Below, one piece after another: positions 1-64,000 of a DNA stretch of 64,000 nt (positions are counted from its first letter, which is position 1; every line of letters starts with the position of its first letter). The translations under genes were made by a program, and so were the position numbers. This stretch comes from a virus. The notes under the pieces were generated by a model that saw only the letters and a program-made list of their open reading frames with translations, searched no databases and had not been told where the DNA came from. The stretch is from positions 32,001-96,000 of the IMG/VR virus record IMGVR_UViG_3300025534_000004; one strand, given 5' to 3'.

Positions 1-517
1 CAATGGCATCGTTCAGGGTCAGATGCTTCTCCCAGCCGCGTCCGTGCTCGATCTGCTCCGATGACAGCAGGTCATAGGCGAAGCGGTGGACCATCATGAA
101 CCCCACCGGCTGTCTGCCATCGATGGTCTTGGTGCCGCCATTTTCGTCCGCTACCGTAATGCCCGGCGCGTGAACCAAGACGCGGCTCTCGTGGATGAGG
201 TCCAGCAGTTTCTCGATGCTCAGGTCGGCTTTCGATACCGCAAGATCATGAAGTTCGTTCTCGACGAGGTCCTCGCGGAAACCCGCGATGATGAAATCGG
301 TGTTCCAGTCCTCCGACCATCCCTCGATGCCGCCATAGTCGTTGTAGCGGCCGAAGATTGGCAGGGCGCGCGGCGACCAGACCGCATTCGGGCGGCAGTG
401 GCCCGCATGATTTTCGTGCTGACTGTTGGCGACGTGGGTAATCAGGATCAGCGCAACCGGATCATCGTAGTGGATCGGCAATTGCGTGACGCCGCAGGTC
501 TCGTTCCAGCTACCCAT
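1..517 (-). CDS. Conserved phage hypothetical protein, truncated by window start (MGSWNETCGVTQLPI...FGRYNDYGGIE)
   Basis: Manually translated open frame from ATG 517 with GGAGGAG RBS; no stop before base 1; not in ORF track. Confidence 0.65.
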   Translation of the reverse strand, partial: MGSWNETCGVTQLPIHYDDPVALILITHVANSQHENHAGHCRPNAVWSPRALPIFGRYNDYGGIEGWSEDWNTDFIIAGFREDLVENELHDLAVSKADLSIEKLLDLIHESRVLVHAPGITVADENGGTKTIDGRQPVGFMMVHRFAYDLLSSEQIEHGRGWEKHLTLNDAI

Positions 518-584
518 GGGGTGGGCTCCTCCAAATCCGTTCATGGAAAGGGCTTTGTGCAGGGCGTTCTATGCCCTTCGCGGT

Positions 585-1094
585 TCAACCGCAACGCCGG
601 ATCGGGCGGATGACCTTGCACTCGAAATTGGTGCAACCCATGAAGGGGCCATACTTGCCCTTGCGCTCGACCAGCAGGGCGCGGCAACCGGGGCAGTGGT
701 GGTGGGCATCCAGCACATATTCGCGGGCGGCCCTGATCCGGGCCTCAAGGTTCAGCAGGGCATTCTCGGTGCGAAGGACGCGCGGGAACCCCATCACCAC
801 CCGCGCCCGGCCATCTCGGTCGAGCATCTGGGTGTCGATCAGTTCGACGCGGATCGCGTCGGCGCCGCGCTCACGGGTGACGCCGTCCCGCTTGTCCACC
901 GACGAGAACACCACCGCCGCGAAGCGGCCGGGGTTCGGCCCGGCCTTGATCCGGCGGCCATAGACATGCTCCTCGAAATTGTTCTTGGTCAGAGCCTTGA
1001 AGCCCATCTCGGCCATGGCAGCGGCGAAGGTGTCGAAGCTGATGGGGCGGTAGCGGCTACCGGTGGTCTCGGCTTGCTTCCTGATCGCGCTCAT
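585..1094 (-). CDS. Hypothetical protein with C-terminal topoisomerase-type C4 zinc ribbon
   Basis: CPGCRALLVERKGKYGPFMGCTNFECK motif; GGAGG RBS; upstream TTGCAC-N16-TAAGCT promoter. Confidence 0.7.
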   Translation of the reverse strand: MSAIRKQAETTGSRYRPISFDTFAAAMAEMGFKALTKNNFEEHVYGRRIKAGPNPGRFAAVVFSSVDKRDGVTRERGADAIRVELIDTQMLDRDGRARVVMGFPRVLRTENALLNLEARIRAAREYVLDAHHHCPGCRALLVERKGKYGPFMGCTNFECKVIRPIRRCG

Positions 1095-1264
1095 GAAATG
1101 GCCTCCAATCTCCGACCAGCTTAGCTATTTTTCGGTTTGGTGCAACCTATTTTTTTGGTTACATCATCCTCTAACCAACAAAACGTCCAACCAAAACGAC
1201 GTTTTTTTGGTTGACGGGTGCCGGGATCGCCGTCAGATTGGCCTCACAGCGCAAGGAGCGGCCT

Positions 1265-1705
1265 ATGGACCTGATTGCCAGAATCGTTCGTCTCCACGCT
1301 TCCGTGGTCGATGCCGCCGCTCGCTACCACGCCATCTCCCCCACCGAGGGTGTCCCCGGCCACCTTGCTGCCAAGAATGCGATCAAGAACGAGGCGAACG
1401 TCATCGCGAGCAGGCTGTTCGGCCTGATGCTCGACGATAACCACGGCCTGCCGACCATCGTCGAAGCCAAGCCCCACGCCGTCGGCCCGATGGAAAACCG
1501 TCCGGCGACGCTCAGGGACAAAGCCGCCTCTGCGGCGGATGTCGAGGCGGCGTTACGGTCCATGCGGTTGCAGTTGGTGCCGCTTGCCATCTTCGCCAAC
1601 CTGCTCTCCGTCCACAAGGTGCCGCTCGACCATGGGCACCCCGCCTTCGCCCCTAAGTGGGACCGTTTCCGCGATACGTACAGGGAGGTCGTGCTTGCCT
1701 GCTGA
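1265..1705 (+). CDS. Hypothetical protein
   Basis: AAGGAG RBS before ATG 1265; GC3-rich codon usage. Confidence 0.6.
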   Translation: MDLIARIVRLHASVVDAAARYHAISPTEGVPGHLAAKNAIKNEANVIASRLFGLMLDDNHGLPTIVEAKPHAVGPMENRPATLRDKAASAADVEAALRSMRLQLVPLAIFANLLSVHKVPLDHGHPAFAPKWDRFRDTYREVVLAC

Positions 1706-1726
1706 CACCGGCCGCACCGGCTTGCG

Positions 1727-1762
1727 AAGGGCGTTCGGCTAAATAGGCCGAACGCCTTTTCT
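1727..1762 (+). terminator. Hairpin GCGTTCGGC-TAAATAG-GCCGAACGC plus T-tract; the loop holds a late promoter
   Basis: 9-bp perfect stem followed by CTTTTCT; TAAATA at 1740-1745. Confidence 0.6.
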
Positions 1763-1780
1763 CTTTGAGACTGCAAGCCG

Positions 1781-3322
1781 ATGAATGACATTCGCCGATT
1801 TCTGGACATCGTCAATGCGCCCCTGACCGAGGGTGTCGCCATTCACAATGTCCATCATCTTGCTGCCTTCGCGGTCGCCGTGGCCGAAGCCTATGACGCC
1901 GCGCCGCGCTTCGTCGAGAGCGACCGCAAGCCGTGGGACATCCTGAACCAGCACAACAACGAGGTACTATTCAAGCGCATCGAGGGCAGCGGCGTGCATG
2001 TCGCCTTTACGCCGAATGACCCATACGACGATGGCTCAGGCGATGTCGGCATGATGGTGCGCCGGATGCTCTGGGACATGGTGATGAACAACCGGCTGCT
2101 GATCTACAGCGGCCATTCCGACGATCATCCGGTGTTCTCGCCCAAGGACAACGTGATCTTCCGCACGGTGCATGACTACTACACCCATGGCAAGCTGCGC
2201 GCCGTGGTGAAGAAGCAGGCGCAAATGCTCGGCCTCCGTGCGGGCGCGCAGCCCAGCGATGAGGACCTCAAGCGCATTCTGCCGCATATCAATCTCACCA
2301 AGCACGGCAATGTCGGGCACGCCTTCACGATCCGTGGCGAACTGAACTCCTACAACACGCACCGCAAGCTGGCGCCTCCGGCCGCCGCCCCAGCCCTCTT
2401 TACCGAGATCGTCGGGCAGGTCTGCTACAACGTCTGCGTTGGAGACTTCCCGCAGCAGAAAGTCGTGATCCTGCGCGATTTCGATTTCGAGAATGTCGGC
2501 CTTGCCCATGACGGCACTCGCGGCGCCAAGCGCATGGACGAGGTGATGAAGCTCCTGAGCGAGGGCGCCGAAACCATCAAGAGCAGCATCAAGGCGAAGC
2601 CGGTCATCGTGGTAGCCGAGCTTCTCAGGACCGTTTCGCGCAACAACAACACCTTCAACACCATGGAGGGCACTGACCGGCCGCTCGGCCTGCTTCGCCA
2701 GCTTCATGAAATGGTGTCGCTGCCTGTCGAACTCGACGAGGCCAGCATGGCGCGCATCATCGGGCACCTTGAGAAGGGCACCCCCTTCATCCAGCTAAGC
2801 GCCGCCCGCGCGGGACTGTCGCAGCGCCAGATTCACGCCCGCAACAAGCAGGTGATCGCCGCGCTGCGCGCCTTCCATCTTGGTCCCATCGACACCTTCG
2901 GCGGCTGGGACGAGTACGATCCGGAGACCGGAAAGCGCAACCGTGTCCGCGAGGAAAGCCTGTTTGTGCCGCTGAGCCACAAGTCGGACCTGTCCGGCGA
3001 CGAGTTGTTGGAACTCGGCGAGTTCCTCGGCCGCCGCTTCAATCAGGATGCCATCATCTATGGCGACGGGGAGAACGTGTTTGTGGTCGATTACGTACAC
3101 AACAAGATCGACCACATCGGCACTTACGACACTGTGGACATGCACGAGATGCCGTTTGGCTGGACTGCCGTGAAGCAGGACAGGAAGTCCGATGGCAACA
3201 TGTGGGCTTGGACATTCCCCGACGAGGATCACGCCAAGAGGAAGGCAGCGCGCAAGGGCTCCTTTGCGGACCTCGACCGCAAGGCCAGCCGCCTGCCGCC
3301 CGATATGCCGGGCGCGCTTTGA
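1781..3322 (+). CDS. Two-domain putative virion internal protein (N-terminal FRxVHDxxxH zincin-like domain; C-terminal EESLFV...QDAI DUF3293-like domain)
   Basis: 513-aa ORF; late TAAATA promoter; leader MNDIRRFLDIVNAPLTE. Confidence 0.6.
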   Translation: MNDIRRFLDIVNAPLTEGVAIHNVHHLAAFAVAVAEAYDAAPRFVESDRKPWDILNQHNNEVLFKRIEGSGVHVAFTPNDPYDDGSGDVGMMVRRMLWDMVMNNRLLIYSGHSDDHPVFSPKDNVIFRTVHDYYTHGKLRAVVKKQAQMLGLRAGAQPSDEDLKRILPHINLTKHGNVGHAFTIRGELNSYNTHRKLAPPAAAPALFTEIVGQVCYNVCVGDFPQQKVVILRDFDFENVGLAHDGTRGAKRMDEVMKLLSEGAETIKSSIKAKPVIVVAELLRTVSRNNNTFNTMEGTDRPLGLLRQLHEMVSLPVELDEASMARIIGHLEKGTPFIQLSAARAGLSQRQIHARNKQVIAALRAFHLGPIDTFGGWDEYDPETGKRNRVREESLFVPLSHKSDLSGDELLELGEFLGRRFNQDAIIYGDGENVFVVDYVHNKIDHIGTYDTVDMHEMPFGWTAVKQDRKSDGNMWAWTFPDEDHAKRKAARKGSFADLDRKASRLPPDMPGAL

Positions 3323-3495
3323 TTTCTTGATCTTCCGGATGGCACCACGTTATGGTGGTGCCATTCGAGAAGGTCATTTCAGCCCATGGGCAAGTTTGAA
3401 TTGTCGGAGAACGCCTGCGCGGACATCGCGAGTGTCACGGGAATTGTGCCATCCGCCCACCATGCGTGCCTGATGCGTATCGAGAAGGCCGCCGC

Positions 3496-4041
3496 ATGAC
3501 GCCCCGGATTATCATCGAGAACCCCGGCTCGGATGCGGTCGAGATCGATTTCTGCGGCCGGTTGGTCTGCAAGGCCCTTGGGAACAGCATGGTGCTGGCG
3601 GGGGATTATGATCCCGCCCAGCTTTGGCTCCCCTTCATCAACGCACTGGTCATCGACACCCGCCCGCCACCGTCGCCGAAGCCCAAGCACAATCCTGAGG
3701 AGGTCGCCAAGCTGGCGACCAAAACATGGGCCACGGTAGCGGATGAGGATCGGGTGCTGTTCCGGCCGGAGCGAGGGGTGCCGCAGTATACGCTCCCCTT
3801 CCTCGACCATCAGCGCCTCACCAAAAGCGAGTTCAAGCGCATCAAGCAACATGGCTGCCCGGCATGGGACACCATGGCCGATGGCAGGCCAATCGAGGTC
3901 GCGTTCAAACCGACGCAGAGGTCGGAACTGGAAGAATGGTGCCGGAAGAACTGCACCGGCAAATACCACCTTCGCTCCACGAGGGCCTATTTCGAACGGT
4001 CGCGTGACGCCGCTCTGGTCAAGGTTACATTCGGCTGCTGA
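3496..4041 (+). CDS. Hypothetical protein with C-terminal EWCxxNC...FExxxDAxxxKxxF motif
   Basis: ORF track; motif shared with other small ORFs in the window. Confidence 0.6.
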   Translation: MTPRIIIENPGSDAVEIDFCGRLVCKALGNSMVLAGDYDPAQLWLPFINALVIDTRPPPSPKPKHNPEEVAKLATKTWATVADEDRVLFRPERGVPQYTLPFLDHQRLTKSEFKRIKQHGCPAWDTMADGRPIEVAFKPTQRSELEEWCRKNCTGKYHLRSTRAYFERSRDAALVKVTFGC

Positions 4042-4053
4042 GGCTGTGGCGGA

Positions 4054-4656
4054 CTAGCCGCCACATGCCGCACGAGCACGCGCCATCTCCGCAGCGTTGT
4101 TCCGGTCCACGGTGGCGCACCAATCCGGGCGGAGGAACACGTTGGAGTCGGGCGTGACCACGACCGTATTGGCCGCATGACGTGGCACGGCAGGGCGTGC
4201 AGCAGGTGGCACCTCGGGGAGCATCCCGTCGGGCAGGTCGGCCGCGCAGGGCTGGCGGATGCGCCGAAAGGCGGCTCGCACCTCCTCATTCGCACACAGA
4301 ACCTCCTTCGCAGCGGCAACCATGCCCATCGTGTAGAGCGCCCCGGCCAAGTTTCGGCGTTCGCAACCGCTGTCCGTGTAAGTCATCCCGCCAGCAAGCC
4401 CGAAACCGGGGAGCCCGACCCCGGCCGAGACGCCGACAGCGCAAGGATTGGTGCCCGCGAAAATACCCGGAGCCCCCGCGTCCGGGGTATTGCGGAGCGT
4501 CTGCGTGGAGTGGGCGGGCGCGGTGGTGTTGAAATTCAGCATCGGCGCCGAGATCGCCTGCGCAGCCGACTGGGTATCGTTGGTGCTGGAAACCTGCGCG
4601 CGGGCGGTCCCACCAAACACAACCAGCAGCGCAGCGACGGCGAGAAATTTGTTCAT
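4054..4656 (-). CDS. Secreted Cys-containing phage protein
   Basis: Signal peptide MNKFLAVAALLVVFGGTARA; PC..GVS.G...D..CERR...LYTMG...C motif. Confidence 0.65.
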   Translation of the reverse strand: MNKFLAVAALLVVFGGTARAQVSSTNDTQSAAQAISAPMLNFNTTAPAHSTQTLRNTPDAGAPGIFAGTNPCAVGVSAGVGLPGFGLAGGMTYTDSGCERRNLAGALYTMGMVAAAKEVLCANEEVRAAFRRIRQPCAADLPDGMLPEVPPAARPAVPRHAANTVVVTPDSNVFLRPDWCATVDRNNAAEMARARAACGG

Positions 4657-4720
4657 GACGAGCGTGGCCTTTGCCGGAGACAGGAAGAAATGGGCGACGG
4701 TTTCCCGTCGCCCGCTCGGA

Positions 4721-5176
4721 TCATCGGCCAAAGATGTTGTTGCCGAAGCTGCCGAAGGCAGTCCCGGTGAGGCCACCGACCAAGTGACCGGAGAAGCCGG
4801 TGGCCCCGGCGCTGAACGAGGCAGCGCCGTCCGACCAGCCGGTGGCGCCGAACCGGCTCTCGGTGGTCACGCCCGCATTGCCGGTCTGGAAGCGGGAGTT
4901 GGTGCTCCCGGTGATCCCGTCCACGGTACCGGCCTGCTGGGTGCGGCCCCACTCATTGCTGGCGCCGAAGGTCGTGGAGACGCCGCCGAAGGACTGGCTC
5001 TCCGCACTGCCCCAGCCGGAGCCGGACGCGAAGGCGCCGCCCTGCTGGATACCACCGGAGATGAAGCCTGCGGCCCCACCACCGAAATTCGCACCGAAAT
5101 CGGCGGCGGAAGCGGCGCCCACAACACCCATGGTCAGGACGGCAGCGGTGAACAGGTTCAAGCTGAGTTTGCGCAT
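4721..5176 (-). CDS. Secreted Gly/Ser/Phe-rich low-complexity protein
   Basis: Signal peptide ending ASA-A; Gly-rich mature part; upstream TTGACC promoter with 18-bp box. Confidence 0.6.
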   Translation of the reverse strand: MRKLSLNLFTAAVLTMGVVGAASAADFGANFGGGAAGFISGGIQQGGAFASGSGWGSAESQSFGGVSTTFGASNEWGRTQQAGTVDGITGSTNSRFQTGNAGVTTESRFGATGWSDGAASFSAGATGFSGHLVGGLTGTAFGSFGNNIFGR

Positions 5177-5277
5177 CGTCAAATCACTTTCAGAATGGCG
5201 TTGAAGCCGGGTCGTCCCCAGCGCCCGTCGCTTCTTGCAGCGGGCCGGGCTTACATAGCGCATTTCTGAGATCGGTC

Positions 5278-5295
5278 AACCAAATTAATTCGGTT
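5278..5295. promoter_or_regulatory. 18-bp palindromic box AACCAAATTAATTCGGTT overlapping the -35 of a leftward promoter
   Basis: One-mismatch palindrome; the same sequence recurs reverse-complemented at 11743-11760. Confidence 0.65.
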
Positions 5296-5463
5296 CCGCG
5301 TGCCTACATCATGCCATGCCTGCAACACCTTCGCTCGGCGGGATGGCAAAACCCGCTTGTTTGAACCGCGGAAATGCGGTATAGTACCACATAGCACACG
5401 TCTGATCTCAGGCCCTTCTCTGGACGCGCGTTGGAACGCTTACCAGCCAGAAGGAGAAACGAG

Positions 5464-5838
5464 ATGTACTATGGTGCGTTTGCCTCGAAGGAGGACGTGT
5501 GCAAGGAGTTCGAGATCGATGGCATTGAGGGCACTGTCCTCTTTGCCGCCTACGATCTCGACGGGTACGAGGGCTCCGCCGTCGTACTGTTCGTTCGGGA
5601 TGGGAAGTTCTACTTCGTCTCGGGCAGCCATTGCTCGTGCTACGACCTTGAAGGTCAGTGGTCGCCCGAGGAGATGGAGCTTGAGGCATTGCTGCACATC
5701 ACCCGCAAGGGTGGTTATGTGCCCGATGCCTATAAGCCTCAGTTGGAGGCTACCCTCCGGGTGGTCGAAGAACTGATGCTCGAAGGGGCTCCCGAACTTC
5801 ATATCGAGATCGCGGTGCGCCTTGCGTTCACCGGATGA
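5464..5838 (+). CDS. Conserved phage hypothetical protein (YEGSA...GSHCSCYDLEGQW)
   Basis: AAGGAG RBS; promoter TTGTTT-N17-TATAGT upstream; terminator downstream. Confidence 0.75.
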   Translation: MYYGAFASKEDVCKEFEIDGIEGTVLFAAYDLDGYEGSAVVLFVRDGKFYFVSGSHCSCYDLEGQWSPEEMELEALLHITRKGGYVPDAYKPQLEATLRVVEELMLEGAPELHIEIAVRLAFTG

Positions 5839-5840
5839 AT

Positions 5841-5880
5841 GAAACCCGCCGAGGTCACCTCGGCGGGTTTCGTCTTTTCT
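5841..5880. terminator. Intrinsic terminator between convergent genes
   Basis: GAAACCCGCCGAGGT-C-ACCTCGGCGGGTTTC stem followed by GTCTTTTCT. Confidence 0.8.
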
Positions 5881-5943
5881 CGGAAAGGCGCCCGTTTCAG
5901 CATCCCGGCCCGAAGCGCGATTTCTGGACAGACGCGCCGCTCG

Positions 5944-6173
5944 CTACCGCTTGCCCTTCCCCAAGCGGTTGCCGAACAGGTCGGTACTGAACGGAGCGGA
6001 CGTTTTCGGCTCCCTCGCCTGTTGCTGGTCGGCCTCCATCCAGCCTTCCCGAATGAAGGGATCGAATTTCGGTTTGCCGTGAGGACCGTCTTGAGTGCGG
6101 TTCCATGCTTACGGGCATGACGGCCGATGGACCGCCAGATATCCTCGCTGGTCAGGGCATTCACCTCGCTCAT
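5944..6173 (-). pseudogene. Small hypothetical gene with an apparent single-base frameshift
   Basis: MSEVNALTSEDIW...NSIP continues plausibly as FIREGWMEADQQQ...TDLFGNRLGKGKR* in a shifted frame near 6060. Confidence 0.4.
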
Positions 6174-6472
6174 ACCCGCTCCACGATGCGGTCACCCCAG
6201 AGCGCCATGAACAGCGCCATGGCCGGGCTGTCTTTCGGAATCCAGATCACGTCGCAAAAACCACGCGTCACCGGATCGTAAAGCACCTGTTTGGTGCAGT
6301 CCTTGGTGAGGCTGTCAAGGAGGAGTTCGCGCACCTCCTCGTCCTCGGGGGTGACGCAAATAAGCTTGAACCCGGCGTATGTCGGGTTTCCGATCACGCG
6401 GCCGGACAAATCCCGGCGGAAGTACGACACGATCCGCATGAACAGCCTTCTGCAACAGGGTAGAAGTCCCAT
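6170..6472 (-). CDS. Hypothetical protein
   Basis: ORF in a co-oriented operon with overlapping stop/start. Confidence 0.55.
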   Translation of the reverse strand: MGLLPCCRRLFMRIVSYFRRDLSGRVIGNPTYAGFKLICVTPEDEEVRELLLDSLTKDCTKQVLYDPVTRGFCDVIWIPKDSPAMALFMALWGDRIVERV

Positions 6473-6501
6473 ACCATGAAATTCGGGATACGCAACGGCA
6501 A

Positions 6502-6798
6502 TTAATCGGTATCAGGGCTCGCCTCGTTCAGGTCCGGATTGGCAAGCTCCCGCAACACCATGGCATGACACAATTTCGGGGCGCAGAAACAGACAAGGTC
6601 CTTGCCGCGAAGCTCATGGATGCGGGCCATGAGATCGGGCTGCTCAAGCACCCATTCGCAGTACAGGCGCACCACGGTCTCGCGGTCGCCGTCCCGCCCG
6701 ACGCGGAAGGGATTGCCCCATGGCGAACCCCGGCCGACATAGACAGCACCGGACGGGATGCCATGAATGTGCTTGTTGAGCACCCGAGGATAAGACAA
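6502..6798 (-). CDS. DUF4326-family protein
   Basis: VYVGRGSPWGNPF...LRGKDLVCFCAPKLCHA signature. Confidence 0.85.
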   Translation of the reverse strand: MSYPRVLNKHIHGIPSGAVYVGRGSPWGNPFRVGRDGDRETVVRLYCEWVLEQPDLMARIHELRGKDLVCFCAPKLCHAMVLRELANPDLNEASPDTD

Positions 6799-6937
6799 TC
6801 TGAAATGCTTTTCCGTGAAATGCGGTCAATCTTACCAGATTGTTCCAGTTCATCTCAACCGCATTTTCGCGCCGGATCGCCGTTCCGAAATGACGGCGGC
6901 GGTTTCTCACATACGCCAATTCAGTTCAGCCGCAGGG

Positions 6938-7726
6938 TCAGACCGGTTCGCCGCTGCGGATGTGGGCGATGGCCTCCTCGGCGGTCTTGAAATCGGTGGG
7001 ATACACCGACCCGTCAGGACGGGTGATCTCCCAGATCTCGCGGAACTTCGCGCCCACCCACGGGGCCGTCGGGAGGCCCATCTTGACCTGAACCTCATAG
7101 ATGCCGTCCGGCGTGATCACTCTGATCCGTTGTGAACCGATGCGCTGAATGCGCTCGATAGTGCGCGGCTGCGGCTTCTTCCGGAGGAAGGGGATGTTGA
7201 ATTCATCTACCCGCTCGCCATTCCGCTGCGCCTCCGCAGCGGCAGCCTGCATCTTGCGCGCGCTCTCCGCATCGTTGAGCAGCGCCTTAAAGCCGAAGTG
7301 CAGCGGCGACGGCCAGTCGCCCCATGCGCACCAGCGGTAGCCCTGCGTCTCCCAGTCGAGCTTGGGCGTGAACTCCTCGTCCACAAGGACGAGGAAATTG
7401 CTGTATCGGAAACTGCCCCGCTTGAACACGTAGAGCGGAATGACCTCGAAATCGCCGTCGTATCCGGTTTCCTCTCGCGCCTCGCGCTGCGCCGCCTCGG
7501 CCGGGTCCTCGCCCCGGTCAATCGCCCCTCCCCAAGTGCCCCATGATCCGGGCTCCTGAACGTGCTCCGAGCGATGGGCGATCAGGAACCGACCGGTGCT
7601 GCGGGCCATGAATACACAGCCAGCCCCCTGCGCACCCCAGAAGCCGGTGTCGCGGAGTGCCTGAGCGTGCAGATGGTCGTCCATGCCTTCGCGCAGCCCG
7701 TCGGCGAACAATTCGTCAAGACGCAT
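6938..7726 (-). CDS. Nudix hydrolase with virion-leader-like N-terminus
   Basis: Nudix box GGAIDRGEDPAEAAQREAREETG; leader MRLDELFADGLRE. Confidence 0.85.
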   Translation of the reverse strand: MRLDELFADGLREGMDDHLHAQALRDTGFWGAQGAGCVFMARSTGRFLIAHRSEHVQEPGSWGTWGGAIDRGEDPAEAAQREAREETGYDGDFEVIPLYVFKRGSFRYSNFLVLVDEEFTPKLDWETQGYRWCAWGDWPSPLHFGFKALLNDAESARKMQAAAAEAQRNGERVDEFNIPFLRKKPQPRTIERIQRIGSQRIRVITPDGIYEVQVKMGLPTAPWVGAKFREIWEITRPDGSVYPTDFKTAEEAIAHIRSGEPV

Positions 7727-7732
7727 AGCAGA

Positions 7733-8398
7733 TTACTCCTCACCGATAAAGTCGCGGGCCTGCCGGACAAGCTCGGCGCGAAGGTCCTGATCCACCTCCA
7801 TCGGTTCGCCATCGGCATCCCTCACGTCCACCAGCTTGATCACAAGGCCATTACCCCGGCCGCGATAGCTGGCCGTGGCGGTGCCGTGCTGGCCGTCCGC
7901 ACGCCACGGAAAATTGTAGGTACCAAAATTGGAGCGAATCTCCTCGTCGTAGCTGTCGGCCTCATCCACCCCATCGAGGTCGTCCTCCATGAGGTAGGCG
8001 AACCGCGCGAGCGCCGCCTGCTCATCCGGGGTCGTCCGCAGCAATTCGCGGAGCTTGGCCGCCTCGCTGCCTTGCAGAAAGACCTCGCGGCCGGTTTCGG
8101 CATCGCGCACGGTCACATTGCCAAGGATATCCCCTTCGTAGGAAAACCGCTTGCCCTCGACCACCGCCTTGTAGCTCTCGCCGAGGTCACGCTGTTCGCG
8201 GCGCAGCTTGGAGACGAGGCTGTTGATCAGCATCGGCACCTCATCGGCGGCGATGCCGAAGCGAGCAGCGACTTTCTGCATACCCGCCTGCGTCAGACGG
8301 ATGCCGGTCATGATCTCCTCATCGGAAATCCCGGCCTTGGTCAGCATCGCGTGCAGGCGGTCGAGGATGGACAGATCGGTGCCGCTCATCTCATTCAC
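7733..8398 (-). CDS. Hypothetical acidic late protein
   Basis: ORF coupled to 8395-9192 in a TAAATA-driven operon. Confidence 0.7.
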   Translation of the reverse strand: MNEMSGTDLSILDRLHAMLTKAGISDEEIMTGIRLTQAGMQKVAARFGIAADEVPMLINSLVSKLRREQRDLGESYKAVVEGKRFSYEGDILGNVTVRDAETGREVFLQGSEAAKLRELLRTTPDEQAALARFAYLMEDDLDGVDEADSYDEEIRSNFGTYNFPWRADGQHGTATASYRGRGNGLVIKLVDVRDADGEPMEVDQDLRAELVRQARDFIGEE

Positions 8399-9192
8399 TC
8401 CCCGCGCAGGCCCTTGATGGACCGCGTGAGCACGACCTGCTTGCCGTCCTCGTCCGTGTAGACGCGCTTCACCGTGGCGGTATCGCCATCAAGATTGCCC
8501 TGCTTGCTCACGCCCTTCGGAAGCCTGCCGATCACGCTCGGCTTGTCCTCGATATCCTTATTGAAATCGGTGGTATCCTGCGTCGGCTGTTCCTGCCCAC
8601 CGGTCTCGGCCTTCTCGGGAAGGTTGAGCCACGAGAAGGCGGGAATACGGCTCACCGTCTTGGCGAGGTCCTTTTCCTTCTCCTGCCGGACCTGATCCAG
8701 ATAGGCGAGGAAGGCGCTGTTGGCGGCATTACCATAGAGTTCGGAACCGTCGCGCGCCTCGACCTCGGGATACTCGCCCGTGGTCAGGATCGCGGCGGCA
8801 GGCTTGAGACCACGCTTCGCGGCCTCGGCATCCATCTCGGCCACGGCCGCAAGGCGCTCGTTCTCAAGTTCGGTCGGATCGTTCTCGCCGCGCGCAATGA
8901 CGAAGCTTTCCGGCGCGCCGAGCACATGCGCGATCTCACGGGCCAGCACATAAGGGCTGGCCGGGAGCGCGAAGGTCATGTCCACGATGTAGACCTCGGC
9001 ATTCTCGACCTGACGGAAATCCAGAGGATGGCTCTGGAACATCGTTTTTTTCGGGCGCGAGATCGAGAGCGGATGATACTTGGCGACGGTGCGCTCAATC
9101 AGGTCCATCGCCTCGTCATCGAGGAGCACAACGGTCTTGAGCCGGACATTGTAACGCTTCTCGGCTGCGGAAAGGTAAGTCTTGATGTCCAT
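8395..9192 (-). CDS. Conserved late, putative virion protein
   Basis: 265-aa ORF; TAAATA at 9218-9223 (minus); MDIKTYLS leader. Confidence 0.7.
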   Translation of the reverse strand: MDIKTYLSAAEKRYNVRLKTVVLLDDEAMDLIERTVAKYHPLSISRPKKTMFQSHPLDFRQVENAEVYIVDMTFALPASPYVLAREIAHVLGAPESFVIARGENDPTELENERLAAVAEMDAEAAKRGLKPAAAILTTGEYPEVEARDGSELYGNAANSAFLAYLDQVRQEKEKDLAKTVSRIPAFSWLNLPEKAETGGQEQPTQDTTDFNKDIEDKPSVIGRLPKGVSKQGNLDGDTATVKRVYTDEDGKQVVLTRSIKGLRGE

Positions 9193-9271
9193 GGCGGGCC
9201 TCGAAAATCTCGTCGGCTATTTATCGAATGTCGCCGCCCGATGGACGCCACGGATGGTCCACCGGACTGCT

Positions 9272-9664
9272 CTATTCGGAGAGCGTCATCATTCGCATGA
9301 GGAAGATGTCGTTGTCCGAGAAGCGCAACACCGTCCTCCGCATCGGCATGGCACCGTATGCGTTCATGCGGCGCTCGATGTAATCCGGCACCCTGATCTT
9401 CTCATTGTACAGCCGCTCAACACTCGGAAAGACCTCTTGCAGGATGAGAAAGTCGCTTTTGAGCAAAGGAACGTGACACGCGCTCCGTGCGCCGTTCGGA
9501 TGGAAATCGCCCAGTTCGACGGAATAGGAACTGAACAGTCGATCCTCCTTATGGGTCAGGATGATACACCAGTGACCACGTGGACGGATATCGGCACCAC
9601 CGTTGTTGCTCGGGAAACAAATAAGGATGTCCCGCTCACCATTTACAAAGCCTGCATAGCTCAT
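9272..9664 (-). CDS. Hypothetical protein
   Basis: ORF track; C-terminal LRFSDNDIFLMRM motif. Confidence 0.55.
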   Translation of the reverse strand: MSYAGFVNGERDILICFPSNNGGADIRPRGHWCIILTHKEDRLFSSYSVELGDFHPNGARSACHVPLLKSDFLILQEVFPSVERLYNEKIRVPDYIERRMNAYGAMPMRRTVLRFSDNDIFLMRMMTLSE

Positions 9665-9890
9665 TCTTGGCGCTCCAACACTTCAAGGACGGAATAGGCG
9701 AGTGGCGTTGGTTGCCATGTCCATCGGCCCGATGGTGGCTTGCCGGTGTCATGGACTCGCGCAAGACCCATGTCGCGGAGTTGCTTCATCCCTTGATGCA
9801 GGTGCCATATCGGGCACCTCCGCGTCCGAGAAGTCGGAGTGCCCGCTTTTGCAAGCGGGTGAGTTGGGCAGCTATGGCTTCGGGCGTCAT
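9661..9890 (-). pseudogene. Frameshifted small wHTH-like gene
   Basis: GAGGAG RBS; MTPEAIAAQLTRLQKRALRLL..CIKG* then, in a shifted frame, MKQLRDMGLARV..WQPTPLAYSVLEVL. Confidence 0.4.
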
Positions 9891-9929
9891 CACAATGGAC
9901 TCCTCAAATCACGTTTTCGGGCCAGATTA

Positions 9930-10620
9930 CCGGTCTTTTCGGCCTCGGCAACCGGTTCCGGACGATTTTCCGGCCTTCATTTTTCCTCATCCTCACCATG
10001 CAACGCTTTTCCTCCCCCGCGCCGCGCGCATAGCCCCATGGACGGGATTGGCGCACGGCGCAGGGGAGGATGAACAACAACGACCATGCGTTGCCCACAA
10101 AGCCACGTTGCCGGTGTTACCCGGCGCTGGCGGTTTCCCGATGACCAGCTTGAGCAGCCTCATCCCGGTCCAGTCCCACCTACGGGCGGAGCTTTGGGGC
10201 GTGCCGACGTGTGCGCCTTCCAGCAAGCTGGGGGTTCGCCCTTTTCACGCCGGAGCCTTGCGCTCCCGGTGGACCGCAGGACCAAACGGTTATGGCGCGC
10301 GTGGCGCGCCAAGCTCGCGCGCTCGGCTTGTGAGCAACCGGCGCGCGCGGACAGTTACCAAATCGTTCAAGGCATAGCTGTCCTCTTGTGAGTGCCTTTC
10401 GCCATGCCGCGAGGCATGGACGGGCAGCCGTCACCACCTTTCTTTCGTGCGCTACCGCTCGATGGCGGGCCGTCCACGGGTGGCAACCGTCCCTTCGGGC
10501 GCGCTCCCTAGCTGCCGGTCTGCGGCGGCCTCTCGACCTGCCTTGTAGAGTCCCGGCGATTTCAGGCTGTTTGAGGCGGGGCCACCCCAACTTGACTGCC
10601 CCTGCGCGGTATATTGGTGT
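9930..10620 (-). ncRNA. Candidate large structured non-coding RNA
   Basis: No credible ORF; dense stems with G-U wobbles and GNRA loops on the minus strand; TTGACA at 10654-10659 upstream. Confidence 0.5.
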
Positions 10621-11347
10621 CGTGGCACCGAATTAATCCAGTCGCGGGCGCGGTGTCAAGCATCGGCTGCGGCCCCATGAGGCGTCGGAACAGCCCTTCG
10701 ACATCGAAGGCGAGCGGACGGGAAAGGACGGTTGCGCGCTCCTCTGGCGGCAGCCCGATGATCTGGGCTTCATACTCGGCCAGCGCCGCATTGAACGCCC
10801 GGACCGCCGCAATCTCGTCCGGCGCGGCATAGGTGTGCGGCTGGTACGCAAGGCGGCCCCTGAACAGGAAACGGCGTTGCAGCGCGATCATGGCCTCCTT
10901 GACCATGCCCGCCGTCGCGCACCGCATCCCCTCCCGGTCGAAGTCGAGGGACGCCAAGCCATCCCGCACAAAGAGCTTGATGGCGAGCGGCATATGCCCG
11001 GCATGGTGATTGAAGCACCGTGAGCAGGGCATGAGGTTCCACGGCCGCTTGACCTCCTCACCGCCGTGGCGGATCGCCACGAGATGTTCCCTCGTCATCG
11101 CCCATGGGAGAGAATACAGGGAGCGTCCCTTGAGCAGGTTCGGCGGCGCCCAATAGAGGCGCGCCCCGGTCAGGAAGCACCGGAACTCGTGGATGCGCCC
11201 GGCCGCCAGCATCCTCCCGAAGTGATGCCGCTTCAAGCTGCGCGGGAACTCCACCCACCTCAGCCATTCGATGATGGGCTGGCCGTCCGGCGCGATCCTG
11301 CGGACGACAGGAAAGACGCGCAGGTCCGACGCCATGGCGAACGTCAT
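10562..11347 (-). CDS. HNH-type endonuclease
   Basis: CFLTG...TREHLVAIRHGG...NLMPCSRCFNHHAG, an HNH beta-beta-alpha-metal pattern. Confidence 0.6.
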   Translation of the reverse strand: MTFAMASDLRVFPVVRRIAPDGQPIIEWLRWVEFPRSLKRHHFGRMLAAGRIHEFRCFLTGARLYWAPPNLLKGRSLYSLPWAMTREHLVAIRHGGEEVKRPWNLMPCSRCFNHHAGHMPLAIKLFVRDGLASLDFDREGMRCATAGMVKEAMIALQRRFLFRGRLAYQPHTYAAPDEIAAVRAFNAALAEYEAQIIGLPPEERATVLSRPLAFDVEGLFRRLMGPQPMLDTAPATGLIRCHDTNIPRRGSQVGVAPPQTA

Positions 11348-11348
11348 T

Positions 11349-11690
11349 TCAGGCTTTCACCCCGACCCAGCCCTGCGGCGTCCGGACCATCAACTCCTCG
11401 CCGCAGCGCGCGGCCTCGATCCCGGCGCGGTGCAGCATGTCCTCGGCAGCGGCGAAGGCGGCATCCGAACCGTCCGCCAGCTTGCGCTTCGTGGCGGCGA
11501 CCCACTTCGCCCAGAAATCGACTTGGCTGGTGTTCTTGGCCGACTTGCGGCCATAGAGGGCGGCTCCAGCGCAGTTCCGGCCGAAATGGACGGTCTCGCC
11601 GTCCCGGCCCAGCACCACGGTGCATTTCAGGCCCTTCTTGCCGCAGCAGTCACAGACCGTGATCTCGTCGGTGATGCCAAGGACCTTCAT
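11349..11690 (-). CDS. Small zinc-binding phage protein
   Basis: CDCCGK...HFGRNCA; strong upstream promoter. Confidence 0.7.
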   Translation of the reverse strand: MKVLGITDEITVCDCCGKKGLKCTVVLGRDGETVHFGRNCAGAALYGRKSAKNTSQVDFWAKWVAATKRKLADGSDAAFAAAEDMLHRAGIEAARCGEELMVRTPQGWVGVKA

Positions 11691-11715
11691 GGAAACCGCT
11701 CCGTCCGATGGCGCC

Positions 11716-11760
11716 CTTATAGGAGCATAACGAAATGCGGTCAACCGAATTAATTTGGTT
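11716..11760 (-). promoter_or_regulatory. sigma70-type promoter TTGACC-N17-TATAAG with overlapping 18-bp palindromic box
   Basis: Minus strand reads AACCAAATTAATTCGGTTGACC-gcatttcgttatgctcc-TATAAG. Confidence 0.75.
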
Positions 11761-12779
11761 CAGCGATCCTCGTCATCCCACTCGTCCTCGTCCGCCTCCG
11801 GCTCGTAGTCCGGGTCGTAGAAGCCGAAGTCCTCGTACATGTCGAGGGCGGCGAGGAAGTCACGGGCGTTCGTGAAGATGAAGCACTCGCCCTCCTTCCC
11901 GATCTTCTCCTCGTCGCTCAGGGTGGTTTCGAAGGAGACGAAGAAGCTGGGCGGGATGCGCCCGCTGTATGAGAAGATGCCGGTTGCCTTGGTCCAGTCG
12001 GTCTTGCCGCTGTAGCGGCGGATGGCGTCGATGCGCTCTCGCTCATAAGAAGCATCGAAGTGACGCGTTGCCGCCGCCGTGTAGCCTTCGCGGTCGGTTT
12101 CCGCGCCGGGACCATGGAAGCTGACTGCCACGTCGTAATCGAGGCCGATCCGGCTGCGGTCAGGCAGGCGCGTGGCGATAATCACGGGCGCGGCATAGTG
12201 CTTTTCGGCCTGCCGGTTCGCATGGAAGGCAGCCGTGGCGCGGTCAACGGTCAGAAACACCTTACCATGGAATTTGCCGATTTCTGCCCAATTGGCATTG
12301 CTGGTCGGCATGATGCCTTTGCGCAGGATGGCACGGATGTATTTGGTGCTCGTGCCATGATAGACCACCTGCGGGATGTCGCCGATGAGCTTGTCGCGCG
12401 TGTAATCGACCTCGTAGGTATCGCCGTCGTGGCGATTGCGCTCCAAGGCGATACCGTCGAGGCCGAGCGCCTGCACCAGCTTGCGGACCAGCGGGCTGGA
12501 AGCCGGGTGGTACCGCATGTTGTCGGAATTGAGTAAGAGACGTTTGTTGTGGATGAGCCCGACGAGGATGTCAGGGCGACCGTCCCACACGGCATCCGCG
12601 ATATCGCCGATGGTTTTTCCCTCGACGCCAGTGGCCTTTGCGATATCGGCGAGCATGTCGGCGTCGTCATCGTCATAATCGCTGATCCAGATATAGCCCG
12701 CATGTGCGATCACGTACGCCCCGTCCCGTGGGGTGCCCGCGCGCACGATCATCTCATTGAGGATTTCCCAAGCCCGCAT
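11760..12779 (-). CDS. ADP-ribosyltransferase-like (Tpt1/KptA-type fold) protein with virion leader
   Basis: VYHGTSTKYIRAILRKGIMP...VFLT motif; leader MRAWEILNE; TAAATA at 12820-12825. Confidence 0.6.
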   Translation of the reverse strand: MRAWEILNEMIVRAGTPRDGAYVIAHAGYIWISDYDDDDADMLADIAKATGVEGKTIGDIADAVWDGRPDILVGLIHNKRLLLNSDNMRYHPASSPLVRKLVQALGLDGIALERNRHDGDTYEVDYTRDKLIGDIPQVVYHGTSTKYIRAILRKGIMPTSNANWAEIGKFHGKVFLTVDRATAAFHANRQAEKHYAAPVIIATRLPDRSRIGLDYDVAVSFHGPGAETDREGYTAAATRHFDASYERERIDAIRRYSGKTDWTKATGIFSYSGRIPPSFFVSFETTLSDEEKIGKEGECFIFTNARDFLAALDMYEDFGFYDPDYEPEADEDEWDDEDR

Positions 12780-12822
12780 AGCCGTTGCATTCCACACGCC
12801 GGAAGTGGCGTTATCCGGCTAT

Positions 12823-13215
12823 TTAGACCGGGCGCAGCCTCCCCTCGCGGTCGAATGCCGCGACCAGCTTCGGCCACGTCCCCACGTCGCCCTGATCGGC
12901 AGGATCGAGGTTGAATTCCGAGACCACGTAGTAGTGGTCCGGATGCTCGATGAACTTTGCGAACTCACCCGCTGCGATGCGGGAACAGAGTTCATCGAAA
13001 TCGGTGAACAGATGCACGGCGCGGTCCACGCTCTGCGCCTCTCCGTCAGCCATCACCGCGTCGCGGCGGATGCACAGGCTGTATACCTTGGTCGGGGAGA
13101 AAAAGGTCGCCCAGACCTTCGGGAAGATCAGCTTCGCACCAAACACGAACGCGACTACGGAGACTGCCAGCTTGAGCAGCGCCAAGATGGCAACCACTGC
13201 GAACACCTCTCCCAT
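12823..13215 (-). CDS. Membrane-anchored hypothetical protein
   Basis: N-terminal hydrophobic helix; coupled to the upstream gene. Confidence 0.55.
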   Translation of the reverse strand: MGEVFAVVAILALLKLAVSVVAFVFGAKLIFPKVWATFFSPTKVYSLCIRRDAVMADGEAQSVDRAVHLFTDFDELCSRIAAGEFAKFIEHPDHYYVVSEFNLDPADQGDVGTWPKLVAAFDREGRLRPV

Positions 13216-13844
13216 CAGGCATCTTCCTTGGGAGATGGAACGCACGTGACGTGATCTGCGAAGGCGCGTTCCGAGACCCGCTGCAAGACGCGCGCGCTGT
13301 GTCCACAAACGAAGCGGCAGAAGCCGCTGAGCAGGGTCGATGTGGCGTTCAACGGCCAGCACGTCACCCAGAGCAGCAGTTGGCTCTTATGATCGCCAAT
13401 CTTGAGCGGGATATTCTTGACGCGGAGTTTCAGGCACGCCTCGTCGATGATCCGCTCCATGCCCTTTGTGGTGAGTCCCCCGGCCTCGGTGAGCAGGTGA
13501 TTGGAGACGGAAAACTCCATGTCGCTCAGGTAGTATTCGAGCCGCTTCACCTTGAAGGCGAGGAATTTGTCGTGGACCTCATACACGTGGCTCATCCACT
13601 TGAGCGCGCCCCAGACCACGCCGATGCCGAAATAGAGACCGAGCAGCACCAGCGTGGCGGTCGGATTGGCGAAGGCCGGCGTGAAGGGATGGAAATCCGT
13701 GAACAACTGCAAGAGGCACGTGAAGGCGAGAACGATCAGGATGGCGACGGCCGGGACGTTGTTCTCGACCACTACGAACAGGAGGAGGAGCACCGTTGCG
13801 GTGACGATCCAGAACAGGAGGTCGCCGACCAAGAGGATTTCCAT
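13215..13844 (-). CDS. Integral membrane protein
   Basis: Several hydrophobic segments; WVTCWP motif. Confidence 0.65.
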   Translation of the reverse strand: MEILLVGDLLFWIVTATVLLLLFVVVENNVPAVAILIVLAFTCLLQLFTDFHPFTPAFANPTATLVLLGLYFGIGVVWGALKWMSHVYEVHDKFLAFKVKRLEYYLSDMEFSVSNHLLTEAGGLTTKGMERIIDEACLKLRVKNIPLKIGDHKSQLLLWVTCWPLNATSTLLSGFCRFVCGHSARVLQRVSERAFADHVTCVPSPKEDA

Positions 13845-13920
13845 GGAATGGCTCTCTGAAATGAGCTTGAGGATGTGGAGGAGACAGTCGTGTCGGCCGC
13901 GCTTCACGGCTCAGGGCGGG

Positions 13921-14154
13921 CTATGAGGAGACCAGCGCCTCCCGTCGGAGCGCCTGCACGGCCGAGTTCAGGGCCGCGAATGCCTGTATGGCCTCTGGGC
14001 TGGCGTGTTCGAGGAGATCGTCGAAAGCCGCCTCATAGGCTTCGACAAGCTCCTGAGCGCGTTCCTCGAAGGCAGGATGCTTCCCGATCATGCGGAGCGT
14101 CTTGATCGCGTTCCGCCGGATGTCGTCGAAACGGTCGATGTCGATGTACGCCAT
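13921..14154 (-). CDS. Small hypothetical protein
   Basis: AAGGTGG RBS just downstream of tRNA-Cys. Confidence 0.6.
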   Translation of the reverse strand: MAYIDIDRFDDIRRNAIKTLRMIGKHPAFEERAQELVEAYEAAFDDLLEHASPEAIQAFAALNSAVQALRREALVSS

Positions 14155-14172
14155 GCATCCACCTTTGCGGAA

Positions 14173-14246
14173 TGGAGATGTGGGCTGGAATCGAACCAGC
14201 GTGGACGCTTTTGCAGAGCGTCACCTAACCACTCGGCCACCACATC
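14173..14246 (-). tRNA. tRNA-Cys(GCA)
   Basis: Cloverleaf; GCA anticodon; U73; encoded CCA; TTGACT-N17-TAGAGT promoter upstream. Confidence 0.92.
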
Positions 14247-14381
14247 GCCGGGCGAGAGGACGGTCGTTCGAGGGGGACGTAGGGAGGCCCGCCCTCTCGC
14301 GAGGTCGCCGATCTCTCGGCGACGGAATGAACTCTACACCACTTAAACATGGAAGTCAATACCGATATTTCGTGGTGCGCA

Positions 14382-14774
14382 TCAGGACGGAACGGTGTTC
14401 CTTTGCTTCACCATCAAACGCCTGATGGTGCGGTCGAACCAATCCCGGCGCATGGGCGGCCCATCCTCCAACCATCTGTAGAAGGCGGTTATCGCCTCCG
14501 CCTCGCTGACGCGCCTGTTCGACGCGCAGAAGCGGAGCGCCCGGCTCGGCGTCGCCTTATCGCCATTCCATCCCTGCCAGCCCAGCAAAAAGGTGGGCCG
14601 ATAGTCGGCAGTCTCCGGTCAGCCATGCCATGCCGCGCCACGCAACCGCACCAGCATCAGCGTTGCGAGGCTCGGCAGGTGTGGGGCGGACAGGATGATC
14701 TCATCCCCTTCCCTGACCCGCCTCACGGTCCCGAAGGGCGTCGAGCGGCTGCTTTGCTCGGTCCGAGACCACAT
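14382..14774 (-). pseudogene. Second copy of a tandem paralog, interrupted by in-frame TGA at 14619-14621
   Basis: GDEIILSAPHLP...WHG*PET...LGWQGWNG aligns with the paralog at 14774-15253. Confidence 0.55.
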
Positions 14775-15253
14775 CACCGGGCGTCCGTCCGAAGGAGGCG
14801 AATCGGCCCCTGTTCCATCTCGCGCCAAAAGGCTTCGGTCGCCTGCGCCTCCTCCCGGAAATGCAAGCACCAGCGCAACCGCCCGTCCGTGGTCGCCGCC
14901 CTGCCATCCCAACCCTGCCAGCCCAGCACGATTTTCGGGCGGGCCTGCCTCCTGTGGGACCGGACGGGACGCCGCCGCTGGGCCAGCACCAAGGTGGCGA
15001 AGGTCGGCAGGTGCGGGGCGGAGAGCATGATCTCGTCGCCACGGCGGATACCCACGACCGTGGGCCGCCTTGCCCGTGGGTCGTGCGCTGGCCGAACCGT
15101 CCGAATCGGAGGGATCATGCTTGCGCGGTTGATGGGACTTCCGGTGATGAAGCGGGGCATCGTACCGTGCGGGTTGCCGTTCGACAGATCAGGGGGCAGT
15201 GGGATGATCCCGCCGCCGATGGTACCGAACTTCTCGCTCATTGCGTTTCTCAT
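14774..15253 (-). CDS. Hypothetical protein (tandem paralog 1)
   Basis: GDEIMLSAPHLP and LGWQGWDG motifs; coupled to the metG stop. Confidence 0.55.
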   Translation of the reverse strand: MRNAMSEKFGTIGGGIIPLPPDLSNGNPHGTMPRFITGSPINRASMIPPIRTVRPAHDPRARRPTVVGIRRGDEIMLSAPHLPTFATLVLAQRRRPVRSHRRQARPKIVLGWQGWDGRAATTDGRLRWCLHFREEAQATEAFWREMEQGPIRLLRTDAR

Positions 15254-16758
15254 GCCGCCACCCTCGGGAAGATCGGGCTCGGGGCAGGCAACGGAGCGCC
15301 ATCAACCGCCCCCCGCAGCGCATGGACGGTCCGCTGGTCAGCGGGCACCCCCAATTGGTCCAGCAGACGGGCCATGGCCCCCGGCATGAAGGGCTGCAAC
15401 ACCACCGCGACCGCGCGCAGGGCATCCAGCAGGATGCGCAGGACCGTATCCGCCCGCTCGGGATCGGTCTTGCGAAGCGCCCACGGGGCTTGGCGGGCGA
15501 TGTAGGCATTCGCCTCCCGCACCACATTCCAGACGATGTCCAGCGCCTCGTGGAGGGCATGACGGCGCATCGCCCGATCCACCCCCTCGGGCAGGTCCGT
15601 CGTTGCATGGGCGAAGGCATCGCACAGCGCCCATTCCCGGTCATGGATGCGCGGGACCGTTCCGCCCGCCTTCTGGATCAGGCTGAGTGTCCGCTGAGCC
15701 AGATTACCAAGATCGTTCGCCAACTCATTGTTAATGCGGGAGATCAGGCTGGTGCGGGAGAAGTCGCCATCATTGCCGAAGGGCATTTCACGGAGCAGGA
15801 AGTAGCGCACCGGATCGAGGCCGAACTCCTCGACCAAATCCTTCGGATTCAGGACGTTGCCGAGCGACTTTGACATCTTCTCGCCCTCGACCGTCCACCA
15901 GCCATGGGCGAATACCCGCTCCGGCAAGGGCAGGTCGGCCGCCATCAGGATGGCGGGCCAGATGATGGCGTGGAAGCGCACGATCTCCTTGCCGACGAGG
16001 TGGAGCGACGCGGGCCAGAAGCCTGATCTTTCAGCATTCTGCACGGCCGAGAGATAGTTGGTCAGGGCATCCAGCCAGACATACATCACATGCCCCTCGG
16101 CGCCGGGCACCGGGATGCCCCATGTGAAGGAGGTGCGGCTGATCGAGAGGTCCGGCAGGTCGCGCCGAAGCATCGCCAGCACTTCATTGCGAGCCGACAA
16201 CGGCGCGAGGAAATCCGGATGCCCCTCGATATGGGCGATCAGGCGCTCCCGGAATTTCGAGAGCCGGAAGAAGTAGCTGGGCTCCCGCACCCGCTCCACG
16301 GTCGCACCCGTCGGGGCGGTCCGGCGGCCGTCCGGGTGCAGGGTCACCTCGTCGTCGCCGTAGAAGCACTCGTCACGGGTCGCGTACCAGCCCTCATACT
16401 CGCCGAGGTAGATGTGTCCGGCGGCTGCGAGCTTCTCCCAGAGCGCCCGGCAGGTGGCCTTGTGCCGGTCCTCGGTGGTCCGGATGAAATCGTCGTAGGA
16501 GACGCCCATCAAGTCGGCCATGGCGCGGAACTCGGCCGACACCCGGTCGGCGAACGCCTGCGGGCTTTCGCCTGCGGCAGCCGCCGCCTGCTCGACCTTC
16601 TGGCCGTGCTCGTCGGTCCCGGTCAGGAAGAACACCTCCCGCCCCATCAGCCGGTGCCAGCGGGCCAGAACATCGGCCGCCACCGAGGTGTAGGCGTGTC
16701 CGATATGGGGGCTGCCGTTCACGTAATAGATCGGCGTGGTGATGTATATGCGCTGCAT
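15250..16758 (-). CDS. metG: Methionine--tRNA ligase (short form, no C-terminal tRNA-binding appendage)
   Basis: YITTPIYYVNGSPHIGHAY, TGTDEHG, YVWLDAL and KMSKSLGN motifs. Confidence 0.95.
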   Translation of the reverse strand: MQRIYITTPIYYVNGSPHIGHAYTSVAADVLARWHRLMGREVFFLTGTDEHGQKVEQAAAAAGESPQAFADRVSAEFRAMADLMGVSYDDFIRTTEDRHKATCRALWEKLAAAGHIYLGEYEGWYATRDECFYGDDEVTLHPDGRRTAPTGATVERVREPSYFFRLSKFRERLIAHIEGHPDFLAPLSARNEVLAMLRRDLPDLSISRTSFTWGIPVPGAEGHVMYVWLDALTNYLSAVQNAERSGFWPASLHLVGKEIVRFHAIIWPAILMAADLPLPERVFAHGWWTVEGEKMSKSLGNVLNPKDLVEEFGLDPVRYFLLREMPFGNDGDFSRTSLISRINNELANDLGNLAQRTLSLIQKAGGTVPRIHDREWALCDAFAHATTDLPEGVDRAMRRHALHEALDIVWNVVREANAYIARQAPWALRKTDPERADTVLRILLDALRAVAVVLQPFMPGAMARLLDQLGVPADQRTVHALRGAVDGAPLPAPSPIFPRVAA

Positions 16759-16898
16759 GGAAATGGCCTTCGGACGAAGGCGGGCACCTTAGCACCACCT
16801 TTTTTCCGTGCAACCGCTTTCCTTCGGTACACGCCATAAGGAAGTAGACCGGCTCGGATTTCCGTCGCTATGATGGGGCGAACGCATTTGAGAGCGCA

Positions 16899-17342
16899 AT
16901 GTTCGAACCGGACACTACTTGCGTGGCGGCCCTGCGGAGCCTGACCACCTTCGACAGCGTGGCGCATTTCGTCCTCCGGCATCAGGACCGGCTTTTCCCG
17001 GTCGGGATGCCCGCGCTCACCGACCTCAGCATCGTCGAGATGACGTGGAACGACCGCTGCCCCACCTATTACTGCGCCCCCGCCGGGCACATATCGGCAC
17101 GGAACCTCCCTGCCCGTGGCTATCCCGGCTGGGTCGGGAGGATGAACCTCCACTACGCAGGCCACGAACGCGATCTCCGCCACGAATTCAACGCCCTCGG
17201 CCTGTACCTGACAGCAGGTTTCACGGGCTCCCGCACCGGCCTCGCCGTGTTCTGGTCGGCCACCCTGACGATGTTCGCGGAGGAATGGGTCAGCCTTGCC
17301 GCCATGCAGCGGCTCGGCGGCGAGACCGGCGCGCTGGCATGA
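16899..17342 (+). CDS. Hypothetical protein
   Basis: ORF track; plausible codon usage. Confidence 0.5.
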   Translation: MFEPDTTCVAALRSLTTFDSVAHFVLRHQDRLFPVGMPALTDLSIVEMTWNDRCPTYYCAPAGHISARNLPARGYPGWVGRMNLHYAGHERDLRHEFNALGLYLTAGFTGSRTGLAVFWSATLTMFAEEWVSLAAMQRLGGETGALA

Positions 17343-17449
17343 CCGGTTCGATGGGGAGACGCCCGCGCGCACGGAAGAACGCCGTTTACAACAACGGCCT
17401 TTCTTGGTAACGTGTATCGGCACGTCTCATTTTCAGAAGGCCACTTTCG

Positions 17450-18058
17450 ATGAACGACCTGATTGCGTTGGTGCGGGACGCCAATCCCGGTCGCCACCAC
17501 TCCAACATCTTCCGGCGCGCGGTCAAGCTGATGGAGGAGGCCGGTGAGGTCTCCGAGGCTTGGCTGAACGTCACTTCGGCCGCCAACAGCAAGGGCAAGA
17601 CGTGGGATGATGTCCGCGAGGAGATCGCGGATGTGCTCATCGTGGCCCTCGACGTGGCCCTGACGCCCCTGCCCCATGAGACGAACGCGACGGGCCTCGT
17701 CGAGGCGGTCCGGGGGCGCACGGAGGCGGCGCTGAGCGGCGTGTTCCTGTCCCGCGACCCCGCGCAGTTCGGTCGCGTCTTTGCCCATGTCGGCAAGCTG
17801 ATCGGCAAGATTATGTCCGCCATCACCGAGGCCGAGTCGTCCGAGGATGCCGACGGGCAATGGATGATGGTCCGCTACGAAACCCTATCCCTCGCGCAGG
17901 CTGCCGCCGAACTCGCCATGGTATGCCTGCCCGACCGCGTGGAGGATGACTTCACGACCCGGCGCACGGGGCTGGACAAGGAAGTCCTTCGCAAGCTGGC
18001 GAAATGGACCACGAACCGCGCCCGCCGCGTCGATGCCATAACGGAGGATGCGGTGTGA
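17450..18058 (+). CDS. MazG-like nucleotide pyrophosphohydrolase
   Basis: KLMEEAGEVSEA...EEIADVLIVALD (EExxE...ExxD). Confidence 0.8.
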   Translation: MNDLIALVRDANPGRHHSNIFRRAVKLMEEAGEVSEAWLNVTSAANSKGKTWDDVREEIADVLIVALDVALTPLPHETNATGLVEAVRGRTEAALSGVFLSRDPAQFGRVFAHVGKLIGKIMSAITEAESSEDADGQWMMVRYETLSLAQAAAELAMVCLPDRVEDDFTTRRTGLDKEVLRKLAKWTTNRARRVDAITEDAV

Positions 18059-18078
18059 TCAGGTGAGGGCGAAAGCCC

Positions 18079-18612
18079 TCACTCGCCGCCCTTCATCTGC
18101 GCACGGAGCCGCTTGATCAGGTCGTTCCTGTCCTCGACGATCACGGCATCCGCCTGCATCGCCTCCGGCTGCTCGCCCATCTCATGCTTGAGCTTGCGCT
18201 CCTCAAGGTCAAGCTTGCGCTTGTCGAGCGCCAGCTTCATCGCCTCAAGCTGGCGCTTGCGCTTGGTGTCCTTCGCCTCTATCGCCCGACTGTACATTGT
18301 GGCCGCCACCTCGAACATTCGGGCCGCCCGTGCGTGGTCGATGTTGAAGCCGAGGTCCACGATGTTCCGCGCGTGCTCCAAGGTCTCCTTGAACACCATG
18401 TCCATGGCGTCGGCGTGATCCTTGCCCTCCACGGTGGCAAGCTGCGTCTCGGCGGCCTGCGCCACCTCCAAGATACGCGCCAGTTCGGGGTCTGGCGTCT
18501 CCTCCCCGTCATCTCCGAGGCCCGGATCGGGGTCCTCGGGCAGCAACCCGCGCTCCCGGAGAGCTTCCTCAAGCGGCGGGAGGTTCAGCATCGTCTCAAT
18601 GCCTTGAGTCAT
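18079..18612 (-). CDS. Conserved helical morphogenesis-region protein (possible terminase small subunit-like)
   Basis: Coupled to the head-completion nuclease; coiled coil; DRNDLIK tail. Confidence 0.55.
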   Translation of the reverse strand: MTQGIETMLNLPPLEEALRERGLLPEDPDPGLGDDGEETPDPELARILEVAQAAETQLATVEGKDHADAMDMVFKETLEHARNIVDLGFNIDHARAARMFEVAATMYSRAIEAKDTKRKRQLEAMKLALDKRKLDLEERKLKHEMGEQPEAMQADAVIVEDRNDLIKRLRAQMKGGE

Positions 18613-19049
18613 GACTTTCTCTTATATGCAAACATCTCTTGCTCATTCGCCACCCGGAATTTCCAGCCGCGTTTGGCGCAGTAGGCGATGGCCGCCTGAA
18701 ATTTCGCGGCATTGATCGCCTGCACCAGCGCGGTTTGCTTCGAGACTTTTCCGGTATACTGCGGGCACTCCTTGAGCGGTTTCACTTCAATCATTTCGCA
18801 GTGTTTTGCACCAGACCGATCAACGTAGATGACCAAGAAGTCCGGTACATACATCGACCATTGCCCCGTCAGCGGATTCTTGTAAGGAATCGAGATGGTT
18901 TCGGAACTCCACCCCAAGACCGACGGATGGGTGTCGAATAGTCTCATCATGGGAAGCTCCCATGACGAACGGTAAATGATGGGATACTTCCCGAGGTATT
19001 TCTGGGGATTTTTCGGGGTGAACTCCCCCTTCGCGGTTTTCTTCGCCAT
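18609..19049 (-). CDS. Head completion nuclease (T4 gp4-like, TnsA-N fold)
   Basis: PKNPQKY...YRSSWE...WSSE...YVPDF...IEVKP...K motifs. Confidence 0.88.
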   Translation of the reverse strand: MAKKTAKGEFTPKNPQKYLGKYPIIYRSSWELPMMRLFDTHPSVLGWSSETISIPYKNPLTGQWSMYVPDFLVIYVDRSGAKHCEMIEVKPLKECPQYTGKVSKQTALVQAINAAKFQAAIAYCAKRGWKFRVANEQEMFAYKRKS

Positions 19050-19058
19050 GACGCGATC

Positions 19059-20585
19059 TCACAGATAGCGTGTCGGATCGCTCGCCACCGGGTCGTAATA
19101 GACCTCATCCTCCTCCATCGGCGGCAAAGGGGTGGGCCGCTGCGACGGAATGCTCGGCGGCAGGGGCGGAAGCTCCTCCCGCGTGATCGGCGACCCGATG
19201 GAGCCCGGCACCGTCTCGACGGACGGAGGCGGCGGGGGCGCGGCCGGGAGGCTCTGCGGCGGCGCGCTGGGGGACGGGCCGGTGATCCCGAGCAGGCCAC
19301 TGTAGCCGTAGGCGGAGCCGTCCGCGCCGACCTGCGAATTGTAGCCGTACTGGGCCATGCCGGGCCGCTGCGCGTTGATCGCGCCATAAGCTTGCGGCGA
19401 AAGGGTCACACCGGAGGCGCCGGAGTACAGGCCGGTCGCGCCCATCACGGCGGAGGTCATGACGCCCTGCATGAGCGTCGCGCCGATGGTGCCGAAGCTC
19501 GTCCTGAGGCCGCCGGAGACGCTGGCGAGCGCGCCGTTTACCAAGGTGGCGCTGATGCCGCCGCGCGAGCCGCCAACCGAGATGTTGACCACCGAACCGA
19601 GCGCGGGGTTGCTGCCGACGGGATAGTAGGACGCATCCCCGAAGGTGTAATTGCCGAACAGGCCGAGCGCACCTCCGGCGGACGGACTCTGATAGCGGTA
19701 ATTGAAATCCGCTGCGGTTGCCGCCTCGCTCATCATGGCGAGGGCGCTGTTCGGGTCAAAGGCGCCTTCCAGACTGCTGCCGGAGGAAGTCACTCCACCG
19801 ACCTGAAAGAAGCTGTTCGTGGCGGCATCGACCCCGGCGGGCGTCCGGACACTCGTTGCATCATAATCGCCAATGTCGGGGGTGTTGCCGTTCAGTTTCT
19901 CGCCTTCCTGCATCTCGGCCACGCTTGCCGCATCCCCGGCGGCAATTTCGACCGTCATCGCCTCGAACACGAAGGTGGCGTTGATGGTCGAAACCTCGCC
20001 GTTGCCGTAATCCAACTCGTCCGGATCGAAGGCACTGATCCGGGGATTGACGAGCGTGTAGAGATCGTAGGTCTTGTTGTAGAAATGCAGGATTTCGATG
20101 GTCCGGAAGAAATACATCGCATCGAGCATCTCCGTCCCATCCGTCGCGGCACCGCCGCCGTTATGCGCGGTGAAGCCGTAGGCGCGAGGCCGCATCTCCG
20201 GCGTGGTCACGTCGTACGCCCAGTTCGATTCGAGCGTGCCCGGCGTGAAGTCGCCGAAATAGTGCTGCGTATAGGCCGACCACATGCGCATGGCTGCGCC
20301 ATCCGCAGTGTCGTAGAATGCCATCTTGAGCGGACCGGTCTTGTAGCCGGTATAGATGAAGCGTCGCTTGTTGTACTGGTTCAGTTCCTCGACATGCGGC
20401 TGGATCGTCGGGCGGTCGATGGAGCGCACCGCGAAGGTGAGCAGGCGGGTTTCATCCTGCATCTGCCCGGTGTTGGTGTGGAAGCGCACCAGAAACGCGT
20501 GGCGCGACTTGGGGAAGCCGCCCGAGTAGACGAACAGCTTCCCCGCCTGATCCGGGCTCTTGAACAAGGTCAAGAGATTAGCCAT
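19059..20585 (-). CDS. Tail tube-fold baseplate/tube initiator protein with Pro-rich tail
   Basis: RSIDRP...EELNQYNKRR...FYDT...LDY pattern; adjacent to the tube gene. Confidence 0.65.
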   Translation of the reverse strand: MANLLTLFKSPDQAGKLFVYSGGFPKSRHAFLVRFHTNTGQMQDETRLLTFAVRSIDRPTIQPHVEELNQYNKRRFIYTGYKTGPLKMAFYDTADGAAMRMWSAYTQHYFGDFTPGTLESNWAYDVTTPEMRPRAYGFTAHNGGGAATDGTEMLDAMYFFRTIEILHFYNKTYDLYTLVNPRISAFDPDELDYGNGEVSTINATFVFEAMTVEIAAGDAASVAEMQEGEKLNGNTPDIGDYDATSVRTPAGVDAATNSFFQVGGVTSSGSSLEGAFDPNSALAMMSEAATAADFNYRYQSPSAGGALGLFGNYTFGDASYYPVGSNPALGSVVNISVGGSRGGISATLVNGALASVSGGLRTSFGTIGATLMQGVMTSAVMGATGLYSGASGVTLSPQAYGAINAQRPGMAQYGYNSQVGADGSAYGYSGLLGITGPSPSAPPQSLPAAPPPPPSVETVPGSIGSPITREELPPLPPSIPSQRPTPLPPMEEDEVYYDPVASDPTRYL

Positions 20586-20604
20586 GCCAGCCGCACCCAG
20601 CCTA

Positions 20605-21192
20605 TCAGGTGGCGAACGGTCCGATGGTCGAAGGCTGCGGCACCAGCGGCATCAGCCCGCCGGACTGCGTCGCGTTGTCGTAGCGGATGCCCATCTCGAT
20701 GGTCATCGGCTCGCCGGACGAATAGTCGAAGCTCTCGTAGTTGACCGATTCCAACATGCAGCCTTCGAGGAACCACTCCTCAAGGATGCCGTCGTCGCCG
20801 CCGTCCATGGTGTGGAGAAGCATCTGGAACTTGTAGTTCGAAGCAGCCAACATGGTGGTCTGCTGGAAGAAGTTCATCTGCTTCTGGATTTGCGCGCCGA
20901 CGAGACGGCTGACCGAGTTGGTCACGTCGTCGCGGACGGTCAGGCTGATCGACTGCCACTCCGGCTTGCCGCCGATATAGGCGGTGGAGTTGTAGGCGTG
21001 CAGGGTTACCGGGTTGAAGTTGACGTTCGGGCGGCTGACCGTCATCACCTGCTGGGTCAGAGCGATGGAGCCAGCGGCAATACCGAAATTCGTGACGATG
21101 ACGCGGAACTTGTGCTTCTGCTTGGGCTGCAAGATGCCGCCGCGACCTTCACCGCCACCCAGCGGAACGCCGAAATTCTGCAAAGTGGTCAT
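20605..21192 (-). CDS. Tail tube protein (T4 gp19-like)
   Basis: QPKQKHKFRV...GKPEWQSISLTVRDD...EEWFLEGC...IRYDNA; TAAATA at 21224-21229. Confidence 0.88.
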   Translation of the reverse strand: MTTLQNFGVPLGGGEGRGGILQPKQKHKFRVIVTNFGIAAGSIALTQQVMTVSRPNVNFNPVTLHAYNSTAYIGGKPEWQSISLTVRDDVTNSVSRLVGAQIQKQMNFFQQTTMLAASNYKFQMLLHTMDGGDDGILEEWFLEGCMLESVNYESFDYSSGEPMTIEMGIRYDNATQSGGLMPLVPQPSTIGPFAT

Positions 21193-21358
21193 GAAAATAG
21201 TCTCCTGAAAGGACCTCTCCCCGTATTTAGATTTTCGTGAAAAGCTCGCTGTTAATGGCGGCGATAAATACGCGCCTTGCGGCGCCGTCGGCCGCCCCGC
21301 AATCGGACCGTGCGTCGTGAGGTAAATAGGGGCGACTACGCAATCATGAGCGCCGCCC

Positions 21359-22372
21359 ATGTCCCTCCGCCGTTACCTCGACATCGTCTCCAAGCTCAAT
21401 GAAGCCCCGGACCTTGATCGGTCCCATGCGGCGCGGATGCAGCGCGCCCGCGATCTCGGCTTCGATGTGGATGATCCGCATTACCACGGCACGCCGGGCG
21501 GGGACTTCGACGAGTTCGACCCTGAGCGCACGGCGGACGAGGACCTCGCCTACGGCAAGGGCATTTACGCGACGCGCGATCCGGAGGCGGCGAGCGGCTA
21601 CTCGCGGCCCGGCTCGTCATGGGGCAATGATGGGGATGCCGATGATGCCCGGCCGACCGTGTACAAGGTCTACCTGCGGGTGCGGAATCCCTTCGACCTC
21701 GACAAGGTCTATCCCTATGCCGAGATCAAGCGCATCTTCACACACTGCTTCGACGAGCAGGAGCTTGAGGGGATCGAATTCTGGCAGGAAATCCAGCAGG
21801 AGGCGCACGACTACCCCGACCACCACGAGGAACTGTACGAGTTGCAGGAGCGCCTGCACCAGCTTGAGAATGCGGACGAGCACGAGGATGTTGATCCGGA
21901 CGACTACGAGGAAGGCACTCGCGATCCCGAGTATATCGAGGACGTGCAGCGCGCCCTTGAATATGAGAAGCAGAGCGTCCGGCGGCAGATCGAGTTCTTG
22001 GAACGGATGGATGCGAGGGAGTTGGAGGAGCACAAGCGGGCGGTCGAGACCGGCCGCAAGGCATCCGCCTACGGCCGCGACATCTACAAGGCGCTCTGGC
22101 AGAACACCCCCGACTATCACGACTGGCGGGCCGAGAGTAAGCTGTTCGGCGGCGAGACCGACACCTTCGAGTTCAAGTCTCAGGCCAATCAATGGCTTGA
22201 GGAACTCGGCTATGACGGCATCCGCCACATTGACAAGTACAATCCCGGCCGGAAAGGCAAACCACACGTGGTGACGATTGCCTTCCACCCACATCAGGTG
22301 CGGTCCGTCCACGCCAATTTCGACCCCGACAAGGCCGACAGCCCGAAGATGCACGAGGACGCCCCGCGCTGA
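21359..22372 (+). CDS. ART-PolyVal-like ADP-ribosyltransferase-fold protein with acidic insert and virion leader
   Basis: YHGT..FDEFD...GKGIYAT.DP..AS.Y...VYLRVRNP...GYDGI...F.P.QVRSV; leader ends LNE; TAAATA at 21323. Confidence 0.7.
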   Translation: MSLRRYLDIVSKLNEAPDLDRSHAARMQRARDLGFDVDDPHYHGTPGGDFDEFDPERTADEDLAYGKGIYATRDPEAASGYSRPGSSWGNDGDADDARPTVYKVYLRVRNPFDLDKVYPYAEIKRIFTHCFDEQELEGIEFWQEIQQEAHDYPDHHEELYELQERLHQLENADEHEDVDPDDYEEGTRDPEYIEDVQRALEYEKQSVRRQIEFLERMDARELEEHKRAVETGRKASAYGRDIYKALWQNTPDYHDWRAESKLFGGETDTFEFKSQANQWLEELGYDGIRHIDKYNPGRKGKPHVVTIAFHPHQVRSVHANFDPDKADSPKMHEDAPR

Positions 22373-22379
22373 GGGCGTC

Positions 22380-22730
22380 CTAGCGCAGGAGGAGGTCGCG
22401 GGTGACAACCTCGTCGCGCACCACCTCGAACCCCCGGCGCAGGAGCGCGTCACCGAACTCCCGGTTCTGGACGCTCTCCATATAGATCGGCCGGTTCGTC
22501 GCGGCCCGGATGCGCTTGAGCATGTCCGTGAACATGCCCTTGCGCTGCGCGTGCTCGTTGCTGATGCTGACCGACGCGATCTGCACGCAGGAAACGTAGT
22601 CATCCCCGACCAGCTTTGGCCCGATGCGGATGTAGGCGTCTAGCTCGCCGTGACTGAGCCAGCGGCGTGCCATGCCGAGGCGGTTGCCCTCGGCCTCGGT
22701 CAGCAGATCGCGGAACTTAGCATCGAACAC
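22380..22730 (-). CDS. GNAT-like acetyltransferase-fold protein
   Basis: IASVSISNEHAQRKGMFT...LLRRGF motif. Confidence 0.55.
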   Translation of the reverse strand: MFDAKFRDLLTEAEGNRLGMARRWLSHGELDAYIRIGPKLVGDDYVSCVQIASVSISNEHAQRKGMFTDMLKRIRAATNRPIYMESVQNREFGDALLRRGFEVVRDEVVTRDLLLR

Positions 22731-22739
22731 GCATCCCTC

Positions 22740-23063
22740 CTACCCGAAACTCACCGTCATCGCCGCGAGGTCCTTGGCGGAAACGGTCACGATTCCGCCG
22801 TATCCGGTGCTGCGCTGATAGCGCAGCGACGGAAAGGTCGCACGCAGGTCGTCCACGAAGGGCAGTTTCTCGAAATCGGGCTCGGTTGCCTTGACCACGG
22901 CGAGACGGTCGCCGCCAATTTGCTCAAGCACGAGGTCGGCCTTCTGGATGCGTGGCGTGGACAGGTCGATTTGCGTCGCCTCGGACGGCCATTCGATCCA
23001 TGGGAGCACGACGACCCGTTCGCGCAGGTCCGCGATGGTCAGGGGTGCAGGGGTGTTCTTCAT
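22740..23063 (-). CDS. Hypothetical protein
   Basis: ORF with RBS. Confidence 0.55.
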   Translation of the reverse strand: MKNTPAPLTIADLRERVVVLPWIEWPSEATQIDLSTPRIQKADLVLEQIGGDRLAVVKATEPDFEKLPFVDDLRATFPSLRYQRSTGYGGIVTVSAKDLAAMTVSFG

Positions 23064-23571
23064 AATCCGGTCCTGAAATGTGTTGCGGGCTCGCGGCCCA
23101 CCAAGCTATCGCGCCAAACCCGGTCCTCGTCAACCGGCTTTTGCCGAAACCGGGCAGGAAAAGAACAGGCGCAGGACCACCTCGTCGCGGTCATCCGCCG
23201 CGACGCGTTCGCGCCGTTGGAATGAGCCCTCTACGTACCCGAGGGATCGCAGCGATGGCAGCATCTCCCGCAGGGAGGGCGGTCTAGTAGGGGTCGGTGG
23301 TGATGCTCCCCGTGCAGCGCGGTTCTTCACGGCGCGGAAGATGCCCTGCGCCTCTTGGCACAGGATCAGATCGGCCATGCAAGCCTGCCGATAGGGCAGA
23401 CGGTCGAACCACCACCGGTCAGGTTGGTCGCTTCCGGGCTCGCTTCGGGGAATATTGCCCAGACGCGCCCGGAAAGCTCGACGGCATTGAGCGTCGAAAC
23501 ACCCTGCTGAAATGCGGAACGCGGCACCGTATATCACGGTGCCGCGCATCGATCCATCCGGAATGTTCCAG

Positions 23572-24198
23572 TCAGGTACGCCGAAGGCCGAGCGGTCGCC
23601 GCTCCACCTGCACGGCACTACTCCGCTCCTGCGCCCCGCCCTGCGGCACCGGAGTGATCTCCTTGCGCAGGATGAGGTCCTTGACATCGGCCAGATCGAC
23701 GAAGCGGTCCGCCGCCCGGCGGAGATCGTCGGAAATGGCCGGGGGATCGACTTTCAGCGAGGAGACTACGGTCACCTTCGCGCCCTTCCGCTGCGCCGCA
23801 TCCACCGCGTAGGACAGGTCGCCCTCGCCGGAGAACAGAAGGATGTGCTCAGCGTGCTCGGCCGCGTTCACGAGTTCCGTGGCGATCTCGACGGCCATGT
23901 TGCCCTTGGTGCGGCGGCGGCCACCGGGATCGATGAACTCACGCAGCGGCTTGGTTATCGTTCTGAAACCGTTATAGCCAAGCCAGTCCACCAGCGGCTT
24001 GACCGGCGAATGATCGTCAGGGTTGTCGGTGATGGCGGTAAAATAATAGATGCGATGCAGATCGCATACCTCATCGAAATGATCGCGGAATTTCTTGTAG
24101 TCCACCTCGTAGCCCAGCGACCGTGTCGTCGCATAGAAGCTCGGCCCATCGATCAGCACATCAACGCGCTGACCCGGATTGACGCCGAAATCCTTCAT
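23572..24198 (-). CDS. NYN domain (LabA/DUF88) protein
   Basis: LIDGPSFY...KGNMAVEIA...LFSGEGDL...LRRAADRFVDL; alphaproteobacterial-like; several acidic catalytic positions altered. Confidence 0.85.
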   Translation of the reverse strand: MKDFGVNPGQRVDVLIDGPSFYATTRSLGYEVDYKKFRDHFDEVCDLHRIYYFTAITDNPDDHSPVKPLVDWLGYNGFRTITKPLREFIDPGGRRRTKGNMAVEIATELVNAAEHAEHILLFSGEGDLSYAVDAAQRKGAKVTVVSSLKVDPPAISDDLRRAADRFVDLADVKDLILRKEITPVPQGGAQERSSAVQVERRPLGLRRT

Positions 24199-24369
24199 CG
24201 GAAACCCTTTCTGAGGTAGCTTCGTTACCGACCTTTAAGCCCGGCAAGGCAGGCTTAGCCCCCGAAGTGGTTCCGGTCAATGAAAAACTATTGCAATCCG
24301 ATTTTGTTTGTGCTTGCCGCCACTATTTCGGGAATGCGGGCCTCCGGCAGCCCTGATCGGGCAGGCCGA

Positions 24370-24404
24370 AAAGGAAAGGGCCGCACCGGGTGCGGCCCTT
24401 TTCC
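24370..24404. terminator. Intrinsic terminator after the tail sheath gene
   Basis: AAAGGGCCGCACC-G-GGTGCGGCCCTTT with A/T tracts on both sides. Confidence 0.8.
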
Positions 24405-24410
24405 ATCGGA

Positions 24411-27305
24411 TCAGCCCTCCTGCGTCAGCAGCGGGGCGCTGGTGTTCATGATTCGGACCGGGATGTAAATGAACTCCACGGCCTTGAGCGGCTTGATGAG
24501 AACATCGATCCACAACTCGTTCCGGTCGATGCGATCCGGCGTGTTGTTGGTCTCGTCGCACAGAACCGCGTAGTCGCTGAGCGCGCGGAGGCCGACCAGC
24601 GTGTTGAAGAACCGCTCGACGGTGTTCTGCGCCGTCTTGCGGGTCTGCTGGTCGTTCGGCTCGAACAGGAACGGCTTGACCGCAATATCGAGGTTGTACT
24701 TGACATAGTTGGCAAGCCGGGCGACATTGATCCGGTCAAGCGCGCTGTCGAGCGGGGCCAGCGTTTTCTGGCCGTACACGACCAGACCCTTGCCGGGGAT
24801 GTAAGCAATCGGGTTGATCTTGTTCTCATATAGCGTGTCGCGCTGACCCTGATTCAGGATCACCGGCTGGAACTCGCCCTCGTCCGTCAGGTAGCCGACG
24901 CTGGTGACGTTCGTCACGAGACCGCGCTGGAAGCCCGCCGGGGCGAACCACGGGTACGAGACGCTGTCGTTGTAGGCCATCGTGCGGAGCGCGATGGTCG
25001 AGGGCGGCACCATGATCTCGGAGCCGTCCACATTGGTGCCGAGACCCCACGGGTAGTAGATGCCCGTGTAGACGTTGGAGGAGGTCAGGCCGTCCTCGCC
25101 GTTCGACGCCGCCATCTTGGCGTTTTTCGCCCAGTTCTGGATATCGGTCGCGTTCGGCTTGAGGCGGATCGGCGTGTCACCGATGACGAAGGACACCTCC
25201 TTCTGGTCGGTGTTCAGCGTCACCATCTCGTCGATAAGCTCCGGATAGCCCGGCGCGGCAATCAGGTTGAAGTGGACCAGTTCCGAGCGGATATCCTCGT
25301 TCGAGGACAGCGCGGCAGCCATCGAGCGGACCACCATGGCGCGCTGCGCCTTGCGGCCCATGTACGGCGAGCCGTCCGCCTTGTTGCCGGAAGCCGTCAC
25401 CCAGCGCCCGCCACGCGGCGAGCCGTCCGCAGCCGCCAGCGGCGGGAACTGATAGCCCGGATCGCCGACCGTGTAGCCCTCAAGGGTGAAATCGGTCTCC
25501 GGATCGAAGCCGCCGTGCTCGAAGTAATGCGGGCGCCACTCCTTGACGTTCTGCGTCGAGTACCGGGTGTTGAACAGGAGCATCCCGGCCGGGTACATGC
25601 GGGCGTCCGGAGCGTCGGGATCGACGAAATCCGACAGGGCCATGTCGGCGCCAGCCGTCGAGTTGTAGGTGTACTCGCCCGGATTCGGCTGGCCTTCGAA
25701 CGGCACACCGGAATCCTGACGCGCATCGGCGAACACGATACCGAACGGGGTGGTCTGGTCCGTGTTGTCCACGCGGCGCCAGCGACGCGCCGCCGCATCG
25801 AAGCGGTAGATCGCCGGATAGTTCTCCATGTCGGAGGAATCAATCCAGAGGTCGTCGTCAACCAGCGCCTTGCCGTCGCTTTGCGTCGTCGGGGCGGACG
25901 CGGCGATCTGCGGGCCGTTCACGTCGGTCATCGGGTAGGCGCGGCGGTAGGCGATCCAGTTCTTGCCGTCGCTCACCATGATGTCGGCGCGGAAGTCCGC
26001 ATTGTACCAAAGGGTGCCTTCGGCCGGATCGGTCGTCGGCGCCAGCATCTCCGCCTCGTAGGTCAGAAGCTCCCAATGGCTGCCGTTGAAGCGGCGAAGC
26101 TCCTGCACGCCCGTGTCCGCGTCGTAGCCGACATAGACCGTGCCCGTGGCCGGAACGCCGAGGCCGTGCAGCGCAGCCTCATCCTTGCCGGAGGCGCCGT
26201 CGTCGAGCAGGCTGTTGAACGGGAAGAACGGAGCCGTCAGGCTGATCCAACGGCTGCCATCCCAGTACCGGACCGCCCAGTTCGCGCCCTTGTTCGCGGG
26301 CGTGCCCTTCACCCACACGTCGCCCTGAACCGAGCCGGACGGATACTGCGCGTCGGAGGTGCGGAACACGCGGTTGCCCCGCACGACGCCGCCGCTGACG
26401 TTCAGGCCGAGGGTCTTGAGCGGCTCGCCGTTGCCATTGGCAATGGTGAGATCGTGGCCGGTGACTTCCTTGATCACCAGCGCGTCGTTGCCGATCTCGG
26501 CAATGACGTTCGGAATCCCGGCGCCATTGATGGTCGCTACGACATTTTCGAGCGTACCCGCGTTGAAGGTCACCGGTACGCCATTGATGACAATGATGTC
26601 GCCGTCGGTGAGCGAGGGCGGGTTGACCGCGCCACGAATGGTGGTCGGACGCTTGGCGAGCCATTCGGCGCTGCCGATCCGATACCACCGCCCGCTGATC
26701 TTCTCGTAGATGAAGTTGCTGGCGGTCATCGGGACGACGGCGAAGTCACCATCGGTGCCGAAGCTGTCGAGCGGCACGTAGTCGGTGTCGATGTCGGCCA
26801 GCATCGCAACCTTGACCGGCTGCGAGACCCACGCCGAGCCGGGATTCTGCTGGCCGTTCGACTGGAAAACACCCCACTGCGTGGTGTGCAGGTCAAGCCA
26901 GTAGGTGCCGGAGATGGGCTGGCCGCGCGGCGGCTCGACCGACGCCTCAAGCTGCGCGAGGTCGATGTCAGCGCGCAGAACGTAGCAGCGGTTCTGGATG
27001 CCGAGGAAGGAGTATGCGGCGTGGAGGCCGTACTCGTTCAACTCGTGCCCGTGAATCGGGGTGCCCTGAAAGCTGTAGAACTTCGGATTGCCGTAGCTCT
27101 GGACAAGCTCGCGCTGGCTGGTGGCGAGGAGCAGCTTTCCCGACATCGCGGACGTGGTGAAGGCCGCGACGCCGGTACCAGAGGGATTGGCCTTGTTAGC
27201 GGCAGTGGCGATAACGATGAGAGGCACGGTGCCCTGAGCGGCACCCGTGTAGAAACTCTCGTCGATGATCTGCACGTCCACGCCCGGAGAGACGAGTGTG
27301 CTCAT
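24411..27305 (-). CDS. Contractile tail sheath protein
   Basis: LVSPGVDVQIIDES N-terminus; PWFAPAGFQRG...LY..KINPI...GQKTL...DRINVARL...FEPND...P.KAVEFIYIP; TAAATA at 27343. Confidence 0.95.
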   Translation of the reverse strand: MSTLVSPGVDVQIIDESFYTGAAQGTVPLIVIATAANKANPSGTGVAAFTTSAMSGKLLLATSQRELVQSYGNPKFYSFQGTPIHGHELNEYGLHAAYSFLGIQNRCYVLRADIDLAQLEASVEPPRGQPISGTYWLDLHTTQWGVFQSNGQQNPGSAWVSQPVKVAMLADIDTDYVPLDSFGTDGDFAVVPMTASNFIYEKISGRWYRIGSAEWLAKRPTTIRGAVNPPSLTDGDIIVINGVPVTFNAGTLENVVATINGAGIPNVIAEIGNDALVIKEVTGHDLTIANGNGEPLKTLGLNVSGGVVRGNRVFRTSDAQYPSGSVQGDVWVKGTPANKGANWAVRYWDGSRWISLTAPFFPFNSLLDDGASGKDEAALHGLGVPATGTVYVGYDADTGVQELRRFNGSHWELLTYEAEMLAPTTDPAEGTLWYNADFRADIMVSDGKNWIAYRRAYPMTDVNGPQIAASAPTTQSDGKALVDDDLWIDSSDMENYPAIYRFDAAARRWRRVDNTDQTTPFGIVFADARQDSGVPFEGQPNPGEYTYNSTAGADMALSDFVDPDAPDARMYPAGMLLFNTRYSTQNVKEWRPHYFEHGGFDPETDFTLEGYTVGDPGYQFPPLAAADGSPRGGRWVTASGNKADGSPYMGRKAQRAMVVRSMAAALSSNEDIRSELVHFNLIAAPGYPELIDEMVTLNTDQKEVSFVIGDTPIRLKPNATDIQNWAKNAKMAASNGEDGLTSSNVYTGIYYPWGLGTNVDGSEIMVPPSTIALRTMAYNDSVSYPWFAPAGFQRGLVTNVTSVGYLTDEGEFQPVILNQGQRDTLYENKINPIAYIPGKGLVVYGQKTLAPLDSALDRINVARLANYVKYNLDIAVKPFLFEPNDQQTRKTAQNTVERFFNTLVGLRALSDYAVLCDETNNTPDRIDRNELWIDVLIKPLKAVEFIYIPVRIMNTSAPLLTQEG

Positions 27306-27410
27306 TCTGAAATAGCCTCCGAGAAAAATAGCTTTGTTCGGCTATTTAGTCGGAGGCACCTCGCGGACTGCCTGTACGTAACTCCGCGCTTGGCTTTCCA
27401 ATGCGTACGA

Positions 27411-27446
27411 AAAAGCGCGGCACCAATCGGTGCCGCGCTTCGCTTT
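27411..27446. terminator. Intrinsic terminator
   Basis: AAGCGCGGCACC-AATC-GGTGCCGCGCTT stem with T-tract on the minus strand. Confidence 0.75.
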
Positions 27447-27490
27447 GTGCCGGGCAGCCTTCTTGTGAAGGCCGCGAGAAGCGGCGATGT

Positions 27491-28531
27491 TCAGGTGATC
27501 CGGTAGCCGAACTCCACCGCGTTGACCGCCTCGGCCGTCCAGCCCGAACCTGTCGCGGGATCGGTCGTGTACAGGTCCTCAAGCGTCTGGTAGGTCTGGG
27601 TCGCGAGGCGGGGATTGCCCGGCGATTCCGTATCACCGGATTTCAGGATGGTTTGTGCCGAACGGTCGGCGGTGTCGTCCTTTCTGACCACCGCCTTGAC
27701 ATTCAACCCAAGCACGACGCTGCCACTCGGCACCATGTTGCTCGTGCTCGTGAAAGTATCGGTCGCACCGATAGCGGACGCCGTGTTGTAGCTGGTGTCC
27801 CCATCGTTGGAGAACGCCATCTCCCAATTCTGCTTGCCTGCGGTATTAGGCGTGAAATCGTGGTAATCGCCATTGGCCGACGGCGTGCGGACGCGCACCG
27901 AGCAGATACCAAGAAAATCATTGTATGGTGCCGGGCCGCTTCCGTCGCAGATGTACAGGTCGTCGATGAGCGACTGCCCTGAAACGATGGACGACGTGAA
28001 ACGGACGCGGTCAATCATGCTGGCCCCGCTGCCCTGTGTGTTCACGCCGACGAGCGCAATCTGGTTGATGCCATCGACGCGTACGGTCACGGCGCCATCG
28101 GTGATCCCGATCTTGATCTGCACCTCCACATACTGCCACGTATCCCTTGGATACGGATCGGCCACGGCCAACGTGGTGTATTCCGAGGATGTCAAGCCGA
28201 CACCGGCTATGATCCCAGAGTCGCTGAACTTGATAAAAGGTCCTTGCGGGGTATAGGGATCATCGACGTTCACGTTCGGAAACATCATGTTGAGAACGTC
28301 GTAGGCTCCGTTGACAGGATCGCGCTGGCGTTTATGGGCGAACCCAACAGTCACGAAGTTGGTCGGCGGAATGGGGCGGGCGATTCTGTTCCTGACCCAG
28401 AGCGTCTTTGCGCCATACCCATACCTTCCGGTATCGGACAGCAATCCGATTAGATTGGTGCCGGTGATATATAACGACAGGTCCGTCTCAGACCTGTATG
28501 CATCAAACCCGTCAAAACAGATCAGCGCCAT
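27491..28531 (-). CDS. Putative virion lectin-like (beta-sandwich) protein
   Basis: MALICFDGFD...WQYVEV...IDDLYICD...DPATGSGWT; TAAATA at 28565. Confidence 0.65.
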   Translation of the reverse strand: MALICFDGFDAYRSETDLSLYITGTNLIGLLSDTGRYGYGAKTLWVRNRIARPIPPTNFVTVGFAHKRQRDPVNGAYDVLNMMFPNVNVDDPYTPQGPFIKFSDSGIIAGVGLTSSEYTTLAVADPYPRDTWQYVEVQIKIGITDGAVTVRVDGINQIALVGVNTQGSGASMIDRVRFTSSIVSGQSLIDDLYICDGSGPAPYNDFLGICSVRVRTPSANGDYHDFTPNTAGKQNWEMAFSNDGDTSYNTASAIGATDTFTSTSNMVPSGSVVLGLNVKAVVRKDDTADRSAQTILKSGDTESPGNPRLATQTYQTLEDLYTTDPATGSGWTAEAVNAVEFGYRIT

Positions 28532-28582
28532 GATGCCGTACTAGCCCCGAATATAATTCGCCCGTATTTATGTGGCAGTATG

Positions 28583-28972
28583 TCAGTTCACGCAGAGGCC
28601 GAACGGCCGACGGCGGGGCGGCACCTCGCGTACCAATACCTCGACCACTGCATGTGTCGCTCGGAAATGCGGGTCTGGGTCGTCCGGATCGCTGCCGCCA
28701 TCGCTGCCACCCGGTGGTGGGACTTCGCGCACCAGTACCTCGACCACTGCATGTGTCGCTCGGAAATGCGGGTCTGGGTCGTCCGGATCGCTGCCGCCAT
28801 CGCTGCCACCCGGTGGTGGGACTTCGCGCACCAGTACCTCGACCGCAGCGTGCGTGGCGCGGAGATGCGGATCAGGATCGTCCGGACCGCTGCCACCATC
28901 GCTGCCACCCAGTGGTGGGACTTCGCGCACCAACACCTCAGTTGCGACAGAAGTTACCCGTAGCTCTGGCAT
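28583..28972 (-). CDS. Small late protein built of 33-aa repeats (R.T...VEVLVRE)
   Basis: TAAATA at 29004; repeat EVLVREVPPPGGSDGGSDPDDPDPHFRATHAVV. Confidence 0.55.
   Translation of the reverse strand: MPELRVTSVATEVLVREVPPLGGSDGGSGPDDPDPHLRATHAAVEVLVREVPPPGGSDGGSDPDDPDPHFRATHAVVEVLVREVPPPGGSDGGSDPDDPDPHFRATHAVVEVLVREVPPRRRPFGLCVN
28626..28940. repeat. 99-bp tandem repeat, about 3.2 copies
   Basis: Unit starts at 28626, 28725, 28824 and 28923. Confidence 0.9.
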
Positions 28973-29119
28973 AACCGCGTTTCCACATTTGGATTTCGCT
29001 GGCTATTTACCGTGCGCGCGCAATCCGTCGTCGGTTGCCGGGCACATTGGCATTCTGTGCCACGGCACCATGCGTCCCCGAAAACTAAATACCGGGCATT
29101 TTATTCTCAGGTGTGTCCG

Positions 29120-31786
29120 ATGCCCGCTTCCTCGACCTATGCCACGCCGTTTGACATCATCGGCGGTGTCGCGGACCGCCCGATGCCGGGCGAGTTGCTT
29201 CTCCGTGTTGTCCTCGCCCGAGACTCCATGCTTCTGCCAGCCGGTCTCGGTGACAGCCGTGCCTATTGCACCGTGGCACCGACAGCGCCGACGGTGATGC
29301 CGATCTTCGTCAATGGAACCAAGGTCGCGCAAATCGATTTCGCACCCGGCCAGCACCGGGGCACCTTCACCTCCTCCTACGATGTCCTGCTCGAAAAGGG
29401 TGACATCATGGAGGTGTACGGACCGACCGTCAGCGATGCAACGTTCTCCGGTCCTGCCTTCACGATCTCCGGCCGCGTGGAAGGGCTTGCTTCGGCGGCT
29501 CGTCTCGCCGTGGCCCGCACCATCTCTCTGGCCGGGGATGCGAGCGGCTCGACCACCTTTGACGGTTCCGCAAACAGGACCATCTACGTCACCCTGACCA
29601 ATTCCGGCGTCGTGCCCGGCACCTACAGCCGTGTCGTCGTTGACGCCAAGGGACGTGTGGTGGCTGGCGCCGAAAGCGCGCCGGTCAGTCCGGAGGTGAT
29701 TCGGGATGCGCTTGGCTACACGCCTGCGAACCGCGCTGGCGACACCTTCACCGGCCCGGTGACCTTCGGTACGGCGACCGCCACCTTGATTACCGCCGAT
29801 CTGTTCACCGGTACCCTCAACGGTACGGCGACGCGCGCCAATACTGCGAATATCGCCACGCTGGCGAACCGTCTCGCGGTCAGCCGGTACATCAATCTGC
29901 TGGGCGAGGCGCAGGGCTCCGCCCTATTCGACGGCACCGCCAATGCGAATATCACCGTCTCGCTGGCTCCGACCGGCGTCACGCCGGGCACCTATAATCA
30001 GGTCGTGGTCGATGCCAAGGGCCGCGTCGTCGCGGCTTCCGTCGTGACCACGCCGCCGCCCACCATTACCCTGAACGGTGATGCCACTGGCTCCGGGACT
30101 TCGACGATTGCCCTCACCCTCGTTCCTACCGGCGTCTTGCCGGGCACCTACAACACCGTCACGGTGGATGCGAAGGGCCGGGTGGTCTCCGGTGCCTATG
30201 TCACCCCGACGCCGCAGGTGATCACTCTCACGGGTGACGCTTCGGGCTCGGGCAGCAGCACCATCGCCCTCACCCTCGCACCGACCGGCGTCACGCCGGG
30301 TACCTACAATCAGGTCGTGGTCGATGCCAAGGGGCGCGTGGTGGCCGCCTCCTCGGTGCCGGTGACACCGCCGTCGATCACCCTGACCGGCGATGCCTCC
30401 GGTTCCGGCACCTCGACGATTGAGCTTACCTTGGCGAATACCGGAGTGGCGCCGGGTGTCTACAATACGGTCACGGTCGATGCGAAGGGCCGGGTGATCG
30501 CGGGTACCTTCACGCCCCCGGCGGCGCCAACCATCACCCTGACGGGCGACGCCACCGGTTCCGGGACGGGCACCATTCCACTGACCCTTACGACCACGGG
30601 CGTTGCGCCCGGCACCTATGACAAGGTGGTGGTGGACGCCAAGGGCCGCGTGGTCGCGGGCTCGAACCCTCCCCCTGCTCCGGCACCGATCACCTTGACC
30701 GGCGATGCCACCGGTTCCGGCACCTCAACGATTGCCCTCACCCTCGCCCCTACCGGCGTCACGCCGGGCACCTACAACACCGTCACGGTGGATGCGAAGG
30801 GCCGGGTGATTGCGGCCAGCAACACACCGACCATCGTGTCGGTGGCGCTCACGGGCGACGTAACCGGCATCAGCAACAGCGGTGGAACCATCAGCGCCAC
30901 GCTGGCCGCCACGGGCGTGTCTCCGGGGACCTACAACACGGTCGTGGTCGATGCCAAGGGCCGGGTCGTCTACGGGTCGAATGCCGATATCGGTGGCGGC
31001 GATGACACCCTCGCCACCGTGACGGCGCGCGGCGCGACAACCAGTACGGCGATTTCGATCACCAATGCCACCGCGTCCACATCCAAGAATACCGGCGCGC
31101 TGGTCGTGTCGGGCGGTGTCGGTATCGGCAAGGAACTCACGGTCGGCGGCGATATCCGCGCCACCGGACGGCTACAGATCGACTACGGTGGCAGCGGCAG
31201 CACTTCGGATTTCGTCAATTTCGGCAGCAGGCGCGGCTTCTGTTTCTATATGGATGCCAATGCTGCGAACGCTCCGACGACCGACAGCTTCCGGATTTAC
31301 AACAATGTTGCCATGGGGACCAATACCGACAGCGGCCTGCTGTTCGAGATCGCGGACAATGGCCGCACCCGCATTCTGACCACGCTGGATTCGACCGGCT
31401 CGGACTCCGGCGCGCTCGTGGTCTCCGGCGGCCTCGGCGTCGGGAGGAATTTCAACGTCAAGGGCGCGGTCGGTGTCGGGCGGCAGGATTTGGGCAATGT
31501 CGTCGGTTCCCGGTCGATCAACATCGCGAATGGCAACTACGTCACCGCGACGATCATGGGCGCGACGATTTTCAGCTTCACGGGCGCGCCGAACGCCAAC
31601 GCGACCTCGCTGATCCTGCGTCTCACCAACGGCGGCTCCGCGACCATCTCTTGGCCGAGTACGGTCAAATGGCCGGGCGGCTTCCCGCCGAACCTCACGG
31701 CATCCGGCACCGATGTGCTGCTGTTCCTGAGCGATGACGGCGGCGCCACGTGGCGCGGCATGGTCGGTATGAAGGACGTGCGCTGA
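29120..31786 (+). CDS. Long tail fibre protein with ~50-aa repeats
   Basis: Repeats ITLTGDATGSGT...TGVTPGTYNTVTVDAKGRV; GALVVSGGVGIG motifs; C-terminal WP..VKWPGG..P.LT..G.D domain; TAAATA at 29086. Confidence 0.88.
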   Translation: MPASSTYATPFDIIGGVADRPMPGELLLRVVLARDSMLLPAGLGDSRAYCTVAPTAPTVMPIFVNGTKVAQIDFAPGQHRGTFTSSYDVLLEKGDIMEVYGPTVSDATFSGPAFTISGRVEGLASAARLAVARTISLAGDASGSTTFDGSANRTIYVTLTNSGVVPGTYSRVVVDAKGRVVAGAESAPVSPEVIRDALGYTPANRAGDTFTGPVTFGTATATLITADLFTGTLNGTATRANTANIATLANRLAVSRYINLLGEAQGSALFDGTANANITVSLAPTGVTPGTYNQVVVDAKGRVVAASVVTTPPPTITLNGDATGSGTSTIALTLVPTGVLPGTYNTVTVDAKGRVVSGAYVTPTPQVITLTGDASGSGSSTIALTLAPTGVTPGTYNQVVVDAKGRVVAASSVPVTPPSITLTGDASGSGTSTIELTLANTGVAPGVYNTVTVDAKGRVIAGTFTPPAAPTITLTGDATGSGTGTIPLTLTTTGVAPGTYDKVVVDAKGRVVAGSNPPPAPAPITLTGDATGSGTSTIALTLAPTGVTPGTYNTVTVDAKGRVIAASNTPTIVSVALTGDVTGISNSGGTISATLAATGVSPGTYNTVVVDAKGRVVYGSNADIGGGDDTLATVTARGATTSTAISITNATASTSKNTGALVVSGGVGIGKELTVGGDIRATGRLQIDYGGSGSTSDFVNFGSRRGFCFYMDANAANAPTTDSFRIYNNVAMGTNTDSGLLFEIADNGRTRILTTLDSTGSDSGALVVSGGLGVGRNFNVKGAVGVGRQDLGNVVGSRSINIANGNYVTATIMGATIFSFTGAPNANATSLILRLTNGGSATISWPSTVKWPGGFPPNLTASGTDVLLFLSDDGGATWRGMVGMKDVR

Positions 31787-32430
31787 TGCTGCCCGACCTC
31801 AACCTTCTCTTGGGGGGCCTTGGATCGCGCCCCTCAAAGCTGGTGCCGACCATCGTGCCGCTGCGTGGCCCGGCAGGCATGACGCGCCACATCTTCGACA
31901 ACACGTCCTTCGGCACCGCCAACAACGAGGACGACTGGTATCTCCGCGTCCCGTTGGCCGATACCTTCTACTACGATGGCGTCGGCTACAACGCCGTATA
32001 TGTCTCGACCAACGCCTACATCACCTTCGGCGCGGGCTCGGTGGTCTACTATGGCTTGCAGTACAACCAGCCTCCCGTCCCCACGCTGCACTTCGGCTCG
32101 GCCGACAACAGTTGCCAAACGCTCTGGTACGGTACGGTCGGCAGCGGCTCGAAACGCGCGACCTTTATCCGCTATGAGGGGACGGCTGCGATCCATCGCA
32201 ACACCAGCAGCCCGAACATCATCATCGAATGGTACTTCTATGCGGGATCGCTGATGACCTGCGTCATCGGCCAGCACGCGCGCCTGAGCGGCTTCTGGGG
32301 GTGGTCGAACGGTTCGACGGGCGTCTCCGGCATGGCTCCCGGCCCTGCCTTTTCCATGACGAGCTACGGCTACGAGAGTTTCGATCTGGGCTCCAACTGG
32401 TCCTATCGAAACGGCAGCGCCGATCCATAA
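31786..32430 (+). CDS. Tail fibre-associated (NIDO-like beta) protein
   Basis: TGATG coupling to the fibre gene; YVSTNAYITFG motif. Confidence 0.6.
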   Translation: MLPDLNLLLGGLGSRPSKLVPTIVPLRGPAGMTRHIFDNTSFGTANNEDDWYLRVPLADTFYYDGVGYNAVYVSTNAYITFGAGSVVYYGLQYNQPPVPTLHFGSADNSCQTLWYGTVGSGSKRATFIRYEGTAAIHRNTSSPNIIIEWYFYAGSLMTCVIGQHARLSGFWGWSNGSTGVSGMAPGPAFSMTSYGYESFDLGSNWSYRNGSADP

Positions 32431-32437
32431 GAGAAAG

Positions 32438-33091
32438 GTGATTTCAATGTACGTGCATGTCGAAAACGGCGCCATTACCGCCGGTCCGATGCAACTCCCC
32501 GAGGTTTGGCGAAATGTCTCTGGCCTGCACCTTGCGCCGCAGGACTTCCTCGCCGAACTCGGCTGGCTCCCGTACGAGGCTACGCCGCTTCCGCCGCATG
32601 ACCAGCGCACCCAGAAGGTGGTCACCCGCGTGGAGATCGGGGCGACGGCAGCCCGCGAGGTCCACCGGGTGGTCAACCGGACGCGCGCCGAAATCCAAGC
32701 CTATGACGATGAGCAGAAGTTGCTCCTCGCATCGGAGCGTGCCAGCAAGAAGATCGAGGTCGCCGCTCGCCGCTGGCAGGCGCAGCAGGCAGGCATCGTG
32801 TTCAAGGGTACCCGCTTCCCGACGGACCCGGCTTCGGTCAGCGCCTACACGTCCAACGCCTTCGCCGCGACGCAGGACCCGAGCCTGACGGTGAAATGGA
32901 AGCTGCCGAATGGCGTTTTCGTTGTCCTGAACTCCGACCAAGTGATCCGGCTCGCATCGGCCGCGCGCGCCCATGTACAGGCGTGCTTCGACCGCGAGGC
33001 CGAATTGGCGGCAGCCATCGACGCGGCGGCCACCATTGCCGCCGTCGAAGGGCTGGATATCACGGGCGGCTGGCCGGACATCGCTGCCTGA
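32438..33091 (+). CDS. DUF4376-type tail fibre assembly/chaperone protein
   Basis: RRW....GI...TD..S...WKL.NG.FV.L...HVQACFDRE..L signature. Confidence 0.8.
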   Translation: MISMYVHVENGAITAGPMQLPEVWRNVSGLHLAPQDFLAELGWLPYEATPLPPHDQRTQKVVTRVEIGATAAREVHRVVNRTRAEIQAYDDEQKLLLASERASKKIEVAARRWQAQQAGIVFKGTRFPTDPASVSAYTSNAFAATQDPSLTVKWKLPNGVFVVLNSDQVIRLASAARAHVQACFDREAELAAAIDAAATIAAVEGLDITGGWPDIAA

Positions 33092-33791
33092 CAGCATGAT
33101 GCCAAGGGGCGGGGTGACGGTCGCTCCGCCCGTTGGCATATGGCCTCCCGGCGAGGATCGGTCCGGCCGTCAGAAAGGTGGATCGCACCTTGGCGTGCAG
33201 GTCCTCGATGGTGCCGTCGTTCTCGAAGGTGAGATCGATGGGGCTTCCCACCCAAGCCCACTCGCTCGCATGGACCCGGTAGTGGTGTTTCATCGCATGT
33301 AGGGCGTCGGCATCCCCTGCATTAGCGCGGGCCGCGATCCCGAACCACTCCGGATCGTCCCCTTTCCTGATCCGCGCCACGATGCCGCCAAGCCGCCGGG
33401 CCATCGCAAGCTCGTTCGGGAACCGGCCGTCGATCAGCACCACGTCGCTCCCCGGAGGCAGCATGGAGATGCGCCGCTCGACGCTGAACACCCATACCTC
33501 CGGATGAAAATGGTCGCGCATCGCCTCGGTGCCGACCAGTTGCATGGCGCGCCGGGGCGAGAAATCGGGGATGCCGAGACGTTCGGCCCACCATGCATCG
33601 ACCTGCTCTCGCCATGCACGGCTTTCCGGCGTATCGCCTTCGAGCATGGCGCGGTCCCAGCGGAATATGGTGGCAAGGGCATCCTTGATGGCGTCCGCGA
33701 AGCTGAGTGCGTGGAAGCCACTCGCTTGCAAGGGCTGGGCGGCGGTGTTCTTGCCCGAACCCTTGAAGCCGACGAAGGCGATCAGGGTCAT
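33060..33791 (-). CDS. Deoxynucleoside monophosphate kinase (T4 gp1-like)
   Basis: GFKGSGKNT...SFADAIKD...WDR.MLEG.T.ESR.WRE...PRRAMQLVGTE...D.RF.NE...H.SE. Confidence 0.92.
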   Translation of the reverse strand: MTLIAFVGFKGSGKNTAAQPLQASGFHALSFADAIKDALATIFRWDRAMLEGDTPESRAWREQVDAWWAERLGIPDFSPRRAMQLVGTEAMRDHFHPEVWVFSVERRISMLPPGSDVVLIDGRFPNELAMARRLGGIVARIRKGDDPEWFGIAARANAGDADALHAMKHHYRVHASEWAWVGSPIDLTFENDGTIEDLHAKVRSTFLTAGPILAGRPYANGRSDRHPAPWHHAVRQRCPASRP

Positions 33792-33874
33792 TAAATGCTC
33801 GTTCTGAAAAATGCTCGTTCTGAAAAGTGCTTCGGTGTGTGGTATTGCGGGTCGGTGCCTGTGGTGGTTGAGGA

Positions 33875-34072
33875 TCAGATTTTCAACAACAGGCGTTCCA
33901 GCAGTTCGCCTTCCTCCCGCATCTCGGCTTCGACCTCGGCGATCTCCGGTGCGTGCGCCAGTTTGGTGAGCAGGACGAGGCGACCGAGGGCCTCCATGAC
34001 CGACGGATTACGGCTTGCGCGCGCAATCCGCAGGATCGCCGTCAGTTCCATCACGGAGATGTCGTGGCTCAT
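33875..34072 (-). CDS. Small hypothetical protein
   Basis: Coupled ORF; NPSVMEALGRL motif. Confidence 0.55.
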   Translation of the reverse strand: MSHDISVMELTAILRIARASRNPSVMEALGRLVLLTKLAHAPEIAEVEAEMREEGELLERLLLKI

Positions 34073-34449
34073 GCCGACCCCTCGAAGCGCAGCTTGAAAT
34101 GGAGGAGGTCCTGCTCATGCTCGAACCAGAATTCCCAGACCCATCGGTCCTCGCCCTCCCGGTCGTGGAACAGCCCGGTGCTGTTTTCTTCGAGCCACAG
34201 GATCATCTCCTCGAACTTGTCGCTCCACTGGTCGGCATCCTCGGTCAGGGTGACCAACAGGCGGTTGCGGATCATCTTGAAGCCGATCTCGGAGCAGAGG
34301 ATCGTGTCGATCACATCACGGTCCAGTCGGCGGGTCGTGGCGATATTGGCGACGACAGGTCTGGGATCGGGCTTGCGCCTGCTGCGTGCGACGCCGGTAC
34401 GGATTGCGTGCGCGCTGATCGTCCCGCTATTGCCCGTGTTGTAGGCCAT
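34069..34449 (-). CDS. Hypothetical protein, FxFExExDLxxFKLxF family
   Basis: WLEENSTG...FWFEHEQDLLHFKLRF. Confidence 0.65.
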   Translation of the reverse strand: MAYNTGNSGTISAHAIRTGVARSRRKPDPRPVVANIATTRRLDRDVIDTILCSEIGFKMIRNRLLVTLTEDADQWSDKFEEMILWLEENSTGLFHDREGEDRWVWEFWFEHEQDLLHFKLRFEGSA

Positions 34450-34557
34450 GCTGATATGCCTTTCTCAAATGTCCTACGAATGATCCATGACAATGTTCGC
34501 CCGGATTCGGCGCACCCGCTCCACGCGCACATTCTCAAGGCTGGCGAAGTAGTCGGT

Positions 34558-34890
34558 TCATGCCATCGCGCTGACCTCGCGGATTGATCCGTCCTCCTCC
34601 ATCAGGGCCACGCGGTTGCGCTTCTCCTCCGGCAACTCGTCATTGCACTCGTAGTGCCAGCAGATGCGCCGGACATTCTCATAAGCGATATGCATGTCCT
34701 GATAGAGGTTGATGAACACCACCCGCCCGCGATGCGTCGAAAAGCTGTCGCCCTCCGAATGGAGCACGTAGGGCAGGAAGTAATCCCGGTCGTATTTCGG
34801 ATCGAACGCCACGGTCAGGTCGCGATATGCCTCCGTCATGACACGGAAGCCATCGATGCTGGTCGTGGTCGCGGTGTCGTCCGCGTCCAT
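34558..34890 (-). CDS. Hypothetical protein
   Basis: ORF track; start uncertain. Confidence 0.5.
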   Translation of the reverse strand: MDADDTATTTSIDGFRVMTEAYRDLTVAFDPKYDRDYFLPYVLHSEGDSFSTHRGRVVFINLYQDMHIAYENVRRICWHYECNDELPEEKRNRVALMEEDGSIREVSAMA

Positions 34891-35165
34891 TTCATCGTCG
34901 GGTCGCGGGCGCGGGTCACCTTGGTGGTGCTGCGCCGGAGGATTTCGATACGGGCCGCCATTGCAGTATTCGTTTCTGAAACTCGGTTACCGTAGCACTG
35001 TATTTGCACCGTGCCAAGCCGAAAATGCGGGCGGCGATTTTTTGGCTGCATGGTTGCTACCACCGCCCGCGCGCCGTGCAGCCGCCAGAGCCTTTGATTG
35101 ACACGCGAATCCGGCGGCCCATATCGTGGCCGGGAGTCTCTCTTGCCGAACGCAGGTCACGCCCG

Positions 35166-35453
35166 ATGAACGCCCACGCCGCCCCGACGATGAGCAGACG
35201 CCGCAGCACCGCACCCGCGCAGCCGACCTTGCCGATCCCCGTCCCCGCCGCCAAGCCCAAGAGGCAGCGACGGGTCAACGCCGTGGTCAGCATCCCGGTC
35301 AGGGAAGGGGTGAAGCCGATGACCTACCGCCCTGCCGCCGAACTGCACACCGAGCTTCTTCTGCACTCCATGGCGAGCGGCAAATCCATGCAGAAGATCA
35401 TCGACGCGGCGCTGGTCGAGTATTTCGCACGGCTGCGGGAAAAGGGCGGCTGA
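35166..35453 (+). CDS. Ribbon-helix-helix DNA-binding protein
   Basis: MTYRPAAELHTELLLHSMASGKSMQKIIDAALVEYF pattern. Confidence 0.7.
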   Translation: MNAHAAPTMSRRRSTAPAQPTLPIPVPAAKPKRQRRVNAVVSIPVREGVKPMTYRPAAELHTELLLHSMASGKSMQKIIDAALVEYFARLREKGG

Positions 35454-35494
35454 GGCCGCCCGGCGGCCGGTGGTAGCAACCATGCCACCGCGCC

Positions 35495-35950
35495 TCAGGC
35501 GGCGAAGGACAACGGGATCAGCGTGTGGGCGACGGGACTGGTGGCAAAGAGGTAGGTACCGCCGCACCAGTTGTTCAATACGTGGGAGGATGTGGCTGAT
35601 AACGGGACCGTCACCACATAGTGGCCGACCAGCCCGCCGATCCCGGTGTTCTCCATCCAATCCTTCACGCTGGACAGGGGGATGAAGGACGGGAACCAGA
35701 ACTCCCTTGCGCCGCATTTCCGCATCACCGCGCAGTACGGACCGTGCCAGTCCCCGATGCGAATTGGCGTCACCATCTCCCGCCACTCCTCCCCGTGGAT
35801 GGCAAAGGCCAGTTCGAGGAAATCGTCTATCGAGAACAGCCCCTCCCCGCCCTCGGCCGCCATCAGGGCGGTGGCGCGGCTGGTGGCTGCAACCATGATT
35901 GCATCCCAGATTTCGCGCTTGCGAGCCTGACGTTCACTGATCGGAGTCAT
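35495..35950 (-). CDS. Hypothetical protein
   Basis: Coupled ORF in an operon. Confidence 0.55.
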   Translation of the reverse strand: MTPISERQARKREIWDAIMVAATSRATALMAAEGGEGLFSIDDFLELAFAIHGEEWREMVTPIRIGDWHGPYCAVMRKCGAREFWFPSFIPLSSVKDWMENTGIGGLVGHYVVTVPLSATSSHVLNNWCGGTYLFATSPVAHTLIPLSFAA

Positions 35951-36201
35951 GCCCCCTGTACCCCCGCGTCGGTTAGCGAGCCCGACAGTTCCAGTCGAAT
36001 GACATCGATATTGGCCTGTCGCCGCAGCCGTTCCGGGATTTCCCGGAGCGACTGATGAATCTGGTGGTGGTCCCAGCGGGTCCGCGCCACGATGCCGCAG
36101 CACGGACAGGTCCGCTGGCTCCGGTCCAGCATGGCATCAACCTCCTCCACCAGTCGGGCAGCCAGCAGCAGCTTGTCACGCGGAGTCATGATCGCGTCCA
36201 T
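35947..36201 (-). CDS. Small CPCC-containing hypothetical protein
   Basis: AGGAGG RBS. Confidence 0.6.
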   Translation of the reverse strand: MDAIMTPRDKLLLAARLVEEVDAMLDRSQRTCPCCGIVARTRWDHHQIHQSLREIPERLRRQANIDVIRLELSGSLTDAGVQGA

Positions 36202-36403
36202 GACACGGTCCTCCTAAGGGTTAGCGGCCAGCGCATGATTGGCCCACACCCTCCCCTATGCCCACGTTACGACGATCTGTGCGGCCCGGTCGGAAAAAAT
36301 CAGGCGTATGCGCGCCGCCCGGAACTGCGGACCGTGGGAATCCCGGTATCTCGAAGGGCTGCTTCATGTCGCTTTCTCGAAATATCGGCGTGGGGTTCCG
36401 GCG

Positions 36404-36778
36404 CTACCGGCGCGCCGCTTCCGCCCGGAATATGTCCACCATCAGGAGCAGCTTGGTGGCAGCCACAGTATCGGAGGTCAGCACGCGATGGACGAAATCC
36501 CTTCGCGCTTCATCCCATACCATGGCGAATACGACCATGCCATCATCCACCTCGAACACATGCCAGCCCACACCTCGTCTCGTGACAACCTCCGGGAAGA
36601 TTCCGGGCACACGGTCGGGCCTGATCTCGCCCATCCACCAGCGGACACCCATCCACTCGTTAATTTCATGATCCGGGGCGTGGGAGGTGACCAAGAGGGG
36701 AAGCTCCGCCCACGCTTCGACGAATTCAATCTCGACGAGGTGCGGCAGACGCTCAAGGCTGCGGGTGAACAGGTCCAT
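36404..36778 (-). CDS. Hypothetical protein
   Basis: TGATG coupling with the upstream gene. Confidence 0.55.
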   Translation of the reverse strand: MDLFTRSLERLPHLVEIEFVEAWAELPLLVTSHAPDHEINEWMGVRWWMGEIRPDRVPGIFPEVVTRRGVGWHVFEVDDGMVVFAMVWDEARRDFVHRVLTSDTVAATKLLLMVDIFRAEAARR

Positions 36779-37032
36779 CAGCCGGGGATGATGGCGGCGA
36801 TGCGCCCGCCGCTCCCAAGACATACCCGCACTCGGCCAGCCACGCTGGGGGCACCCTCGGGGATGCTCTCGAAAAAAGACTGCACTTCCACGGTCTTGCC
36901 ACCGGTCACCTTGAGGATGTCGGCCTCGGTCACCTCCGTACCATAGACGCGGCCGAGGAGATCGGCATAGGGCACGGAAACGCGCCGTAGCCGGGCGGGA
37001 TCAGTCAGGCGAACCGTCTTGATTTCGTCCAT
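36778..37032 (-). CDS. Hypothetical protein
   Basis: ORF with GAGAG RBS. Confidence 0.55.
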   Translation of the reverse strand: MDEIKTVRLTDPARLRRVSVPYADLLGRVYGTEVTEADILKVTGGKTVEVQSFFESIPEGAPSVAGRVRVCLGSGGRIAAIIPG

Positions 37033-37257
37033 GAAAATACTCTCTCAGATAGTTGGAGAGCGAAGGCCGCGCGGGGAAAAATGGGAACCGACGGCCTTCG
37101 CTGAGCACCACAACACGCCTCGCGGCGGAAAGGAAGCGACCGTGGGTGCGTCGCCTCTTATGCACCAAGTTTAGTTCGTGGCACGGGATTTTGCAAGGGG
37201 CTTTTATGTCCCGGCAGTTCCGGGATAGACTGCTGCCCGGACAGGGAAGGCGGTATA

Positions 37258-37854
37258 ATGTCGATGCTACTCGTGGTAGGCCAGCAGTTGCCCGGCTGGA
37301 AAGGACCTTCGAAGGAAGGCGGTGAGTTCAATATAGACCGGGGCGGTGCCCGGCTTCGTGTTCAGTATGTCCGGCCGCGCCCGAGCGAAATCCGGGCATT
37401 CCGGCGAAGCAAGGTCCGCTTCGGTCTCGTCCGGGGCGGGACGCATACCGCCTTCCTTCTGTTCAGCATCCCCGGCCTCACCGTTGGTTGGGCGGATGCG
37501 TCCTATGCTCTTGGTATGGTCCATCCGGAGGATCGGGAGATCGACCGGCGCGGGCCGGGCGAGGGTTGGCTCATCAGCATGTTGCTGATCTGCGCAGAGA
37601 CCGGGGTGCTCCATGCCCTTCGGGCCGTAACCGTCACCCCGGCCTTCTCCGAGCGGCTCGACGAACTGGTGGCAGAACAGCGGGCCGTCCTCCCCGCGTT
37701 CAGCCGCGCCGCGCATGAAGCGGAGATCGCCGCAGCCTATCGGCGCTGGCCGACCCCGAACCATATGGCGAAGGATGCCCTGATCACCGAATTCGGCGGC
37801 CTGTCCTTCCACAAGCTGCCGCCAATGGTCTGGAACCCGCGCTACGCCGGGTAA
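37258..37854 (+). CDS. Hypothetical protein
   Basis: 198-aa ORF with plausible composition. Confidence 0.65.
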   Translation: MSMLLVVGQQLPGWKGPSKEGGEFNIDRGGARLRVQYVRPRPSEIRAFRRSKVRFGLVRGGTHTAFLLFSIPGLTVGWADASYALGMVHPEDREIDRRGPGEGWLISMLLICAETGVLHALRAVTVTPAFSERLDELVAEQRAVLPAFSRAAHEAEIAAAYRRWPTPNHMAKDALITEFGGLSFHKLPPMVWNPRYAG

Positions 37855-37867
37855 CCCCCGGCGGCAC

Positions 37868-38215
37868 TCATCCCTGCGGTTCCTCCACCCGGATTTTCGG
37901 CACGGACATGCGCTTCACCAGCAGGAACCGCTCATACGCCTCGCGCAGCGTCGGATTCTCCGCGTAGAGGTCCTCCCCACCGACATGCATGAAGGCGTCG
38001 ATCATGCCTTCGAGGGCTCGCGCATCGAAGCTCACCCATACCTTCGGCGAGTTCGAGAATGCGAAGCGAAACTGATCGTTCTCCATCCGCTTGACGACGG
38101 CAAAGCTACCGCTCACGCCCGGCTTGCGCAGCACGACGGCACGGCTGAGTTCCTTGGGCTCACGCGGCGAAGCTGGTGCTGGCGCCTTGGGTCGGCGCCT
38201 ACTGAACGGCCACAT
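37868..38215 (-). CDS. Hypothetical protein
   Basis: C-terminal NPTLREAYERFLLVKRM motif. Confidence 0.6.
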   Translation of the reverse strand: MWPFSRRRPKAPAPASPREPKELSRAVVLRKPGVSGSFAVVKRMENDQFRFAFSNSPKVWVSFDARALEGMIDAFMHVGGEDLYAENPTLREAYERFLLVKRMSVPKIRVEEPQG

Positions 38216-38216
38216 C

Positions 38217-38411
38217 TCAGCGCACCTTAGGCAACGGCATCGTTTCGACATACCCAGCATTGACCTCGTGCGGCTTGTCCTCGCCCGCCACGCCGTCGAG
38301 AGTCTTAACCAGCCGGACCACCTTCTGGCGGGCCGCTTCCGCACCCGCGCGGAAGGCCGCAGCCCAGAGGCGCCTCTCCATGGGAGTCTTGGGCTGGATG
38401 CTCATCTCCAT
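38217..38411 (-). CDS. Small hypothetical protein
   Basis: GAGGAG RBS. Confidence 0.5.
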   Translation of the reverse strand: MEMSIQPKTPMERRLWAAAFRAGAEAARQKVVRLVKTLDGVAGEDKPHEVNAGYVETMPLPKVR

Positions 38412-38415
38412 CTCC

Positions 38416-38760
38416 TCACACAAGGCCGCCAAACACGTTCCGCCGCAGTGCCTTCGGTATCTGCCGGTCCGTGCAGAAAAACATCTCCGGCCCGTTGCCG
38501 AGGATGATCCGGTCGGTGATCCGCGTGCCCTCCGGGAAGATCGCATAGAATTCGCGCCGCGCGCTGGGACCCCTCACCTCGACCACAACCACGTCACCGC
38601 ATTCGGCCTTGGCGCGCAAATCCGGCCACCAAGAGCCCGGCAGGATGGTGGCGTTGCGCTTGCTCGCGATTTCCTCCCAGCAGTCTCCCTTTCGCCGCAG
38701 CAGGACGACCTCGGCGGCGGACAGGTCAGTTGCAACAGGAATCACCCGGTTAAGGTCCAT
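38416..38760 (-). CDS. Hypothetical protein
   Basis: GGAGGAGG RBS. Confidence 0.6.
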   Translation of the reverse strand: MDLNRVIPVATDLSAAEVVLLRRKGDCWEEIASKRNATILPGSWWPDLRAKAECGDVVVVEVRGPSARREFYAIFPEGTRITDRIILGNGPEMFFCTDRQIPKALRRNVFGGLV

Positions 38761-38896
38761 GCGGTCCTCCTCCGAACGGCACCATACCATCTCCGGAGAG
38801 GCTGTCCAATTTAATGTGGTTCTTTGAACTGCCTTTTTCTGGTTGACTATCTGTGCGCTTTCGCTACATTTGGCGCCACCGGATGAGGAGGCGGGC

Positions 38897-39127
38897 ATGG
38901 AGAAGCTGATCGTCACCTTCGAACTGAGCGTACCCAGCGTACTCCTGCGAACCGCCCGCATCATCAAGATAACGGAAATCGTCGGCGAGACCGGTCGTCC
39001 ATTCTGGGCGGTCACGGCAAAGCGGAATGCCTGCGCCCCCGGTGAGGCCATCCTGTTCGAGGCTGACAACAAGGCGGCCTCGAATGCCGTCGCCACTGCT
39101 CTCCGCGCCCGTCTGGGAGCCGCATGA
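38897..39127 (+). CDS. Hypothetical protein
   Basis: GAGGAGG RBS; promoter TTGACT-N16-TACATT with box at 38827-38844. Confidence 0.6.
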   Translation: MEKLIVTFELSVPSVLLRTARIIKITEIVGETGRPFWAVTAKRNACAPGEAILFEADNKAASNAVATALRARLGAA

Positions 39128-39489
39128 TGACGGTGGTGGTCAATCCGAAGCTCGGCGCCCTGATGCACGGAATCCTCGCGCGCGAAATCATCGTCGCGGA
39201 CCGGCACGACGGCGGCGTCGATATCAGGCGGGGCAACCGCTACCTCGGTAGGCTGCGACGCCGACCGGATTTCGGTTACACGGTCACCGTCGAGGGCGTG
39301 AAATGGCGCCTGCCTCTGGACGCCAGCAACGCCCTTCGCCTCATGTCTCAGCGGGGGCGCTTTGGCGCTACCTATGTCGCCTCACGAAAGGACGGTCTCG
39401 CGGTCCTGCTGGATGCCGTTGATCGCCGCCTGCGCAGCACGTCGGACCGGGACATGATCCTGTCGTGGCCAAAGGGGTCCAGCCCATGA
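39124..39489 (+). CDS. Hypothetical protein
   Basis: ATGA coupling. Confidence 0.55.
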   Translation: MMTVVVNPKLGALMHGILAREIIVADRHDGGVDIRRGNRYLGRLRRRPDFGYTVTVEGVKWRLPLDASNALRLMSQRGRFGATYVASRKDGLAVLLDAVDRRLRSTSDRDMILSWPKGSSP

Positions 39490-39559
39490 CGGGCTGCCCG
39501 CCGGAACCGGATTTCGCCGCCCGCAGCATCTTCCTGCCTCCTGCCGTGGACCAATCCTG

Positions 39560-39892
39560 ATGGACCCCAACAGCCTCAAGCCCAACCTGCTGAGCACCGT
39601 GTTCGCAGGTGTGCAGATCGACGTGAACCTCGACGCCTACGGGATACACGCTTTGGAACGAGCGGTGGCGACCAAGGACCCGGATTTCGAGCGCCATCAC
39701 GGCTTGGACATGTGGGTCGTCGAACTCGTGTTCCGTCCAGAATTCGCCGAGGACAAGGTCACGGGGCAGAAGCGCGCACCCATCGAGATCACGCACCTTG
39801 CCCATAAGGGCCTCGCCGATGCACTGGCGCAGGCGTTCACAGCAAGCCTCGTCGCAGCGCAGCAGGACCGGGAGAAACGGGCCAGTGCGTAA
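39560..39892 (+). CDS. Hypothetical protein
   Basis: ORF track. Confidence 0.55.
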   Translation: MDPNSLKPNLLSTVFAGVQIDVNLDAYGIHALERAVATKDPDFERHHGLDMWVVELVFRPEFAEDKVTGQKRAPIEITHLAHKGLADALAQAFTASLVAAQQDREKRASA

Positions 39893-40078
39893 CCCCGCCA
39901 CTCGCGCCGACGCCTGCCGTGCAGCCCTTGCAATCGTGTGGGTGATAGCTCTCCTATGCGTCGGGGGCGCAGGACTGATCGTGTACTGGAAGGGCTGGCC
40001 GTTTCCTGTGCCATAAAGGGCAGGCCGGAGCCCGCATTTGAGAAAACACCGCGTTTCGAAAACAGGGAACGACGCAGA

Positions 40079-40354
40079 ATGAAGGGTTGGTGGATCAGTC
40101 TGCGGTACCCGACACCCGTCATGCCTTGGAGTGCGGAGGCCGAGACATTGTGGGAGCCGGTCTACCGGTGGCTCAAGGAGAGGAGCCGCTATGGCACGGT
40201 GCGATACCGGCCTGATGGCATGACAGTCATCGAGACCGGCTACCGCGTGGAAACCAAGCCGTACGCGGTCTGGTTGGAGCATGAGACCGATGTCGTCATG
40301 TTCCAGATTTGCTGGCCCGAATGGGTCGTGCGGATCGAAGAGGGCGTGCGGTAA
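40079..40354 (+). CDS. Hypothetical protein, ExExDxxxFxLxW family
   Basis: WLKER...VWLEHETDVVMFQICW. Confidence 0.6.
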   Translation: MKGWWISLRYPTPVMPWSAEAETLWEPVYRWLKERSRYGTVRYRPDGMTVIETGYRVETKPYAVWLEHETDVVMFQICWPEWVVRIEEGVR

Positions 40355-40575
40355 GGGACCCCGGCACGGAAGCCCCTTCGTGTGTCCGGCGACCAATCCC
40401 TCCCACTGGTCGATGCCCTTACCGACTCCTTTCGAGGAATGACGGACCGACGGACAATAATCGTCTCCGCACCGGATTTTTCCGGTTGACGCGTTCGGGG
40501 AATGGTTTAGAACGGTGCCTGCGGATGCGTCTGTATCCGGCCTTCCCAGCAACCCCGGCGACTGTCGAGGATCAT

Positions 40576-41148
40576 ATGACCAACGACGAAATCCAGAATG
40601 CTTTCGCGCGTCTTGATGCCAGCTATAACAAGCTGCTGGCGGCATGGGACGCCCTCAAGGAAGCGACTGGTGGTAACATTGGTGACCTCCCGGCGATTGA
40701 ATCCCATCATCCGGCACTGGTGCAGCGCCTCAATTACTGCGCCCAGAAGTTCTTCGTCACGGCCGAGGGGATCGTGTCTCGCTTGGAGGCCACCGATCTT
40801 GGCGAGCGGGCCAAGCGGTTCTCGGACGTGCTGTTCAACTTCGATAACCGCCGTGTACAGCTTTCGAGCGATCTCGTCCTGCCCGAGGAGATGGAGCATT
40901 ACCGGCAGGTCCATTCCGAAGAATGGTCCCGCATCAGGCAAGAATTGATCCAGCGGGCATGGGAGCGGTTCCGCGCCGCCGATCCGGAGGCCGCCCTCTA
41001 TATCTATCCCGTGGTGCTCGCACGGCAGTTACTCACCCTCTACAAGGTGAGGTTCGATGTGCGCGCTACCATCATGGTCCACGGCAAGCCTTTTAACGGT
41101 TGGGACGCGTTCAGCATCCGGTATCAGGACATGATTCTGGGGGCCTGA
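40576..41148 (+). CDS. Hypothetical protein
   Basis: GAGGA RBS; promoter with box at 40470-40487. Confidence 0.65.
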   Translation: MTNDEIQNAFARLDASYNKLLAAWDALKEATGGNIGDLPAIESHHPALVQRLNYCAQKFFVTAEGIVSRLEATDLGERAKRFSDVLFNFDNRRVQLSSDLVLPEEMEHYRQVHSEEWSRIRQELIQRAWERFRAADPEAALYIYPVVLARQLLTLYKVRFDVRATIMVHGKPFNGWDAFSIRYQDMILGA

Positions 41149-41561
41149 TGGCGAGCCAACTCGGCAAGCGCCCCGGCGAGCGCCTCCCCGACAACCCGTT
41201 GTGGGGGCGCTTGATCTCCGCCGTCACGGACCTCGTGACGGCGAAGGATAATGCCAACCGTTGGTGCGGAGGGCGTGGCGAACGGTCCGAGCTTGGCTTC
41301 CACTGGTTCTGGTCACGCTTCCCCACACCGGACATGCTGCCCGAGGTCATTCGCAGCCGCCACGATTTCAGGTACGACCGCTGCATCGACCTCAACATTA
41401 TACTCGATGATGGCGATGTGATCACGATCTACCAGATCGACGTGGATGTAAGCCCGCCACGGCGCGTCGTCGAGGCATATGCGACGAGCCGTGAAGCTGC
41501 CGCGAAGCTGATGCTGTTCGGAGAAGCCTTCATCGACGAGATCAAGGCGCAGATGGCATAG
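41148..41561 (+). CDS. Hypothetical protein
   Basis: TGATG coupling. Confidence 0.55.
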   Translation: MASQLGKRPGERLPDNPLWGRLISAVTDLVTAKDNANRWCGGRGERSELGFHWFWSRFPTPDMLPEVIRSRHDFRYDRCIDLNIILDDGDVITIYQIDVDVSPPRRVVEAYATSREAAAKLMLFGEAFIDEIKAQMA

Positions 41562-41566
41562 AGGGA

Positions 41567-41645
41567 TGGTGCCGGGAGTGGGACTCGAACCCACGATGAA
41601 TGCCGGTTTACAAAACCGGTGCCGTCGCCGCTGGGCCACCCCGGC
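41567..41645 (-). tRNA. tRNA-Thr(TGT)
   Basis: Cloverleaf; CCGGT-TTTGTAA-ACCGG anticodon arm; TTCGAGT T-loop; ACCA end. Confidence 0.88.
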
Positions 41646-41649
41646 GAGA

Positions 41650-41725
41650 TGGTGCTGGTGAGAGGAATCAAACCTCTGGCCTGCGGGTTACGAATCCGCT
41701 GCTCTATCGACTGAGCTACACCAGC
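41650..41725 (-). tRNA. tRNA-Thr(CGT)
   Basis: 76-nt cloverleaf; TTCGTAA loop; ACCA end; TAAATA at 41735-41740 just upstream. Confidence 0.88.
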
Positions 41726-41737
41726 CCACCGCGCTAT

Positions 41738-42436
41738 TTACCACAGCAGATCGAAGCGGCCCATCATGATCCGCTCGACCGGTGCCTTGCGTCCGGTCTG
41801 GTGGTCGATGACGATGCCGTTCTGGAACTGGTAGGTCCTGCGTTTGTCCGATCTCTCGCCGGTACCAACATGCACTCGCCGAACCCCGTTGACGGCTGCC
41901 CCCGCGACCTGCCTTGCCAGCCGGTCAAGCTCCGCATGGATGGCCGCCATGGCAGCCGCGAGGCTGTTCTCCCGCGAGCGGGTCTGCGCCGTCTTGACGA
42001 TGCCGGTCGGGATGTGGCGCACACGGGCGGATGCCTGAACCTTGTTCCGGTTCTGGCCGCCGGGTCCGGTACCACTGAAAAAGGAGATGTCGAAGTCGTC
42101 CTTGGAACGCCGCTGGTAGGGCGTGAGATCAGCATGATGGCCGCCGAGCACGGCTACCGTCACGGTACTGCTGTGGACGCGTCCCCGTTTCTCCGAGCGC
42201 GGGACGCGCTGGATGCGATGACCCCCACACTCATTGTCGAGTTTTTCGGCTCCTGAGCCCTCGATCACGAGGGTAAGGGAATGATGTCCGGCGCGCATGT
42301 CCGGAGCCTCGGACGCGCGAGCTTTTCAACCCTCTTTCAGGGCGAGACGCAGATAGGCAGAAGCCAGTTCGGCCACGAATTGGCGAGCATCTTGGCCGCC
42401 CTCGGCGGCACGAAGCTCGATGGTACGCTTGGTCAC
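41738..42436 (-). CDS. Short class-I peptide chain release factor (RF1-like, lacking domain 1), interrupted by in-frame TGA at 42326-42328
   Basis: GGAGG RBS plus GTG 42436: TIELRAAEGGQDA..F...LASAY...EG*K...ECGGHRIQRVP.SEKRGRVHSST...GPGGQ...HIPTG...RSDKRRTY. Confidence 0.85.
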
Positions 42437-42468
42437 GATGTCCTCCTTTGTGGAATGACCGTGCGTAT

Positions 42469-43389
42469 TTAGGATTGCTCTTGGTCGCCGTCCTGACTGC
42501 CGAAAATCATGTCGAGGGCAGTCCTGATCCGGGCCATGTTCGAGAAGGATTGATACTCCCCCGTCACCATGTTGTAGATGGCGGCGCAGCCATAGCCGAG
42601 CGACGGGGAGGAGTACGACAGGGCCGCCTCGATCAGATGCTTGCGCCGCGCATCCTCATGGTCGTAGCGCACTTCGAAGCGGGCGTAGTTGTTCTCCGAC
42701 CGCGACACCTTCACGCTGGCGAGCAGCTTCTTCGGCGAGCGGCTCGACCACCCGTCCGGACGCTTGCGCGGCTCCTCGACCTCCACCTCGCCATAGGGCT
42801 CGCAAACCGCCTTGAGGTCGGCCACGACTTTCCGCATCGCGGCGAAGGCATCGAACTTGGAGGCGGTCATCTCGACCGACCTGATGATCCTCGGATTGAG
42901 CACCAACAACTGCACCTCGGAGGCGTGGATCGACCCCGTGTCATCGAAGATGGCGTCCCAGCCGAGAGCGCGCAGCACCTTGTTCCAGCGGGCCTTGCCA
43001 CCGCCCTCGCCGAGGATCATGGAGTGGCGCATACACTCCCACGCCATGTCCAGCTTCCTTCGCCGATCCTCCGGCGGATACCGGGTGATTTGTTCCTCGA
43101 AAACGGCCGTCGCCTTGGTGGCGTCGAGCATGGCGGCGAGTTGCTCATCCGTCGTCTGGCTGTAATCGAGGATGCGGGCGTCGGGTGCGAGAGCCACCGT
43201 GAACTTGTATTTCTTGGTGGCCCACATGCTGGTCCCCGGCTTGAAGCTTTCCGGGAAGAAATAGATGCCGAGCGGGTCCTGATGAAATGGCTTGAGGTTG
43301 ATGGTCATCATCTCGTGGTCCGAATAATGGACCCAGCGGCCGGTATTCCAGTCCTCAAGGGACTCCTGAATGATCTCTCTGTAACGCAT
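42469..43389 (-). CDS. ADP-ribosyltransferase-like fold protein with virion leader
   Basis: WVHYS...PLGIYFFP...LGWDAIFD...E..LLVLNP; leader MRYREIIQE; TAAATA at 43418. Confidence 0.55.
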   Translation of the reverse strand: MRYREIIQESLEDWNTGRWVHYSDHEMMTINLKPFHQDPLGIYFFPESFKPGTSMWATKKYKFTVALAPDARILDYSQTTDEQLAAMLDATKATAVFEEQITRYPPEDRRRKLDMAWECMRHSMILGEGGGKARWNKVLRALGWDAIFDDTGSIHASEVQLLVLNPRIIRSVEMTASKFDAFAAMRKVVADLKAVCEPYGEVEVEEPRKRPDGWSSRSPKKLLASVKVSRSENNYARFEVRYDHEDARRKHLIEAALSYSSPSLGYGCAAIYNMVTGEYQSFSNMARIRTALDMIFGSQDGDQEQS

Positions 43390-43637
43390 GGAAGGTCCAC
43401 GGTGGTGGTGGAGCCCGTATTTATCCGGGGGTGAGCAACGCCCGTGGCTGTTCGAACCGTGTGAATTCGGTTGACAGAACCGCGTATTGTGGTAGAGTGG
43501 TGCCCAGAATGGGATTTCACCGAATGGGCGCCTTCGAGCTTCGCGAACCGACCGCCGACCTTGCGAATCCGGATTTCGGCGGGCGCGCGAAGCACGGCCA
43601 TGCGGCCATTCGGATGTTCTCCAAGGGAAACTGAACC

Positions 43638-43991
43638 GTGTCCGAGCCTGTTCTCCACGAAGGCGTCAAGGTCTACGAGGGCCGCCCGTCAGATGACGCC
43701 ATGCTGGCCCGGATGCGGCGGGACAAGATCACCCGCCTCGTCGAGGCGATCCGCTGGGAGCACAGCTACAAGCCCGCCAGCGCCGCCGATATGGCGACGC
43801 CCGAAGCCTATACGGCGCACCTCAAGAGGCTGCGCCGTTATGGCGTCCGGGTCTGGGCGGAGCCCGCCATCGGCAAGGAGACGTACACCTACAGGATGCG
43901 CGGCGACGGCCGCGTCGTGCGGTCGTCGGTTCCGGTAGAGATCGACCGGTACCTGACCATCGCCGAGGGCGGCGAAACCCTCGCAGCATGA
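43638..43991 (+). CDS. Hypothetical protein
   Basis: RBS; upstream TTGACA-N16-TAGAGT with box at 43455-43472. Confidence 0.55.
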   Translation: MSEPVLHEGVKVYEGRPSDDAMLARMRRDKITRLVEAIRWEHSYKPASAADMATPEAYTAHLKRLRRYGVRVWAEPAIGKETYTYRMRGDGRVVRSSVPVEIDRYLTIAEGGETLAA

Positions 43992-44010
43992 ACATTTCCA
44001 ACCATCAGCA

Positions 44011-44295
44011 TTGAAGGACGCAAATGGCATGAGTTTCGCGTACTACGTCTGGGGCGGCCTGTTCCACAGCACCGAGGCTGCATGGGCGCCCGCGCCGAAC
44101 CCCGCTGACCTGATCGGCCCGCTTGAACTCTACGGCCCCTTCGCCACGGAAGCCGAAGCCGAACGCGAATGGCTCGGCGGCACGCGCCGCAGCGTGGACT
44201 CCTGTGCGCACCGGCTCATCGTGACCCGCCTGCCCGAGGCCGATGCCCCGGTATGGGTCGAGCAACTGCGAAACGCGGTCGCCGCGACGGCCTGA
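44011..44295 (+). CDS. Small hypothetical protein (DUF4170-like YVWGG...GPF)
   Basis: YVWGG.F...GPF.T..EA...W...VD motif; start uncertain. Confidence 0.55.
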   Translation: MKDANGMSFAYYVWGGLFHSTEAAWAPAPNPADLIGPLELYGPFATEAEAEREWLGGTRRSVDSCAHRLIVTRLPEADAPVWVEQLRNAVAATA

Positions 44296-44389
44296 ACCTC
44301 GACGACCGAGACGCCTTGTCGCTGGCGGCAGAGGGTGGATGGGGTCAGCCATCCATGCGCGGCCGGTGTGAGCCCGGCCGCCTGTCACA

Positions 44390-45151
44390 TCAGCCGATCA
44401 CGAACGGCATCCCCATGTGCTGCTCGATGAACTGCGTCAATTCATTGTCGAGCCGCTCGATCTCGGCGGCGGCCTCGGTCTTGAGCGCGTCGCCGTTCAG
44501 GGTGATGCCGCCCTGCGGTCCGGCGAGGTTGCCGAACTTGCTGCGGGCCTCACCTATGATCTGCTTGCAGATGGCGGTCGCGTAGTCACGAATCCACGGC
44601 CGCGCATACACGTCATTGAGGATGGCGCTCTCGGGGCGCGCATTGAACACGTGGAGCGCGATCTGCTCGACGGCGCCGAACCGTCGCTGCAAGGTCAGGC
44701 GCTTCGTGCTCGCATCCCAGATGAACATGATGTCGCGCCCGAACATCCGGCCGACCGTCTCCTGATACTGCATGGCGAAGTCGTAGAGTGCGAGCGTGCC
44801 CGAACCGCTGCCGAAGCTGCTGGGATTCTGTAGCAGGTACAGGTTGTTCGTCCACGCGAGGCTGAACGGGTCGATGGCTGCGCCGCCCGCCGTGCCGCCG
44901 ATGCTGCGGCGGTAGATGGCGCGCACCTCCTGAACCTCGTCCGGCAGGGTGTATGTGGCGACATCCGGCTGCACGTCGAGGAACACGAAGCTCTCCTCAA
45001 GGGAGTTGTCGCTGCGCTGCCGGTACCGACCGAGTGCCATGTCCACGGCGAGGTCGTAATGCTCGGGGTCCAATTCGAGGTCCACGATCTGCGCGCCAAG
45101 GCGCAGCTTGATCTCGTTGATGAGTTTCTGACGGAGCGACATCTCGGCCAT
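44390..45151 (-). CDS. Neck/head-tail adaptor protein (T4 gp13-like)
   Basis: LRLG..IVDLELD..H...WIRDY..A..K..IGEARSKF..L.GPQGG..LNG; TAAATA at 45179. Confidence 0.85.
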   Translation of the reverse strand: MAEMSLRQKLINEIKLRLGAQIVDLELDPEHYDLAVDMALGRYRQRSDNSLEESFVFLDVQPDVATYTLPDEVQEVRAIYRRSIGGTAGGAAIDPFSLAWTNNLYLLQNPSSFGSGSGTLALYDFAMQYQETVGRMFGRDIMFIWDASTKRLTLQRRFGAVEQIALHVFNARPESAILNDVYARPWIRDYATAICKQIIGEARSKFGNLAGPQGGITLNGDALKTEAAAEIERLDNELTQFIEQHMGMPFVIG

Positions 45152-45405
45152 GATGGGTATCCGGGTAAGGGGTGCCCCTATTTATCGGTTCGAACTAGTA
45201 TAATTTGGTTGACCACTTCGTGTTTTGGTCTAACCTCCGACGCGGATAATGAGGAATTTCCGCATGAGCCCTTTCCGCAAGCGCCTGATGGCTGCCGGGG
45301 GAGCCCCGCGCCGCCGTTGGTTCATCAGCGGCCTGCGTCCATGGCGGACCCGCCCGCTGCGTCATGGCCTCTGGATGCCATCGCTGCTGAGTGGGCGATG
45401 AACCG

Positions 45406-45828
45406 ATGAAGGCCATTCTTCTCGGCGCCGCGCTGGCCTTGATGTCCCCCGTGGCGGTCGCCCAGACTACCTTCGAGTTCCGTGACCCGGCTGGCCGCCA
45501 GACGGGGCGGGCCATCGAGCGGGACGGCGTTACGCGCTTCTACGACCCGGCCGGGCGGAACACCGGCCGTGCCGTCGAGGATGACGATACCCGTCGCTTC
45601 TACGACCCGGCGGGGCACCTTGAGGGACGCGCCCAAAGCAGCGGCAACACCACGCGCTTCTATGATCCCGCCGGGCGCTTGCAGGGCCGTGCGGTGGAGG
45701 ACGGGAATACCACCCGGTACTATGACCCGGCCGGGCGCCTCACCGGGCGCAGCGTACGCCGGGGCGACACCATCGAGACCTATGACCCCGCCGGGCGCCT
45801 CACCGGGCGCACCACGGTACGCCGCTGA
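45406..45828 (+). CDS. Secreted protein made of six 20-aa YD-like repeats (TRFYDPAGRxxGRA)
   Basis: Signal peptide; ~60-bp DNA periodicity. Confidence 0.75.
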   Translation: MKAILLGAALALMSPVAVAQTTFEFRDPAGRQTGRAIERDGVTRFYDPAGRNTGRAVEDDDTRRFYDPAGHLEGRAQSSGNTTRFYDPAGRLQGRAVEDGNTTRYYDPAGRLTGRSVRRGDTIETYDPAGRLTGRTTVRR

Positions 45829-45840
45829 GGAGGGCCGACC

Positions 45841-46023
45841 ATGAAGATCGGCAGCATTCCTTCCGGTTGGATCGCCATCACGGGCGTCTTGACCGCCGAG
45901 ACGAACCTCACGCTCCTCAAGCGCGTGGACGCGAAGGGCATCGACCACAAGGACCTTGATGCGGTCCGGCGCGAATGGGAAGCCCTCAAAGCCGAGCAGC
46001 GGACCGCGCAGGCCGGACCATGA
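45841..46023 (+). CDS. Small hypothetical protein
   Basis: GAGGAGG RBS. Confidence 0.5.
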   Translation: MKIGSIPSGWIAITGVLTAETNLTLLKRVDAKGIDHKDLDAVRREWEALKAEQRTAQAGP

Positions 46024-46788
46024 CCTCGTCGCGGGCGGCCGGTGCCGAGGGGCAAGCCTCGCGTTCCGGCCCACCCATATCCCCGTTTGGGACGACCACG
46101 ACCCACGGGTTCGCACAGATGGTCCGGGCGCCGGGGCCTAGCGTGTCGTAGCGCGCCGTGACCGCCTCGGGCCTGCCGATTAGCACCGCGCAGCCCGGCT
46201 CATTCTCCACGGCGCGCAGCAGGCGCACCCAGAAGGCGTCCGGTCCATCCGGGTGGTCCGGGAACCACAGTCCCACGTCCTGCGGCCCCGCCGCCTTGCC
46301 GTTTTCGTCCAGCAGAATGGCGGGCCTCGGGGGAATATCGGGTTCCAAGAATTCGAAGGCTGGCGGATCGGGTGGCATGGGCGCGAACATCAGCGCCAAC
46401 GGATGATCGTGCGCCACGGTGTACCGTTTCATGAAGCCTCCTCGGCGACCGAATGCAGCCGGGCAAATGATGCGCGCGGCCTCACGCATTATGCAGGATA
46501 TTGCTACGGAACAGCGCCAGCAAGGCGGCCTCCGCCTTGGGCACCACGAGACAGAAGTCGGCCCAAATCCGAGACATGGTGGTCCGGGGCGGAGTTCCGG
46601 ATCACGTAGCGCAGGATGCGCCAAAGCAGGATCGGACGCAGCGGGTCATCGTCGAGGCAGGCGCGAGCGAACCGGTAACGAGGCATCAGCGGTTCCTTCT
46701 GGGCGAGCTTAGCCTAGTACAAATGCCATTTCCGGCAAGGGATTTCGCCGGGCCTAAATAGGTCTAACCCCCTTTCATAGGTGCGCAA

Positions 46789-47880
46789 TTGCCCCGCTTG
46801 AGTCTTTGGGCGTCCGGCCGCAAAGGAGCCGATTACAAATTCATCGACCGCACGGTGTCGGAGTATTTCGGCGCGAGCGGTACCGCCGCCTACGTTCATC
46901 TCTATCTCGGCCCGCACGAACAACCGGATGGCGTCTACACGCCCGGCGCGGCCGGGGAGCAGGGTCAGGTGACCAACCAGTCCAACGTCACCAGCATTCA
47001 GGACGTGCTGTTTCTTGAGAACCGCGACCGGAAGTACAGCGACACGGTCTACGAGCTTCGCGCCATCTACAATGTCGGCGACGCCGATTTCGACCTGCGC
47101 CAGTTCGGCCTCTTTTTGCAGAACGACACCAAATTCATCGAGTTCCACCTCAACGACATGATCGCCGTGCTCGGCCGCAAGCTGATGCCGGGCGATGTGC
47201 TGGAACTCCCGCACGAGCGTGACGACGTGCTGCTCGATCCGAAAGCGCCCGCCATCAACAAATTCTACGTCGTCGAGGACGCCAACCGGGCGAGCGATGG
47301 CTATAGCGCGACATGGTGGCCGCATATCTGGCGCGTCAAGGTCACGCCGATGCCGGGCGCGCAGGAATATGCCGACATCCTCGACAAGCAGGCGCAAAAC
47401 CCCTTTGGCTTCGATCAGGGCCGCATCGGCGACCTGATGACCAGCATGGCGAACGAGCTTGGCCTCAACGAGGCGATTGTCGAGCAGGCCAAGGCGAGCG
47501 TGCCGAGGCGGTATTTCGAGACGCAGCATTTCTACATGGTGCCGGGCTCGAACAACTACGAGAACCCGTGGATTTTCGCGGGCGACGGCGTGCCCCCGAA
47601 CGGCGCGCAGCTTCTTGGCTCCGGCACCCAGTTCCCCAAAGATGCGGGGCTCGGCGAGTTCTACCTGCGCACCGACTACGACCCGCCGACCTTGTTCCGC
47701 CGCGCCGAGGACCGCTGGGTGATTCAGGAGGTGGACTACCGCCAGACCGATTGGAGCGTCGCGCACCGCCTGCTCAAGAGCTTCATCAACAACGACGCGA
47801 CCGCGCACCATCAGGATGGCACCGAGGCACCCGAGAAGGTCAACCTCTCGAAGGCGGTCAGGCCGAGGGCGGATTTCTGA
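46789..47880 (+). CDS. Neck/head closure protein (T4 gp14-like)
   Basis: PRLSLW...DYKFIDR...IQDVLFLENRDRKY...GDVLELPH...TWWPHIWRVK; TAAATA at 46755. Confidence 0.8.
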   Translation: MPRLSLWASGRKGADYKFIDRTVSEYFGASGTAAYVHLYLGPHEQPDGVYTPGAAGEQGQVTNQSNVTSIQDVLFLENRDRKYSDTVYELRAIYNVGDADFDLRQFGLFLQNDTKFIEFHLNDMIAVLGRKLMPGDVLELPHERDDVLLDPKAPAINKFYVVEDANRASDGYSATWWPHIWRVKVTPMPGAQEYADILDKQAQNPFGFDQGRIGDLMTSMANELGLNEAIVEQAKASVPRRYFETQHFYMVPGSNNYENPWIFAGDGVPPNGAQLLGSGTQFPKDAGLGEFYLRTDYDPPTLFRRAEDRWVIQEVDYRQTDWSVAHRLLKSFINNDATAHHQDGTEAPEKVNLSKAVRPRADF

Positions 47881-47883
47881 GCC

Positions 47884-48087
47884 ATGCCGCACACGCACAT
47901 CGTCCCACCGCCTTTGCGCATCGTTTTCAAGGGCTGGTGGACCTATCGTGAACTGAGCATGACCGAGGCCGAGGCATATCACCGCCGCAAGGCGGCCGAG
48001 GGTGGCCCGGATGCGGAATTCCATCTGCGTGAGGCGGAGGCGAACCGGGTCTGGGCGAACCGGGTCTGGGCGAAACGCGCACCTTGA
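47884..48087 (+). CDS. Small hypothetical protein
   Basis: ORF following the neck gene. Confidence 0.4.
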   Translation: MPHTHIVPPPLRIVFKGWWTYRELSMTEAEAYHRRKAAEGGPDAEFHLREAEANRVWANRVWAKRAP

Positions 48088-48113
48088 AAGTCGCGCCACC
48101 CTTCCGGTACAAT
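48084..48113 (+). promoter_or_regulatory. sigma70-type promoter TTGAAA-N18-TACAAT for the downstream RNA
   Basis: -10 element ends 6 nt before the RNA terminal stem. Confidence 0.6.
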
Positions 48114-48119
48114 GCGATC

Positions 48120-48358
48120 ATGCGCCGGGGCGGCGTGGGAAGTAGACACGCTATTAACCAAGTCGGTGGTGACGCGAGGGTGAGGCCGATCCCAGTGCAA
48201 TCGGCCAAGAGACCGTCGAGGGTACAGGGGGTTTGCACACATCCACCCCCTCAAGTCCCCTAAAGGGGCGGGTAGCGGTCGTCGGGACGCCGGAGTGGCC
48301 GTCCGCCTGAAATATCGGAAAATCCCTATGCCGGAGTAACGCCCGGCCCCCGGCGCAT
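48120..48358 (+). ncRNA. ~240-nt tRNA-like structured RNA
   Basis: 11-bp terminal stem ATGCGCCGGGG/CCCCGGCGCAT; D-like arm GCGTG..CACGC; T-like arm GCCGG-AGTAACGC-CCGGC; internal hairpins. Confidence 0.65.
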
Positions 48359-48428
48359 TCTCACCTCCCTCAAAGCGCCGAAGGACCCCGTAAATACGGT
48401 CTCCGAACCCATTTCAGGAGACCATTTC

Positions 48429-48674
48429 ATGGAATTCGATCCGACGAAGCCTTGGTACACCAGCCGCGCCGTGTGGGGCGGCCTGATTGCCATGCTGTCC
48501 TCCATCGCCCTCCTCACCGGGCATGTGATCTACCCCGATGTGCAGAACGCCCTTGTTGACCTGATCATGCAGGGCGTCAGCGTCGTCGGCGGCCTCATCG
48601 CTGTCTTTAGCCGCGTACGGACGACCCCGGCGGACAGCACGGCCGATCCAAAGACCGAGGTTTCCGAGCAGTAA
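48429..48674 (+). CDS. Putative holin
   Basis: KPWYTSRAVWG motif plus two TM helices; immediately upstream of the endolysin; TAAATA at 48391. Confidence 0.7.
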   Translation: MEFDPTKPWYTSRAVWGGLIAMLSSIALLTGHVIYPDVQNALVDLIMQGVSVVGGLIAVFSRVRTTPADSTADPKTEVSEQ

Positions 48675-48752
48675 GTCTTGCGGGACCGGGCGATCCCGGT
48701 CCCGCAAACCACAAAAATAAATACGTGCGCCAAGTTGATTTGGACGCACGTT

Positions 48753-49364
48753 ATGATCACTGCTTCCCTGCTGCGCGGTCTGTTTCCCGCGCTTCCCAAT
48801 CCAGAAGCGTTCGTTGCGCCTCTTACGAAGGTTTGTGCAAAGTACGGCATCAACACCAAGGCGCGTCTCGCTGCTTTTCTCGCGCAGGTTGGCCACGAGA
48901 GCGGTGGGTTCCGCTATCTCAAAGAGAACCTGAATTACTCGTCCGACGCGCTGCTCCGGGTGTTTCCGAAGTATTTCCCGACCCGCGCGCTCGCCGAGAG
49001 CTACGCCCGTAAGCCCGCGAAGATCGGCTCCCGCATCTACGCCAACCGCATGGGCAATGGCGACGAGGCGAGCGGAGACGGCTACAAGTTTTGCGGTCGC
49101 GGTGCGATTCAGCTTACCGGCAGGCAGAACTATGAGCGGTTCGCCGCCGCTATGGAGATGTCGCTCGACGACGCCATCGCCTATCTTGAAACACCGGAGG
49201 GGGCCTGCATGAGCGCGGGCTGGTTCTGGGCCGACAATGCCTTGAATGCCCTTGCCGACCGGGGAGACTTCGTGACGCTGACCCGGCGCATCAACGGGGG
49301 CACCAACGGTCTCGCCGACCGTCAGGCCCTCTACGCCAAGGCCAAGCGTCTGCTTGGCATCTGA
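48753..49364 (+). CDS. Endolysin, glycoside hydrolase family 19
   Basis: AAFLAQVGHESGG...ENLNYS...YANRMGNG...GRGAIQLTGRQNY...TRRINGGTNGL; TAAATA at 48718. Confidence 0.92.
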   Translation: MITASLLRGLFPALPNPEAFVAPLTKVCAKYGINTKARLAAFLAQVGHESGGFRYLKENLNYSSDALLRVFPKYFPTRALAESYARKPAKIGSRIYANRMGNGDEASGDGYKFCGRGAIQLTGRQNYERFAAAMEMSLDDAIAYLETPEGACMSAGWFWADNALNALADRGDFVTLTRRINGGTNGLADRQALYAKAKRLLGI

Positions 49365-49483
49365 TGCCTCTGGATATCTGGCCCTCCGTCCTGCGCGTAG
49401 CTTGCCAGCCGAACCAATGCATCCCAGTCCGGGCTAAATAAGTTCGGTTTTTGAGGCGCGACTGCGCAGGATTTGAGGAAGCC

Positions 49484-51514
49484 ATGTCGAACAAAAAGCT
49501 CCGCGTCAGGGACGGCATCGAGTCGGACGCCGACATCATTTCAGCCACGAGTGTACAGGCACCGACTTTCAAAGGCGCACTCGATGGCAATGCCGCCACT
49601 GCCACGAAGCTCGCTACCGCGCGCACTCTTGCACTGGCTGGCGACGCAACCGGTTCGATCAGCTTCGACGGCACCGCGAACCGTACCATCACCCTCACCC
49701 TTGTCGCCACCGGAGTCACCGCTGGAACCTATCGTTCGGTGGTGGTCGATGCCAAGGGTCGGGTGACCGGCGGCACGAATCCCACCATCACCCTGACAGG
49801 GGATGTGACCGGAAGCGGCGGTACCACCATCGCAACCACCCTGCGCGACACGGGCGTAGTTCCCGGCACCTACAACACGGTCGTCGTGGACGCCAAGGGA
49901 CGGATCACGGGCGCGACCAATGTCACGCCCGGCGCGCCTGCCTTCCTCACTATCGCCATGTCGGACGCCGACCTGTCCCTGACCGCGAGCCAGCAGGCGA
50001 ATGGCATGATTGTCCTGACCGGGTCCCTGACGGGCTACCGCTACGTCAATCTCTTGGCCGGGGTGCAGAAAACCGCCCTGACCATCCGCAACAACACGAC
50101 GGGCGGCTATCCGGTGATCCTCCGCGTGCTCAACGGCGGCGCCACGGTGTCGGTCGAGAGCGGCATGGCGCGCACCGTCCACTGCGACGGCACCAATGTC
50201 GTGGAAGCGATCTCCGCCATGGGGTCAATCTTCGTCGGCAACGGCAACGTCACCATCGGCAGCACCGTCATTCCGACCGCCAGTGGCCAGACCATCCTCA
50301 CCCTCGATCATCCGGCGAACGGCGGCGCCCTCGACCTGCGCAAGAATGGTTCGCGCTACGCCGCTCTGACCATTACCACCAACAATGCGCTGAACATCAA
50401 CGCCCTCGCTGGCGCCATCAATTTCCTGACCAGCAATACGACGCGCATGACGCTGGCCTCGAACGGCAAGCTCGGGATCGGCACCAATGCACCGGCCTAT
50501 CAGCTTGCCGTCGCGGGGGACGGCGGCGAGGTATCCGAAACCGATCCGGGCAACGGCACGACGTGGCGGAACGCGGCGATCAGCATCGCCAATACCAATC
50601 CGAACGCGCTGCGTACTTGGTCGCTTTCAACGCGCATCAATGGCACCCTCCATCTGGCCGATGACACCTCGGGCCGCACCCGCCTTTCCATCGATGCGCT
50701 GGGCAATCTCTACGTGGGCGATGCCACGGGCAACCAGATCGCCAACTTCGGCATGGTCCTGCGAGCCCATGCAGCCGCGTCGGGCGATGTTCGCCTCGTA
50801 CCGGGAGATGCGTCCTACTCCGGCCATCTCGCCTTCTATGGTCCGGATGGGTTGACCCGGTGCGGCATCGTCGGAAGGGCGGATGCCGACACCACGCATA
50901 TCGACGCCGATGGCAACCAATTGGCCTTTACGACCGGCGGCGGCACCGGCCGGGCGTTCCTGACCAAGGGCGGCCGGTTCTACGTCCCGACCGGCGAAGT
51001 CATCAACGTCAGCAACTACGGATACGTCAGCGGCAATTCCTCGGCGCCCACCGGCTTCTTCAGCGGCTCGGTTTCCGTGCCGGTCGGCCTGCACACCGAG
51101 CACCGGGCCATCGCGCTGGAATTCAATGCCTATTCCGACGAACGCTACAAGACGGATATCAAGGACATCACCGATGCGGAGGGCGTGGATTTCGTCCGCC
51201 GGGTGTCCCCCAAGACCTTCCATTTGAAGGACGATGCCTCGGGCGAGTTGAAGTCCGGCTACATCGCGCAGGAAGTCGCCAAATCCGGCGACTATGCCCA
51301 CATGGTGGAGCCGCACCGGCACGCCGGGCTGCCTGAGGTCACCGATGTGGACGGGTTCACCAGCCCGGCCGATGTCGGCCTGAGCATCAACTATCTGGAA
51401 GCCATCCCCTACCTGCACGCGGCGCTGCGCCATGCCTTAGCCCGCATAGCGGAGCTTGAGGCGAAGCTCGGGATGCGGGATCGCGAGCCCGGACGCCCGC
51501 CGCAGGCGCCATAA
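49484..51514 (+). CDS. Tail fibre protein with C-terminal intramolecular chaperone (peptidase S74)
   Basis: VDAKGRV repeats; SDERYKTDIK...GYIAQEV...INY...L coiled coil; TAAATA at 49435. Confidence 0.88.
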   Translation: MSNKKLRVRDGIESDADIISATSVQAPTFKGALDGNAATATKLATARTLALAGDATGSISFDGTANRTITLTLVATGVTAGTYRSVVVDAKGRVTGGTNPTITLTGDVTGSGGTTIATTLRDTGVVPGTYNTVVVDAKGRITGATNVTPGAPAFLTIAMSDADLSLTASQQANGMIVLTGSLTGYRYVNLLAGVQKTALTIRNNTTGGYPVILRVLNGGATVSVESGMARTVHCDGTNVVEAISAMGSIFVGNGNVTIGSTVIPTASGQTILTLDHPANGGALDLRKNGSRYAALTITTNNALNINALAGAINFLTSNTTRMTLASNGKLGIGTNAPAYQLAVAGDGGEVSETDPGNGTTWRNAAISIANTNPNALRTWSLSTRINGTLHLADDTSGRTRLSIDALGNLYVGDATGNQIANFGMVLRAHAAASGDVRLVPGDASYSGHLAFYGPDGLTRCGIVGRADADTTHIDADGNQLAFTTGGGTGRAFLTKGGRFYVPTGEVINVSNYGYVSGNSSAPTGFFSGSVSVPVGLHTEHRAIALEFNAYSDERYKTDIKDITDAEGVDFVRRVSPKTFHLKDDASGELKSGYIAQEVAKSGDYAHMVEPHRHAGLPEVTDVDGFTSPADVGLSINYLEAIPYLHAALRHALARIAELEAKLGMRDREPGRPPQAP

Positions 51515-51540
51515 GGACGCCGTCGGGGAGACATACCAGC

Positions 51541-52905
51541 ATGGCAATCCATAACTTGGACTACTGGTACGACGCCTCGATGCGTCGTTATCTGGAACAG
51601 ATCGTCGGCGCTTTTTCGGGCTTCCAGTACATGACCGGCTCGCGCAACGGCGCGGCGCCGCAGCTTATGACGGTGCCATGCACGCTCGCCAAGACCGACC
51701 GCATGGTGGGCCACATCATGCGGAATCTCTCGGAGAACACGCTCCTGACCGTCCCGATGATCACGGTGTACCAGACTGGCCTCACCGGTCGGCGCGACGA
51801 CGTGCAGTATCCGGGCTTCGTGGACACCTTGCAGGTGACCGAGCGCGCCATCGATCCAAGTGGCCGGTACACGGGCGAAAAGGGCAACAGCTATTCGGTG
51901 CAGCGGCTCATGCCGCGCCCGTTCCTCATGACGGTGCAGGTCGATCTCTGGACGAGCAATCTCGATCAGAAGCACCAGTTGGCCGAACAGATTCTCACGA
52001 TCATCTATCCGACCTTCGACATCCAGAACAGCAGCAACGCGCTGGACTGGACGGCGCTCACGACGATTTCGGTCGAGGACATTAGCTGGACCTCGCGCTC
52101 CATCCCTGTCGGAACCGAATCCGACATCGACATCATGACGATCACGCTGAACGTGCCGATCTGGCTGAGCCCGCCCGCCAAGGTGAAGCAGCAGAAGATC
52201 ATTCAGGCAATCGTGACGAACATCTTCGAGGGTGGGCGCGGGGGCGCGGATGGCCGGATGATGAAGAAGGCGCTGCTGGCGCAGCACGTCACCACGCCGC
52301 ACAACCATCGTTTGCTGGTGGATGGCGACGTGCTGACCCTTCTGAACGGCCATGGCGGCGAGACCGGCGAGGACGGCGAACCCCTCTCGTGGAAGCGCCT
52401 GTTCGAGGAATACGGCCTGTTCGTTCCGGGCCAGAGCCGCATTGCGCTCAATGGCACCGAGGATATCGAGGCCGAGGACCTGATCACCGGCCTGATCACC
52501 CTCGATGCCGCTGCGCCGAACAAGCTCCGCTGGCAGATCGACCCCGAGACCCTGCCCGCGAACACGCTGCCCGCCGTGGACGCCATCATCGACCCGGTGC
52601 GCACCGCCCCCGGCTCCGGCCTCCCGGCCCCGGTCGAGGGCATCCGGTACCTGCTCGTGGGGGATGTCGCCCCGAGCCTCGCATGGGGTCAATTCTCCGC
52701 CCGCGAGCACGACATCATCGAGTACCGCGAGGGGCAATGGACGGTGGCGTTCAAATCGGCCGAGGTCGCGGAGCCACAGTTCGTCCTCAACCGGAACAAG
52801 GGGCGTCAGTTGCGCTGGAACGGCCGCGAATGGCTGTTGAGCATCGACGGCGAGTACGGTCCGGGCTTCTGGAAGCTCATGCTCGCGGCCAATCCTGCCT
52901 CCTGA
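51541..52905 (+). CDS. Tail terminator/sheath stabiliser (T4 gp15-like) with C-terminal extension
   Basis: YWYD..MRRYL.Q...RLMP.PF.M...D.WTSN..QK.Q..EQI...F...DWT...PIWLSPPAKVK. Confidence 0.8.
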   Translation: MAIHNLDYWYDASMRRYLEQIVGAFSGFQYMTGSRNGAAPQLMTVPCTLAKTDRMVGHIMRNLSENTLLTVPMITVYQTGLTGRRDDVQYPGFVDTLQVTERAIDPSGRYTGEKGNSYSVQRLMPRPFLMTVQVDLWTSNLDQKHQLAEQILTIIYPTFDIQNSSNALDWTALTTISVEDISWTSRSIPVGTESDIDIMTITLNVPIWLSPPAKVKQQKIIQAIVTNIFEGGRGGADGRMMKKALLAQHVTTPHNHRLLVDGDVLTLLNGHGGETGEDGEPLSWKRLFEEYGLFVPGQSRIALNGTEDIEAEDLITGLITLDAAAPNKLRWQIDPETLPANTLPAVDAIIDPVRTAPGSGLPAPVEGIRYLLVGDVAPSLAWGQFSAREHDIIEYREGQWTVAFKSAEVAEPQFVLNRNKGRQLRWNGREWLLSIDGEYGPGFWKLMLAANPAS

Positions 52906-52914
52906 TGGCCGGGC

Positions 52915-53385
52915 TCACCATTTCGTAACCGTCTCCTCGTCCACCCACGTATAGTCGGGATGGCGGTCGTTGACTTCGTCGAGATGCTCGCCGAAGCGCA
53001 TCTTGAAATGCAGGAGGTCGGCCTCGGTTTCGAAATTGAACTGCCAGTAGCCGTGGTTGACGTGCCGCCGCTCGGGATAGGCGTCGTACTTGTTGGGTTT
53101 CGGTAGGTACGAGTAGCTCTTGTCCCGATAGACGAGGATCACGTCGCCTTCGAGATGGCGTTCGACGAAGCGCCGGATGTCCACCCGCAGCGCGCCGCAT
53201 TTGTGGCCCTCGCGGAATTCGTCGAAGCGATCCTTGTGCATGTACAGTGCGTACGGGTACCCGGACTCGACGGTGAAATGCCAACGTCCGGTGCCCGACC
53301 GGCTGTCCCAATACGCATCGGGGAAGTAGAATTTAGGATCGCGCGGTCCGCTAGGCTGGAATTCATTGAGTTGGATCAATGCCAT
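52915..53385 (-). CDS. Hypothetical protein, FxFExExDLxxFKxxF family
   Basis: FNFETEADLLHFKMRFG. Confidence 0.65.
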   Translation of the reverse strand: MALIQLNEFQPSGPRDPKFYFPDAYWDSRSGTGRWHFTVESGYPYALYMHKDRFDEFREGHKCGALRVDIRRFVERHLEGDVILVYRDKSYSYLPKPNKYDAYPERRHVNHGYWQFNFETEADLLHFKMRFGEHLDEVNDRHPDYTWVDEETVTKW

Positions 53386-53387
53386 CG

Positions 53388-53597
53388 TCACCGTCCCAGC
53401 GGTGCGCAATAACGGGAACCGTCGTCCATGCTGCCCAAGACGGCGCAGCGCGCCACGAAGGGATCGGTGCCGCGTTCGATGAGCCGTGCGACCGCCTCAT
53501 ATCGCGCACGGTCGCGCAGATCGGAGAACCCGCTACAGGTGATGATGGTCACCGCGACCAGCGCGGCGATGGCGAGCCAGAATTTCTTGGTATCCAT
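53388..53597 (-). CDS. Small membrane protein
   Basis: N-terminal TM helix; DPFVARCA tail. Confidence 0.6.
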   Translation of the reverse strand: MDTKKFWLAIAALVAVTIITCSGFSDLRDRARYEAVARLIERGTDPFVARCAVLGSMDDGSRYCAPLGR

Positions 53598-53670
53598 GAC
53601 GAATGCCTTCTCAAAATGGAGTTTTGAGAACCGACTTATCTCGGTTTGCGGCAGGCCGTCAAGGGAGGCT

Positions 53671-53747
53671 TGGATGCGGGCGGGGGACTTGCACCCCCAT
53701 CGTTGGGTTATGAGCCCAAGCTGGCACTACTTCCAGTCTAGCCCGCA
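53671..53747 (-). tRNA. tRNA-Met(CAT), atypical, initiator-like
   Basis: TTGGG-CTCATAA-CCCAA arm with three G-C pairs; CCA end; T-loop TGCAAGT; TAAATA at 53752-53757. Confidence 0.75.
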
Positions 53748-54288
53748 ACCCTATTTATCAGCGGGGCTTAATCCCGCGCTCGCACCGAATTAGGAGGCGC
53801 TGCGGCGTGAAACCGGCTTGGACTTTACCGACCGGGAGGTCCGGACCGCCCTCGCCTCGGACCGGTTACAGGCTTCCGTGGGTGTGCGGGACTATCTGAT
53901 GGCGCGGGCCAAGCTCAAGCAGCAGCGACGCGCTGCGTGAGGAAGAACATGGATGCATAGGCGACCCCGTTGTCGATCCTGTCGTCAGGAAGCAGGCCGA
54001 CGAGGATTGCCTTTCTTTCCATGCAGGTTTCGATGAGATCGTTCATACCGGCTCCCATCTTGAATTTGTACTATTTCATCGATCTCGCCACGGGCCGCTA
54101 CTGGTCCTCGAACGCTCAGGATTTCGTCGCGCCTGCTGATGCAACGCCGCTGACGTGGTCCGACCGCGTATACCGTGGTGCGCCCGCTGCTCGACGATCC
54201 GGACTTCCGATATACCATGCTGGCCGTCGATGACGCTTCCGGTCGCGCCGTTCTGCTTCGTCGGCTCAAAGGGCACTATCAGGTTAGA

Positions 54289-55854
54289 TCACGCAGCCAC
54301 TAGGGCTGGTGTCGTCCCTGATTTCACGGACGCCTCGCGGCGTTTGGATGACCTCACCACGGCCAGCGACACCCCACCGAAGTAAGGGTTCGTCATTCGT
54401 GGGTCGGCGGGGGCACCCCTGCTCCCGGTTCTGCCCGGCCGCATGGACCGGACACGTCGCTCCCCGAAGGCGCGCACGACTTCGGCAAGGACAGACGCCT
54501 TCGACTGGAACACCGAACCGATAGCCAGCGCACGGCGCTGGCCGATGTTGGGTGCCGCATTGAGGTCGGCGTGCTTGGTGTGGCCGCACCACAGGCACCG
54601 GAAGGTGCCTTGTGATGGGCGATTGCGCTTGTCCACGTAGCCGCAGGCGTTGCAGGTCTGCGACGAATAGGCCGGGTTGACCTCGGTGGACGTGATGCCG
54701 AACCGCTGTTCGATGTCGGCCAATTTCGACTGGATGACGGACCTGCCGCAGTTCCGCAGGATGGCGTTCAGGCGTCGGGACAGGTCCGGGTTGCGGAAGT
54801 CCAGCCGCTCAAGAACCAGTTCCTTCGGGCGCCCCTGCGCCACGAGGTGGTTCAGGACGCGGCCGACCTCGGTGCGGAGGAACCCGCGCACGTCCTCGAC
54901 CAGCGCCCGATACCGCTTGCTGTCGCGGGGCTTCTTCCCGGCCCGCTGCTGGCTGGCGGCGATCATCGTGAGCAGGGCGTCGTAGCGCCGCAGGCGCCTG
55001 AGCCAGCCCTGCCCGAGCAACTGGCCCTCGGAGGTGGCGAATAGTGTGGAGAGGCCGAAGTCGAGCGCGATGACGCCGTGACCATTGTAGTCAGCACGCG
55101 ACTTGGCGCACGCCTCGCCCATGTCGGTGACGACGCCGAAGGTCAGCCGCCCCTCGCGGTTCAGATTGACCTGCACGCCGTTGGTGACACGACCCGGCCG
55201 CTCCGCATGGTAGTCGTAGGTCAGCAGCGGGACGGCGATTTTCCGGCCCGGCTCCATGGTGGACAGGTTGACCCACCAGCCGACCTTGCCGCCCTGCGTG
55301 GCCTTGGTCGGGGCCGCGAGGCAGGCGGCCCGGTGGTCGAGGCGCATGGAGATGCGGGACAGGTCCGGCCTGCGGTGCCGCCCCATGACATGCCGCATGA
55401 TGGACCGCGCCAGTCGCCGCACGTCGCCGGGGATAATTTCCCCGGTGTCCTTCATGGCGATGTCCGCCCGGAGGAACCACGCTCCCATGCGGTTCACGAC
55501 GTGGAGCATGTGCTTGGTGTCGGGCGGCAGGGTGCTCCGGTTCACCGCGTCGCGGAATTCGTTGGCGCGGTTGCTGATCCAGCCCTGCAACTGGCCGACG
55601 ACCTGATACCGGCACATCTGGACCCGGTTCGCCGCGCCGATGACGGCGGCGAAGGTCGTCTTGTCCACGTCGTGGTTCTTGTTGAACCGGCCCGTCTCGA
55701 AGAACAGCCGCCACTGCTCGCGCCCTAGCAACACCGCGCCCCGGCGATACGCCGCCAGCAGGTCCAGCACCTTCGCCCGCTTACCCGCCGTCAAGTTCGA
55801 CGGCAGGAGGTCGGTGCGGTGGACCGGCGGGTGTTCGGGGCGCTTGCGTGCCAT
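54289..55854 (-). CDS. tnpB: TnpB/Cas12f-like RuvC nuclease (521 aa)
   Basis: RuvC-I IALDFG, RuvC-II LVLERL, VNPAYSSQTCNACG...FRCLWCG zinc ribbon, RuvC-III HADLNAAPNI. Confidence 0.85.
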   Translation of the reverse strand: MARKRPEHPPVHRTDLLPSNLTAGKRAKVLDLLAAYRRGAVLLGREQWRLFFETGRFNKNHDVDKTTFAAVIGAANRVQMCRYQVVGQLQGWISNRANEFRDAVNRSTLPPDTKHMLHVVNRMGAWFLRADIAMKDTGEIIPGDVRRLARSIMRHVMGRHRRPDLSRISMRLDHRAACLAAPTKATQGGKVGWWVNLSTMEPGRKIAVPLLTYDYHAERPGRVTNGVQVNLNREGRLTFGVVTDMGEACAKSRADYNGHGVIALDFGLSTLFATSEGQLLGQGWLRRLRRYDALLTMIAASQQRAGKKPRDSKRYRALVEDVRGFLRTEVGRVLNHLVAQGRPKELVLERLDFRNPDLSRRLNAILRNCGRSVIQSKLADIEQRFGITSTEVNPAYSSQTCNACGYVDKRNRPSQGTFRCLWCGHTKHADLNAAPNIGQRRALAIGSVFQSKASVLAEVVRAFGERRVRSMRPGRTGSRGAPADPRMTNPYFGGVSLAVVRSSKRREASVKSGTTPALVAA

Positions 55855-56819
55855 CAGGCCGCTTTCGCCGTGACGAAGCCGTAGGACAGCAACCGCCCTT
55901 CGCCGTTGCGGACCATCTGCGTCATCCGGTCGAGGCAGGCGTCACCCTTGCGGTTCCAGCGGAAGGTGGCCTCGCTGGCATACCTGCCGAGGTGCTTGAC
56001 GCTGATCTGGTGCCAGACGCCGATGACGGCGCGGCGCATGAAGCCGTTGAAGGATTCGACCCGGTTGACGTGAACCCGGTGCCCTGTCGCCTCATCGGTG
56101 CGGGCATACTCGCGGTCGGAGTGATTGACCGAGAGGTGAGGCTGGTTCTTGCCGATGTGCTTGTAGGCCGGGAGGCCGTCCGTCATCACCGTGGCCTTCG
56201 GGTCCACCACCCCGTCCAGTGCCTCAGAAATCGCGGCCTTGCCGTGCGTCGGGATGACCTTCGCCACCACATCTCCGCCACGTTCGGCGGCCACGAGAAC
56301 GAGCGGGCGCTTGGTGCCCCGTCCTTTCGGGTTGGCGGGCGGCGGCTCGCTGTCGTCGTGGTCACGGGACGGCTTGGCCCGCTTCCGGGGCGGCGCACCC
56401 GCATACATCTCGTCAATCTCGACCACCCCGGCGAGAATGGGATTGGCTTCGGCCATCATTGCCCGGATGCGGTGCCCGAGGTGCCATGCGGTCGGGTATG
56501 AGACGCCCAACATCTCGCCCAACTTGACCGCGCTGATACCCTTGCTGGATGCCACAATCAGGTAGAACGCCTGCAACCATGTCAGCAGGGGCAAATGCGT
56601 CCGGTGCATCGGCGTCCCCGCCGTGACCGAGAAGTGCTTCCGGCAACCCGAGCAGCACCAGACCCGCTTCGTCCCGATCCACCACGCCTTGCCGACGAGG
56701 CCGCAGTGGTAGCACTCAGGGCCGTTCGGCCACCGGGCGTGCTCGAACCACGCCCGAGCGGCGTCCTCGTCGGGGAACATGGCGTTGAAGGCACGGAGGG
56801 ACATGGACTGCTGACTCAC
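55854..56819 (-). CDS. IS1595-family (ISXO2-like) DDE transposase
   Basis: RWPNGPECYHCG...CSGCRKHFSVTAGT zinc ribbon; VEIDEMY, MTDG, NRVESF, HQISVKHL..Y..E..FRWN. Confidence 0.92.
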   Translation of the reverse strand: MSQQSMSLRAFNAMFPDEDAARAWFEHARWPNGPECYHCGLVGKAWWIGTKRVWCCSGCRKHFSVTAGTPMHRTHLPLLTWLQAFYLIVASSKGISAVKLGEMLGVSYPTAWHLGHRIRAMMAEANPILAGVVEIDEMYAGAPPRKRAKPSRDHDDSEPPPANPKGRGTKRPLVLVAAERGGDVVAKVIPTHGKAAISEALDGVVDPKATVMTDGLPAYKHIGKNQPHLSVNHSDREYARTDEATGHRVHVNRVESFNGFMRRAVIGVWHQISVKHLGRYASEATFRWNRKGDACLDRMTQMVRNGEGRLLSYGFVTAKAA

Positions 56820-56897
56820 GTTGCGACACTACATCTATTCAGCGTGTTCGTCAACCTGATAGGTCCGGGCTCAAATATCTGATCGGCATTCAGCGAA

Positions 56898-57215
56898 GTG
56901 CCCGTCACGCCGGAGATGCTCATCGAGGCTCTCCGCCCGCACGACGCGGTGTTGTGGTCCCATCTGGCGCTGGTTGATCATAAGGATGTCGTGGTGTCCG
57001 GGCGTCCGGTCAGGGATTTCGATCCCGAGGGCTGTGCCGAGCGTCTTTCGCGGATCGGAGTCTCGCCCGCGAATTACCGGATCGTCCCGCTCGGCAGTCT
57101 CCTGCTCAATGAGGAAGGCGCAGCGATGGTGATGCTCGCCGGAGGGAAGGCCGTCGGCCTCGACGCCGCCCGCGCTATCGCGGCAGAATGCAGTTTCGTA
57201 GAACTTCTTTCTTGA
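56898..57215 (+). CDS. Hypothetical protein, possibly the 3' remnant of a gene hit by the IS
   Basis: No clear RBS; begins just after the TSD. Confidence 0.4.
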   Translation: MPVTPEMLIEALRPHDAVLWSHLALVDHKDVVVSGRPVRDFDPEGCAERLSRIGVSPANYRIVPLGSLLLNEEGAAMVMLAGGKAVGLDAARAIAAECSFVELLS

Positions 57216-57248
57216 CGTTCATCGCTCCTATGGCAGAGTACGGCCAGA

Positions 57249-57851
57249 ATGCGATTTCAGGAGCCGTCGATGCCGCAGGTCCGGATGTGGAAGTGCCCCA
57301 AGACGGGCAAGCTGTTCGAGGACCTCGACGAATACCGTCAGCATCTCCGCGAGGTCGCGAGCGAGCGGTTCATGCGCCGGAAGGCCGTTGATTTCGTGCG
57401 GGCCGCCACCAGCGAGCTTCGGTGCCAGTCCAGCTTCGAGGACATCGCCGAGTGGATCGTCGCCAACAGCACCATGCTGGCGGTACGGGCTGCCTATCAT
57501 AATGCCATCGGGTGGCGGCAGGGCGAGCCGAACCTGATCCCGCCCTTTTTCTTCATCCGGCACGTCGAGTTCAAGGACATGGAGTGGCGTGAGGCCATCC
57601 GCCATAACAACCACGCTCCGCTCGGCCAGCCGACAGACCGGGATGTGGCCTCATCAGGATGGTATGGACGGTTGATCTTCCGGGCCAAGGGCGACCATTA
57701 CTGCATTACGAGGGATTTGTTCGCGGAGACCGGCATCAACCTCTGCAACGGGGTGGGCGGCGACGGGCGCTACCGATACCAAGTGATCCTGTTCGATGAG
57801 GATTTCCCGAACCTCTCGGTGATGTCCCGCCTGCGGCAGGAGGCGGCCTAA
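57249..57851 (+). CDS. Conserved phage hypothetical protein
   Basis: WKCPKTGKLF...Y..HL...H.AP...GWYGR motif. Confidence 0.7.
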   Translation: MRFQEPSMPQVRMWKCPKTGKLFEDLDEYRQHLREVASERFMRRKAVDFVRAATSELRCQSSFEDIAEWIVANSTMLAVRAAYHNAIGWRQGEPNLIPPFFFIRHVEFKDMEWREAIRHNNHAPLGQPTDRDVASSGWYGRLIFRAKGDHYCITRDLFAETGINLCNGVGGDGRYRYQVILFDEDFPNLSVMSRLRQEAA

Positions 57852-57907
57852 CCCGGCGGGTGCAGCCCCGGTGCTAAATATCCAAGGTCCATGCCGGGAT
57901 TGTGCCG

Positions 57908-58762
57908 ATGCTTCTTAACGAGATGTTCCTGTCCGAGGCTCCCATCGAGGACTTCACCCTGCTCGGGAATTGGGAGAGGTCCTCCTCTTTCCGCCACGAG
58001 CAGGACCGCAAACTCCTGACGAATCCGAAGGCGCAGGCCAAGATCATCCACAAGTGGCGCAACACCGAAGTGCCCTTCAACATGTACTTCGTGAACAGCC
58101 CCGAAGCCAACCGACATACGGAGATCGGTGAGGTGACGCCGGAGTGGCTTGCGGAGAACATGCCCAAGACCTTCCCGGAGTTGAAGCTGCGCGACGACGC
58201 GGTGAACATCATCTTTACGAACAACAAGGGTGATGAGCGCGCGCCAATGACGGCTTGGATCATCGCCCATCGCCTTGGACACGCGGTGTCACGCTGGCAG
58301 CGGAATGCCCGCTACCGGCAGGTGCCGGAGTTCACGGAAGCCCGCAGTGCGGTATTTCGCGTTACCTCCGAGATTCTCCGCGATGCCTATGGCTGCCGGG
58401 GAGTGCCGGGGAGCGAGGCCGAGCATCTCCGTACGCAGGGTCCTGCCTACCGTGAAAACGACAGGCTGCTGACCGGTTTCTACGAGGCCATCGGCACATT
58501 CCGCTCCGCGCGCGAGCGCAATATCCGCAACGAGTTCGAGTTCCTGCTGGAGTGCTTGGCTCAGTACATCACGACCGGCAAGGTGCGCTTCAACCCGCTG
58601 CCGGACCATTTCCGGTGCGGACGACGCCTCATCGACCTGACGCAGACCGGACACATTGAGCGGGAGGATTTCGACCGGCTGCTTGCGGGCCTTGCCAATG
58701 AACTGAACTACTGGTTCCGCGACCTTCTTCAAGCCTGCGTCGGCCGCATTTTCGTCATGTGA
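57908..58762 (+). CDS. Putative virion internal protein with degenerate zincin motif (AHRLGH)
   Basis: Leader MLLNEMFLSE; MTAWIIAHRLGH...E...AQY..TG; TAAATA at 57875. Confidence 0.7.
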   Translation: MLLNEMFLSEAPIEDFTLLGNWERSSSFRHEQDRKLLTNPKAQAKIIHKWRNTEVPFNMYFVNSPEANRHTEIGEVTPEWLAENMPKTFPELKLRDDAVNIIFTNNKGDERAPMTAWIIAHRLGHAVSRWQRNARYRQVPEFTEARSAVFRVTSEILRDAYGCRGVPGSEAEHLRTQGPAYRENDRLLTGFYEAIGTFRSARERNIRNEFEFLLECLAQYITTGKVRFNPLPDHFRCGRRLIDLTQTGHIEREDFDRLLAGLANELNYWFRDLLQACVGRIFVM

Positions 58763-58796
58763 TGAGGATGACTCGCCGCAGCGAAGCCGGGGTCGG

Positions 58797-59402
58797 CTAG
58801 GGCGCCTCGGGTATGCTCCACCGGTCGTAGGGCGTCTGCCACTTCGCAATGTACGCGTTGGCATCGGCACGGTCGGTGAAGAACCGGTTGCCTGTCATAC
58901 CGAGATCGTACCATGAGCCGAGGGAGCAATATTTGCGGTTCGTGAAAAGACCTCCGCTGCTGCCCTGCCGGAGCGCAAGGCCGTTCTCCGCGTCGCACTC
59001 CTTGCTCTGCACCGCCTGCCGGGTGCGCAACCGCACGAACTCACCAGACCCGCTCAGCCATTGACCATTGCGACGGCGGCGCACATAACCGACTTCCGTG
59101 TAGACATGTTGGAACAGCGTGATCGTGCTCTGCGCCGCGCTGACCTGATAGACGACGCGCCACCCTCGTCCGTCTGCTTCAACAAACAGTAAGGTTTCCG
59201 GCCAGACGATCAGGGAGGGGTATTCTCTCGATTCCGCGAGCAAGGTGCGATATAGATCGCCGAGCGCCGGTTGGGTGATCGCAAGCAAACGTTCGACCGC
59301 ATAGGCATCGCTCCGGCATTCTTGAAGCCGTCTGGATGACATAAAAACCCTTTCTGCAATGATCCGGATTGTGGCGAATGCCTGCTCGCGGGTCAACCGC
59401 AT
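58797..59402 (-). CDS. Hypothetical protein (lower GC)
   Basis: 201-aa ORF. Confidence 0.45.
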   Translation of the reverse strand: MRLTREQAFATIRIIAERVFMSSRRLQECRSDAYAVERLLAITQPALGDLYRTLLAESREYPSLIVWPETLLFVEADGRGWRVVYQVSAAQSTITLFQHVYTEVGYVRRRRNGQWLSGSGEFVRLRTRQAVQSKECDAENGLALRQGSSGGLFTNRKYCSLGSWYDLGMTGNRFFTDRADANAYIAKWQTPYDRWSIPEAP

Positions 59403-59470
59403 AAATCGGTTCTCAGAACCACATTGCTATTGACGCCACGACGGCTTGCCGTAGGCTGCGCCCCACCAAA

Positions 59471-59746
59471 ATGAGGTTTGGTATGCGGATTTTTACCGTA
59501 GCGGCCCTCATGGTCGCCCTGATCCCCGCTGTCGCGCAGGCCGAAGCCGGTGCGAACTCCACCGAGGTCATCGACGTACGCAACCGGGTGGTTGCGCGGA
59601 TCGAGCATCGGGACAACCTGCTGTGGCTGTTCGATGCCAAGGGGCGCCTGCTCGGCACCGCCTCCGTCCCGCCGAGCCTGCAACCGCTGCAAACCGGCCT
59701 GACGCTTCCCCTCGATCTCTCGATCCCGCCCCGCCGCCGGTCCTGA
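59471..59746 (+). CDS. Small secreted protein with one FDAKGR repeat unit
   Basis: Signal peptide; LFDAKGRLLGTA resembles the 45406 repeat. Confidence 0.55.
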   Translation: MRFGMRIFTVAALMVALIPAVAQAEAGANSTEVIDVRNRVVARIEHRDNLLWLFDAKGRLLGTASVPPSLQPLQTGLTLPLDLSIPPRRRS

Positions 59747-59976
59747 GAAACGCCGACTTTGGCGAGCGAGACAGGCGGGCGGACGACCGCCTTGCCTGCT
59801 TGGCTCGGGTCCCGGCCTTCCATTGCGGGTCGGCTGGGCATCCAAAGGGCTCGAACGACGCTCTACCCGCGTCCCCGGACCACCGGAAGGGCTCGCTCCG
59901 CCGTGGACCAAACAAATAAGTTTGACGTAACCGCGTTTCGATGGTACGGTTCTCCCATCAGAACGGGATTGGACGG

Positions 59977-60597
59977 ATGGCCGCCACGATCATCAACCGT
60001 ACCGCCTCTTGGTATCGTCCCTACCGGCTCGACGGCCGCAAGGTGCGCGATGTTCTATTCTACCGGAAGGGCGAGGTGGTGATCAGAACCGGTCGCGGTT
60101 GGATCGAGCGCCACGGCGACGTTTACGTCTCCGAGAAGGATGTGACCCAGATCAGGCTCGCGGCGCCGCTGCGCCGCGCCATGAAGGTCAACCTCACTCG
60201 GGGCGGCCACTTCTATGTGTCCGCCCGAGGCTTGGCGGGCGAGAAGGAATGGGACCTGTACCTCGATCTCGACGCGGGTGACTTCGAGATCAGCGAGGAG
60301 GAGGTCGTCCCGTTCTACAGCGACAGCCAAGGCACGACTTACTGCAAGGTCCGCAAGCTGACCGGCACCTTCGAAACGGGCAAGCGCGAGACCATCAGCA
60401 TCATGGTGCCGGACAGCCTCTTGCGCCAGAACAACCTCTACGGCCAGAAGATGGCGGAGATCGTCGCGCGCCTCGCGGCGATCCACGGCGGGTCCAACCG
60501 CTCGGTCAGCCCCGAGGATTTCGTCAAGAACCCCGAGCTTCTGCAACTCCTCAACGAGGCCGCCGCGCTCTACGCCGCCTCGAAGGAGGACGCCTGA
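59977..60597 (+). CDS. Hypothetical protein
   Basis: Promoter TTGACG-N17-TACGGT with box at 59929-59946; strong GC3 bias. Confidence 0.7.
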   Translation: MAATIINRTASWYRPYRLDGRKVRDVLFYRKGEVVIRTGRGWIERHGDVYVSEKDVTQIRLAAPLRRAMKVNLTRGGHFYVSARGLAGEKEWDLYLDLDAGDFEISEEEVVPFYSDSQGTTYCKVRKLTGTFETGKRETISIMVPDSLLRQNNLYGQKMAEIVARLAAIHGGSNRSVSPEDFVKNPELLQLLNEAAALYAASKEDA

Positions 60598-60803
60598 TCC
60601 CGGACGCTGAGCCGGACCGAAGCCACGGCAGGCCATCGAAGCTTTCACACCAAACGAGGACCGAGCATGGACTGGACGAATTTGTTCCATCTGATCAAGT
60701 ATAACAGCACCGCGACCGGCCACGGCGTGGCGTTCAGCCTGTGGATCAGTCCGTTGCTTATCCTGCTGGTCGCGATCCTCCTGTTCTGGGTATGGTCCCG
60801 AGT

Positions 60804-61067
60804 ATGACGACGCTGCGCACCGAGGAGGATGATCTCGCGCTGATGGACATGGCACGCCCCATCGCCGCCGCCGAGGTCATGCAGATCATCCGGTCTCCCG
60901 ATCCAGTCACCGCCCTCGCCCGGCACCTATTGCTGCGCGACCGGGGCGGCGAGAAAGCGCGGGTCCATGCCCGAGCAGTCTACCGCCTGAGTGGCAAGAG
61001 CGCAGAGGAAGCGCAGGCTATCGTCGAAAATCTCACCACCACCTTCATGGCCGAAGGAGGCCGCTGA
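60804..61067 (+). CDS. Hypothetical protein
   Basis: ORF in an operon. Confidence 0.5.
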   Translation: MTTLRTEEDDLALMDMARPIAAAEVMQIIRSPDPVTALARHLLLRDRGGEKARVHARAVYRLSGKSAEEAQAIVENLTTTFMAEGGR

Positions 61068-61283
61068 ATGTCCCAAGCCGCCGCTCCCGAGATCGACGTG
61101 GAAGTTTCCAACCACGGCTCAGTCATCATGGTCCGACCGGTCACACAGGCCGCCAAGGACTGGGTTGAGGCAAATGTCTCCCTTGAGGGCTGGCAGTGGT
61201 TCGGCGGCGCCTTCGCGGTCGAACCCCGTTATGCCGACGCCTTGATCGAAGGGATGCAGGGCGACGGCCTCATGGTCCATTGA
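61068..61283 (+). CDS. Small conserved phage protein (NHGS...W...VEPRY)
   Basis: AAGGAGG RBS. Confidence 0.7.
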   Translation: MSQAAAPEIDVEVSNHGSVIMVRPVTQAAKDWVEANVSLEGWQWFGGAFAVEPRYADALIEGMQGDGLMVH

Positions 61284-61696
61284 GCCATTGCTCCAAGACA
61301 CGCCATGAGCCATCATGGCGCGGTCGGAGCATGGCATCTCCGATCAGTGTTGGCATGTTCTTGCCCCCGTCGTAACGCGACGGGGGGGCTTTTTCCTGAT
61401 ATCCTCCCGGCCATGAATGACCGAGGTCCCGGTTGGTCACATCATGCGCCTCTCCGGATGGCCTTTGATCATCGAACGTCTGTTCTCCGTTGGCAAGAAG
61501 ATACAGCGACGCAAACTTTTGACGGCCTCATCCGGCCATGAACGGCCGGGCTTGTGGCTGTTCAATGATCACTGGGGTCGTCCCGGCGCGCCTATGGGAC
61601 CACTGCGCCTTTGCCGCTCGCAGCGGCCTGAACCAAACAATAATTTGACGAACCGAGTTCCTGTGGTATACCGGTGCCAACAGGAAAGGACGCTTC

Positions 61697-62233
61697 ATGG
61701 AGCAGCAGGACCCTATCCCGGAGGAGCCCCGCCGCCTTTATCTGGCCTATGGCTCGAACCTCAACCTCGCCCAGATGGAGATGCGCTGCCCGACGGCCAT
61801 CCCCGTGCGGCGGCTGATGATCCGTGGATGGGCGCTGGTGTTCCGCGAATTCCTCGACATCGAGCCACGCGAGGGCTCCTGCGTCTATGGCGCCCTCTAC
61901 AGCGTCACCGCCGAGGACGAGAAGGCGCTGGACCTCTATGAGGGCGTGCGGCACGGCTTCTACCGTCAGGTCGAATTCCGGATCAAGAGCACCGGGGAGA
62001 CCGCGTTCTTCTACCGGATGAACGAGGGTGGCTACGAGGCGCCTCCCGCCCCCTACTACTACAACATCTGCAAGCAGGGGTTCCGCGACTGGAAGCTGCC
62101 TCTCAACGCGCTGTCGGCGGCGCTCGAAAGCGCCTACAACTTCACGCAGCAGGAGGTGCTGTCCCCGGCCCTGCGCCGCCCCGCCCGGCGGCGCCGGAGC
62201 CGCAGCCCGGTGGTCCCGACGATCATCCGCTAG
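61697..62233 (+). CDS. Gamma-glutamylcyclotransferase (AIG2-like) protein
   Basis: LYLAYGSNLN..QM..RCP...LD.YEG...Y signature; promoter with box at 61651-61668. Confidence 0.88.
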   Translation: MEQQDPIPEEPRRLYLAYGSNLNLAQMEMRCPTAIPVRRLMIRGWALVFREFLDIEPREGSCVYGALYSVTAEDEKALDLYEGVRHGFYRQVEFRIKSTGETAFFYRMNEGGYEAPPAPYYYNICKQGFRDWKLPLNALSAALESAYNFTQQEVLSPALRRPARRRRSRSPVVPTIIR

Positions 62234-62308
62234 GCGGCGAACTCGCAGCAGAACGCGCGCCTGAACTCCGGCTGCCCGAGCGTGCCCTGCATCCTGCTCT
62301 CGAACGCC

Positions 62309-62989
62309 TCATCGCATTCGGGATGCAGGAAGTAGGGCAGCATCATCCGGCCCCAATCGCCTGATGTCGTTCCAGAGCCGATAGAACAGCCCCTTCGGCC
62401 GGTTCGGGGCGCTGGCGAGGATCGCCCGGCCGCCGAACGCTAAGCTGGGGGCGAGCATCGTCCACATCTCATGGGCGTTGTGGTGCGGAATGAAGGCGGC
62501 ATTGTCTATCATCAGCAGGTTGATCGCCATGCCGCGCACGGCGGCCCCGGACGCCTCGTGGATGATGATCCGCGAAACGCCCTCAAAGAGCACGTAGTCC
62601 TCGCGCACAGTGATCACGTCCCTCTGCCGCTGCTTGGCAAACCGGAGGACGGCTTCGGCCAATCCGGAGGTGAACCGGTCGGTCAGCATCAGCAACGTCT
62701 CGTTGGCCCTGCTGCGGGCGTAGTGGACCGCATAGGCGGCCAGCAAGGAGGTCGTGCCCATCCGGCGCGCCGCGTTCACCAGCAGCCGGGGACACCGTTC
62801 GAAAGCGTGGACAAGATCGCGCTGGAAATCATATAGGCGGAATGCGACCTTGCCGCGCACCGGATGCGGCAACCGCATCTGCTGGATGGCATAGTGGGCC
62901 GGGGTGTCGTCGGGATGCGCGCCTCTGATCGGGACGCGGCCGTCGCGCAGACATCCCTCAATCTGGCTGACGAGCCTGAACACCTTCAT
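62309..62989 (-). CDS. Stand-alone terminase large subunit ATPase-like domain, catalytically degenerate
   Basis: F.LYDFQ, ARRMGTTS (Walker A K>T), IDNAAF (Walker B E>N), SAPN...FYRLW; no nuclease domain. Confidence 0.75.
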   Translation of the reverse strand: MKVFRLVSQIEGCLRDGRVPIRGAHPDDTPAHYAIQQMRLPHPVRGKVAFRLYDFQRDLVHAFERCPRLLVNAARRMGTTSLLAAYAVHYARSRANETLLMLTDRFTSGLAEAVLRFAKQRQRDVITVREDYVLFEGVSRIIIHEASGAAVRGMAINLLMIDNAAFIPHHNAHEMWTMLAPSLAFGGRAILASAPNRPKGLFYRLWNDIRRLGPDDAALLPASRMR

Positions 62990-63026
62990 TGGCGCTTGCC
63001 GTCTTGGGTGCGATGGCGAACGCGAT

Positions 63027-63461
63027 ATGAAGCACCCGGTCGCGCAGATCGTCCTTTTCCAAAACTCACATCCTCAAATCGCTTTCGTTCGGCTGCCGGG
63101 CACCTCGCTTCCGGGCGGCAACGCGCCATCTTATCGACGGTATTATTGCGTTCGCAAGCACCGATTTGATATGGTACAAACCTCATTTGAGGAAGCCATA
63201 CCGATGCCGCCAGACGATCTCCCCATCGTGCGGTCCCTGACGCCGCCGGGCTTTTGGATCGGGAACGTGTTCTATTCGGATACGCTCGCGGAGCGAATCC
63301 TGTCGCATTGGTCCGATGGGCCGACGCCGCAATATCCGGACCTGACCATCCACCGCTCGCCGGACCTCTACACCTACGATCCGGGCACCTTCCGCTTCTA
63401 CCTCGACGACAGCGCCCTGTTGCCCTGCGACACCGAGCCCGGCGAGGGCGACCGCCAGTGA
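63027..63461 (+). CDS. Hypothetical protein
   Basis: ORF coupled to the next gene. Confidence 0.5.
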   Translation: MKHPVAQIVLFQNSHPQIAFVRLPGTSLPGGNAPSYRRYYCVRKHRFDMVQTSFEEAIPMPPDDLPIVRSLTPPGFWIGNVFYSDTLAERILSHWSDGPTPQYPDLTIHRSPDLYTYDPGTFRFYLDDSALLPCDTEPGEGDRQ

Positions 63462-64000
63462 TCCTCGACGATACGACGAATATGTGCCTCAGCGGCGGCG
63501 CGGATGGCGCCGATCTGATGTGGGGCATGACCGCCGGAATGGCCGGTCACAAGGTGTTCCACTGGTCCTTTAAAGGGCACCGCTCGAATGCCCCGGCCTC
63601 GGAAATCGTCGTACTGAACGACAGGCAGCTTGCCGAGGCGGACGATTATTGCTTGCGCGCCAGCCACAGCCTCCGGCGCCGCTTCCCACCGAACTCGCTG
63701 TACGTGCGCAATCTCCTTCGCCGCAACTACTATCAGGTCGCATGGAGCGACGCCTGCTATGCGGTCGCCAGTCTCGACGGCGCCGGGCAGGTCTCCGGCG
63801 GCACGGCGTGGGCGACGCAGATGTTCATCGACCGCCATAACGGCGCCGCCTGCCCCTGCTACCTGTTTGACCAGCAGGACGGGCGCTGGAAGGTCTGGGA
63901 CGGGCCACAGGGCTGGCGGGCGATCTATGAGCCGCCGAAGCCCGTCGGCGTCTGGGCGGGCATCGGCAGCCGGGAGTTGCTCCTCGTCGGCAAACTGGCG
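63458..64000 (+). CDS. SLOG-superfamily-like phage protein, truncated by window end
   Basis: Manual translation: CLSGGADGADLMW...LLRRNYYQV...GGTAWA...FDQ...AGIGSR. Confidence 0.7.
   Translation, partial: MILDDTTNMCLSGGADGADLMWGMTAGMAGHKVFHWSFKGHRSNAPASEIVVLNDRQLAEADDYCLRASHSLRRRFPPNSLYVRNLLRRNYYQVAWSDACYAVASLDGAGQVSGGTAWATQMFIDRHNGAACPCYLFDQQDGRWKVWDGPQGWRAIYEPPKPVGVWAGIGSRELLLVGKLA

Follow-up and report, generated by a model that had tools for sequence, protein, structure and literature searches.

An IS1595-family insertion sequence with a TnpB-like nuclease gene and a predicted RNA scaffold in phage DNA

We analysed a window of 64,000 nucleotides (64 kb) from the virus record IMGVR_UViG_3300025534_000004. 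An IS1595-TnpB element of 2597 bp with imperfect inverted ends was read from the sequence at positions 54271-56867. Its features and those of the adjoining phage DNA, numbered from the first letter of the window, are as follows.

54251-54270, minus strand: predicted guide region, made up of the right-hand duplication copy at 54263-54270 plus some 12 nt of adjoining phage sequence, reached by read-through from the scaffold
54263-54270, unstranded: target-site duplication GGCTCAAA at the tnpB end, identical to 56868-56875
54271-54285, unstranded: inverted repeat at the tnpB end, reading GGGCACTATCAGGTT (in gene sense ...AACCTGATAGTGCCC)
54271-54556, minus strand: structured RNA of about 286 nt, an omegaRNA-like scaffold recognised by covariation in a 44-sequence alignment (A2)
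54289-55854, minus strand: tnpB, encoding a RuvC nuclease of the TnpB/Cas12f fold, 521 aa
55852-55856, minus strand: TGATG stop/start overlap of the transposase gene and tnpB, suggesting translational coupling
55854-56819, minus strand: IS1595-family DDE transposase gene, 321 aa from a GTG start, an ATG start at 56804 also being possible
56826-56854, minus strand: promoter-like TTGACG-17 nt-TAGTGT, a weak candidate read from the sequence
56853-56867, unstranded: inverted repeat on the transposase side, which as reverse complement (gene sense) reads CGGACCTATCAGGTT
56868-56875, unstranded: target-site duplication GGCTCAAA at the transposase end, completing a perfect 8-bp direct repeat
56876-56878, minus strand: flank motif 5'-ATA, a candidate TAM directly 5' of the duplication in gene sense (consensus [A/G/T]TA)

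The sequence-only reading of this DNA had described a 2597-bp element with imperfect terminal inverted repeats and a perfect 8-bp duplication, holding two genes joined by TGATG; all of these are present at the positions listed, with both genes on the minus strand. A GATAGnnCC[C/T] end is conserved on the tnpB side of 55 related loci. In the 64-kb window, zero-mismatch matches to the end motif occur at the two ends of the element and nowhere else, and the same ends, with different 8-bp duplications, occur on 21 independent copies elsewhere; the ends thus go beyond what chance would produce. The TGATG overlap is likewise kept in related loci, including forms from which the transposase has been deleted. 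The -35 hexamer of the promoter-like sequence lies partly inside the transposase-end inverted repeat, and a similar spacing of TTGAC or TTGCC with TAGATT or TATAGT recurs at related left ends. A promoter and terminator consensus scan of the element called no site, the promoter-like TTGACG-TAGTGT included.

Just two genes fill the 2.6-kb element, neither of them a Y1 or serine recombinase gene, and there is no room inside it for a further gene or a CRISPR array. The earlier statement that the element lacks a Y1 or serine transposase, an IS605-type end and a CRISPR array is thus borne out. Its inverted-repeat ends, flanked by a duplication, differ from the asymmetric, duplication-free ends of IS200/IS605 or IS607 elements. 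Nor do hidden IS605 or IS607 ends fit around tnpB: the two genes overlap, and only 18 nt separate the tnpB stop codon, which falls within the RNA structure that pairs with the inverted repeat, from the end of the element. The element also differs from CRISPR-associated transposons of the Cas12k type, as its catalytic triad is intact and it contains no TnsB, TnsC, TniQ or array.

The transposase matches the Pfam domains DDE_Tnp_IS1595 (PF12762, 1.6e-32) and Zn_ribbon_IS1595 (PF12760, 5e-9), and scores 162.7 bits against NCBIfam NF033547, for which the cut-off is 75. These matches support the IS1595 assignment made from the sequence. An N-terminal zinc ribbon DDE enzyme, terminal inverted repeats and an 8-bp duplication, the last observed in 21 copies, are all found, as expected for this family. 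In the ISfinder classification the IS1595 family includes elements with passenger genes, ISNwi1-like ends (GGnn.TAT) and an 8-bp duplication.

The second protein contains the three catalytic acids and zinc ribbon originally read from its sequence, and all are conserved across homologues. The catalytic residues are D265 (in ALDFG), E349 (LERLDF) and D430 (HADLNAA), and in alignments of 18 and 42 homologues (A1 and A3) each is either invariant or conserved to at least 90%; the RuvC domain is split, and the CxxC...CxxC zinc finger, whose four cysteines are invariant, lies between RuvC-II and RuvC-III. The protein matches the Pfam Cas12f1-like TNB domain (PF07282) at 7.2e-15, above the cut-off. 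Its match to NCBIfam NF040570, at 70 bits under the cut-off of 100, is partial and covers residues 222-440 only, which indicates that the N-terminal half is divergent in sequence. A profile search matched solved TnpB/Cas12f chains. An AlphaFold2 model (pLDDT 86.7) has the overall WED-REC-RuvC-TNB fold, and in Foldseek it aligned over its full length with Cas12f, ISFba1 TnpB (8iaz), ISDra2 TnpB (8h1j) and Fanzor2 (9b0l), all with probability 1.00 and with E values among the Cas12f, ISFba1 and ISDra2 matches down to 4e-15. The tail, residues 469-521, is predicted to be disordered and is encoded where the RNA structure overlaps the gene. The active site of this TnpB is intact, and RNA-guided cleavage is its predicted function. 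In public annotation the product is called only a 'zinc ribbon domain-containing protein'.

In silico, the omegaRNA-like scaffold takes in roughly the final 90 codons of tnpB and stops at the element boundary. It includes a hairpin at 54295-54307 and a helix in which 54317-54320 pairs with 54280-54283, inside the right (tnpB-end) inverted repeat. Across the 44 sequences of alignment A2 the 86 pairs of the model are 87.9% paired, compared with 34-43% when partners are slid, and 45 pairs show double changes, including pairs of the helix that reaches into the inverted repeat. The covariation score was 0.282 against at most 0.087 in controls, and 0 of 500 shuffles reached it; the single-sequence fold gave z = -2.25. 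An Rfam scan of the element found no family at E values up to 1. Since the scaffold RNA both base-pairs with the right inverted repeat and stops there, we infer from the architecture of TnpB systems a guide made of the duplication and the right flank. The guide would arise by read-through, given that the scaffold ends at the boundary and no terminator-like site was called in the element. Four transcriptome runs of an isolate with an Acidiphilium-type copy (L018) contained it within a single 8957-nt contig in three cases and as short pieces in the fourth, and provided no evidence of small RNA or transcription.

The two-gene unit is found across many bacteria, with Acidiphilium and Azospirillum isolates among its natural hosts. 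Among the 59 related loci with enough upstream DNA to be informative, 47 carry an IS1595 transposase gene directly upstream of tnpB. At least seven copies of the element occupy different sites of one Verrucomicrobia genome, and 21 copies with the same ends each have their own distinct 8-bp duplication. The central proposal of the sequence-only reading, that a DDE element carries TnpB and that both are mobilised together, in this case into a phage, is supported. Contigs of about the size of the element, 2.4-2.7 kb, carry many of the homologues, and in 1.66-kb forms the transposase has been lost while tnpB and both ends are kept. Homologues lacking IS1595 linkage might have spoken against capture; the close homologues are either IS1595-linked or stand alone between the same ends. 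A 695-aa transposase-TnpB fusion in one related locus (L260) was rejected, its middle third being an out-of-frame translation, rich in Arg, Pro and Gly, of GC-rich DNA that contains masked letters.

In a TnpB tree, the placement suggested by the sequence-only reading, all IS1595-linked TnpBs fall in one clade (34 rows, support 100) that contains no serine-recombinase-linked member. The neighbouring clades are IS607-type TnpBs, an arrangement that agrees with a single capture. The transposase and TnpB have co-diverged deeply, down to ~47% TnpB identity.

The insertion sites of 21 non-redundant copies were compared in gene sense. In the left flank, position -2 is T and position -1 is A in 21/21 copies, position -3 is A, G or T in every copy, and the first duplicated base is A or T in all 21. 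At the mirrored position of the right flank there is no bias across the same sites. Transposase-deleted forms are found at TA sites too. As [A/G/T]TA lies where a TAM would sit in the empty site, it is a TAM candidate, a role predicted from the insertion-site sequences. An exact-junction search of viral contigs for the uninterrupted phage allele gave no match, the ORFs flanking the element had no PHROG match, and no relatives were recovered with the 105-aa protein encoded by the phage downstream. Rebuilding the junction yields a 65-aa ORF that spans it, an unconvincing candidate for an interrupted gene.

These features suggest the following model. Transcription would continue into the flank, and the guide of each copy would combine that copy's duplication with sequence of the right flank. 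Loaded with this RNA, TnpB would cut the same site only where the element is absent and the guide match would be preceded by 5'-[A/G/T]TA. In an occupied site the element end, ...GCCC, stands in place of the motif, which would spare the element from self-cutting. Repair of a cut empty site or resealed donor from an element-bearing copy would restore or spread the element, for example between co-infecting phage genomes. Retention or homing by TnpB in an IS1595 element, an IS605-type role moved to a cut-and-paste DDE transposon, is in our judgement the best explanation overall and probably correct, taking together the anatomy, the conserved triad and fold, the 47/59 linkage, the distinct duplications, the single clade, the RNA covariation and the one-sided TA. 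Jointly with this, the element is probably an autonomous IS1595-family insertion sequence with TnpB and scaffold as integral cargo, recently inserted in a giant phage. Counterpoints to the homing model are the NF040570 score of 70 bits against a cut-off of 100, the RNA-seq data with the element on long contigs, the search for an empty phage allele that gave no match, and the possibility that TA is the transposase's own choice of target. Moreover, as a review points out (PMC13565253), cut-and-paste transposition by a DDE enzyme already leaves a double-strand break in the donor, which makes it harder than in IS605 to see what a second nuclease would add. As for the label 'RNA-guided transposon', nothing here shows RNA-guided insertion.

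One alternative is that the one-sided TA is a target preference of the transposase lineage, and that TnpB is RNA-guided with another, or a secondarily matched, recognition motif; the flank motif would then be uninformative on TnpB function. For comparison, IS1595 elements without TnpB offered two usable multi-copy sets, one of 6 copies and the other of 5; automated end-finding at 32 other, single-copy TnpB-less IS1595 loci found almost nothing. The six-copy element is 1080 bp long and has an end core, CCTATCCGGTTGAC, nearly that of the TnpB element, with a transposase only ~33% identical. Its weak TA tendency (3/6 copies on the left, 2/6 at the mirrored right position) lends some weight to a target preference. 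TnpB-carrying and TnpB-less copies differ in TA (Fisher p = 0.007) and in the first duplicated base (7e-5), differences that are suggestive, the comparison being with 6 copies. Strict TA was seen only in the TnpB-carrying lineage, and DDE transposases acting on two similar ends are normally symmetric, whereas here the right mirrored position is unbiased in 21 sites. We regard this alternative as unlikely. The target-preference and TAM readings are in any case not exclusive, as in IS605 the transposase target and the TnpB motif coincide (PMC13565253).

A further alternative makes TnpB an asymmetric insertion factor that would dock the transposase with the left end 8 bp from TA, the same motif later licensing RNA-guided homing from one phage or bacterial genome to another. 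If this were true, the element would rank as a minimal system of two genes, its RNA-guided nuclease mechanistically coupled to its DDE transposase; we consider it improbable. The related proposal that TnpB helps to choose the insertion site, by binding at TA and positioning the transposase for a staggered cut right after the motif and in one orientation, draws on the strict position and orientation of TA in 21/21 copies, the tight operon coupling of the two genes and the deep co-divergence of the pair. However, no catalytically intact TnpB is known to recruit a DDE transposase, adaptor genes are absent from the element, and a guide taken from the current flank could not specify a new site; the TA sites of transposase-deleted forms are explained by any model. 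This proposal appears very improbable to us. That TnpB has been repurposed as a regulator, in the manner of TldR-type derivatives of TnpB, or is carried along inertly after one nested insertion is more doubtful still, for although IS605 transposition does not need TnpB (PMC13565253) and domesticated TnpBs are described (PMC10705468), the triad is conserved across a single clade with long co-divergence, tnpB is retained even in transposase-deleted forms, the scaffold RNA is integrated with the inverted repeat, and no IS607 or IS605 ends fit around the gene.

The pairing of TnpB with DDE transposases is in general already published. The main text of Altae-Tran et al. 2023 PNAS (PMC10691335) describes six DDE-associated TnpB branches (DDE-1 to DDE-6) with inverted terminal repeats, in which the tnpB 3' end lies at most 250 bp from the transposon end. 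The premise of the sequence-only reading, that prokaryotic TnpB normally partners Y1 or serine enzymes, is accordingly out of date, and the novelty of the element was overrated. The DDE families named are IS630 in that paper and ISL2, IS630 and IS1031 in a 2026 review (PMC13565253); IS1595 is not named as a TnpB partner in the main text of either. Two results of the present analysis were likewise not found in those texts: the one-sided motif located 8 bp from the end, and the RNA covariation.

The review asks what a cut-and-paste DDE transposon gains from an RNA-guided nuclease, and why such pairs are rare in prokaryotes (PMC13565253). With two genes and defined ends and RNA, the IS1595-TnpB family offers a compact model, widespread in bacteria and phages, for nuclease-aided persistence of DDE elements, and a sharp prediction: a 5'-[A/G/T]TA motif and a guide that opens with the target duplication. 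The set of possible editing enzymes would likewise gain a nuclease of ~470 folded residues with a very short candidate motif. Capture of an IS607-type TnpB by a prokaryotic DDE element would parallel the origin of some Fanzors. The public label noted above hides IS1595-linked tnpB genes.

Like the DDE branches described in the main text of Altae-Tran et al. (PMC10691335), the element has tnpB beside a DDE transposase gene within inverted repeats, with the tnpB 3' end 18 nt from the end here and so inside the 250-bp limit. Transposase-less copies with the same ends likewise exist, and might be mobilised in trans. The closest TnpBs outside the clade are of the IS607 type (30-40% identity, ~490 aa, the same N-terminal motif); in IS607, too, the recombinase gene overlaps the tnpB start and the RNA overlaps the tnpB 3' end. 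IS607, however, has a serine recombinase and neither inverted repeats nor a duplication, whereas this element pairs TnpB with a DDE enzyme, ends in inverted repeats and makes a duplication with which the presumed guide would start. As with Fanzor2* (PMC10711439), an IS607-type nuclease appears to have been captured by a duplication-making transposon with inverted repeats. Fanzors in DNA transposons also have an RNA that runs through the inverted repeat and a duplication that is part of the RNA/target logic, and Fanzor2 (9b0l) is among the fold matches. In contrast to Fanzors, the element is prokaryotic, its catalytic site is canonical and not rearranged, and its 8-bp duplication is variable and thus cannot itself serve as a fixed motif. 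The proposed retention or homing, the motif 5' of the empty site, a guide drawn from flanking sequence 3' to the right end, the proposed protection of the occupied site and the fold match to 8h1j are shared with ISDra2 TnpB of IS200/IS605, which in turn differs in its Y1 HUH transposase, its scarless single-strand excision and its lack of inverted repeats and duplication. Finally, the element agrees with IS1595-family elements that carry passenger genes in its transposase domains, in the type of its end sequences and in its 8-bp duplication. Unlike other IS1595 passengers, the cargo here is a predicted RNA-guided nuclease, accompanied by an RNA structure that forms part of the right end.

The 147.7-kb IMG/VR virus record contains one copy of the IS1595-type element, 2597 bp in length. 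Its ends, 8-bp repeat, two genes and TGATG overlap had been described in the sequence-only reading, and every detail proved right when reread in the sequence. The features are listed here, with left denoting the transposase end of the element and right the tnpB end.

54271-56867: IS1595-type element, with GGGCACTATCAGGTT at one end and the reverse complement of CGGACCTATCAGGTT at the other
54263-54270 and 56868-56875: perfect 8-bp direct repeat GGCTCAAA, flanking the element
55854-56819, minus strand: IS1595 transposase gene (321 aa)
54289-55854, minus strand: tnpB-like gene (521 aa)
54556 to the last bases of the element: structured RNA, starting about 286 nt from the element end
54295-54307: hairpin of the structured RNA
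56878-56876, minus strand: flank motif ATA

The first gene was identified as an IS1595 transposase by Pfam and NCBIfam, far above the curated cut-offs, and its stop codon overlaps the start of the second gene in the sequence TGATG. The G+C content of the element is 66-70%, compared with about 60% in the phage flanks. No PHROG match was found for the phage ORFs beside the insertion (53428-54233 and 56898-58762), and a 105-aa protein downstream of it had no relative among the viral contig collection. The end motif GGNNCTATCAGGTT has eight two-mismatch matches in the window (7091, 25255, 39554, 44107, 46331, 49652, 50493 and 57531) against a total of about 2.5 expected by chance; no two of them bound an element, and they are probably fortuitous in GC-rich DNA.

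The 521-aa protein belongs to the TnpB-type nucleases. It contains a Cas12f1-like TNB domain (Pfam) and matches the NCBIfam TnpB model partially, at 70 bits, below the cut-off of 100. Residues D265, E349 and D430 and four cysteines are kept across 18 close homologues and a wider set of 42, and a family profile search matched solved Cas12f and TnpB chains. An AlphaFold2 model (mean pLDDT 86.7) aligned over its full length in Foldseek with Cas12f, ISFba1 TnpB (8iaz), ISDra2 TnpB (8h1j) and mimivirus Fanzor2 (9b0l), each with a probability of 1.00. Disorder is predicted at residues 469-480 and 497-521.

The TnpB-carrying IS1595 unit is a genuine mobile element with a wide distribution. Proteins 56-94% identical to the 521-aa TnpB form more than 120 clusters, and many contigs carrying homologues are 2.4-2.7 kb long, the size of the element. 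An exhaustive search gave 365 representatives at E values up to 1e-30, counted as clusters at 50% identity and including wider IS607-type relatives. From genomes, metagenomes and viral contigs, 240 related loci were sampled. Informative loci, with the TnpB N-terminus present at 45% identity or more and sufficient upstream DNA, numbered 59, and in 47 of them tnpB was immediately preceded by a gene or gene remnant for an IS1595 transposase. Several of the remaining 12 are internal deletions, 1.66 kb long and flanked by perfect 8-bp duplications. Their transposase gene is reduced to a mini-ORF of its first and last codons, and the left inverted repeat, the right end, the TGATG overlap and tnpB are all retained. 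At least seven copies occupy different sites in one Verrucomicrobia genome; other hosts include Azospirillum, Acidiphilium, Acidocella, Parvibaculum, Indioceanicola, Novosphingobium, Ramlibacter, Methylacidimicrobium and a Trueperaceae MAG. Transposase matches among 301 genomes of one host's order fell into two groups, at 73% identity or more and at 52% or less. Those at 73-80% were confined to two host genomes with known TnpB-linked copies (G003 and G004), and the 73% match contains an internal stop.

Individual loci showed further variation. As read by eye, one transposase-less 1.66-kb copy (L089, about 1390-3100) apparently interrupts a tRNA-like gene (anticodon GTT) around its anticodon loop, and the 3′ half of the tRNA apparently resumes past the right-hand duplication ATCGGATG. 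Hot-spring-type metagenome contigs (L093-L097 and L106) carry AT-rich tnpB versions at 67-71% identity behind an AT-rich upstream region with a remnant mini-ORF resembling that of the deletion forms; a search with the end motif found no inverted repeats in them. An alphaproteobacterial MAG holds two copies (L021 and L022), one of them without matching duplications (ACGCCGTC and AGCTTTTT), as expected if the copies had recombined with each other. In the Salipiger profundus plasmid pTPRO6 (L259, 1163-3811), RefSeq labels a related pair 'IS1595 family transposase' and 'zinc ribbon domain-containing protein', which shows such TnpBs going unflagged in public annotation.

The nearest TnpBs beyond the family are 30-40% identical, about 490 aa long and share the N-terminal motif; a gene for a serine recombinase of about 200 aa overlaps the start of their tnpB, as in IS607 elements. 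A maximum-likelihood tree of 82 proteins, midpoint-rooted and with some long branches, placed all IS1595-linked proteins in one 34-row clade (SH-aLRT 100) with no recombinase-linked member; the neighbouring clades were mostly recombinase-linked. The simplest reading of these sequences is that an IS1595 element acquired an IS607-type tnpB once and that the pair then diverged together over a long time, to 47% TnpB identity at least (locus L114). At another locus (L260; genome G017, contig 48, 2-2140, minus strand), the gene behind an IS1595 transposase with 52% identity to the window's encodes a TnpB of another, classical type, with Pfam OrfB_IS605 and TNB domains, which suggests that IS1595 elements gained TnpB more than once. 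An apparent 695-aa fusion frame at L260 was rejected as spurious, arising from GC-rich sequence that contains masked letters. In L145, a DDE_Tnp_1 (IS4/IS5-type) transposase fragment (994-1476) directly precedes a TnpB relative (1477-2976; about 36% identity) that groups in the tree with a serine-recombinase-linked protein; this locus may represent one of the published DDE-linked TnpB branches.

A consensus structure of 86 pairs was derived from 44 elements aligned over their final 300 nt. Pairing was found in 87.9% of cells, compared with 34-43% when partners were slid by 1-3 columns, both-sided changes occurred at 45 of the 86 pairs, and the covariation score was 0.282 against at most 0.087 in the slid controls; none of 500 shuffles reached the observed pairing or covariation values. 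The structured RNA overlaps the codons of the predicted-disordered TnpB tail, and one covarying helix pairs 54317-54320 with 54280-54283, within the inverted repeat. No Rfam family matches it. Its layout is that of the omegaRNA scaffold of TnpB, in which the guide is the sequence past the transposon end. By this analogy, the guide would comprise the 8-bp duplication and phage flank (54251-54270, minus strand).

Insertion sites were compared using 21 non-redundant copies with clean duplications, oriented in gene sense. In all 21, TA directly precedes the left duplication, the base before TA is A, G or T and never C, and the duplication begins with A or T. No bias was seen in these copies past the right duplication or at its mirrored internal position. 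For TnpB and Cas12, the recognition motif lies immediately 5′ of the guide-matching sequence. At an element-free site the motif would adjoin, on the 5′ side, sequence matching the presumed guide; at the occupied site its position is filled by the element end ...GCCC.

Most likely, DDE transposition is combined with RNA-guided cutting of empty sites. The whole unit would move by ordinary DDE transposition, the nuclease would cut the empty counterpart of each occupied site, and recombination at the cut would restore or spread the element, to its presumed benefit. The main rival is that TA reflects the transposase's preference alone. In a TnpB-less 1080-bp IS1595 with nearly the same end core, TA was present on the left in 3 of 6 copies and mirrored on the right in 2 of 6, and the first duplicated base was A or T in 1 of 6 (Fisher's exact test against TnpB-carrying copies, p = 0.007 for TA and 7e-5 for the first duplicated base); TA was present in 1 of 5 copies of another TnpB-less type, whose ends differ. 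As the samples are small and the transposases only about 33% identical, this comparison is evidence, short of proof, that the strict motif is tied to TnpB. In a bolder rival reading, TnpB would assist in positioning the insertion. A nested accident or a domesticated regulator is unlikely, since the catalytic triad is conserved, deletion forms keep tnpB and the inverted repeat forms part of the RNA structure.

Altae-Tran et al. (2023; PMC10691335) described six DDE-transposase-associated TnpB branches, all with inverted terminal repeats, together with solo TnpBs sharing DDE-linked ends and tnpB 3′ ends at most 250 bp from the transposon end; their text names only IS630 as a transposase family. 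A 2026 review (PMC13565253) gives ISL2, IS630 and IS1031 as DDE partners, and describes DDE-TnpB pairings as rare in prokaryotes and mechanistically unexplored. Of the papers searched, none that mentions both 'IS1595' and 'TnpB' deals with the pairing of the two. DDE-TnpB pairing is thus already published, and IS1595 appears not to have been named in print as a partner. The element represents a distinct, long TnpB lineage in its autonomous two-gene form, and allows sharp, cheap tests of the use of an RNA-guided nuclease to a cut-and-paste transposon.

Follow-up and report, generated by a model that had tools for sequence, protein, structure and literature searches.

An IS1595-family element in a viral genome with a TnpB-like nuclease gene and a predicted omegaRNA scaffold at its right end

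Anatomy and distribution of the element

The window analysed here is a 64,000-nucleotide stretch of the virus record IMGVR_UViG_3300025534_000004 (positions 32,001 to 96,000 of that record), and all coordinates refer to it. At 54271-56867 it contains a 2597-bp IS1595-family element with its genes on the minus strand, the only copy of this element in the record. Its main parts are the following.

54271-56867, minus strand: the whole mobile element, autonomous, with transposase, tnpB and RNA module (homology edges against relatives)
56868-56875, unstranded: left copy of the 8-bp target-site duplication, identical to 54263-54270
56853-56867, minus strand: left terminal inverted repeat, CGGACCTATCAGGTT
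55854-56819, minus strand: IS1595-family DDE transposase, P0002, 321 aa (Pfam and NCBIfam)
54289-55854, minus strand: tnpB-like RuvC nuclease gene, P0001, 521 aa (domain, profile and fold matches)
54271-54285, minus strand: right terminal inverted repeat, AACCTGATAGTGCCC, part of RNA helix H7
54263-54270, unstranded: right copy of the 8-bp target-site duplication, reading TTTGAGCC on the minus strand, identical to 56868-56875

The alignment to the full-length relatives L003, L005 and L002 begins and stops exactly at 54271 and 56867, and homology to relatives from four phyla breaks off precisely at 54271. The terminal inverted repeats are imperfect (12 matches over 15 bp) and are bordered by an exact 8-bp target-site duplication, GGCTCAAA on the plus strand and TTTGAGCC on the minus strand. 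Exact 8-bp duplications were found in 9 family insertions having both junctions on one contig, and a tenth, AAGTTCGC, was paired up across contigs. The hallmarks of IS1595, inverted ends and an 8-bp duplication, are thus present. Membership of IS200/IS605 or IS607, the classical TnpB hosts with a Y1 HUH or serine-recombinase TnpA and neither inverted repeats nor a target duplication, was considered and rejected, since the only other gene encodes a DDE transposase and both inverted repeats and a duplication are found. Judged from its sequence, the element is an autonomous IS1595-family insertion sequence with an intact TnpB-like gene aboard.

The transposase comprises both the N-terminal zinc ribbon (Pfam Zn_ribbon_IS1595, PF12760) and the catalytic domain (DDE_Tnp_IS1595, PF12762, 113 bits), and scores 162.7 bits against the NCBIfam model transpos_IS1595 (NF033547; cut-off 75). 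Its stop codon overlaps the start codon of tnpB (TGATG), and the two genes are translationally coupled.

The nuclease P0001 matches the Pfam domain Cas12f1-like_TNB (PF07282) with 55.3 bits against a cut-off of 26.3, its zinc ribbon lying between RuvC-II and RuvC-III, and a PDB profile search returned Cas12f and TnpB with the RuvC domain aligned. A split RuvC with an Asp-Glu-Asp catalytic triad is present: D265 (in ALDFG) and D430 (in HADLNA, RuvC-III) are invariant in 31 homologues, as are the zinc-ribbon cysteines C401, C404, C420 and C423, and at least 90% of these homologues retain E349 (in VLERLDF). The family of this nuclease comprises at least 361 proteins. An AlphaFold (AF2) model of P0001 (pLDDT 79) displays the overall WED-REC-RuvC fold as predicted. 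Its best Foldseek matches in the PDB were AsCas12f (8j12, E 1.5e-14), ISFba1 TnpB (8iaz, 1.6e-11) and ISDra2 TnpB (8h1j, 3.8e-10), with alignments covering about 460-520 columns each and low TM scores of 0.35-0.48. With 70 bits, P0001 stays below the curated threshold of the NCBIfam model guided_TnpB (NF040570; cut-off 100), which matches its C-terminal half only (residues 222-440). Because of this divergence, the family assignment rests on the domain, the motifs and the fold, by which P0001 belongs to a divergent branch of TnpB. We know of no biochemically tested member of this branch.

The tnpB stop codon is followed by 18 nt up to the element end at 54271, and the coordinates (54289 against 54271) thereby bear out the position of the stop given in an earlier note on this DNA. 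The same note had described about 80 low-information codons past RuvC-III. This is roughly right in that the C-terminal 55 residues (467-521) are predicted to be disordered (pLDDT <50), but the tail is partly conserved, with the segment GSRGAPADPRxTNPYFGG kept in both protein and nucleotide sequence.

Members of the element family were found in Alphaproteobacteria, Verrucomicrobia, Deinococcota and phage contigs. GC-rich Alphaproteobacteria and their phages are among the carriers. An order-wide genome search gave matches in 6 of 401 genomes, and a search of a phage database for the element gave none. A metagenome scan with overly general protein patterns returned mainly distant TnpBs, and a 15-mer scan of viral contigs gave 78 matches, of which the covariance model described below accepts one, on the already known contig L007. 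No convincing gene runs across the reconstructed empty junction of the window insertion. Exact searches for its empty site in the viral collection, and for that of one related phage insertion among viral contigs, returned no empty allele.

A conserved RNA fold at the tnpB 3' end

The earlier note had placed a probable omegaRNA at 54250-54540, overlapping the 3' end of tnpB, and had named three hairpins in it. Comparison with relatives led to a predicted scaffold of about 280 nt, which overlaps the final ~90 codons of tnpB and takes in the right inverted repeat. All of its parts lie on the minus strand.

54278-54553, on to the element end at 54271, minus strand: predicted omegaRNA scaffold, 14 helices and 75 pairs (covariation, G-U bias, covariance model R1)
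54512-54553, minus strand: helices H0a, H0b and H1, a three-tier hairpin with an invariant CGU loop (GC to CG swaps, 4-8 sequences per pair)
54457-54491, minus strand: helices H2a and H2b (CCGAAG/CTTCGG)
54433-54453, minus strand: helix H3, GTCCGGTC/GGCCGGGC (two-sided changes in 6 of 7 pairs)
54408-54427, minus strand: helix H4 with a conserved GGGG loop (at least five different stems, each complementary)
54352-54407, minus strand: helix H5 in four tiers, its tip being the 54372-54387 hairpin with a UUCG loop
54330-54343, minus strand: helix H6 with a GNRA loop (AU to GC swaps)
54278-54322, minus strand: helix H7, formed by AUCAGG and the CCUGAU in the inverted repeat, with H8 (54294-54308) inside it

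The three hairpins were recovered at 54372-54387 (CCTTAC-TTCG-GTGGGG), 54330-54343 (ACGCC-GCGA-GGCGT) and 54294-54308 (CAGCC-CTAGT-GGCTG), and they keep their pairing through two-sided changes in relatives. The location proposed for the omegaRNA therefore held, except that the fold begins at about 54553, slightly farther upstream than 54540. The H0a/H0b/H1 hairpin overlaps the codons for GQRRALA, and the hairpin at the H2a/H2b position is longer in L003 and L007. The loops observed on H6 were GCGA, GUGA, GCAA, GGGA, GAAA and GGAA, and H7 covaries to AUCGCC/GGCGAU in six relatives (L030, L209, L212, L032, L216 and L218). A pseudoknot of the last 7 nt (AGUGCCC) with an upstream GGGCA was checked by eye and discarded, as it showed no covariation. 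The Rfam scan of 53500-57500 found no omegaRNA family, its sole real match being a tRNA.

Pair counts were taken from an alignment of 20 relatives over the 75 pairs (A2). In these 20 sequences 87.2% of the pair cells are paired, compared with 76.2% after shuffling and 36-43% when the partners are slid. Changes on both sides were seen in 41 of the 75 pairs (25.0 +/- 2.5 shuffled, 14-26 slid), compensatory cells numbered 141 (24-46 under slid partners), and the covariation score was 0.296 (0.142 shuffled, 0.045-0.085 slid). None of 500 shuffles reached the real value on any measure; the shuffle control does not keep phylogeny, whereas the slid-partner control keeps relatedness. Since G-U cells outnumber A-C cells in the 20 sequences (143 against 61), the fold is placed on the sense strand of tnpB. 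The UUCG loop occurs in 14 of the 20 sequences. At the GNRA loop 6 of the 20 rows have gaps, and each of the 14 rows with four ungapped loop bases reads GNRA. Several stems exist in four or five mutually complementary versions, and stem changes accompany peptide changes, for example from SRGAP to QRGLP. Over codons 411-470 the synonymous codon identity is 0.60-0.63, against about 0.47. Folding of the single sequence is modestly above chance (z = -2.3; 3 of 200 shuffles fold as well).

R1, a covariance model built on the final 162 nt, identified 42 copies, all on the sense strand and only in this element family. The matches span the full model except in L041, which is cut off by the contig end, and at the right-end junctions inspected the last position of the model is the last base of the element. 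Sequences outside the building set fit the model end to end. The pairing of the 3' module holds on 42 sequences; because the A4 alignment was fitted to the model, the pair counts taken from it are biased in favour of the structure.

The covariation across homologous ends that the earlier note had looked to as a check is thus strong and strand-specific, as judged by the A2 counts and their controls. In silico, a structured RNA is predicted to overlap the 3' end of tnpB and to end at the right end of the element, and this conserved RNA very probably serves the element's own TnpB as its guide-RNA scaffold. Covariation and the motif beside the duplication together support the omegaRNA originally proposed.

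Target-site motif, predicted guide and proposed mechanism

Two further features lie outside the element, one on each side.

56876-56878, minus strand: ATA, the local instance of a one-sided R-T-A motif and candidate TAM (family junctions)
54251-54270, minus strand: predicted guide, ~16-20 nt of flank read from 54270 downwards, beginning TTTGAGCCGACGAAGC (TnpB biology and RTA position)

R-T-A was found directly outside the duplication at 23 of 23 distinct left-end junctions (19/19, and 4/4 at further junctions of the P0146 element), against background frequencies of 0.19 each for T and A. The first duplicated base at the left junctions is A or T (W), the right flank opens with A or T in 42 of 45 cases, and the duplications are variable at every other position. 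No mirror of the motif was seen on the right side of the insertions. The side and strand of R-T-A are those required of a TnpB TAM; a guide taken from the right flank and beginning with the duplicated bases would demand a TAM at exactly this position. The shared motif beside the duplications expected by the earlier note was thereby found, and its candidate TAM, ...CAGATA, is narrowed to ATA, one instance of RTA. The proposed discrimination of self from non-self is also consistent with the predicted guide, whose match in the filled allele is preceded by ...AGTGCCC and not by ATA. Together, these patterns suggest that R-T-A is a putative TAM of a nuclease cutting element-free sites, though it could be a property of the transposase alone. 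Among IS1595 relatives lacking TnpB, the P0241 loci all represent one site, and an element of Neorhizobium is present as three tandem or duplicated copies at one palindromic site with the duplication TCGTACGC.

By analogy with known TnpBs, we infer that the guide is the right flank, with the duplication as its first 8 nt. A promoter scan found no sigma-70-like promoter inside the element, so that a separate omegaRNA promoter is unsupported and processing from the tnpB mRNA is assumed instead; TnpB turns its own mRNA into omegaRNA (PMC10278001). Since no terminator-like site was detected on either strand of 54100-57000, which covers the element and its right flank for about 170 nt, the tnpB transcript should continue into the flank. 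It would then read past 54271, and the 3' extension would serve as a guide starting with the 8 duplicated target bases, TTTGAGCC GACGAAGC... At an element-free site the guide match would be directly preceded by ATA, read as the TAM of the nuclease, and for this reason the RNP would cut empty sites. The occupied site would be spared, as the right match follows ...AGTGCCC and the left TAM is followed by only 8 nt of match. Repair from the occupied copy could then restore or spread the element.

An IS1595 element with a DDE transposase and a TnpB, a 3' omegaRNA scaffold, an RTA TAM and cutting of empty sites is the explanation that we consider best, and a reasonably probable one. It is less evident what such an element would gain from a homing nuclease, because a break arises in any case when a DDE element excises by cutting, as argued in PMC13565253. 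More tentatively, and on balance doubtfully, the choice of insertion site by the DDE transposase may be coupled to the TAM of the nuclease that it carries, arming a homing drive against element-free sister genomes. Each insertion would leave RTA on one side of the element and a newly copied guide on the other, either because TnpB helps to pick the site or because only insertions at RTA persist, and the drive would convert element-free sister genomes, those of co-infecting phages included. Were this coupling true, the family would be a prokaryotic OMEGA system in which the target-duplication problem is solved differently from Fanzor1.

Other readings of the same data differ in how much of this chain they accept. 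That the hairpins arose by chance in a GC-rich coding tail, their covariation reflecting sequence relatedness, is extremely improbable and already disfavoured: the single-sequence z of only -2.3 and the loss of phylogeny in the shuffle control speak for it, but under the control that keeps relatedness only 36-43% of the cells pair instead of 87%, and compensatory cells number 24-46 instead of 141, several stems come in four or five complementary versions, and sequences outside the model building fit end to end. A real fold may instead be a cis element, namely a 3' stabiliser, a regulator of tnpB or the transposase, or a subterminal transposase-binding architecture, with RTA as a preference of the transposase lineage and TnpB having another role or none. 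We regard this as unlikely. It gains from helix H7, where the inverted repeat pairs with an inverted copy of its motif inside the element. This copy also co-varies with the left repeat, and at the DNA level it could be a second, inverted transposase-binding motif co-varying with both repeats. The score of P0001 under the curated TnpB cut-off and the ability of IS1595 relatives to target a specific sequence (TCGTACGC in three copies of one element) point the same way. Six more helices, however, lie far from the repeat and bear RNA-type signs (the sense-strand G-U excess, the UUCG and GNRA loops), and the structure sits where omegaRNAs sit in every studied TnpB. Moreover, catalytic residues kept over a family of at least 361 proteins argue for a selected nuclease function, and a one-sided motif is not readily explained by a symmetric transposase dimer.

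It is also conceivable, if distinctly improbable, that TnpB and its RNA have their main role at the occupied site or in target choice rather than in homing. At every left junction the TAM-like RTA adjoins 8 nt that match the predicted guide, and this junction might be bound so as to regulate the adjacent transposase promoter; short guides are reported to switch TnpB from cutting to binding (PMC13507860), and TnpB-derived repressors are known (PMC10705468). Against such a role, the catalytic triad is conserved, in contrast to the known TnpB-derived regulators and Cas12k, and a match of 8 bp is short for stable binding. Alternatively, TnpB might recognise RTA and steer the transposase to the insertion point, and the invariance of the motif (23/23) even in apparently recent insertions would follow more simply from target choice during insertion than from selection afterwards. 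DDE insertion directed by a TAM at zero distance is without known precedent, however, and steering by TnpB leaves the same trace in the sequence as a co-evolved preference of the transposase.

Significance and relation to known systems

To our knowledge, the biology of TnpB is understood for IS200/IS605 and IS607 alone, and neither of these leaves a target duplication. Insertion of a DDE element creates a duplication of a variable target, and its excision may leave a break. How an RNA-guided nuclease serves such an element was named by a 2026 review as a subject for characterisation (PMC13565253). The present family would provide a concrete and testable answer, in which the inverted repeat is taken up into the scaffold, the predicted guide opens with the duplicated bases and a 3-nt TAM-like signal lies just outside the duplication. 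Being autonomous, compact (2.6 kb) and widely spread, the element offers a new TnpB lineage with a short candidate TAM for genome-editing screens. It also lends itself naturally to asking whether the nucleases of transposons behave as homing endonucleases among phages.

The principle of DDE-linked TnpBs dates from 2023, when they were published as the branches DDE-1 to DDE-6 (Altae-Tran et al., PNAS, PMC10691335), characterised in that account by inverted ends and a tnpB within 250 bp of an end, with guide acquisition at the element end inferred. The element described here likewise has a DDE transposase adjoining tnpB inside symmetric terminal inverted repeats and a tnpB 3' end less than 250 bp, in fact 18 nt, from the transposon end, and solo TnpBs with the same ends exist in its family (L199 and L210), as they do in DDE-1 to DDE-6 (PMC10691335). 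The main text of that study names IS630 as the sole DDE family and the review names ISL2, IS630 and IS1031 (PMC13565253); IS1595 is absent from both texts. No RNA structure, TAM or relation of duplication to guide is described for the DDE branches in the main text of PMC10691335, unlike in the present analysis.

The RuvC/zinc-ribbon nuclease fold is shared with ISDra2 TnpB of IS200/IS605 (PDB 8H1J, 8EXA), as is the predicted arrangement in which the scaffold shares sequence with the 3' end of tnpB, reaches as far as the right end of the element and is followed by a guide from the right flank. In both, the TAM (here a candidate) is a motif left of the insertion, and the filled site is protected (here as proposed) since the element parts the TAM from the target. 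The two differ in that ISDra2 has a Y1 HUH transposase, hairpin ends and no duplication, unlike the DDE transposase, inverted ends and 8-bp duplication found here. P0001 is longer than ISDra2 TnpB (521 against 408 aa), its N-terminal half being unmatched by standard TnpB models, the candidate TAM has 3 nt (RTA) in place of TTGAT, and the predicted guide, unlike that of ISDra2, would open with duplicated target bases.

Fanzor1 resembles the present case as a TnpB homologue in a cut-and-paste element with inverted repeats and target duplications, whose RNA runs through the right repeat, as is predicted here (PMC13565253). The TAM of Fanzor1 includes the 5' duplication, and its scaffold includes the 3' duplication (PMC13565253). 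Here, in contrast, the duplication is variable save for its first base and the conserved motif lies outside it, so that the duplication would have to be guide, not TAM or scaffold. A Fanzor1-type use of the duplications was rejected on these grounds. Like IS1595 insertion sequences, finally, the element combines a zinc ribbon and DDE_Tnp_IS1595 transposase with short inverted ends and an 8-bp duplication; beyond them, it has a coupled TnpB-like nuclease gene, a predicted structured RNA of ~280 nt and a one-sided target motif.

The IS1595-TnpB element and its nuclease

The element resides in an IMG/VR virus record of 147.7 kb (28% complete according to CheckV) and comprises the following features, in window coordinates:

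55854-56819, minus strand: IS1595 transposase ORF, with a zinc ribbon and a DDE domain
54289-55854, minus strand: tnpB ORF (P0001, 521 aa), with a Cas12f1-like TNB domain
Around the gene pair: imperfect inverted ends, left CGGACCTATCAGGTT and right AACCTGATAGTGCCC
54263-54270 and 56868-56875: exact 8-bp target duplication

The inverted ends and the exact duplication delimit an element of 2597 bp (54271-56867). Homology with the full-length relatives used for the boundaries (Trueperaceae MAG, Acidocella MAG and Methylacidimicrobium) breaks off precisely at bases 54271 and 56867. The coordinates and sequence statements of an earlier note proved correct. The transposase passes the NCBI IS1595 model (cut-off 75 bits) with 162.7 bits, and its ORF overlaps tnpB by TGATG (55852-55856, minus strand). 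At the insertion site we found no convincing gene interrupted by the element. A tRNA-Met (anticodon CAT; 53671-53747, minus strand), on which ARAGORN and Rfam concur (36.9 bits), lies ~520 bp from the right end.

P0001 falls into a protein family with at least 361 members of ~520 aa. Residues D265, C401, C404, C420, C423 and D430 are invariant among 31 family members, and E349 is kept in at least 90% of these. The family profile matched Cas12f and TnpB structures, and the AlphaFold model of P0001 (pLDDT 79) is closest to AsCas12f (E 1.5e-14), followed by ISFba1 TnpB and ISDra2 TnpB. On the NCBI curated TnpB model P0001 reaches 70 bits against a cut-off of 100, with the C-terminal half alone matching; it represents a divergent branch of TnpB. 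The AlphaFold model predicts disorder for residues 467-521, and synonymous codon identity climbs in codons 411-470, reaching 0.60-0.63 from a level of about 0.47. A second, smaller rise (0.56-0.59) is seen near the tnpB 5' end, at codons 41-70 (55645-55734, minus strand).

TnpBs linked to DDE transposases, with inverted ends and tnpB <250 bp from an end, were reported in 2023 (PMC10691335), and a 2026 review names ISL2, IS630 and IS1031 as TnpB partners and calls for characterisation of such systems (PMC13565253). Neither text names IS1595, and a literature search on IS1595 together with TnpB returned no paper linking both.

Conserved fold at the tnpB 3' end

The earlier note had proposed an omegaRNA overlapping the tnpB 3' end, based on three hairpins. 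From 20 different element copies, the terminal 300 nt were aligned, and on this alignment we scored a structure model of 14 helices and 75 pairs (54553 to 54278, minus strand). The three hairpins recur with differing yet complementary stems, accompanied by several further hairpins upstream, and the covariation across homologous ends exceeds both controls. None of 500 shuffles matches the observed value on any of the pairing measures.

Pairing in the 20-copy alignment (observed; shuffled; partners slid)
Cells paired: 87.2%; 76.2%; 36-43%
Pairs with both sides changed: 41; 25.0 +/- 2.5; 14-26
Compensatory cells: 141; 51; 24-46
Covariation score: 0.296; 0.142; 0.045-0.085

With 143 G-U cells versus 61 A-C cells in the 20-sequence fold, the fold is strand-specific. 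The tip of helix H5 carries UUCG in 14/20 sequences, while the H6 loop is always GNRA (GCGA, GUGA, GCAA, GGGA, GAAA or GGAA). Stems and their encoded peptide change jointly, for example from SRGAP to QRGLP over H4, so that RNA outweighs protein as the constraint in the tnpB tail. One helix extends into the right inverted repeat:

54317-54322 with 54278-54283: helix H7, AUCAGG pairing with CCUGAU of the inverted repeat

H7 covaries as AUCGCC/GGCGAU. Across proteins that are 47-94% identical, an unpaired CCGACCC stretch between H4 and H5 (alignment columns 219-228; region of 54402-54409, minus strand) hardly varies, even at third codon positions; the RNA may contact protein or form tertiary pairs there.

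A covariance model built from the 3' 162 nt of the RNA region matched 42 copies, many of them absent from model building; each belongs to this IS1595-TnpB family and lies on the sense strand. Every match covers the model end to end except one cut by a contig end, and at the right-end junctions inspected the final model position is the final element base. Compensatory pairs amount to 26/40 on the 42-copy alignment, which is itself fitted to the model. More distant viral TnpB loci gave no match to the model.

Target-site motif and guide geometry

The earlier note had also placed a candidate TAM next to the duplication, and a shared motif was indeed found there: R-T-A lies directly 5' of the left duplication in 23/23 junctions. 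These comprise 19 distinct insertions (10 ATA, 9 GTA) and four of a related element encoding P0146, a transposase 79% identical; the background frequencies of T and of A are both 0.19. Every left junction has A or T as its first duplicated base, as do 42/45 right ends. Among the compared junctions, no preference was detected at other duplication positions or in the right-side flank, and the motif is therefore one-sided. Exact 8-mer duplications were verified at ten insertions. In other metagenome copies the flanks are exchanged. The P0146 contigs identify this as chimeric assembly of a multi-copy element, the left flank of L227 matching the right flank of L226.

If taken from the right flank, the guide would consist of the duplication followed by downstream DNA, a stretch that RTA precedes in the empty site. 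This layout corresponds to the TAM/target geometry of ISDra2. At the occupied site, AGTGCCC lies ahead of the would-be guide match at the right junction, and RTA is present at the left junction, yet just 8 bases match there. In Fanzor1, by contrast, the duplication is divided between TAM and scaffold, whereas in the IS1595-TnpB element it would have to be guide. From sequence comparison, the fold is best read as an omegaRNA: its scaffold would run through, and finish with, the inverted repeat, its guide would start with the duplicated target bases, and RTA would be the candidate TAM of the nuclease. The in-silico support for this guide-RNA reading is unusually complete. Neither the element end nor the ~170 nt of right flank examined showed a terminator-like site. 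It has been reported that TnpB processes the mRNA from which it is translated (PMC10278001). Putative homing of the element between phages is plausible.

Alternatively, the fold could be a cis-regulatory or transposase-binding feature, with RTA reflecting transposase preference alone. The left repeat shifts in step with H7, so that this helix alone is also open to a DNA-level reading; the G-U excess and the UUCG and GNRA loops are RNA-level rather than DNA-level signatures. A DDE dimer acting on near-symmetric ends is expected to favour a symmetric target, and the one-sidedness of the motif thus needs explanation under any reading. Another rival gives the RNP a role in choosing targets or at the site already occupied. 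A chance origin of the fold is disfavoured, as the slid-partner control speaks against it.

Relatives and derivatives

The P0146 element occupies at least four sites in phage-like JGI metagenome contigs (L225-L233), neighbouring terminase, Acb1-domain and Enc34/GapR genes, with left and right flanks shuffled among contigs. An internal-deletion derivative (L007 2330-3483, equal to L111 and L327) in the 85-kb viral contig IMGVR_UViG_3300025534_000006 retains ~666 bp from the start of the element and ~465 bp from its end, and with them the entire RNA module, without intact nuclease or transposase; its flanks form no duplication (3/8 match). A 385-bp miniature derivative with both ends (L041 66-450) is preceded by ATA, as in full copies, and its 3' RNA-module copy scores 67.5 bits on the covariance model.

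Solo tnpB genes (L199 2700-4574, L200, L210, L211) retain the right end and have only a transposase 3'-end stub upstream, duplicated in L199. The latter neighbours phage-like SSB and DUF1064 genes, with 10 similar places in other samples. In the Acidiphilium MAG G005 alone, the tnpB 3' region is matched seventeen times (L012-L028); in many of these, homology ends at 54372 (NPYFGG codons), followed by a different ~100-nt terminal module that fits the covariance model weakly. In Methylacidimicrobium tartarophylax (L002 1983-4578), the element, present as a single genomic copy, has a diverged left end (CGCAATCATCAAG...) and is preceded by GTA, yet its flanks show no duplication match (0/8). This is not accounted for by assembly chimerism.

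The Neorhizobium sp. EC2-8 plasmid NZ_CP147997.1 carries an IS1595 relative that lacks TnpB (38% identity), in tandem and inverted copies (L241-L247) at 26.6-33.3 kb and 248.6-255.3 kb, the entire block being duplicated in the plasmid. All of these copies share one flanking palindromic 8-mer, TCGTACGC/GCGTACGA.
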